Origin: Candidatus Heimdallarchaeota archaeon
GTDB taxonomy: Archaea; Asgardarchaeota; Heimdallarchaeia; JABLTI01
Length of the DNA stretch: 32,000 bases
NCBI GenBank assembly: GCA_030614005.1
Contig: JAUWKS010000013.1
Location: 30,001-62,000 of the forward strand
Direction of reading: 5' to 3'
Shown: in pieces, positions 1-32,000 of the stretch
Numbering within the stretch: position 1 is the first letter of the stretch
Layout: each line of letters begins with the position of its first letter
Notes under the pieces: generated by a model
Databases searched by the model: none
The model's input: the letters and a program-made list of their open reading frames with translations, nothing else
Told to the model about the DNA's origin: nothing
Translations under genes and position numbers: made by a program

Positions 1-1
1 A

Positions 2-874
2 AAAAATGAATTTGATTATCTTCGAGCAATAATTATTACTATGCAAAAAGAAGATTTAGTTGATAATTTAACTGGATTAGATGTTACTATTGAAAGCAGT
101 ATACCAATTGGATCGGGTTTATCATCTTCTGCGGCATTATTAGTTGCTTGGGCAACCGCACTAAATGATCGGTTCCAATTGGATTTAAATATAGAAAAAA
201 TTGCACTACTTTGCTTTAAAGCAGAAAATCACATCTTAGGTGTGAATTGCGGGATAATGGATCAATATTCCTCTTCGTTAGGTGGTATTATTGGCCTTGA
301 TTGCGATGGTCCACCATATGAGATTTCAAAATATACAACTGATTTTTCAGGGTTGATTATTGGAGATAGTTGTGTAAGACGTTCAGCAAACGAACCGTTA
401 ACTGTTTTGAAAAATCAACTATATTCTGGAATTGAAAATTTGCAGAAGGTTACACCATTTAACTTGAAAAAAATTACCTTTGAGGAACTGAAGAGAGCTA
501 AAGCATCTATTGCACCAAATGAGTACAAGAGGTTACATGGTACAATAGTTATTCGAGATTTAACTGAAGAAGCACTGCGAAATTTAGCTAAGAAAAATAC
601 TCATAATTTACCCTTATTAGGAGAATTATTAACAAAACAACAAGATGCTCTGAGAGATTTATTAGAAGTATCCATTCCTGAATTAGATAACCTGGTTATT
701 GCATCATTAAAAGCAGGTGCACTTGGAGCCAAGCTAACCGGGGCAGGATATGGTGGTTGTATTATTGCCCTTGCTCCCGGGAAAGAAAAGGAAGTTGCAG
801 TTGCAATAGAAAATGCCGGTGGAAAAGCAATAATATGCCAAGTAGATCCTGAAGGTGGTAAAAAGGAGAAATAG
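2..874 (+). CDS. galK: GHMP-family sugar kinase, galactokinase-like (5'-truncated by the window edge)
   Basis: GHMP motif IPIGSGLSSSAA, galactokinase-type CGIMDQ and C-terminal GAKLTGAGYGGC. The frame is open from position 2 (KNEFDYLRAIIIT) up to the ATG at 41, so the true start probably lies left of the window. Confidence 0.75.
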   Translation, partial: KNEFDYLRAIIITMQKEDLVDNLTGLDVTIESSIPIGSGLSSSAALLVAWATALNDRFQLDLNIEKIALLCFKAENHILGVNCGIMDQYSSSLGGIIGLDCDGPPYEISKYTTDFSGLIIGDSCVRRSANEPLTVLKNQLYSGIENLQKVTPFNLKKITFEELKRAKASIAPNEYKRLHGTIVIRDLTEEALRNLAKKNTHNLPLLGELLTKQQDALRDLLEVSIPELDNLVIASLKAGALGAKLTGAGYGGCIIALAPGKEKEVAVAIENAGGKAIICQVDPEGGKKEK

Positions 875-893
875 CTAAAGAAGCCTATTTCTC
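866..893. terminator. Possible hairpin between convergent genes
   Basis: gagaaatag (866-874) pairs with ctatttctc (885-893) at a convergent gene junction. AT-rich, so weak. Confidence 0.3.
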
Positions 894-901
894 AGAAAAA
901 A

Positions 902-3900
902 TTATTTTCTTCCAACTAATCTTGGATTTATTTTACCTTCAAGAACAAGATATTCAATTTCTCTTTGAATGGTTTCAGGTGGGAAGTTCATCTGCGTTGA
1001 AACTTTATTAATATCGATGTTTCCAATGTCTTGGTAACCTAAAGCAAGTTTTGCAACTTCACTTCTGAGTTGAAGATATGAATAGAGTACTGTTGTGTCT
1101 CTGTTAAATACTGCCATGAACTTTTGTGGGAGATATTCGATACGAATTACGCTAAGAATTTCATCTAACCGTAATTTTGTTTTATTAGCTAAATCTGCAA
1201 CAACAGCTTTACCATTATCTAATAATTCTTTATCACACCATTGCAATACTTCAGAAAGCACATCACTTGAAACAAAAAGACCAATTTTGAAGTACCTTCC
1301 AGTGATCTCTTTACGAGCATATAGTTCTTGAATAAGAACATTGATTAAACGAGATATTGGTTGCGCTTCCATATATTCGTAAATACTAATTCTTCCTCGT
1401 TCAGTAATATCTGTCCGAACTTGTTCTTTGTAGATTTCTATGAATTCTTGAATATTCCTTTGGAATTTGATATTTACTAGATGTGCTTGTTGTAGTGTGC
1501 TGGCGAGGTTCCCTTCTTGGAAGGCTTCCAAAGATTTCTTGAGGGCTACAAATTTCTTATTTTTCAAAACACGCTGATCGTCAACTTTATCAAAAATTGC
1601 TTGAATGGCATTGAAATCCCAAATACGCAGTTTCTTTAGTGACGTTCTGATTAGTAGATCTAAGAATAAGTTAATGATTTTTGAATCAGAAGTAGCTTCA
1701 AGATATTTGAACATTAAACCATCATAAATCTTGGTTTCTTCAATAAAGCTTCCAGTTCGCTCATAAATATCTGTTGCAGCAAAAACATATGGAATAGAAT
1801 GGAAAATCAAATCTTTCTTACCAGAATTAAGCATTTTTTTAGCTTGGTCTAGTGCCTGAAATGCAATATCTTCTGCTTCTTCGATTTTATCTCTATTTGC
1901 ATAAACCATTCCAGGAACAAGATAACAAATATATCCATCTTCAATGGGTACAGTGTTGAAGAGATTCTGGATAGTTGTTGCTATGATTTGAATGCTATTT
2001 TCATCTCCAGAGAGCTCATAATTTTCAAGAGAAGTCGAATAATAGTATAACCCTTCTTTGAATTTCTCTTCTTTAATTTTCTGATCGCCAATACTTGCAC
2101 TTGTCATTGCAACCTCAGCAATTAAACGATTATTTCCATAGATTTCATATATTCTTCCAGCAGCTTTTAGGAAATTGATAGCGTCACTTAATTTCTTCTT
2201 ATCTGCTGCTAGTTGACCTAGAGCTATACATTGTTTGCCGATTTCAATAATTCTTTCTTTTTGTCCTAAATCATTCATTGCCGTTGCCAAAGTTTCCATA
2301 AGGACATCAAGGCCCTTGAAACGTTTCTTCGTCAAACTCTCAAGTATGGCCAATAGGTTATCAATTATTGCAATTCCAATTTGATGTTGTTTTGATATAC
2401 TTGCTAATCTTAATGCTTGATCCTCTATTCTAATGGCTTTATCGAATGTGATTGCTTTTTGTAGCAATAATTCAGCAGTTTGATGCCAAGCCATAATCAT
2501 ATTGGCAAAATCTAAATTGCCAAGAATTGATAGTGGATGATTTGTGTTGATAATTGAATTGAGTAATTTGATAATATTTTCTCTAGCAAAAATTACTAGG
2601 TCGATATTTGCTTCTTCAGTAATATCTTGGTTTAACTGAATTAATGGAAAAGTTATAACAGAGTAGAAGTCTTTTTCTGATAGGTTAATAACTAAATTAG
2701 TAACTATACTTAGTAGTTTTCTACCCTCATTTCTAGTTGACGATTCAATGCAAAGTATCCTACCAGTTTGAGCTAAGGTGCCAATGAACTTTCTAATTTC
2801 TTTAGTATCATTGGTTTCTAGATAAATACTCCTTGCCTGATTTACAGTTGCATCAAGTAATTCGAGTTTTTTATTTTTTACTAAATAATTAACATGATTC
2901 AAATAATTATTTGCAATATCAATCTTTAATTTCGAATTACCCGCTAAATCTGCTGCAGCAAAAGCAGCATCTAAAATACCTCTAGCTATTCTTGGTCCAC
3001 GTGAAACAAGTAATTTCTTACCATAAACAGTTAGCATCTTGGATAAATTCTCAAGGCCTTTCTGATTTTTCGTTTGGGTCAAGAATTTAGTGGTAGAATC
3101 AACAAATTGCCCAATGAGTTCCAGTCGGCTTTCTTCATCTTCTATACTCTTTTCATATTGTGGTCCTAATACTTGGGAAATAGTTTCAAGATAGTTTGCT
3201 CCCGCTCGAGATGCTTTTTCGAGTTTCGTTTCATATTGGATGATAAGCTCACCGCCGGCATTCATAAATTGAATGCCTAAAATTGGATCTCCTTCTTTAA
3301 TTAATTTCAAACCGAAATCAATACATCTATTTCCTACTTTAGGTAGATAATCGTTTAAACCTGCTCTTGTAGAAAGTTCCATTGCTTTTGAGAAATAGAG
3401 CGCTGCAATATCGAAATTGCGTTCGTTGAGCATTTTACCGCCTTGATTGATGAAGATTTCAGAGATAACCATTATTCTTTCAGTTCGTTGAAGGAAGATA
3501 TACAATCCTCCAGCAAGTTCAACTAAAGGCATTCCAGCATTAACGTTATTATTATCAATTTGTTTTCGACCTTCTGCTATGAGCTCATTAACAACATCTA
3601 ATGATTCTTTGGTCAAATTCCCTTGAGCCAAAAGGTGAACACCATTTCTAAATGCTTCAACAGCAGCAGCCATTTCGTTTCTTTTTACAAGCGTTCGACC
3701 TAAATCAATACTGATTTGACCTATGCCTATGAGGTCATTTATTGTTCGGAGGATACCGATGCCAGAAGCAAGAATAACATGAGATGCTTCAAGTTTCCCA
3801 TCCTCTCTAAGAATAATGCCTTGATTTCTACAAACTGTAGCTAAATGCTTTATTGAAGATTCATCAGTGATTTGAGCAATTTTTTCCATACCCTTATCAA

Positions 3901-6900
3901 TTAATCGACTACCACCAACATTTCTTCCATATGAAATCAAGAGTGCTGCTCCTACAAAACACTTCTCAATACCACCTGTTATTTCTCCTTTAGCAAAGAG
4001 AGCATCAATCGCTGTGTTGATTAAATGGAACCCTTCCTTGGCTCTTTCGACTTCAATATAATTCTTTGCGTGGGTAAGAAGCTTTTCAGTGCCTAGGAAT
4101 AAATCATCTGCAGAGGTCATTGCTTCAAAGGCAATTGGTAACATTTTGAAAGCGGTGTCATATTCTCTCTTTTTCTGGAGATTTAAAGCGATTTTGAATA
4201 TTGTATTTGCTAAATGGATTAAGCGATTTTTCTTTCCAGTTCTTCTAAAGAGAGTAAAGCTTTCTTTGAATAATTCTATAGATTTCTCATAATCTTTAAT
4301 TTCATAAAATGTTTGACCTTCAATCATACAGAGACGGCCAGTGAATTCTTCACCAACAATTGCACCAATAGTGAGTGCAACTTCCCATAATCGTAATCCA
4401 GCCTCTGGATTATTACTTTTGATATTTGCTGTACCAAAAGCCATGACCTTTAGAGCAGTTTCTTCAACTTCTTTCAAACGATTATTTTGTTCCAAAATTT
4501 TAGCTATTTTACCATAACAGAGAATAGCATTTTCTATACTATTTGCTGCCATTAATTGATCTACTAACTCTTCCAAAAATTGAATTGCTTCTTCTACCTG
4601 ACTAATTTCAGTTAAAATTTCTGCGCCTCGAATACCCCAAGAAACAGCAACTTCATTGTTCTTCTCTTTGAGAAACTCTTCACAAGTGTTGATACAGATG
4701 CCTGCAGCTTCGATATGGTTATTCACACTTTGGAGAATTTCAATAGTGAGATTAATGTAATTTGTTGCAGGGAGAAGTTTCCTTTCAGCAATTAAATTGC
4801 TTGAAAAAACTGCTACTTTATTTGCTAGCTGACTGATTTGTTTCAAATTTTGGGCTTGAATATATACTTTGTAGGTTTTTTCTAGACTAATTAAAGCTGC
4901 TTCATGCAGATCTTCTTTTGAGTAGACTTCCCATTCAGTAAGTTTAATCTGTCCATTTAGTTTCAAATCATTAATTTGCAATGCGAAATTCTCAGCTACC
5001 TGATAGAATTCTTGACTTCTTGCTGCTCTTACTGTTCCATCTAATTTTATTGTGGGAATACTACCTCGAACAATTTCTGTTGCTATATCGACTATTTGTG
5101 TGATAAGTTTAGTCAATTCTTTGTTTTTATTTAGACTTAGATAAATGTCACCCGTATTTCTGATTTTGGCTAAACCCTCTTCCAAATTATTATTTACAAT
5201 ATAATATTGACCCATTGAGTTATGTATTTCAGCAATTGCTGAACGGTCTTCTATAATAACGAATAATTTTATAGCTCTTTCTAAAAGATTTATGCCAAAT
5301 TGAGGTGTGTGGCTATGAAGGAATTTTTCACCTTCCATTCTTGCTGTTTGAGCTCCTTGAATAGTTTGCTCTGCATTATTCAAAGCTTCAATACCCAGAG
5401 TAATCATATTATTCGATTCAGGAAGCATATCTCTTTGGAAGAGCTCTCTTCCTTTTTCAATAATTTCTGCACCAACTATAGCTGCATGTCGAACTGATGA
5501 AGAAATATACAAATCAATTGAATTTCCATAGTATTTTGTTGAAAGCTCATATTGTTCTTTTTCTAAAAACTTTTTAGCAACTTCATAAGATCGACCAGCT
5601 TCCGCCTCTGTGTTTACTGCACCATCTATCTGAATGGCAACTTGATATCCTTTTTCAGCGTTAACAAAATCACCTTTATTCAGTATAGTTGTGTATGTTT
5701 CAAAGCAATGATTAGCAACACCAGGATAAATTTGATCTTTTTCGGGTATTTTATTTTTTACTGAAGCAAGACGGTAATACTCAAAACTTTTTTCGTGATT
5801 ATCATGTTCAGAATGATATCTTGCTAATGCAGAGAGAATTCTCGCTGCTTCTTCAGGTTGATCCGCTTTAGTGAACTCAACAGCTCCCTCCTCAAAAAGA
5901 GGGTCTGCATATTCAGTAAGGTTCTTTCGTAAGAAATCTGCAGCAAAACTTACCATAATTTTAGCTGCACGTTCATATTCTCCTGCTTCAGAAAGCACTT
6001 TGCCACTCCCTCGAGCCGAGGCAAGTGTGATATCATTTAGTTCTTCAAGATTGAATTTTCTAACATTCCCTATGTGATCCTCAATAGTTTCTACGGCTGA
6101 ATTAATATTTCGTTTAATTAATGCTCTCGAGAGTGTTTCATTAAACTCACAGGCAGCACTCCACAATCCTTTGGCATTAATAATATCTCCAGTTTTTATA
6201 CACTGCTCTGAATACTTTGTGGCGAGAAGAACTAATGGTTTGAATTTTTGCTCTCTAAGTTCTTCAGGAATTGTTTGAGCAGCAAGTTTCAATCGATCTA
6301 ATGCAATGTCAAAATGGCCTTCTACTAATAGTTCATCAGCAAGTTTGACATATACATCTGCTGCCTCCTCGCTTTTCCCTGCTTCAATATATGCTTCAGC
6401 TGCTTTTGTTGCTAAATCAATGCCTGTTTGAAGATTTCTAACCTTAAACATAGGTTGCCACGAAGAATCAAGAGTATCTGCTGCTAGTTCTATTTCCCCT
6501 AATTCCATAAAGAACTCCGCACAAAGACGATACATTATCTCAGCATAATGGAAATCATTTTTACTAAATCGCTCTCGAGCGAGTTGTCGTATTTCACTGG
6601 GGATATCCACTCTTTCTTCGCTCTCAGGCAAATCTTTTAGTGGGTCAATCATTTTTTTGAAAGCTTCAGTGGCTAGTTGGAATTTGTTATATTTTAGTAG
6701 AAGCTCTGCTTCTTTCCTATAAACTACTACCTCAAAATTACGATCAATTAATCTTCCAATCTCAATTGCAATATAAAAATAGTCTCTGCCAATTGGATAT
6801 TGCTCTATTGTGTGAAGTTGGAGTCCTAATGAAATAATATTATTCCCAAATTCAATGGTTTTATCTTTATTACCAATTTCAATGTAATATTCTTTAGCCA

Positions 6901-7849
6901 TATTATAGTAGGGAATTGCCTCTCGATAGAGTTTCTTTTCAAAAATAGCTAATCCAATTAAAGCTAGCTCACGTGCAAGAACCGTTATAGCTGGAACTGC
7001 TTTTCGAGTAATACAGATATCTTTTGCATGTTTAATTAAACGAATAGCAGTGCTATTATTAAAATCAACTGCAGCTGCTTTCAAAAGTTGGTTTTCTGGG
7101 TCTAAAATTTCAGGAATTAAGCTCTCTATGTGAGAGACAAAATTTGCCATCACATTTTCAGCTGCTAGGATAATAGTTTCCTTATTATCAGTATTCATCT
7201 CAAGAAGTAGCTTAACAGCTTCGTCAAGTGTTTTCTCTCCTTTTTCAGCTTGACCGCTTTCAATATATCTTTGAGAGAGTGATGTGTAGAAATCAATTGT
7301 GCCAATTTCATAATCAGCTTTTTTATAGAGTACTTTTGCTTTCTCTAAATACTCTTCCCCAATTTTCTCTTCGTCAGCTCTAACTCTTGCTTTAGATAAT
7401 ATTTGAATGGTATTTTCAATGTAAGCTTTAGCTGCCTCTAGGTATTTTCCTTTTGGATCCTTGCCAATTTTTTCATACTGATTTGCAATTGTTTCATTTA
7501 TTTTGCCTACTAAATCAAACCTGTTTTCCTTTGTCTGGAAAATTATTGCTGCTTTCTCTAAGAAATTTTCAGCACTAGTTTGAAATGACTCATATTCCGA
7601 ATGATCCAGTTTTTCACTTGCATCAATAAAATAATTAATCGTTTGAATCAATATTTTTGAATCATTTTTAGTAATTACTGCTTCAGCAATTTCCAGCATT
7701 AACCGAGAAGCTTCTTCAAAATTGTCTTTCTCGATAAAAACTTGTATTAACCTAAAGAATTCATCAACTGCTGCTCTTGTTGAGCCAGAGTTTAAGAGAT
7801 GGCGTGCTTTTTCAATATTTTCAAACATCGTTAGTTTTACAACCCACAA
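902..7849 (-). CDS. Giant alpha-solenoid (SNAP/TPR-like repeats) with C-terminal tandem winged-helix/PCI-like region
   Basis: 2315-codon ORF starting at TTG 7849 (alternative ATG at 7828). Recurrent helical-pair pattern such as AEAYIEAGKSEEAADVYVKLA. C-terminal segments GRISIYE..LYARKEITG, GKAVVADLANKTKL and NIDINKVSTQMNFPPETIQREIEYLVLEGKINPRL are wHTH/PCI-like. No signal peptide or TM segment seen. Confidence 0.8.
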   Translation of the reverse strand: MWVVKLTMFENIEKARHLLNSGSTRAAVDEFFRLIQVFIEKDNFEEASRLMLEIAEAVITKNDSKILIQTINYFIDASEKLDHSEYESFQTSAENFLEKAAIIFQTKENRFDLVGKINETIANQYEKIGKDPKGKYLEAAKAYIENTIQILSKARVRADEEKIGEEYLEKAKVLYKKADYEIGTIDFYTSLSQRYIESGQAEKGEKTLDEAVKLLLEMNTDNKETIILAAENVMANFVSHIESLIPEILDPENQLLKAAAVDFNNSTAIRLIKHAKDICITRKAVPAITVLARELALIGLAIFEKKLYREAIPYYNMAKEYYIEIGNKDKTIEFGNNIISLGLQLHTIEQYPIGRDYFYIAIEIGRLIDRNFEVVVYRKEAELLLKYNKFQLATEAFKKMIDPLKDLPESEERVDIPSEIRQLARERFSKNDFHYAEIMYRLCAEFFMELGEIELAADTLDSSWQPMFKVRNLQTGIDLATKAAEAYIEAGKSEEAADVYVKLADELLVEGHFDIALDRLKLAAQTIPEELREQKFKPLVLLATKYSEQCIKTGDIINAKGLWSAACEFNETLSRALIKRNINSAVETIEDHIGNVRKFNLEELNDITLASARGSGKVLSEAGEYERAAKIMVSFAADFLRKNLTEYADPLFEEGAVEFTKADQPEEAARILSALARYHSEHDNHEKSFEYYRLASVKNKIPEKDQIYPGVANHCFETYTTILNKGDFVNAEKGYQVAIQIDGAVNTEAEAGRSYEVAKKFLEKEQYELSTKYYGNSIDLYISSSVRHAAIVGAEIIEKGRELFQRDMLPESNNMITLGIEALNNAEQTIQGAQTARMEGEKFLHSHTPQFGINLLERAIKLFVIIEDRSAIAEIHNSMGQYYIVNNNLEEGLAKIRNTGDIYLSLNKNKELTKLITQIVDIATEIVRGSIPTIKLDGTVRAARSQEFYQVAENFALQINDLKLNGQIKLTEWEVYSKEDLHEAALISLEKTYKVYIQAQNLKQISQLANKVAVFSSNLIAERKLLPATNYINLTIEILQSVNNHIEAAGICINTCEEFLKEKNNEVAVSWGIRGAEILTEISQVEEAIQFLEELVDQLMAANSIENAILCYGKIAKILEQNNRLKEVEETALKVMAFGTANIKSNNPEAGLRLWEVALTIGAIVGEEFTGRLCMIEGQTFYEIKDYEKSIELFKESFTLFRRTGKKNRLIHLANTIFKIALNLQKKREYDTAFKMLPIAFEAMTSADDLFLGTEKLLTHAKNYIEVERAKEGFHLINTAIDALFAKGEITGGIEKCFVGAALLISYGRNVGGSRLIDKGMEKIAQITDESSIKHLATVCRNQGIILREDGKLEASHVILASGIGILRTINDLIGIGQISIDLGRTLVKRNEMAAAVEAFRNGVHLLAQGNLTKESLDVVNELIAEGRKQIDNNNVNAGMPLVELAGGLYIFLQRTERIMVISEIFINQGGKMLNERNFDIAALYFSKAMELSTRAGLNDYLPKVGNRCIDFGLKLIKEGDPILGIQFMNAGGELIIQYETKLEKASRAGANYLETISQVLGPQYEKSIEDEESRLELIGQFVDSTTKFLTQTKNQKGLENLSKMLTVYGKKLLVSRGPRIARGILDAAFAAADLAGNSKLKIDIANNYLNHVNYLVKNKKLELLDATVNQARSIYLETNDTKEIRKFIGTLAQTGRILCIESSTRNEGRKLLSIVTNLVINLSEKDFYSVITFPLIQLNQDITEEANIDLVIFARENIIKLLNSIINTNHPLSILGNLDFANMIMAWHQTAELLLQKAITFDKAIRIEDQALRLASISKQHQIGIAIIDNLLAILESLTKKRFKGLDVLMETLATAMNDLGQKERIIEIGKQCIALGQLAADKKKLSDAINFLKAAGRIYEIYGNNRLIAEVAMTSASIGDQKIKEEKFKEGLYYYSTSLENYELSGDENSIQIIATTIQNLFNTVPIEDGYICYLVPGMVYANRDKIEEAEDIAFQALDQAKKMLNSGKKDLIFHSIPYVFAATDIYERTGSFIEETKIYDGLMFKYLEATSDSKIINLFLDLLIRTSLKKLRIWDFNAIQAIFDKVDDQRVLKNKKFVALKKSLEAFQEGNLASTLQQAHLVNIKFQRNIQEFIEIYKEQVRTDITERGRISIYEYMEAQPISRLINVLIQELYARKEITGRYFKIGLFVSSDVLSEVLQWCDKELLDNGKAVVADLANKTKLRLDEILSVIRIEYLPQKFMAVFNRDTTVLYSYLQLRSEVAKLALGYQDIGNIDINKVSTQMNFPPETIQREIEYLVLEGKINPRLVGRK

Positions 7850-8048
7850 AGCCTATAATATAGTGCAAGATCTTTTTATTTCTACTTCTAATTGAATATA
7901 GACTATTTACTTATATATTTGACTCTTATCCAAATAAAAATTGTGTTTAATGATATTCTTCGAAGATTTAAACATCTTCAAATAGGCAAAGTAATTTCCC
8001 ATGGTCAGTATTTATATTAGATGCTTTATTATGTTATACAATTAACAT

Positions 8049-8054
8049 AGGTGA
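8049..8054 (+). promoter_or_regulatory. Shine-Dalgarno site of the beta-CASP gene
   Basis: AGGTGA located 7 nt upstream of ATG 8062. Confidence 0.6.
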
Positions 8055-8061
8055 ATATACA

Positions 8062-9438
8062 ATGGATTTATCAGTTAGCTTTCATGGAGCAGTAGCGAGA
8101 ACAACAGGTTCTGCGCACTTAATTCGAGCGGGTAATAAACGGATTTTATTAGATTGTGGATTGATACAAGGAATACCTCATCATTATAATCAAAATTTCT
8201 CATTTGATCCAAAATCCATTGATGATATTGTTTTGTCGCATGCACATTTAGACCATTCCGGAAGAATACCTCTGATGTTCAAACAGGGGTTCGAAGGAAA
8301 CATCTATTGTACTGCTGCAACAAAAGATTTAGTCAAAGTATTGCTTTTAGATGCAGTGAAAATATCTCGAATAAAAATGAAGAAAACACGCATTGGTGGT
8401 AGAAGAGTTTCCTTAGACCCCTTATATGTTGAAAAAGATGTATATAATGCATTGAAACATTTTATTACTGTTCCTTATCATCAGGTTAAGAACATTGATA
8501 GAAAAATCTCTTTGAAATTCATTGACGCTGGACACATTCTTGGATCTGCGCAAGTTATACTTGATTGTGATGGAACAATTATTACTTTTACAGGCGATTT
8601 AGGACAAAATGGTATGCCTTTGATTCGTAACCCTGATCCAATTAAGAAAACACATTACTTGATAACCGAATCAACATATGGCAATCGAATCCACCCACCC
8701 ATGGGAAAAGCTGCCCAAGAGTTAATCCAGTATGCAAAACACATTTATGATGAAGGGGGGAAGCTAATCGTTCCATCATTCGCAATTGGAAGAACGCAAA
8801 CACTGATTTACTTTCTAAATGAAACATTTGAGAAAGAGGAAATCGATAAAATGCCAGTCTATATTGATTCACCTATGGCAATAGATGCAACGGAAATTTA
8901 TATAAAACATCCAGAATGCTTTGATAAAGAAACCTTGAAGTTACTAAAATCAGGTGACAATCCTTTGATGTTTCCTGAATTATCCTTTTCAAAAACCCAT
9001 CGCGATTCAAGAAGCATATTGAAGGGCTGGGAAACATGTGTTGTTTTTGCTGGTTCTGGTATGTGCACTGGAGGACGAGTATTAAGTCATTTAATTAATG
9101 AATTGCCTACAAGAAAATCTATCGTGTTGCTGGTTGGATTTCAAGCTAAAGGTACTCTGGGAAGAGAGCTCTATGAAGGAGCTAAATCAGTAAAGATTTA
9201 TAATAAAGAAATTAAAATTCGTGCAAAGGTAAAATCTATCGGAGGCTTCAGTGCACATGCTGATCGAAGGGAACTTATTGATCATATAGCGAAAATTCGA
9301 AAGAAACCTGCAAAAACATTTGTGGTGCATGGGGAAGCACAACAATCATTGACTTTTGCTGCAAACATAAGAAATACTTTACGGATATGGGCGCGTGTAC
9401 CTGAATATAAGAAAGAGTATCGTCTCAAACCATTGTAA
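8062..9438 (+). CDS. Metallo-beta-lactamase / beta-CASP ribonuclease family protein
   Basis: LDCG, SHAHLDHSG (HxHxDH), DAGHILGS, TGDLG, ESTYG, SGMCTGGR, FSAHAD and VHGE motifs in canonical order. Confidence 0.93.
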   Translation: MDLSVSFHGAVARTTGSAHLIRAGNKRILLDCGLIQGIPHHYNQNFSFDPKSIDDIVLSHAHLDHSGRIPLMFKQGFEGNIYCTAATKDLVKVLLLDAVKISRIKMKKTRIGGRRVSLDPLYVEKDVYNALKHFITVPYHQVKNIDRKISLKFIDAGHILGSAQVILDCDGTIITFTGDLGQNGMPLIRNPDPIKKTHYLITESTYGNRIHPPMGKAAQELIQYAKHIYDEGGKLIVPSFAIGRTQTLIYFLNETFEKEEIDKMPVYIDSPMAIDATEIYIKHPECFDKETLKLLKSGDNPLMFPELSFSKTHRDSRSILKGWETCVVFAGSGMCTGGRVLSHLINELPTRKSIVLLVGFQAKGTLGRELYEGAKSVKIYNKEIKIRAKVKSIGGFSAHADRRELIDHIAKIRKKPAKTFVVHGEAQQSLTFAANIRNTLRIWARVPEYKKEYRLKPL

Positions 9439-9451
9439 TAAAGTGGTTTTT

Positions 9452-11227
9452 CTAAACTTGACTCCTATAGACAATTGCATTCGGTACTCCCGCAATATTA
9501 GCTACGACTATTAATCCGTGCTGTGAAAAGAATTCATGAATGTCAAAGAAATATAGAGTCACTCTTTGAATATCAGTCGTTCGAACAACAACATACGTAC
9601 CTTTTATTGAGAATTTTTCTAAAGTATCACTATCATTCAGTCTCCATATTGGACTTGTAAATTGTGAACGTATGAAAGTAATTGAAATATTTTTATTCAA
9701 ATAAGCGTAACCACCTGTATACCAAACCATTTCTAGAACAATAAGCCTTTCAGAATCTTCTTGTTGCCCTACCCAGTACATTGCATTACAGATGCCTGAA
9801 TTCCATTTCCACATATAGTTTTTCTTAACTAATCCCATATACAATGAAGATGTGCTTAACATAACCAGAAGTAAACCTAAAACAACATATTGAAACTGTT
9901 TTCTTTTAACCAATTTCGAAAATTTGTAAATACCATTAGCAACGAAAAGCATGCCAAGGGGAAGAAAGGTCATTATAAATCTAAATTCTTTATGAGCAAT
10001 GGATGAGAAAATTGCTAACCAATAGAACATTAAAATTAAAACGAATACTTTTGACTTGGTCTTTTCCTTAAAAATAAGTCCAAAAATGAGTAAGAAAAAA
10101 AAGATGAATATGAAGATATAGGCGAAATCAGTGAAAAATCCGGCAAAGTATTGGAACCAGGGAGACGTACCATGATATGCACTATTGCCTTCCACAATAT
10201 TATATCGAAAGTAATTGATAGGCGAATGAAGAAAGGTACCCCAAGTAAATAAATCTAATAATCCCTGGAAGAGAACCATCAAAAATGCTCCCCCACAAAA
10301 ACTTGCTAGAGTTGAAAACGAATTAAGATATTCACCTCTACTTAGAGGTTCATATGTTTTCTCTTTCTTCTTAGCTAACGTTCTAAATGAAATAGCTATT
10401 TTTCTGCAAACATCTACAATAGGTTTGTATAAAATTGCAATTGCTAGAGGTATCCCCATAAGAGCTCCTGGAAATCGTATCATAAAAGATAGTCCTAATG
10501 AAAGTCCGGCAATTGCAGAAAGAGTGACTTTCCTCTTCGCTTTTTCATGTCTTATCGCCTTATAAATTAGAAAAATGCTTAGAAAGAGAAAATCAGAAGA
10601 CAATGAATCTGTCATAGTTCGACTCGCCCAATAAGGGAAAAACCACCAAGTACCACAAATAAATGCACTTATTAAACCAACGATTTTATTAAACATCTCT
10701 TTGCCAAATAGATATGAAACTACAACAGTAATTATTGAGAAAAGAGAAAGAAATAATCGAGCCGAATAAATCAAAACCAATGGATCTGTTATTCCGAAGA
10801 GCATTAGAAATTTATAGACCCCAACAAGTATTAAAACAAAGAACCATGACCTTGCTCCACCAAATCGATAAGCAGTGTTGTATTCCCAAGGAATGGTTTG
10901 ACCTGTTCCATATTCCCCATATATCCAATAATGAATCATTTCAAGCGATTGAAAGACTTCATCAGGATGAACAAACCCTTGGGATTCTTGTGCAGCTAAG
11001 AGACGAAGAAGAATGGATAAAATGATAATAACTGTCAAAGGTAAATAATTGAATATTTTTTTGAAAAACGTTGTACTAACAACATCAGAGAAATTCTTTC
11101 TAGTGGGCATGTGTTCATTCACTTTTTCTTGATCATGAATGGAGAATTGAGTTTTAGTAGGTTGGTCTCCATCGAGCAAAAGCCATTCTCTCCAGTTTAG
11201 GTATACAAGGTTAGAAATATTAACCAT
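9452..11227 (-). CDS. Polyprenol-phosphate-mannose-type mannosyltransferase, GT22 (PIG-B/Alg9-like), multi-pass membrane protein
   Basis: HPDEVFQSLE after the first TM and HKEFRFI late in the membrane region match PIG-B/Gpi10 signatures as I recall them. About 10 or more hydrophobic segments. Start could be a later Met (MPTRK, 11110). Confidence 0.82.
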   Translation of the reverse strand: MVNISNLVYLNWREWLLLDGDQPTKTQFSIHDQEKVNEHMPTRKNFSDVVSTTFFKKIFNYLPLTVIIILSILLRLLAAQESQGFVHPDEVFQSLEMIHYWIYGEYGTGQTIPWEYNTAYRFGGARSWFFVLILVGVYKFLMLFGITDPLVLIYSARLFLSLFSIITVVVSYLFGKEMFNKIVGLISAFICGTWWFFPYWASRTMTDSLSSDFLFLSIFLIYKAIRHEKAKRKVTLSAIAGLSLGLSFMIRFPGALMGIPLAIAILYKPIVDVCRKIAISFRTLAKKKEKTYEPLSRGEYLNSFSTLASFCGGAFLMVLFQGLLDLFTWGTFLHSPINYFRYNIVEGNSAYHGTSPWFQYFAGFFTDFAYIFIFIFFFLLIFGLIFKEKTKSKVFVLILMFYWLAIFSSIAHKEFRFIMTFLPLGMLFVANGIYKFSKLVKRKQFQYVVLGLLLVMLSTSSLYMGLVKKNYMWKWNSGICNAMYWVGQQEDSERLIVLEMVWYTGGYAYLNKNISITFIRSQFTSPIWRLNDSDTLEKFSIKGTYVVVRTTDIQRVTLYFFDIHEFFSQHGLIVVANIAGVPNAIVYRSQV

Positions 11228-11263
11228 AAAAAACTATTCCATATGCTACTATAACACAAGTAT

Positions 11264-11271
11264 TTTATAAA
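11264..11271. promoter_or_regulatory. Palindromic TATA box (TTTATAAA) in the 79-bp divergent intergenic region
   Basis: Self-complementary TTTATAAA almost equidistant from ATG 11227 (minus) and TTG 11307 (plus). SD-like GAGGT at 11296-11300. Confidence 0.5.
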
Positions 11272-11306
11272 TAATAGAACTCGATATTACATACAGAGGT
11301 AGAAAA

Positions 11307-13427
11307 TTGAGCGACTATATACATACTATCAGCTTCAAAGTTCTCATAGATTCTGAAGTGGTGGATTTTACGTTTAGAGTTCCACGAGGAACGTTGCTAA
11401 TCCAAGTATTGGATGAACTTGAAACAACGCTGAAAATTCAGCCAAGGGTTATTGCTACAGTAAATCATGATGGAGAAATAGTTATTATCGAAAACCATTA
11501 TTCCACCGTTGAGTACCTTATGCAAAAACATGGAACTGATTTTTATGCTGGCGGATCAAGTATTGTGACATTCAATCATGGAGAATACATTATTGATCTA
11601 GAAGTTCCAGAAGCAATTCCATTTGCATCATCCTTTAGAACAGCCTGTAAAAGCTTCTCGATAATGCCAAGAGATGTCTCTATGGAAAGACAAGATGGTC
11701 AAGTGATGGATTATGAAATATTTCGTATGCCCACCGCTTTTGTGCTAAACTCTTGGGGGAATTTTTATCGAATTGTTGATCGCGAATTAGGTGATCCTTT
11801 AATTGATCCACCAAAAGCAGTTGAAGAAGAGTCGCTCACACATACAGAGCAAACTTCTGAAGAAATAAAATCGGAACAAGATTCAATGGTCTACCCACCG
11901 AAATTAGATGGTTCTGAATTAATAGATGCAGCTTCAGTAGTATCTGAAATAGATACTTTGACTGATCATTTTGTTGAATCCTCCTTATCTGATGACCAAG
12001 AAAAACCAACAATTGAATCATTAATGGATGAAATACGTATAGATAGTGAAACCGATTTAGACGATGACGAAGAGGAGTTTATGACTCAAGCAATTGACGA
12101 ACCCTTAGCAGATTCTGTTATTACAGATGTTTCACACATAGAGGAGAAGGAGGAGGAACCTGAAGGCGTTCCCCTAAGTGAAGTGATTGATTTTGACGAT
12201 GAAATAGAAGCTTTAGAGGATGAAACAATTGCTGATGAAGAGGAAGAAGATGATTTAGAAATTTTTGCCCAAGATTATGAAGAAGTAACGGATTTTGAAG
12301 AAGTTGATACTGAAGAACAAATTTCCGATGAATTTGTTGATGAGGATGAAGAGGTCATTGACGATCTTCCAATTGAAGAAACTTCTCCATCATTTGAAGA
12401 AATGATAACAACTTCTGTAATAGAAGAGAAAGTAGAATCAGATGAAGTTGAAGAACCTGAGGAAGAAAAAATAGTTACTCAACCATTTGATGATGAGCAA
12501 TTTATTGATTCAATCAATGATCATTATGTTGAAAAAGATACGAGTGATCAAATACCAGTATTCTCTACTGATGAAACAGAAATAACCGAAGATGTTGAGG
12601 ATGAAGACTTAGACGAAGACCCTCAAGCATTGGATGATTTGACGGAAGATATGGTTATCAAATCCGAAGATATTTTCGAATCTGATCTCAAAGAGATAGA
12701 TGAAGTAACTGAACAACCAGTAGTTGCTCCTATTCAGGATGATTTGTCTTTAGACCAAAGATTAGAGATTAGAAAACAAGAGCTAGTTACTCTTGAAAAA
12801 ATCTTAAGTGAAGAAGAGAAATTAAAAGTAAAGATACAACAAAGGACAATTACCATCGATTATTATGAGAAAATGAATCCACGAAAAATATATCCAATAG
12901 CGGTGAAAATTTCACCTACTACTTCACCTAAACAAAATAAATTCACTGACCAACTAAAGATTGTACCGATATTTCCAGGTTGTTATGTAACTCCCCATCA
13001 AGAAATTATTGAAATAAATGGTGAAAGTGATATTGATACAGAATTCACTGTAACACCTCTAATTAGCAAAGGAATAGTAAATGGAAAACTTGGTATCTGG
13101 TATAAAGAAAGAAATATTCTCAATATCAATACTAGATCAAAAATAAGGAATTATTCGGGTTGCATTGTTAGTAGCATATTGGCATTTCTATTTGGAATTA
13201 TGCCTTTTATGTTTTTAATATTCAATTTTAATTTTAATGAAGCTTTAGCAACTGGAATAAATAACATTCTTTCAACATCATTGACAACTACTTTGTTAAT
13301 GATTATTGAAATAATTCTGTTAGTAGTTTTCCTTGGCCTAATGGTAGGGTTTATTTTCGTAGGGAAACCAGCAAAACGAAAAATAAAACGCAAATTTTAT
13401 CCTGTTGCACCTCAATCTGATGATTAA
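11307..13427 (+). CDS. Membrane-anchored protein: two tandem UFM1-like beta-grasp domains, long acidic disordered linker, short coiled coil, beta-sandwich-like domain, two C-terminal TM helices
   Basis: TTG start with GAGGT SD. aa 7-83 and aa 86-162 each resemble UFM1 (SFKV..S, VP, DG, KHG; LEVPEAIPF, DG, RIVDRELG). aa about 170-475 are D/E-rich. Hydrophobic helices at about 13157-13230 and 13290-13365, followed by a basic tail. Confidence 0.75.
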   Translation: MSDYIHTISFKVLIDSEVVDFTFRVPRGTLLIQVLDELETTLKIQPRVIATVNHDGEIVIIENHYSTVEYLMQKHGTDFYAGGSSIVTFNHGEYIIDLEVPEAIPFASSFRTACKSFSIMPRDVSMERQDGQVMDYEIFRMPTAFVLNSWGNFYRIVDRELGDPLIDPPKAVEEESLTHTEQTSEEIKSEQDSMVYPPKLDGSELIDAASVVSEIDTLTDHFVESSLSDDQEKPTIESLMDEIRIDSETDLDDDEEEFMTQAIDEPLADSVITDVSHIEEKEEEPEGVPLSEVIDFDDEIEALEDETIADEEEEDDLEIFAQDYEEVTDFEEVDTEEQISDEFVDEDEEVIDDLPIEETSPSFEEMITTSVIEEKVESDEVEEPEEEKIVTQPFDDEQFIDSINDHYVEKDTSDQIPVFSTDETEITEDVEDEDLDEDPQALDDLTEDMVIKSEDIFESDLKEIDEVTEQPVVAPIQDDLSLDQRLEIRKQELVTLEKILSEEEKLKVKIQQRTITIDYYEKMNPRKIYPIAVKISPTTSPKQNKFTDQLKIVPIFPGCYVTPHQEIIEINGESDIDTEFTVTPLISKGIVNGKLGIWYKERNILNINTRSKIRNYSGCIVSSILAFLFGIMPFMFLIFNFNFNEALATGINNILSTSLTTTLLMIIEIILLVVFLGLMVGFIFVGKPAKRKIKRKFYPVAPQSDD

Positions 13428-13518
13428 CAGACGCTGTTAATCACTTTCATTTTCTAAATGCTCTAGAAAGATTTTAATATAAACTAAATAAAAAAACAAG
13501 AGAAGGTGTTAAGAACAA

Positions 13519-13737
13519 ATGAATGATTTCAACGCATTCCTTGGACCAAAAGGTTTACTAGCATTTGCAATTATTTTCGTAATTTTAGGAATAGCCGCAC
13601 TCGCATGGTTATTCATGTATCAAGAAGCAGACCCTGATAGAACATTTCGTGGTTCAGTAGCTAGAGCGTTTTCTGCATCAATGTTTTTAGGATTTTCAGC
13701 CTTTCTCTTTGTTATTTGGAGCGGCGTACTAATATAA
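13519..13737 (+). CDS. OST5: OST5/TMEM258-like two-TM oligosaccharyltransferase small subunit
   Basis: 72 aa with two TMs. ILGIAALAWLFMY and ASMFLGFSAFLFVIWSGVLI align with TMEM258 LAIGMFFTAWFFVY and [20 protein letters not shown] (recalled). SD-like GAAGGTG upstream. Confidence 0.8.
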   Translation: MNDFNAFLGPKGLLAFAIIFVILGIAALAWLFMYQEADPDRTFRGSVARAFSASMFLGFSAFLFVIWSGVLI

Positions 13738-13756
13738 TTTCAATAATGAAACGAAG

Positions 13757-13774
13757 AGCGATCGTTTGATCGCT
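13757..13774. terminator. Hairpin between the convergent OST5-like and ThiF-like genes
   Basis: Perfect 7-bp stem agcgatc / gatcgct with 4-nt loop gttt, followed by T-rich sequence on the plus strand. Confidence 0.55.
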
Positions 13775-13796
13775 AAACTTTAATTTTATTAGTTCT

Positions 13797-14543
13797 TCAA
13801 TGGTATTTTGCATTTGAGCATTTGTTCCTAGATTTAATCTTGATGGAATCAAAGAGCATTGAACCGATATCAATGAATAATAATCTATTAGTTAACAATG
13901 GTTTTTCTTTTAACATAACTCTAGTAGCTTCGGCAATCTGTAAACTACCAATTAACTGTATTATACTCGGATGAATGCCAGTTTCTGCTGAAGATGGAAG
14001 TGCATTATCATCAATATGACCAAATAAACACTCGATACAAGCGCCTCCTCGAACAACTGTCATTACATTCCCTGCTAAACCGCTAACCGCACCAAATAGG
14101 AAAGGTATATCGCTTTCTAAGCATTTCTTGTTAATTGCGAATCTTGATGTGAACCTATCTAAAGCATCAATAACAAAATCAACATTATCAGTTACAAGAT
14201 CAACATTTCTAGTAGAAACCTCTTCTTGAATGATTTCAATTTTAACATCTGGGTTTAGCTTTTCTAAGAATTTTTTAGCCGCATTTACCTTTGGTTTGCC
14301 TACATCCTTTTCACGGTATAGCATTTGTCTTTGTAAATTTGATAACTCAACAATATCTTTGTCAAAAAGTCGCAGGTGACCCACACCTAATGCTGTAAGT
14401 TGAGTTGCAGTAACAGAACCAAGACCTCCAGCTCCAACAATTGAAACTCTTGCTCGTCGAATTTTTTTCATACCCTCAACACCAATTGTTGGGAGATTAA
14501 CAAAACGAGAATATCTGCCTGTAGAAAAATTGTTTTCGTTCAA
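13797..14543 (-). CDS. ThiF/MoeB/HesA family E1-like adenylyltransferase
   Basis: RYSR, VGAGGLGS, DIVELSNLQRQ, GKPKV, DALDRF and CIEC motifs. Likely start is TTG 14543 (in frame with the ORF-track start 14576, downstream of a GGAG and the HD gene stop). Confidence 0.92.
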   Translation of the reverse strand: MNENNFSTGRYSRFVNLPTIGVEGMKKIRRARVSIVGAGGLGSVTATQLTALGVGHLRLFDKDIVELSNLQRQMLYREKDVGKPKVNAAKKFLEKLNPDVKIEIIQEEVSTRNVDLVTDNVDFVIDALDRFTSRFAINKKCLESDIPFLFGAVSGLAGNVMTVVRGGACIECLFGHIDDNALPSSAETGIHPSIIQLIGSLQIAEATRVMLKEKPLLTNRLLFIDIGSMLFDSIKIKSRNKCSNAKYH

Positions 14544-14547
14544 ATCT

Positions 14548-15138
14548 TTATTTCTCCATAAGTAGTTCTTTTGCAAGTTTCTTAACTAAGCTAAATTCAT
14601 AATTGTCAACTTCTTTATTGAAACTAATGAAAAAATCACTAAACATCTCTTTAGAGAGGCCATTTCGAATATAATTGTTCAGCTGAAGAATTGTTTCAAG
14701 ACGATCTGCTTCAGATACAATCCTTGCTTCTATTGATTTCTTTTCCTGAAATTCAGCGAAATATTCTTGCAAAATTTTCCCTTGTTCTTTAGGGAGCTTT
14801 GCAAATAATGATTTTGCCGCATTTTTATCAAGGTCATGTTTGAATGCATCATATTTTTCCGGAGAGAATTTTCTTATGCAACGATTAATATCTTGAGATA
14901 CACTTTCTGAGAGATCATGAATATGGGCCATAATTAGTGCTTTCTCTAGATTGATTTCCTTTCCTTTAGCTTTTTCATCAAAACAGATTAGCATAGTTAT
15001 CATAGTAACAAATTGACTGTGGTCTGCAACACTCTCTACATCTGAAAGCGGAACACCGGAGTAAATCCAACCACTTCTAACAATTCGTTTAAGGCGGATG
15101 GCTTCTTGTAAAAATGACAATAGATTAATTTCATGCAT
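14548..15138 (-). CDS. HD-domain phosphohydrolase (YfbR/HDDC2-like)
   Basis: LKRIVRSGW, ESVADHS, AHIHDLSES (HD) and ADRLE motifs. Confidence 0.9.
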   Translation of the reverse strand: MHEINLLSFLQEAIRLKRIVRSGWIYSGVPLSDVESVADHSQFVTMITMLICFDEKAKGKEINLEKALIMAHIHDLSESVSQDINRCIRKFSPEKYDAFKHDLDKNAAKSLFAKLPKEQGKILQEYFAEFQEKKSIEARIVSEADRLETILQLNNYIRNGLSKEMFSDFFISFNKEVDNYEFSLVKKLAKELLMEK

Positions 15139-15229
15139 TTATATCACACATCTTATAATAATTCAGTTTTAATTAAAAATGATTGGCAATTACTTTCAAA
15201 AAAAGAGTTGGTTGGTAAATTGTTCCAAC

Positions 15230-15997
15230 CTATGTATAAAAGTTGCTCTTTTTCCTTGCTTGTCGGGGTGTTCCAGCAGACATTTCATTTGTCTGAAGTG
15301 CTAATTCTGAAAGTTTCTTTTTAATGGATTCAGATTGCTCAATCAAGGTTTCAACATTGATATCTAATTCTTTCAAGTCATTGATAATTTTAACAAGAGA
15401 GGCAGCCCCACCAGGATCAGGGAGTTCAGGTCTTGTGCCTACAAGAAACGCATAACCATCTATATCACTTATCATGGTTTTATTTAGAATTGCACCAGCA
15501 AACCCTTTGATAAAGCCACTTTTCAGAGGAGGAATTTTCAGCTTCTCTGCTTTATTTTTAATTTCGGGTTCGGAAACCATATACACTTTCCCTTCATCCT
15601 TTCTATTGAGATAACCAAATCCATCAAGGGTTATAATTTCCTTTGCTCCATGCCCTTCTGCCCACGACATAATAGCATTGGAAATAAAGTATGCTGCTTC
15701 TGGAGAAACAGCACTTTCACCAATAAATACTGCAATTTTCAAATCCTTCTTCCCCATAATCCGATAGGGATGTCTCAGATACCCATCTAGGAAAACAGCA
15801 ACAGGTGGTATTGCAACGCCTTCAATAAAACCAATGGTTTTTAGTTCCAATTTTTCACTTATATGTTGGGCAGCAATCGCTCCAGTTAATCCCATACCTG
15901 GAAAACCAACAATAACTGTTTCTACATCAAAATCAGTTTTACAGATGCATCGAGCATACATCTCACTACTTTCAATTAAACTTCTATCATAGTTCAA
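15230..15997 (-). CDS. PAC2-family proteasome assembly chaperone (archaeal PbaA/PbaB-like)
   Basis: IVGFPGMGLTG, RHPYRI, ITLDG and PDPGGAASL, followed by LDINVETL and a helical C-terminal tail. Confidence 0.88.
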   Translation of the reverse strand: MNYDRSLIESSEMYARCICKTDFDVETVIVGFPGMGLTGAIAAQHISEKLELKTIGFIEGVAIPPVAVFLDGYLRHPYRIMGKKDLKIAVFIGESAVSPEAAYFISNAIMSWAEGHGAKEIITLDGFGYLNRKDEGKVYMVSEPEIKNKAEKLKIPPLKSGFIKGFAGAILNKTMISDIDGYAFLVGTRPELPDPGGAASLVKIINDLKELDINVETLIEQSESIKKKLSELALQTNEMSAGTPRQARKKSNFYT

Positions 15998-16204
15998 AAT
16001 ACATTTCTCCTACTTTTTTTTTGAAATTAAATGTTTAATATTTCGTAAATATATACTATCTTCTACCATTATTTAGACTTGTTGTTTTTTTTCTTTGTAA
16101 AAAACTCATCAAATATTAATAAAATGTTAAAATTCAGCTAAAATCTTAATATTAAAACAAATGAAAGGTCGGAGAATTGGCTCCGACAAATTGCTGTTTG
16201 AAAA

Positions 16205-17092
16205 TTATTTTTTCTTCTTAACGATTTCGACCATTTTCTTTATATGTTCTGTAGTGGTTCCACAGCATCCTCCAAGAACTTCAACACCAAGTTTTTGGAT
16301 TTCTAGCATATCATTAGCAAACCTAGCAGGATCGATTGGGTAGAGATTTTTACCTGCGACAGTCAATGGTGCACCAGCAGTAGGTTGTACGATAACTGGT
16401 TTCGTTGCAACATTTTTGATCTCCTTAGCTAGTCCTATCATTTCATAGCTACCAAGTGTACAACCGCAACCAACAACATCTGCTCCGGCTTTTTCCAAAC
16501 GAGTAATGGACTCTTTCACATCCATATTACACAAAGGTGTTCGATATCCTTCAGCAAATTTGTCAAAAGTCATTGCTACGATAATAGGTAAATCACTTGT
16601 TTCTTTTACACTCTTAATGGCTTCTTCCGCTTCTTCGATGTAATACATTGTTTCAATACTAAACAAATCTACATCTGCTTTCGTTAGGGCTTCGATTTGC
16701 TCATCAAAAGCTTCACGGAACATTGCTAACGTATAGTCTCCACCATCACGTTCTAAAAGCACTGCATTAGGACCAACATTTCCAGCAACAAAACCATTTT
16801 TTGGGCAAACACTTCTAGCAATCTCTACCTGACGGGTATTGATTTGTTGAATCTTTCCTTCGAGTTTTTTACCTAGGCCAATAATAGTTGCACCATATGT
16901 ATTTGTGTGGATAGCATCAACACCGGCATCAAAATGTGCTTTATGTATCTCTGCAATAATCTCTGAAAAGTAAGCTGAAAATCTTTCTGCAGAATCGCCT
17001 AGTACTAATCCTTTCTCAAGGAGCTCTGTTCCCATTGCTCCGTCAAAGAAAACGGTTCGTTCTTCTATTAGATCAAGTATTGTTTTCTTCAT
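16205..17092 (-). CDS. Homocysteine S-methyltransferase domain protein (stand-alone MetH N-terminal domain)
   Basis: FFDGAMGTEL, TNTYG, IETM and GGCCGTTTEHI, plus the Zn ligand region VGCGC. Likely start is MKKTIL at 17092 (ORF track 17128). Confidence 0.9.
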   Translation of the reverse strand: MKKTILDLIEERTVFFDGAMGTELLEKGLVLGDSAERFSAYFSEIIAEIHKAHFDAGVDAIHTNTYGATIIGLGKKLEGKIQQINTRQVEIARSVCPKNGFVAGNVGPNAVLLERDGGDYTLAMFREAFDEQIEALTKADVDLFSIETMYYIEEAEEAIKSVKETSDLPIIVAMTFDKFAEGYRTPLCNMDVKESITRLEKAGADVVGCGCTLGSYEMIGLAKEIKNVATKPVIVQPTAGAPLTVAGKNLYPIDPARFANDMLEIQKLGVEVLGGCCGTTTEHIKKMVEIVKKKK

Positions 17093-17262
17093 AATTTTCA
17101 CCAAAACTACAACTTTTTTCTTTCCCAATAGTAATTGTTTCTAGTTTTAAAAAACGTTCCTCAAGAGGAATAGGTGAAGAGAAATAATCAAAACTTTGTT
17201 AAAGTGAAATAAACCTTATTCTAAGGTAGTTGAAATTAACCTTTCAATCCAAGTTGATTGTA

Positions 17263-19368
17263 ATGAAGAAACTAGCTATTGGTATTGATATAGGTGGAAC
17301 GTTCACAGATATTATTATCCAAAACAAAGACTCTGGCGATATTATCAAACAGCTAAAGGTTGCAACAATACTCAAAAACCCCGAAGAAGCCATAATTGCT
17401 AGCTTACAACAAGAACTAATCAGTGAAGACATAGACTTTGTCCAACAAATCTATCATGCAACAACTATTGCAACAAATGCTTTTCTTGGTCAAGTAAATT
17501 TGGAGTTACCAAAAACAGCGCTCGTAACAACGAAAGGTTTTCGAGATATATTAGAAATAGGTCGACAAAGAAGAGCCTCTCTCTATGACTTTTCTTTTGA
17601 GAGACCAAAACCCATTATTCCTAGACGTTTTAGATTTGAAATTAAAGAGCGATTAAACCACAAAGGAGAAATAATCTGCCCTATTGAATTAGATATTCTA
17701 CCAAAAATAAGTGCCGCTATCAAACAAGAAAATATCAGTAGCGTTGCAATTACTCTTCTCCACTCATATAAGAACTCAATCCACGAACAAAAAATCAAAG
17801 AATACTTTGAGAAAAATCACAAAGATCTTTATATTTCAACTAGCTTTGAAGTTTCTCCTGAACACAGAGAGTTTGAACGAACAAGCACAACAGCAATAAA
17901 TGCAATATTAATGCCGATAGTTTCTAGATACATAAATTCGTTGGCAGAATCATTTAGAGAATTTGGTTTTAAAGCTCCTTTGTTCATAATGCAAAGTAAT
18001 GGTGGAGTCAGTAAATCAGATCAAATACAAAAATTGCCTGTAAGTATAATTGAAAGTGGCCCATCAGCTGGCGTAGTTGCTTCTCGATTTTATGCTGAAT
18101 TCCTTGATCTTAATAGAGTACTTTCTTTTGACATGGGTGGCACAACCGCAAAAGCAGGTTCAATTGTAAATAAAACGATTACTTTAACCTCCGAATATGA
18201 AATAGGTGGCGATGTACATAGCGGTCGAATAACAAAAGGAAGTGGTTATCCTGCAAGATTTCCATTCATTGATTTAGCTGAAATTTCGTCTGGTGGAGGA
18301 TCAATTGCTTGGGTAGATAACGGAAATGCTTTGCGCGTTGGACCAATTAGCGCTGGGTCAGAACCAGGACCCGTCTGTTATAATCAGAATGGTATTGATC
18401 CCACAATTACTGATGCAAATCTAGTTCTAGGTCGGTTAAACCCTGAAGGCTTGCTCAATAAAACATTTAAAATATTTCCTGAATTATCAAAGAAAAGTAT
18501 AAAGAAGAAAATAGCTTCAAAAATAGATCTGAGTGTCACTGAAAGTGCACTGGGAATCATTGAAATTGCTAATATAAATATGAGTCGTATTTTACGAATA
18601 GTAACAGTTGAACGTGGATTAGACCCAAGAGATTTCATTTTAATTGCTTTTGGTGGTGCAGGACCATTGCACGCGTGTGCCTTAGCTAATGAGCTTGAAA
18701 TGACTCATATAATAATTCCAAATAATCCTGGACTTTTCTCGGCAATGGGATTACTGTTCACTGATGTAAAGCATACAAATGTAAAATCAATAAGAGAAAA
18801 GATTGAGAATCTTGATTACCTGATGATTGAAAATGAATTTGGAAAATTGGAAGAAAAGGGAATTGCTGTTTTAGATGATGAGGGTTTCAAAGGAAAAGAT
18901 ATAATACATCAGAGATTTGCAGAATTACGGTATGTAGGACAAGGTTTTGAATTATTAGTTCCACTTTCAGACATTAAATTAGTAGCTGATAATACCTCTT
19001 CTAAAATTGAGAAGCTCTTTAATCAGAAACATAAAATAATTTACGGTTACATTATGGAAAATGAAGAGGTTGAAGTGGTAAATATAAGAGTTAATAGTCT
19101 TGGTCTTATCAAAAAACCAATTCTAAAGAAAGTCAAACCTGGAGAGAAAAAGCCAATAAAAGAAGCTATAGTTGATCATAGGCAAGTATTATTCGACAAA
19201 CAAAAGGAATATATTCAAACACCAATTTATGATCGAACAAAACTTCTAGCAAAGAATGAAATTGCTGGTCCTGCCATAATAGAACAATACGATTCAACAA
19301 CAATCCTTCCCCAAAACTGGAAAGCAAAAGTGGATGAATTTGGGTTAATTCATTTGCATAGGATGTGA
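17263..19368 (+). CDS. hyuA: Hydantoinase/5-oxoprolinase subunit A
   Basis: IDIGGTFTD, HATTIATNA, ESGPSAG, DMGGTTAK, SAGSEPGP, FGGAGPLH and GPAIIEQYDST. ATG at 17263 (ORF track 17230). Confidence 0.93.
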   Translation: MKKLAIGIDIGGTFTDIIIQNKDSGDIIKQLKVATILKNPEEAIIASLQQELISEDIDFVQQIYHATTIATNAFLGQVNLELPKTALVTTKGFRDILEIGRQRRASLYDFSFERPKPIIPRRFRFEIKERLNHKGEIICPIELDILPKISAAIKQENISSVAITLLHSYKNSIHEQKIKEYFEKNHKDLYISTSFEVSPEHREFERTSTTAINAILMPIVSRYINSLAESFREFGFKAPLFIMQSNGGVSKSDQIQKLPVSIIESGPSAGVVASRFYAEFLDLNRVLSFDMGGTTAKAGSIVNKTITLTSEYEIGGDVHSGRITKGSGYPARFPFIDLAEISSGGGSIAWVDNGNALRVGPISAGSEPGPVCYNQNGIDPTITDANLVLGRLNPEGLLNKTFKIFPELSKKSIKKKIASKIDLSVTESALGIIEIANINMSRILRIVTVERGLDPRDFILIAFGGAGPLHACALANELEMTHIIIPNNPGLFSAMGLLFTDVKHTNVKSIREKIENLDYLMIENEFGKLEEKGIAVLDDEGFKGKDIIHQRFAELRYVGQGFELLVPLSDIKLVADNTSSKIEKLFNQKHKIIYGYIMENEEVEVVNIRVNSLGLIKKPILKKVKPGEKKPIKEAIVDHRQVLFDKQKEYIQTPIYDRTKLLAKNEIAGPAIIEQYDSTTILPQNWKAKVDEFGLIHLHRM

Positions 19369-19372
19369 AGCT

Positions 19373-21010
19373 GTGAAAGAAAATCAAGTAGATATCATTA
19401 CTCGAGAGGTCATTCGTGGAGGATTAGAATTTACTGCAGAAGAAATGGGTATCATTTTACGAAACGCAGCGTATAGTACCAATATTAAGGAAAGAATGGA
19501 TCACAGTTGTTCTTTATTCGATTACAAAGGACGAATGTTAGCTCAAGCAGAGCATATACCTGTACATCTCGGTGCTATGCCGCTTACTGTGAAGAGTGTT
19601 ATAGCAACTTTTGAAGGTGAAATCAAACCTGGGGATTCATTTATTCTAAACGACCCATATTTAGGTGGAACTCATCTGCCTGATATTACTATTGTTACAC
19701 CGATATTTTATCAAAAAGAATTGGTTGGTTATTCTGTAAGTAGAGCACATCACAATGATGTTGGTGGGATGGTTCCAGGATCAATGCCCGGAAATGCTAC
19801 CGAAATATTCCAAGAAGGGCTGAGGATTCCTCCGGTAAAAATCGTTCAAAAAGGCGTTGTTAACAAAGATATCCTAGATATTATAATGATTAATTCTCGA
19901 ACGCCTAAACTACGAAAAGGAGATTTAATGGCTCAACTGTCTGCAAATTGGACCGGAGAGAAACGATTAATAGAATTAATTCAGCGAAAAGGATTAAAAA
20001 CATATAAATTAGCTGTTGATGAAATCTTGAATTATTCTGAAAGAAGATTTCTAGCAATTATTAAGAATTTTCCAGACAAAGAAGCTGAAGGCATCGACTT
20101 TATGGATGACGATGGGATTAGTGATGAACGAATCAAACTCGTTGTCAAAGTAAAGAAAATTAAAAACCATCTGACTTTTGATTTCACAGGTACTTCTAAA
20201 CAAGTACGAGGTGCTGTTAATTGCCCAATTGCTGTAACATTATCTGGTGCTTATTTTGTTTTACGATCAATAACTGATCCAACAATACCTGCAAATGAAG
20301 GGTTATATCGTCATTTAACAGTTATTGTTCCAGAAGGGTCAATATTAAATGCCAAATCTCCCGCGGCTGTTGTCGGAGGAAACGTAGAAACATCTCAAAG
20401 AGTTGTTGATACTTTGCTAAAAGCATTTTCAAATATTCTTCCAGATATAATTCCTGCAGCATCACAAGGAACAATGAATAATCTCATCATAGGTGGAATG
20501 GATGTAAATAATCACCCCTTTACTTTTTATGAAACAATCGGCGGTGGAAGCGGAGGTACTCCAAGCAAAGATGGTGTTGATGGAATACATACCAATATGA
20601 CGAATACTATGAATACACCCATCGAGGAAATCGAAGCAAGATATCCACTAAGAGTTCTGGAATATTCATTGAGAAATAATAGCTCTGGTAAAGGCAAGTA
20701 TCGTGGTGGTATTGGAATAATTAGAGCATTTCAAACGGAAGTGCCTGTGATAATTAGTCTTCTGGGTGAAAGGCAAAAAACCGCTCCTTGGGGATTACAA
20801 GGAGGAAAAGATGGAAAGCAAGGAGAATATTACAAAATTACTACTGGGAATGAAAAAATAGTTTTACCAGGAAAAGGCACTTTTACATTAGACGCTGGAG
20901 AAGTAATCGTTATTGAAACCCCTGGAGCCGGTGGCTGGGGTAAACCAAAGGAAAGAAGTAAAGCAAGATTAGCTGAAGATACATTAGATGAAAAAGTATT
21001 TGAAAAATAA
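19373..21010 (+). CDS. hyuB: Hydantoinase/5-oxoprolinase subunit B
   Basis: STNIKERMDHSC, EHIPVHLG, NDPYLGGTHLPD, HHNDVGG, EIFQEGLRIPP and TPGAGGWG. GTG start 4 nt after the subunit A stop. Confidence 0.95.
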   Translation: MKENQVDIITREVIRGGLEFTAEEMGIILRNAAYSTNIKERMDHSCSLFDYKGRMLAQAEHIPVHLGAMPLTVKSVIATFEGEIKPGDSFILNDPYLGGTHLPDITIVTPIFYQKELVGYSVSRAHHNDVGGMVPGSMPGNATEIFQEGLRIPPVKIVQKGVVNKDILDIIMINSRTPKLRKGDLMAQLSANWTGEKRLIELIQRKGLKTYKLAVDEILNYSERRFLAIIKNFPDKEAEGIDFMDDDGISDERIKLVVKVKKIKNHLTFDFTGTSKQVRGAVNCPIAVTLSGAYFVLRSITDPTIPANEGLYRHLTVIVPEGSILNAKSPAAVVGGNVETSQRVVDTLLKAFSNILPDIIPAASQGTMNNLIIGGMDVNNHPFTFYETIGGGSGGTPSKDGVDGIHTNMTNTMNTPIEEIEARYPLRVLEYSLRNNSSGKGKYRGGIGIIRAFQTEVPVIISLLGERQKTAPWGLQGGKDGKQGEYYKITTGNEKIVLPGKGTFTLDAGEVIVIETPGAGGWGKPKERSKARLAEDTLDEKVFEK

Positions 21011-21126
21011 GCCTTAAAAGTAGTTTTTTGATAAAAAGTGCTAAATCTAAAGATTTATTTTCTCATAACTGACAAAATTGTGTAAGAAACGTTTGAGTTT
21101 AGCGTTTCGTATCGGAGCAATGCATA

Positions 21127-23109
21127 GTGACCACGCCAGCTAAGGGAGATAAGATAAAAACAAAAACCCCCTACAAGACGCAACCCGATCTTGATAAAAT
21201 CATTTCAGGTGGTAATTGGTACAAAAAACTCATTGAAACAATGGATGATGGAATTATTGCTACAGATATGAATAGAATTATTATTTATGTTAACCCTGCT
21301 GCTTGTAAAAAATTAGGTTATACTGAAGAAGAATTACTTGGAAAAAGCTCTTTAGAAATTGTTGTTGAAGAAGATCGCGCTAGAGTCACTCGAGAATCAG
21401 CAATACGCTTTAGTGAAAAAGTCTCTACACAATATGAAATTACTTTTAAAACAAAAGTTGGCTCAAAATTTCCCGTTCTGATTAGTGGTTCACCAATTTT
21501 GGATGAGAATAATCAAACACTTGGCACTTATGCATTAATTACTGATATCAGAGATAGAAAGGTTGTAGAAAAAGAGTTACGGGATAAGAATAATGAATTA
21601 CAAAATCTCTATAACAATTTATTGGAGTTATATCAGCAACTGGGTGCAATAATCGCAGAGACAACTACAGTACCCTCAACTGAAATTTTGCTTTTCACCT
21701 CCAAGCATTGTGTGTATTGTGCACCTGCAGAAGAGGTCCTACAACAGGTACTTGCTTCTTACGCTGGAAAAATCACTTACAGAAAAGTGGATATTGATGA
21801 AGAGCCTGAGTTGGCAGCAGAACATGAGATTCTTTCCCTCCCAACAATTGCAATTGGCGAAGAACAACTAACTTCTGTTCCTGATATCTATAAATTACAT
21901 TCAGCATTATTCAGTGCATTAGTGCCCGAAGAAAAGTTCAGAAGAACAAGACAAGAATTAGATAATATTATTGATAATTCACCTGTTGCTATTTTTACTA
22001 TAAATTCTAAAGGAACGGTTACCAAAAGTAATCCTCTTGTCGGGATACTGACCGGTGTGGAATTACAAGACATTACAGGTCATGATGCACTAAATCCAGA
22101 AAAGAATGGAGAATCACTATTTCCAAAATCACTCATTAAGCTTTTTAAGAAAGGCCTAAAAGGTAAGACAATAACTGAAGATCGTTTACGTATCAAAGAC
22201 TATTCCTCTGAGAAAGATGATCCATTTTCAATTGTTAGTTTCAAAGTAGTTCCAATGGCTACTAAAGAGGGAGAAATAAACGAAATTCTTGTCTTATGTG
22301 AAGATGTCACTAAACTGGCTATGCAAGAAGAAGCATTGAGTGAATCCTATACCAAATTAGAAGACCTGAATGACAAGCTTTTACAATTAAATAAAGATAG
22401 GTCGAATTTTGTTGAACTTACTTCGACTAAACTTTTAGAACCATTAAGAAACTCAAGAGAGTTGATAGATACTATTCTTCGTGGGCAATTAGGCATGCTG
22501 AGTGAAGAACTATTTGGCACAATGGAATTTCTGAGAAATAACTTAGAAAAAGTATCAAAAAGTATTTTTGGCATTATAGAATTTTCAAATATAGAAGCAC
22601 AAGACTTCAGTTTGAAACTTGATGAACATAACCTTAAGGATCTTATTTCACAAACAACTAGTTTAGTTGGGTCTGTAGGTATACAAAAAAGCTTTATTGG
22701 GACAATTGAACTTTCTAATGAAGTCACTGTTTGGTGTGACTCTGAACAAATTATTCGTGTTTTAAGAAACTTAGTTTTGAATGCTATCCAATTCACTCCT
22801 ATAAATTGTAACATTCACTTTTCAGCTGAAGATAAGAATGGTCTTGTTGCTGTTTATTTGAAGGATAACGGTTTTGGTATTGCTAAGAAAGATCTTAAAA
22901 GAATATTTGAGCAATATGTAAAAACTGATCCCGAAAGTTCTGGGTCGGGTTTAGGGTTATCCATGGTAAAAAGTTTAGTGGAAGCTCACGGAGGAACCGT
23001 TAGAGCAGAATCGGAAGGCAAAAACAAAGGTTCAACGTTTATGTTTACTTTGCCAACCAATAAAGCATCATATGAAAAACTAATCTCTAAGAAAGAGAAA
23101 TCAAATTAG
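21127..23109 (+). CDS. PAS - thioredoxin - PAS - HisKA-like - HATPase sensor kinase-like protein lacking the phospho-His
   Basis: PAS1 (IIYVNPAACKKLGY..TDIRDRK), thioredoxin-fold segment with CVYC and LPT, PAS2, H-box region TSTKLLEPL, N-box NLVLNAIQF, G1 DNGFGI and G2 GSGLGLS. Confidence 0.88.
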   Translation: MTTPAKGDKIKTKTPYKTQPDLDKIISGGNWYKKLIETMDDGIIATDMNRIIIYVNPAACKKLGYTEEELLGKSSLEIVVEEDRARVTRESAIRFSEKVSTQYEITFKTKVGSKFPVLISGSPILDENNQTLGTYALITDIRDRKVVEKELRDKNNELQNLYNNLLELYQQLGAIIAETTTVPSTEILLFTSKHCVYCAPAEEVLQQVLASYAGKITYRKVDIDEEPELAAEHEILSLPTIAIGEEQLTSVPDIYKLHSALFSALVPEEKFRRTRQELDNIIDNSPVAIFTINSKGTVTKSNPLVGILTGVELQDITGHDALNPEKNGESLFPKSLIKLFKKGLKGKTITEDRLRIKDYSSEKDDPFSIVSFKVVPMATKEGEINEILVLCEDVTKLAMQEEALSESYTKLEDLNDKLLQLNKDRSNFVELTSTKLLEPLRNSRELIDTILRGQLGMLSEELFGTMEFLRNNLEKVSKSIFGIIEFSNIEAQDFSLKLDEHNLKDLISQTTSLVGSVGIQKSFIGTIELSNEVTVWCDSEQIIRVLRNLVLNAIQFTPINCNIHFSAEDKNGLVAVYLKDNGFGIAKKDLKRIFEQYVKTDPESSGSGLGLSMVKSLVEAHGGTVRAESEGKNKGSTFMFTLPTNKASYEKLISKKEKSN

Positions 23110-23191
23110 TTACTGGTTCTTTTTATATAACTTTGTTTTGTTAGTCAGAAACGTTTTATATAGACGCAATATTGTGATACGGTGATAAAAA

Positions 23192-24325
23192 ATGCAATAT
23201 CGTACTTTAGGCAAAACAGGACGAAAAGTATCAGTACTAGGTTTTGGCGCAATGCGTTTACCCACAATAAAACTTGGGGAACAAGCAATCAAACATGATG
23301 AAGCAATAGAATTGATAAGAAAAAGCATAGATGCTGGAGTAAATTATGTTGACACAGCATATAATTATCATAGCGATGAAAGTGAGCTTGTTGTAGCAAA
23401 AGCATTGAAGGATGGTTATCGAGAGAAAGTTACTCTTGCAACAAAAGCACCAATTTGGAAGAAAGAGTACGATAAAGAAGAAAGCTTTGATAAATATCTC
23501 AATGAACAATTGAAAAAATTAGAAGTAGAAACGATAGATGTGTATCTTTTCCATGCTTTAAATACTAAAACATGGAAGAAACTGAATGAAATAAAAGGAA
23601 TTGAAAGTGCAAAGAAAGCTAAAGCAGCAGGAAAAATAAATCACTTGGCCTTTTCATTCCATGATAAACCAGAGCTTCTGAAAGAGATAATTGATTCTGA
23701 AGCATTTGAGGTAATGCTTGTACAGTACAATATTCTTGATACTGTAAATGAAGAAATGATCAAGTATGCATCTGAAAAAGGGATTGGTGTAGTTGTAATG
23801 GGTCCAGTAGGAGGAGGCCGACTTGCTGGTGTTCCACCTGAGAAACTAGAACAATACTTGTTACCAGGGAAGAAGAATTTTGCTGATTTAGCATTAAGGT
23901 ATGTTTGGAATAATCCATACGTTGACGTTGCATTATCTGGTATGGGTACAGATGAAATGGTAGAGGAAAATCTCGCTTTGGCTTCTAACGAAGAGTACAC
24001 TTTAACAGATACTCAGAAAAAAATGGCTGATGAATTAGGTGTCAAATTTAAAGGATTGACAGATAACCTTTGTACAAACTGTAAATATTGTATGCCGTGT
24101 GAACAAGAAGTAAATATTGCATTCATCTTTCAAGCACTGATAAATTACCAAGTTTACGGACAAGAAGACGAAGCGAAAAGAAGGTACAGCATAATAGGTA
24201 AAGAAGATTGGGCTTCTGGAAAAAATGCTGAAGCTTGCACAGAATGTGGTGAGTGTTTAGAAAAATGCCCGCAGAAAATACCTATTATTGATCAATTAAA
24301 GAAAGCACACGAAATCCTGACTTAA
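23192..24325 (+). CDS. Aldo/keto reductase with C-terminal 4Fe-4S dicluster domain
   Basis: LGFGAMRLP, VDTAYNY, ATK and LFH motifs. C-terminal CTNCKYCMPC and CTECGECLEKCP. Confidence 0.93.
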   Translation: MQYRTLGKTGRKVSVLGFGAMRLPTIKLGEQAIKHDEAIELIRKSIDAGVNYVDTAYNYHSDESELVVAKALKDGYREKVTLATKAPIWKKEYDKEESFDKYLNEQLKKLEVETIDVYLFHALNTKTWKKLNEIKGIESAKKAKAAGKINHLAFSFHDKPELLKEIIDSEAFEVMLVQYNILDTVNEEMIKYASEKGIGVVVMGPVGGGRLAGVPPEKLEQYLLPGKKNFADLALRYVWNNPYVDVALSGMGTDEMVEENLALASNEEYTLTDTQKKMADELGVKFKGLTDNLCTNCKYCMPCEQEVNIAFIFQALINYQVYGQEDEAKRRYSIIGKEDWASGKNAEACTECGECLEKCPQKIPIIDQLKKAHEILT

Positions 24326-24358
24326 TTAATTAATAAGACTAATAAAAATAAAAAAACA

Positions 24359-24390
24359 GCAGTTGAGAAACTGCTTCTATCTTTCTTTTT
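24359..24390. terminator. Bidirectional terminator-like hairpin
   Basis: Stem gcagtt / aactgc with GAGA loop (24359-24374), flanked by an A-run on the left and a T-rich run on the right, between convergent genes. Confidence 0.6.
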
Positions 24391-25080
24391 CTATCTCATC
24401 CATTGTGCTACTTTGACTCCTTTCCAACGTTTTATCTCGCCGTTTTTCATACCGATGAAATCAGGAATCATTCTGAGGATAATGAGTATTGTGCACCCCC
24501 AACTAAAAACCATTATTGGCCACGTATGCCAATGAGTTCCATCAAGCAAGGAAAATTGTCCTACTAGATAGAAAATAGTGTATGTTGTCGCAACGGATAC
24601 TGTTGCCATTATACCTGCTATTCCACTATATCTGATAATTATTAACCAAACAAGTAATGAAACCCACCAAACAAGGATACCCCATGGATTGATTACAATC
24701 ATGACACCAGTTAATACTGCAAATCCTTTGCCTCCTTGAAATTTCATCCAAGGCATCCAACAATGTCCCGCAAATGCTGCAATACCACACAGAGCAGCTA
24801 GTAAATCCAAATTCACTGGTTCTAAAGATGTTAGAGTACTGAAAAAGATATATCGAGTTAATAATGTGCCAAGAAAGCCTTTTGTAATATCTAAAGACAT
24901 AGTTAAAATCGCCCAACTATAACCCGCTGTTCGTACAGTGTTTCTAGTGCTAACGGAACCTGAACCTTCATTTCGCACATCTTTTCCAGTAACTAATTTA
25001 ACAATAATCCAAGCAAATGGAATCGAACCGAAAAAGAACCCAATAATTGGTGCTAAAATATAAGGATAAATCATCTGCAA
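24391..25080 (-). CDS. plsY: PlsY-family glycerol-3-phosphate acyltransferase-like membrane protein (divergent motifs)
   Basis: GSIPF, DVRNEGSGS, LDITKG, GHCW and FQGGKG motifs with about 7 TM segments. Confidence 0.85.
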   Translation of the reverse strand: MQMIYPYILAPIIGFFFGSIPFAWIIVKLVTGKDVRNEGSGSVSTRNTVRTAGYSWAILTMSLDITKGFLGTLLTRYIFFSTLTSLEPVNLDLLAALCGIAAFAGHCWMPWMKFQGGKGFAVLTGVMIVINPWGILVWWVSLLVWLIIIRYSGIAGIMATVSVATTYTIFYLVGQFSLLDGTHWHTWPIMVFSWGCTILIILRMIPDFIGMKNGEIKRWKGVKVAQWMR

Positions 25081-25252
25081 AATCTCCTGTTATTAGCACT
25101 ACTATTCTTTATCTTTAAATAGATTTTTCACAGACGCTATGATATGGTTATTACGGCTAATTCTTTAACAAAATTAATTCTTTGGCAAAAACTAAAAAAG
25201 CAGAAGAGCTTAAAGAGGATAACAAACCAAATCAAAAGAGAGACTGATTATC

Positions 25253-25519
25253 TTGGTATCTTGGAAAGAAGAATTTAAACAAGCAGGTATAGAGTTGGGG
25301 TATGATTTACTATTAGTTGCACTAATCATTTGTTGGGTAGCGGCTATTGTTACTGCTATACTAGAAGTTTCTCTTTGGATTGCCTTAGGACTTTTCTTTT
25401 TGGGATGTATTTTCTTATTTTCAATGTTTACAGTATCGAGAAATTCAGAAGAAGCTGAGAAAAAAGCTCTAGCAAAAGAAAATTCTGAAGATGTAGAAGA
25501 GGAAGAAGAAAAAGCATAA
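25253..25519 (+). CDS. Small two-TM membrane protein with acidic C-terminal tail
   Basis: TTG start, two hydrophobic segments, tail EDVEEEEEKA. No family recognised. Confidence 0.65.
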   Translation: MVSWKEEFKQAGIELGYDLLLVALIICWVAAIVTAILEVSLWIALGLFFLGCIFLFSMFTVSRNSEEAEKKALAKENSEDVEEEEEKA

Positions 25520-25752
25520 GAAAGTATATTTTTGGAATAATTTTATTCGTAAGAGAAACTAACAGCCTTTTTTTTCTTTGTTATACCCATAACACAATAC
25601 TTTTTTGCATACAATTCAAAAATATGCTATCTGATAATTTGTTGCTAATAGTTAAATTGCTCGTAATTTTGTAAATTAGGTTCATTTACACAAATGAATA
25701 AGCAGAATAATCAAATTATTAACTATTGAAATCCTGTTTGGAGAGAAAAAAC

Positions 25753-27402
25753 ATGCCAGAAGTAGGTCTAGGAGAATTCGATGATCAAGAAGTATTAAAG
25801 AAATCGCTTGTGGCATTCGAAAAAACCAAAAAAGAGATTCAAGATCATATTCTTGAAAGAACCGCAGTTGTTCCTGATGTAACTTTAACTGAAATAGAAA
25901 AAGAATTCAATATTTCCACAGAACTCGCGAAAGCAATTTTTGTGTTAGAATTTGAGTATTATATTCCGAGGAAACTTTCAGCAAATTGTTACCTCTCTGA
26001 AATGAAGAGACTTACAGAAGCTCAATATGAATTGCCGGATATTTACTCTTTTAGAGTAAGGTATTCAATGGAAGAAGGTTTTTGGATTAAATATCTAGTA
26101 GTGGATCTTCCAAAAAAACTTGAACATAAAATGGGTAAACTGAAAAAAATCTATTGTTCTCTATTTGGCGACCTCGCCGCGGATAAAGAAGACGCAGCCG
26201 TATATATTATCGAAAGAGCTTTTATCTGTAGTGAGGTAATAAGACCAATTATCCATTCTTGGATGAAAGAGCATCATCGAGCAAAGTATTCTGATTGTGT
26301 GAAAACATTTTTGTGTAGCATCCAACGAAAAGCAAGAGAAAAGTGTTTACCATTAGTGGAAGAAATTGGCAATAGATTTCATTCACAGATGGATTCACTA
26401 AGAAGTATCATTACCGAAATTCGACCAAAAGGGTGGATAATGAATGCAAAAGAAGAATATAATAAACTTTCAGAGAAACTAATACTATTTGAAAAGGAAG
26501 ACTACCTTGATTGGCGATTAGCTGCAGAAATTATTTTAGAAACAATGTTGTTGAGAGATTTTGATGATCAAGATAAAGAAGAAACAGATTTTGTAGTTAA
26601 AGAAATGCCAAAACAAAAAGAAAATATTGTAACTCAAATGATAACAACAAAAAAGGAAAAATACCTCACAGATGATATTTCAGTAATTCTTACAAAAATA
26701 GTTGATTTATCTGAAGAGAACCAGAAACCGCTAATAGAAGAGATGATACAAGAAAATTATGATCATGCAACAGTCAAAAACCGAGTAAAACCAGCTATTT
26801 TCTCAAAGATTTTTCTTGAAAGGATTATGACTGAACTGATGATTGGAAATAAAGAAATAGTCAAAATAACAAAGAAATTTGATGTACAACTTATGTTTCG
26901 CTTATCTCCTGCTGGAGGAAAAGAATTTCCACATTTAGGAATAGATGACAAAATAACTGGATTGCTTGAAGAATTTGTTATGGATATTCTACAAAAACAA
27001 AATGAGCTAAAAATGATTTCTACAGAAGAAACTATGAGGGAGAAAGCTGAGCAATCTATTGAAGAGAGCGAAAAACACTCAGAAGAAGTAGACTCGACAA
27101 AGAAAAGTCAAGTGGTTGGGAAAATAAAGGAATCGAGTGAAAAGGAATTATGGTTATTTGTAAGAGATGAATACTTGAAAGAATTATTCGATAGTGAGAA
27201 AGAATTAGTTGCAGGAGCAAGAATTCTGAAGAAATATTCACTTGAACTGGGATTATTAATGACTGAGGGAGAAGCAACGTCATATCTAACCTCTGAACTC
27301 GATAAGAAGGGCTTTTCTATTGAAAGCTCAAGCAGAGAAGATATTGATTCAAATGTGTGCAAAATCGTTTTCAAACAGTTGAAAGAATTGAGGAAATACT
27401 AA
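25753..27402 (+). CDS. Hypothetical soluble, largely helical protein, possible N-terminal winged helix
   Basis: Long ORF; likely ATG 25753 after GGAGAG (ORF track start 25726). DVTLTEIEKEFNISTELAKAIF is HTH-like. Confidence 0.75.
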   Translation: MPEVGLGEFDDQEVLKKSLVAFEKTKKEIQDHILERTAVVPDVTLTEIEKEFNISTELAKAIFVLEFEYYIPRKLSANCYLSEMKRLTEAQYELPDIYSFRVRYSMEEGFWIKYLVVDLPKKLEHKMGKLKKIYCSLFGDLAADKEDAAVYIIERAFICSEVIRPIIHSWMKEHHRAKYSDCVKTFLCSIQRKAREKCLPLVEEIGNRFHSQMDSLRSIITEIRPKGWIMNAKEEYNKLSEKLILFEKEDYLDWRLAAEIILETMLLRDFDDQDKEETDFVVKEMPKQKENIVTQMITTKKEKYLTDDISVILTKIVDLSEENQKPLIEEMIQENYDHATVKNRVKPAIFSKIFLERIMTELMIGNKEIVKITKKFDVQLMFRLSPAGGKEFPHLGIDDKITGLLEEFVMDILQKQNELKMISTEETMREKAEQSIEESEKHSEEVDSTKKSQVVGKIKESSEKELWLFVRDEYLKELFDSEKELVAGARILKKYSLELGLLMTEGEATSYLTSELDKKGFSIESSSREDIDSNVCKIVFKQLKELRKY

Positions 27403-27421
27403 AAAAAATCATTATCCTCTT

Positions 27422-27559
27422 TTATCTGTCCTCAAAAATTGAGAAGGATCTACTCGTCGTTTTTTGATTAGCATTATCAGAAGAATTGTTACCAATAACA
27501 TCTTTCTTACGGTAACTGCGGCTCAGATTTTCCGCCCAAAAATCTAGTTCAACTGGCAT
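27422..27559 (-). CDS. Candidate 45-aa small protein (MPVELDFWAENLSRSYRKKDVIGNNSSDNANQKTTSRSFSIFEDR)
   Basis: Hand-translated and below the ORF-track length cutoff. ATG preceded by SD-like GAGAAGGT; lies in an otherwise empty 600-bp gap. Confidence 0.35.
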   Translation of the reverse strand: MPVELDFWAENLSRSYRKKDVIGNNSSDNANQKTTSRSFSIFEDR

Positions 27560-27700
27560 GCTATTTCTTTACCTTCTCAAGATTGGTTTGTAGTGACAAT
27601 GATATTTCAATAATTCAATAAAAACAACCGCAATATCGGGATAGTTACCTCAATATTAGCTTCTAATAGAATTTAGAGATGAAAAAGAGAAGAAAAAAAG

Positions 27701-27720
27701 GTTTTTGTAGCGACAAAAAC
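27701..27720. other. Perfect inverted repeat GTTTTTGT-agcg-ACAAAAAC
   Basis: 8-bp stem with 4-nt loop in the 27403-28008 intergenic region. Could be an operator or hairpin. Confidence 0.4.
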
Positions 27721-28008
27721 ACCGATGCTTTTTCCCACAAAACATAAAAAGAATCAATAAAAAGTACAATTAGAAAGTTACTAGACTTCAAATCCAGAAA
27801 AACTAGCTGAAGTTACCAGTACAAAGAAAAGTTCCTAAAATCAATGTTATCTTAGATGGGAACATCAAGAAAAAGCGGGGATATGTTTAACTATTCAAAA
27901 AGTGGTTAGATAAAAAACATCACCAAATAAACAAGTACTTGGTACAGATAGATTTTGAAGGAAATGAAATACAGACCAAACAATTGGTAATAGGTTGATG
28001 AAAGAACA

Positions 28009-29247
28009 ATGTCAATGAAAGCAGATTTCATAAAAGAATTAGAAATTTCTACATTCTCAAAACCAATTCTAAAAGAAATGGGCGTAAAAGCAATCTTCTT
28101 AGTCACTTTTGACATTATCCTAGGACCAATAGCCTATGTCAATAAACTCTCTACAGAAAAAAGTGAGTATCTCGAATTTTTGCAACAGAATATAGCGCAC
28201 CTAGGAGAATTTTACACTGGAATATCACATGCACAAATCGATAAAGTAACAACAAGAACCGGAGAAGAAATGCTTGTAGGACGAGCAACAAGAAAAGTAA
28301 ATGAAATGGAACTAATAGATATCGCCGTAGCTTTAGTGGACTCAACAGAATATCATAATGAAATTGTTAAGATGCTAAAATTCGTTGTGAGAACGTCATA
28401 TGGCAATCCAAAAAACTTTTGTGATTTATTAGACAGAGTGTTGCTGGAATATCAAGACCTCGGAAAGAAAAAAGCAGAGGCAGGAAAATTCGCCGTATTC
28501 AAAGATGCTTCAAAGGAAAAAGTGGCGAATATAGCAAAGCTATATCACAATTGGAAAGGAGTACTATTCATAGATTTTGAAGGAGATAACATAAACAGCT
28601 CATTTATGCCGGATTGGATTGAAGCGAGTAAAATAAATTCGCAGGAATTAGCTCAGAAAACGAGAAATATGTACGCAGAAGGAGTTATCATTCCAAGATC
28701 TAAACAAATATTTTCGATGGTAAGCATAAAAGGCAAACAAGTAATCGTTGTATCAACAAATAATTCACGCTATGTAACAATCATTTTCCCGACAGCAGAT
28801 GGAATGACAAAAATATCAACAATAGCAGAAAATATGGATATTATTAACGAGGCACTGAGCGAAGTGGGAATGCAATTCAGCACAGATGCAATGAAGAATA
28901 CTCTCGAGATAATCGATAAAAGAATAAGAGAAAATGATACCAGCGTCTTAATGAAAGAAGTAATTGTAGTAATGTTAAGATCCGAAGAGTTGATGCCAAA
29001 GAAAAAGATAAAACAAGAAGAATTTGAAGCATTTCAGGGAGAAATACAAAAGAAATATTTTCAAGGATTGAATAAAGCATTCGAAGAATTTGATGGCACA
29101 AAAACAATCTTAGAAATAACTCATAGAGTAAATGTTAGTTTAGAGCAAATGGGTGATTTTGTGGTGTTTTGTATGACAAGGGGAATTGTGCAGGTCTTTA
29201 CTAAAAATGGCCGAACAAGAAAAACAGATGGAAAAGTTGTTATCTAA
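28009..29247 (+). CDS. Longin/uDENN-like domain, second longin/roadblock-like domain and C-terminal winged helix
   Basis: KAIFLVTFDIILGPIAY resembles the uDENN/longin beta1-beta2 F-D-x-x-x-G-P motif. WKGVLFIDF starts a second alpha/beta module. FDGTKTILEI..VSLEQM..RGIV is wHTH-like. Confidence 0.6.
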   Translation: MSMKADFIKELEISTFSKPILKEMGVKAIFLVTFDIILGPIAYVNKLSTEKSEYLEFLQQNIAHLGEFYTGISHAQIDKVTTRTGEEMLVGRATRKVNEMELIDIAVALVDSTEYHNEIVKMLKFVVRTSYGNPKNFCDLLDRVLLEYQDLGKKKAEAGKFAVFKDASKEKVANIAKLYHNWKGVLFIDFEGDNINSSFMPDWIEASKINSQELAQKTRNMYAEGVIIPRSKQIFSMVSIKGKQVIVVSTNNSRYVTIIFPTADGMTKISTIAENMDIINEALSEVGMQFSTDAMKNTLEIIDKRIRENDTSVLMKEVIVVMLRSEELMPKKKIKQEEFEAFQGEIQKKYFQGLNKAFEEFDGTKTILEITHRVNVSLEQMGDFVVFCMTRGIVQVFTKNGRTRKTDGKVVI

Positions 29248-29545
29248 GTAGGGAAAAGAGCCCGAAAAAAGTATCGTTACCATTCTATTCACTCATATTT
29301 AAATAAAAACGATTTTTTATTACTAAATATAATTTTAGAAATAATCGCAAGTTATTAAAAACCGTTAACTCAAATATTAAGTGGAAATGGAGTACCACTA
29401 TTTGTTATTAGGAGAAAAATGCAGTTGCAATAGAGGCTTCTTTTTCTAGAAACGAAGAGTAATTGAGGAGCTTTGTAAAAAAATACTAGCTGAAAAAACT
29501 CAAGAAAAGGGAAAGTAAAATAACCGATTTAAAGAAGGGGAAAAT

Positions 29546-30364
29546 ATGTATCAAGATGATTTGGGAAATTTCCATAGAACAGATGCAGAAGAAAATGTTT
29601 TGTGGGGGATGAGACTATTAAAAATAGGATTCATTCTCTTAATAATATGTTTTACAGCATATTTCATAGAATCAATAATAGAATTGTATACAGGACTAGG
29701 TCATTATACAATAGATCCGACATACTCCTTTAACAAAATAAAAGCATATTATATAATGATAATGTTTTTGGCAATATTCACAACTACTTTTACAGGATCA
29801 ATTTATGTGCTTGGAATGGGAACTGTATTTTTGAGTAGGATCTTACCAGAACCTGTGAAAAAGAGCCTGAAGATAACGGGGATACTATATCTAATACTAA
29901 TACCTCTGAACTTGCTAAAAATAATAATTATATATAGTATTTATGCAAATTCCTCATTAGTTACAGATATCTCAAGAATAAGTAGAATAATAACCAATAT
30001 AGTTTATTCAGTAAAAGTACTAGAATTTCTAATGCTGATAGTAATAGCTATGCTACTAGCAAAAGAACTGAAACAAATGAATGAAATGCAAAGAGGAAAA
30101 AATGGTACGGTAGTTTTACCGGGAATTTTAGTAGCAGCATTCATTATCTGGTTAACAGGAGGAATAATGTTTTACGTTGTAGTAGATAAACCAGATCCAT
30201 ACGATGTGCTAGAACCAGTGCTAAATACTGCAATATATCTAGAAGGAATAGGTCAAATACTCTATTGTGCAATAGCAGTTGGAGTATTCATAGCACTACT
30301 AGTAAAAGCAAACAAAATAGTGATACCTCCTTTAGCAGTAATAAACAGAAGTGGTTATTACTAA
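29546..30364 (+). CDS. Hypothetical multi-pass membrane protein (about 6 TM)
   Basis: 272-aa ORF with about six long hydrophobic segments and AAGGGG upstream. Confidence 0.75.
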   Translation: MYQDDLGNFHRTDAEENVLWGMRLLKIGFILLIICFTAYFIESIIELYTGLGHYTIDPTYSFNKIKAYYIMIMFLAIFTTTFTGSIYVLGMGTVFLSRILPEPVKKSLKITGILYLILIPLNLLKIIIIYSIYANSSLVTDISRISRIITNIVYSVKVLEFLMLIVIAMLLAKELKQMNEMQRGKNGTVVLPGILVAAFIIWLTGGIMFYVVVDKPDPYDVLEPVLNTAIYLEGIGQILYCAIAVGVFIALLVKANKIVIPPLAVINRSGYY

Positions 30365-30411
30365 CTACATACCTATCTAAAATAAAGAAAAAAAAAGACA
30401 AGTAAGCAAGT

Positions 30412-30711
30412 GTGTGTGAGAAATTGACAGCGCAATATGTAGTTAAGAAAATGGCAAAGATACATTGTGCGAAGGGACCAAAGAACTGCAAGAAATGTAG
30501 AGAATATGCAAAAGAGAAAAGATATGCATTATTGGACACCAACCCACAAGAAAATGAAATGGCAGCAAGACCGATGATAGAGTTGGAAGTTGAGGGCGGG
30601 GAAAAAGTCTGGGTAACTTTTGATGTGATAGCTTATTTTGAGTCAATGGATGAAGTAAAAGAATATACAACAAAAAAAGACATTGAAGTAGAACAAATAA
30701 TTGAAGAATAG
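30412..30711 (+). CDS. Small putative Zn-binding protein
   Basis: HC-x6-CxxC (IHCAKGPKNCKKC). GTG start, alternative ATG at 30451. Confidence 0.65.
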   Translation: MCEKLTAQYVVKKMAKIHCAKGPKNCKKCREYAKEKRYALLDTNPQENEMAARPMIELEVEGGEKVWVTFDVIAYFESMDEVKEYTTKKDIEVEQIIEE

Positions 30712-30763
30712 AATTCAAAAAGTAAAGAATAAAGCTGAAGCCTAGATTGAATAAAATGATCAA

Positions 30764-31825
30764 TCAAAAATTCAAGCCAAAAAAAGATTGCTTTTCAATT
30801 TGTTGTTTAAGACTAGGTTTGATTTGTATACAAATATCCGTTACTAAAGTCATTAAATCTTCTGGAGTTTGTTTGGTAAATTTCTGGAATTGTTCACTAT
30901 CAAATTTGCCATTAGAACACATTCCTAACAATTCAATACATTTAGTAATAATATTACTCATTTCCTTTTCAAATGATGCTCGAATGTCAATTTCAGTTTT
31001 TTGCTTTCGCATTTTTTTTACCAGAGCACGTAAAATTTTTGTACCATTTAAACCGGAAGCTGTTCCTTTTTCCAAAGAAATAATTGCTACATCAGCATTT
31101 TTGTAATTTATTTCAGAAGCTTGAGGAACACCAATAACATTAGCTGTTTGAGGGTCTACATATGAACTTGTATAAGTGATTACGTTTTGAAAGGGAAACG
31201 GAGTAAGTAGATTTAGGATAGCTATTGTTTGAGATGCAGATATTAGATCACTACAAATGATGATTGGTTTGAAAGACAATAAGGCATAAATTACTACATC
31301 TAAATTAGATTTAATATGGTCAAAAAGAAAAGTGATAGAAACATCGGTAGGGGCATTCATTTTAGCGCGAAAATAAGCTAGATTTTCTTCGGAAAACCTA
31401 CTCATCTCAGAGAAACGTTGATCATATATTGAAAAAACGGCATCAATAATTCCATTTAATATCTGTTCTTGCTTATGTGAGAAGATGAGACCGGTATGAA
31501 CTTCTTGAATTTCTTGAATCTCAGAAATAATTTTAGATACTATTTCAGAGAGAATCTTATCTATTATTTCCTTTTCATAAGCTACATTAATATCCTTGAT
31601 TATAACAACACCAAAATTCTTACTTATTTTAATATAGATTTCATGTGTTTGAGTAGCAAAATAGTTCGCTTCACCAACATCCATAGTAGCTAAAAAAGTC
31701 TGAATGGCTGTAATAGCTCCTGAGAAAAGAGTAGCTCGTTCAATAGATTCTTTTCCTTCTGACTTTAATTTTCGGAAATAAAGAGGAAGTCCACTTTGAG
31801 AGATAATATATATGGCATCTAACAT
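30764..31825 (-). CDS. Longin/roadblock plus DENN-like domain protein
   Basis: N-terminus AIYIISQSGLPLY..LFSGAITAIQTF is typical of Asgard longin/roadblock domains. LFDHIKSNLDVVIYALLSFKPIIICS..LLTPF..VIGVP..DVAIISLEKG follows the cDENN pattern (LL-x-K-x-I, L-x-PF, IGV, D-V-x-I-x-x-L). Confidence 0.75.
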   Translation of the reverse strand: MLDAIYIISQSGLPLYFRKLKSEGKESIERATLFSGAITAIQTFLATMDVGEANYFATQTHEIYIKISKNFGVVIIKDINVAYEKEIIDKILSEIVSKIISEIQEIQEVHTGLIFSHKQEQILNGIIDAVFSIYDQRFSEMSRFSEENLAYFRAKMNAPTDVSITFLFDHIKSNLDVVIYALLSFKPIIICSDLISASQTIAILNLLTPFPFQNVITYTSSYVDPQTANVIGVPQASEINYKNADVAIISLEKGTASGLNGTKILRALVKKMRKQKTEIDIRASFEKEMSNIITKCIELLGMCSNGKFDSEQFQKFTKQTPEDLMTLVTDICIQIKPSLKQQIEKQSFFGLNF

Positions 31826-32000
31826 TCTAAAAAAATAGACTACTATCCCATTTTAAATGTTCTTTAATATACAAGAAGGGATAATGAACGTAATTTTTGT
31901 CAGCAAAAAATACCCTCGGAAATGGTGACTGAATTTGTATCTAGAAACGAAAAGGCTAGAGTAGCCGCTTAGTAAACTGTGTAAGCATAGTAGGTAGACT

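Follow-up and report, generated by a model that had tools for sequence, protein, structure and literature searches.

One gene on the forward strand of the window, by which we mean the whole 32,000-nucleotide stretch of Heimdallarchaeal DNA analysed here, encodes a membrane-anchored protein that reads, from N- to C-terminus, as a tandem Ufm1-like head, an acidic tether, an Ig-like sandwich and a helical hairpin (Table 1). The reading frame reported in the initial annotation and every sequence string quoted from it were confirmed, and the glycines that it singled out (G82-G83, and G162 at 11790-11792) had been placed correctly. About 45 full-length homologues, ranging from 640 to 917 aa, share the identical layout, and their source names are Heimdallarchaeota or Asgard. 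Among the samples searched, the gene product is restricted to one family of the Heimdallarchaeia. NCBIfam holds no family matching the 706-aa protein, and an exhaustive HMMER search with the head profile against 1.84 billion representatives recovered nothing but its own family and two bacterial repeat proteins, the latter judged spurious because their sequence is repetitive and of low complexity. The 18-kb block around the gene is syntenic throughout, as seen in two long homologue contigs. Glycosylation- and translocon-linked genes (Ost5, GT22) are found near the gene.

Table 1. Coordinates of the gene and of the segments of its product in the window
Feature	Position	Strand	Residues	Basis and remarks
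Whole gene	11307..13427	+	706 aa	ORF list and translation; TTG start, stop at 13425-13427
Module 1, Ufm1-like beta-grasp without C-terminal tail	11307..11555	+	1-83	hhalign; model pLDDT low
Module 2, UFM1-like beta-grasp	11556..11795	+	84-163	hhalign, Pfam, PDB, VIA and Swiss-Prot structure matches; ends in G162-D163
G162-D163, invariant dipeptide closing the conserved head	11790..11795	+	162-163	Alignments of 16 and 20 homologues
Polyacidic disordered tether	11796..12743	+	164-479	316 aa, 39% Asp+Glu, net charge -113
Conserved island MVYPPKLDGSE, candidate short linear motif	11886..11918	+	194-204	Column conservation
Charged stretch before the anchor	12744..12842	+	480-512	Helical by composition only
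Ig-like beta-sandwich	12843..13151	+	513-615	AF2 pLDDT 91.3, eight strands; conserved PxFPGCxVxP and FxITPL motifs
Hydrophobic helical hairpin, predicted membrane anchor	13155..13361	+		Helices at aa 617-638, 643-655 and 661-685 in a confident model
Basic C-terminal tail	13362..13424	+	686-706	One third Lys+Arg; RKFYP conserved

Relationship of the head to UFM1

The head had been described as two tandem UFM1-like domains. Judged from sequence, module 2 is the nearer of the two to eukaryotic UFM1. Its profile matches a UFM1 alignment (hhalign) with a probability of 87.5%, an E-value of 3.6e-6 and a score of 35 over 60 columns, about 10 sd above 150 column-shuffled controls (mean 10.7, sd 2.5, maximum 20.1), and the two are collinear, most clearly in the LxVPExxPF...F block. 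Ufm1 (PF03671) was the sole family matched when Pfam was searched with module 2 (E 0.029), although the 14.8 bits obtained are below the cut-off of 27, and relatives score 18-20 bits, likewise sub-threshold. The gathering threshold for membership of PF03671 is not reached, whereas profile-profile homology lies above the controls. UFM1 was also the sole molecule matched in PDB sequence searches with module 2 (13 sequences, E about 0.4). Ubiquitin and SUMO chains far outnumber UFM1 in the PDB, yet only UFM1 surfaced in the sequence searches.

Module 1 is related, by profile comparison, to the free Ufm1-like tag that sister Heimdallarchaeial families encode beside UBA5-/UFC1-type enzymes. Against these free archaeal proteins, hhalign gives a probability of 92.5% and a score of 39.2 over 74 columns, which is about 10 sd above shuffled controls (11.5±2.5). 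Against eukaryotic UFM1 the same module is borderline (score 19-25, null maximum 19.5), and no match to Pfam Ufm1 was found. The claim of tandem UFM1-like domains therefore stands for module 2 in comparison with UFM1 itself, but for module 1 it stands only in comparison with archaeal Ufm1. The free proteins are 87-88 aa long and end in INRG[VI]VG followed by a stop or one residue, and their genes lie in operons of the order UBA5-type E1 / JAMM / Ufm1 / UFC1 (for example, L046:2831-5662). Module 1 breaks off where the last strand begins, about 8 residues short of the C-terminus of the free protein, and does not have the tail VINRGVVG. In another family, a free-type Ufm1-like unit lies in frame ahead of a UFC1-like protein, with the junction ...QVG-SKE. 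Modules 1 and 2 show no detectable similarity to each other in a profile comparison (probability 1.4%), which rules out a recent internal duplication. Mean column identity in the family is 0.80 for the head, and likewise 0.80 for module 1.

AF2 gave a low-confidence model of residues 1-166 (pLDDT 55.8) with two beta-beta-alpha-beta-beta-alpha units. A beta-grasp fold is found for module 2, and for module 1 it is backed only at low confidence, by the order of its strands and helices and by two-domain matches to di-ubiquitin and ISG15. Structure matches spanning both domains are di-ubiquitin, FAT10, ISG15 and other tandem Ubl proteins, at low whole-head Foldseek TM-scores (0.3-0.4) that reflect domain orientation and the weak model. 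In a wide VIA search with module 2, all 50 rows are Ubl folds, with SUMO, UBX and TBK1-ULD ranking first and UFM1 absent; model residues 81-161 match SUMO, UBX and ubiquitin with Z 8.8-7 (SUMO rmsd 1.8 over 69 residues). Among single-domain Swiss-Prot structure matches, in contrast, nine of ten are UFM1 (UFM1 TM by hit 0.59-0.72). Structure alone does not favour UFM1 over SUMO or UBX, and a UFM1 relationship is still compatible with its absence from the 50 VIA rows. A single-sequence PDB search with residues 1-170 returned nothing, comparison with the ubiquitin-like protein of the same genome stayed at null level, and all leads from a language-model atlas (ubiquitin, Rad60-SLD, DUF2604 and TmoB clusters) scored below 0.9.

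A generic tandem beta-grasp adaptor of Ubl or UBX type, resembling UFM1 through convergence or chance, would sit comfortably with the sub-threshold Pfam and PDB scores, with the VIA ranking and with the exhaustive HMMER search that found no relatives outside the family. Nevertheless, we regard such a head as improbable, given that both modules score about 10 sd above shuffles, that the archaeal Ufm1 matched by module 1 itself sits between a UBA5-type E1 and a UFC1 homologue, that UFM1 alone appears in the Pfam and PDB sequence searches and dominates the Swiss-Prot structure matches, and that the genome's own ubiquitin-like protein scores at null level. Taken together, the hhalign scores with their shuffled controls, the UFM1-only matches in Pfam and PDB, and the beta-grasp and tandem-Ubl structural matches establish residues 1-163 as two diverged beta-grasp domains of UFM1 lineage.

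The tether and the membrane anchor

In homologues, the tether varies from 266 to 553 aa with 28-38% Asp+Glu, and its mean column identity is 0.36, compared with 0.80 in the head. The MVYPPKLDGSE island contains the sole 9-residue windows of the tether with a column conservation of at least 0.6, and P197 and P198 are nearly invariant. The charged stretch that follows the tether has a conserved LSLxERLExRKxEL block and a balanced charge, is free of prolines and aromatic residues, and ends in residues that are modelled as coil (505-512).

The anchor was modelled with AF2 on an alignment of 28 diverse members. Its sandwich matches HAP2 domain III, macroglobulin MG, MSP/ASH and PapD-like domains (VIA, Z 9.7-8), so that the fold is a generic one. 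The helical hairpin is devoid of Lys and Arg, and the family of the tandem protein has an invariant Glu in the last helix and an invariant Asn in the loop. Behind the last helix, the model shows a strand at residues 689-697 (model residues 185-193, pLDDT about 87-95). A profile of the C-terminal module has matches in 62 of 300 Asgard genomes, among them every sampled genome of three families (f1, f3 and f4), and the genome studied here encodes a second copy of the anchor with a different head. The heads of three other proteins of the anchor family, compared with Ufm1 profiles, were all at null level. It is evident that the C-terminal ~200 residues, Ig-like sandwich and hydrophobic hairpin, are an anchor widespread among the Heimdallarchaeia, which elsewhere bears unrelated heads on disordered linkers.

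Terminal glycines, tagging enzymes and the neighbouring E1

The initial annotation equated a glycine at the end of each module with the conjugating glycine of UFM1 and offered two readings, a poly-UFM1 precursor cleaved into modifiers or a membrane scaffold displaying UFM1 folds. G82 and G162 are indeed invariant, but G83 is not (GS, GD, GE and GN occur in homologues), module 1 is tailless, and the alignment puts G162 one residue ahead of Gly83 of UFM1. Conservation falls off immediately after G162-D163. As 544 residues lie downstream of G162, no C-terminal glycine is free or would be exposed by trimming a short extension.

Genes for UFM1 tagging were sought in the genome studied here (90% complete) and across 12 metagenome-assembled genomes of its family (64-92% complete). 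The former has no UFC1, Peptidase_C78 or UFL1 match over threshold: PF08694 gave no match, PF07910 (Peptidase_C78) reached only E 0.015, and the UFL1 and DDRGK models of Pfam gave sub-threshold winged-helix matches of a kind that they also give in control genomes. Searches with the UFC1-like protein of the sister families detected it in 10 of 82 genomes across the class and in none of the 12 belonging to this family. For the UBA5-type E1, the best matches in all 12 family genomes reach no more than 36% identity, the JAMM protein of the operon was not found in the family, and the head profile detected no free Ufm1-like gene there. Absence here means not found, since the genomes are 64-92% complete and very diverged enzymes could escape searches of this kind. 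SAMP/UbaA conjugation is independent of an E2, and an absent E2 does not exclude tagging.

Three ThiF-family proteins and three JAB/MPN proteins are encoded in the genome, and the JAB/MPN proteins could in principle process a precursor. The E1-like protein encoded next to the tandem gene is of MoeB/ThiF type (116 bits to MoeB, 82 bits to UBA5), whereas the operon E1 of the sister families scores 178 bits to UBA5; the neighbour was rejected on these scores as a UFM1-type E1. It has Ser at the position of the crossover-loop Cys187 of MoeB, and the genus-2 orthologue also lacks a Cys there. Its gene lies on the opposite strand, convergently transcribed with the tandem gene, and no copy stands at the locus of the family's most divergent member.

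Proposed role and comparison with known systems

We consider it fairly likely that the protein is a non-conjugated tandem Ufm1-like head on a membrane anchor. Two diverged UFM1-family modules, a polyacidic tether and a confidently modelled anchor that carries unrelated heads elsewhere fit the scaffold proposed by the initial annotation. Since the protein has no signal peptide and a basic tail follows the hairpin, the head, tether and sandwich would be cytoplasmic. The head would be neither detached nor conjugated. A built-in docking module is likely, rather than a detachable tag, because the UFM1-tagging enzymes were not found in the genomes of the family; that module 1 is tailless, that G83 varies, that the modules are not repeats and that 544 residues follow G162 also argue for an integral head. 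The two Ufm1-like domains would act as fixed docking sites for non-covalent binding, which the polyacidic tether keeps at a distance of up to a few hundred residues from the membrane, much as eukaryotic membrane proteins with integral Ubl or UBX domains (HERP/Usa1, Ubx2/UBXD8, TMUB1) bring cytosolic machinery to a membrane. Candidate partners would be ancestral Ufm1 recognisers, such as winged-helix UFL1/DDRGK1-like or ribosome- and translocon-associated factors, or an AAA+/proteasome system. However, the invariant G162-D163 near the conjugating position of UFM1 is unexplained by pure docking and resembles a processing site, which counts against the docking reading.

The same dipeptide, with the collapse of conservation directly behind it and its offset of a single residue from the Gly83 position, favours an alternative in which the protein is the tethered precursor of a di-Ubl tag. 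A protease, for example a JAMM protein, would cut after G162 and free a di-Ubl of ~18 kDa like ISG15 or FAT10, both of which are among the top structural matches; an E1, perhaps the MoeB/ThiF-type neighbour, would adenylate its C-terminal Gly, and attachment to targets would proceed without a dedicated E2 in a SAMP-like manner. The E1-like gene is 2-3 kb away in 9 further family genomes and on the two long homologue contigs, the genome encodes JAB/MPN proteins, and the in-frame unit ahead of a UFC1-like protein elsewhere (...QVG-SKE) suggests that fusion precursors may exist. Nevertheless, the adjacency carries little weight because the whole 18-kb block is syntenic, and the adjacent E1, with Ser in place of Cys in its crossover loop, is convergent with the gene and missing from the most divergent locus. 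Moreover, UBA5-/UFC1-type enzymes and the operon JAMM were not found in the family, and the same anchor family bears non-Ubl heads, which argues for a general role in displaying heads. Ubl processing sites are not known to carry an invariant Asp behind the Gly. We regard this precursor as unlikely, and it is similarly doubtful that the protein is stored in tethered form until a cut at G162 yields a two-domain UFM1-lineage tag activated without a UFC1-type E2. An equally doubtful reading is that the uncut head, beside the Ost5 and GT22 genes, would be a non-covalent "UFM1 mark" that is built into the membrane protein genetically. The poly-UFM1 precursor, in which cuts after G82/G83 and G162 would release two separate UFM1-like modifiers, has on its side the invariance of G82 and G162 and the UFM1 lineage of both modules, but is very improbable: G83 of the first Gly-Gly varies, an E1 would find no flexible tail after a cut at G82 because module 1 breaks off where the last strand begins (VINRGVVG is missing), the modules are dissimilar, unlike those of poly-ubiquitin-type precursors, no UFSP-, UFC1- or UBA5-type gene was found in the genome or its family, and the neighbouring E1 is of MoeB/ThiF type.

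Eukaryotic UFM1 tagging works on translocon-bound ribosomes at the ER membrane, and there is debate over how it arose. In a 2023 survey, UFM1 and UFC1 were held to be eukaryote-only (PMC10183829), and Asgard homologues of Ufm1 were reported in 2026 from a structure-based search, some of the hits being not full-length, with "multiple hit regions" and long disordered parts (PMC12962969). The tandem, membrane-tethered architecture, presented as novel by the initial annotation, was not found described in the literature searched, but Asgard Ufm1 homologues with multiple hit regions are already published (PMC12962969). Our results add a third state in the Heimdallarchaeia, in which UFM1-lineage domains are hard-wired to an anchor and tagging enzymes are not found, while sister families keep the free tag and UBA5-/UFC1-type enzymes. 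If the docking reading is true, the UFM1 fold can be recognised non-covalently at a membrane without any conjugation, and the head could serve as a simple bait for archaeal proteins that recognise UFM1. Cleavage at G162 would instead make it the first prokaryotic two-domain Ubl tag, and the precursor reading would imply that the archaea most closely related to eukaryotes have a protein-tagging system of a new kind. Either way, this is a modest extension of known biology and not a new category.

Module 2 has in common with UFM1 (PF03671) and Asgard Ufm1 the beta-grasp fold, a collinear sequence and a glycine at most one residue from the conjugating Gly. Unlike UFM1, the tandem protein is a 706-aa membrane protein that begins with two non-identical modules joined head to tail, with no UBA5, UFC1 or UFSP found in the lineage. 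From the free archaeal Ufm1 tag, which is co-encoded with its enzymes, it differs in lacking the INRG[VI]VG tail, and the enzymes were not found. ISG15 and FAT10, which are modifiers, and the integral domains of USP7/USP40 HUBL, Cobl, talin F0-F1 and OASL share two consecutive beta-grasp domains with the head and are its best Foldseek matches. In ISG15 and FAT10 the terminal Gly-Gly is free or followed by a short extension, and dedicated E1 and E2 enzymes act on them, whereas the head has no terminal Gly-Gly and the adjacent E1 is of MoeB/ThiF type without the loop Cys; the likeness is structural.

HERP/HERPUD1, yeast Usa1, Ubx2/UBXD8, TMUB1 and Dsc3 are membrane proteins with an integral Ubl or UBX domain that recruit cytosolic machinery, and anchors of this type are often hairpins with both ends cytosolic. 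The tandem protein and its ~45 homologues share with them a Ubl domain and a membrane anchor in one polypeptide (head at aa 1-163, helices at aa 617-685). They differ in being archaeal, in having two UFM1-lineage domains, and in the polyacidic tether of about 300-550 residues and the Ig-like sandwich between domains and anchor; the likeness is one of architecture. In its C-terminal part, the tandem protein matches the profile of the Heimdallarchaeial sandwich-plus-hairpin anchor family, with the PxFPGCxVxP and FxITPL motifs.

Layout of the tandem protein and its relatives

The strings quoted in the initial annotation and its positions of G82, G83 and G162 are all correct in the translation. 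The start codon assignment is also right, since the homologues begin MSGYIHTI. A word-indexed search identified about 45 proteins of 640-917 aa that share this layout, all from sources named Heimdallarchaeota or Asgard archaeon and 62-99% identical to the tandem protein over residues 1-170. Four zones are visible in the full homologue alignment: a very conserved head (aa 1-163, mean column identity 0.80), consisting of module 1 (aa 1-83) and module 2 (aa 84-163), a tether of low conservation (0.36), a conserved stretch of charged residues that is helical by composition only, and a moderately conserved C-terminal module (0.53, charged stretch included). When 300 Asgard genomes were searched in six frames, the whole head was restricted to f1, the GTDB family of the window's genome, where it is present in 9 of the 10 sampled genomes and in the window's genome, spanning two genera. 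No relatives outside the tandem-protein family emerged when 1.84 billion representatives were searched exhaustively with HMMER.

The tether is 316 aa long, with 39% Asp+Glu and a net charge of -113; those of the homologues range from 266 to 553 aa and are strongly acidic in every case. Three stretches recur in the tether, and only MVYPPKLDGSE reached the conservation screen. A YPWE motif is found in most homologues and is missing from the tandem protein of the window. Such stretches are candidates for docking motifs.

Features of the window, of the window's own genome (G000) and of a closed genome (G026) of a sister Heimdallarchaeial family, f2 (L, local stretch; C, contig)
Feature	Position	Strand	Description
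Solenoid (helical-repeat) gene	902-7849	-	2315 aa; 2306-2308 aa in homologous loci
GT22 (Alg9-like) mannosyltransferase gene	9452-11227	-	Divergent from tandem gene, 79-bp spacer
Tandem gene	11307-13427	+	706 codons, TTG start; UFM1-like stretch at its beginning
MVYPPKLDGSE	11886-11918; aa 194-204		Tether; sole clearly conserved island, passed the screen
SEIDxLTxxF	11943-11978		Tether; recurs in most homologues
TIESLMDE	12009-12035		Tether; recurs in most homologues
Eight-strand sandwich	aa 513-613		AF2 anchor model
Hairpin helices	aa 617-638, 643-655, 661-685		AF2 anchor model
Last strand	aa 689-697		From basic tail; modelled after final helix
Ost5-like gene	13519-13737	+	Two-helix protein, 72 aa; over Pfam Ost5 threshold (33.6 bits)
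E1-like gene	13797-14576	-	MoeB/ThiF/UbaA-type (NCBIfam, PDB); MoeB 116 bits, UBA5 82 bits
Ubiquitin-like gene	L017:1486-1719 = G000:C123:22269-22502	-	77 aa; Pfam ubiquitin over threshold; ends RTEGG
Second anchor gene	L064:2104-3420 (G000:C90)		438 aa; same sandwich, hairpin, disordered linker
f2 tagging operon	L046:2831-7532 (G026, contig 1, ~446.8-451.5 kb)		Six genes
Operon E1			287 aa; ThiF family; best PDB match UBA5 (E 2.4e-51, 178 bits); MoeB 91 bits
Operon JAMM/MPN+			352 aa; Pfam JAB, 32 bits
Operon free Ufm1-like tag			87 aa, C-terminal RGVVG; Pfam Ufm1 match (E 0.06) reaches the very end of the model
Operon E2			193 aa; Pfam UFC1 passed (26.1 bits, cut-off 25)
Further operon genes			EAP30-like winged-helix protein; SPFH protein

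The anchor is much more widespread than the head. A C-terminal profile of 227 residues matches 62 of the 300 Asgard genomes, including all sampled genomes of f1 and of two other Heimdallarchaeial families (f3 and f4). Most f1 genomes, the window's included, have a second anchor gene; its product in the window's genome carries an unrelated N-terminal head of ~110 aa without a Pfam match, and other anchor-family proteins have unrelated heads and disordered linkers of their own. The AF2 model of the anchor from a diverse alignment (28 members) is confident (pLDDT 91.3). Its sandwich has a generic Ig-like fold (Z 9.7-8 to HAP2 domain III, macroglobulin MG, MSP/ASH and PapD-like domains), and the whole sandwich-plus-helices module recurs C-terminally in STAS/anti-sigma-antagonist proteins among the AlphaFold DB clusters. 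Clusters annotated as TIR, effector-associated domain, CHAT, FHA and vWA share just the sandwich. This recurrence suggests a membrane-proximal module that is reused widely. The absence of a signal peptide, the basic tail and a hairpin uncharged except for a family-invariant Glu suggest that head, tether, sandwich and tail are all cytoplasmic.

Relationship of the head modules to UFM1

Pfam returned no match for module 1; for module 2 it gave Ufm1 alone, at 14.8 bits (E 0.029) and so under the cut-off of 27. The head profile had 13 matches among all PDB sequences, every one UFM1 (E ~0.4). Compared profile to profile with an alignment of 15 real UFM1 sequences, module 2 matched with a probability of 87.5% (E 3.6e-6, 60 columns, 25% identity), and its score of 35 lies above those of 150 column-shuffled controls (mean 10.7, sd 2.5, maximum 20.1) and of the reversed profile (8.3). 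Module 1 is collinear with UFM1 over 53-72 columns at a borderline level (score 19-25, probability 6-34%).

In the six-frame search, module 1 alone weakly matched a small ORF in three f2 genomes, two of them closed; the ORF product, of 87-88 aa, ends at INRG[VI]VG or one residue beyond it. Module 1 matched this free archaeal Ufm1 with a probability of 92.5% over 74 columns (score 39.2, shuffles 11.5±2.5), and module 2 matched it more weakly (23.4, shuffles 10.5±2.2). By profile comparison, both modules are assigned to the UFM1 lineage, module 1 via the free archaeal tag and module 2 directly; the proposal of two UFM1-like domains thus holds, with module 1 borderline against eukaryotic UFM1 itself. 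In the f2 operon, Heimdallarchaeia have a compact cassette for UFM1-type tagging: its E1 shares the CxASLPxT loop with UBA5, and the PDB matches of its E2 are UFC1 only. In another Asgard genome (L042, G092:C18), a 302-aa open frame holds a Ufm1-like unit (...QRSQVG-SKE...) in frame with a UFC1-like protein; this may represent a fusion precursor of tag and E2, or else an artefact of assembly or reading.

No similarity was detected between modules 1 and 2, and both gave null-level scores against the ubiquitin-like protein of their own genome. The gene of the latter is located ~19 kb upstream of the tandem gene; no E1, E2 or RING gene is apparent among the ORFs within 3 kb around it, and one ORF there resembles dihydroorotate dehydrogenase.

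For residues 1-166, the shallow family alignment yielded a weak AF2 model (pLDDT 55.8), in which the secondary structure forms two beta-beta-alpha-beta-beta-alpha units. Foldseek against the PDB matched the head to linear di-ubiquitin, FAT10, ISG15, OASL tandem Ubl, USP7 HUBL and talin F0-F1 (E 1e-4 to 1e-3), and to UFM1 itself at a TM by target of 0.70 (rmsd 3.2). An exhaustive structural aligner, which omits low-confidence stretches and tested mainly residues 81-161, listed 50 matches, all ubiquitin-like, with SUMO first (Z 8.8, rmsd 1.8, 69 residues) and UFM1 not among them, so that structure alone indicates a beta-grasp without preference. Among Swiss-Prot models, Foldseek matched the whole head to integral tandem-Ubl proteins; of its ten single-domain matches for residues 81-166 alone, nine were plant, insect and nematode UFM1 (TM by hit 0.59-0.72).

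Tagging enzymes and neighbouring genes

The window's genome is 90% complete and f1 genomes are 64-92% complete, so enzyme absences are reported as not found. In the window's genome, UFC1 had no match, and Peptidase_C78, UFL1 and DDRGK had sub-threshold matches only, the like of which also occur in control genomes. No orthologue was found there of the operon JAMM or of the operon UBA5-type E1 (three ThiF paralogues, 32-35% identity); three JAB/MPN proteins are encoded. Across the class, 10 of 82 genomes yielded a UFC1-like protein (f2, 7 of 30; f3, 2 of 12; f5, a further family, 1 of 1), and none of the 12 f1 genomes (64-92% complete) did. For the UBA5-type E1, identity of the top match does not exceed 36% in any of the 12, and a head-profile search found no free Ufm1-like gene in f1.

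The E1-like gene of the window is convergent to the tandem gene and shares a unit with HD and PAC2 genes. At the MoeB Cys187 position its product has Ser, and the genus-2 orthologue Ile. Orthologues are located 2-3 kb from the tandem gene in nine further f1 genomes. The 18-kb block from the giant solenoid gene to the hydantoinase genes is syntenic as a whole in homologous contigs. The most divergent member keeps the GT22, beta-CASP and solenoid genes upstream but differs in the downstream half, Ost5 and E1 included. Thus, the adjacency is weak evidence of a functional link.

The E1-like gene overlaps the HD phosphohydrolase gene, followed by the PAC2 proteasome-chaperone-family gene. The Ost5-like gene starts 91 bp downstream of the tandem gene on the same strand, an order kept in genus 2 and two long contigs and not in the most divergent member. 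All four homologous loci that were examined, the most divergent included, retain the GT22 pairing, and the solenoid gene keeps its place beside the beta-CASP and GT22 genes at every homologous locus seen.

Release or docking of the head

Each module had been proposed to end at a conjugating-type Gly. G82 is invariant, but G83 is replaced in homologues (GS, GD, GE, GN). The end of module 1, F79-Y80, aligns opposite F78-Q79 of the free archaeal tag, which continues for eight further residues (VINRGVVG), whereas module 1 passes directly into the first strand of module 2; this makes G82 an inter-domain hinge rather than a conjugation site. For module 2 the proposal stands in part: G162 and D163 are invariant in 20 of 20 sequences, conservation collapses downstream, and G162, counted from the shared strand (RII in UFM1, RIV here), precedes the UFM1 Gly83 position by one residue.

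The head domains are strongly constrained and mutually different, in a lineage where searches did not find the matching enzymes. The most economical interpretation, which we consider probable, makes them docking domains that are integral to the protein and not conjugated. The sole feature that a pure scaffold leaves unexplained is the invariant G162-D163 near the Gly83 position; a single cut after G162 would release a two-domain tag, which appears unlikely. A generic beta-grasp head without UFM1 ancestry would agree with the structural comparison and is improbable in view of the score controls. A poly-UFM1 precursor yielding two separate modifiers is very improbable, with module 1 lacking a tail and G82 read as a hinge.

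Ufm1 homologues have been published for nine Asgard clades (PMC12962969; also as a preprint), some hits being not full-length and some multi-region, with long disordered parts trimmed from the models; UFM1 and UFC1 were reported as eukaryote-only in a 2023 survey (PMC10183829). In the literature, we found no description of a tandem, tethered, membrane-anchored architecture, nor of its presence in a lineage lacking the enzymes. The novelty proposed initially for the architecture is tempered by the published Asgard Ufm1 homologues, multi-region hits included.

The tandem protein is most likely a common Heimdallarchaeial-type anchor that carries two UFM1-lineage domains in f1 alone. As docking domains, these two would remain part of the membrane protein. 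Such non-conjugated docking is known from eukaryotic membrane proteins in which a Ubl or UBX domain is integral.
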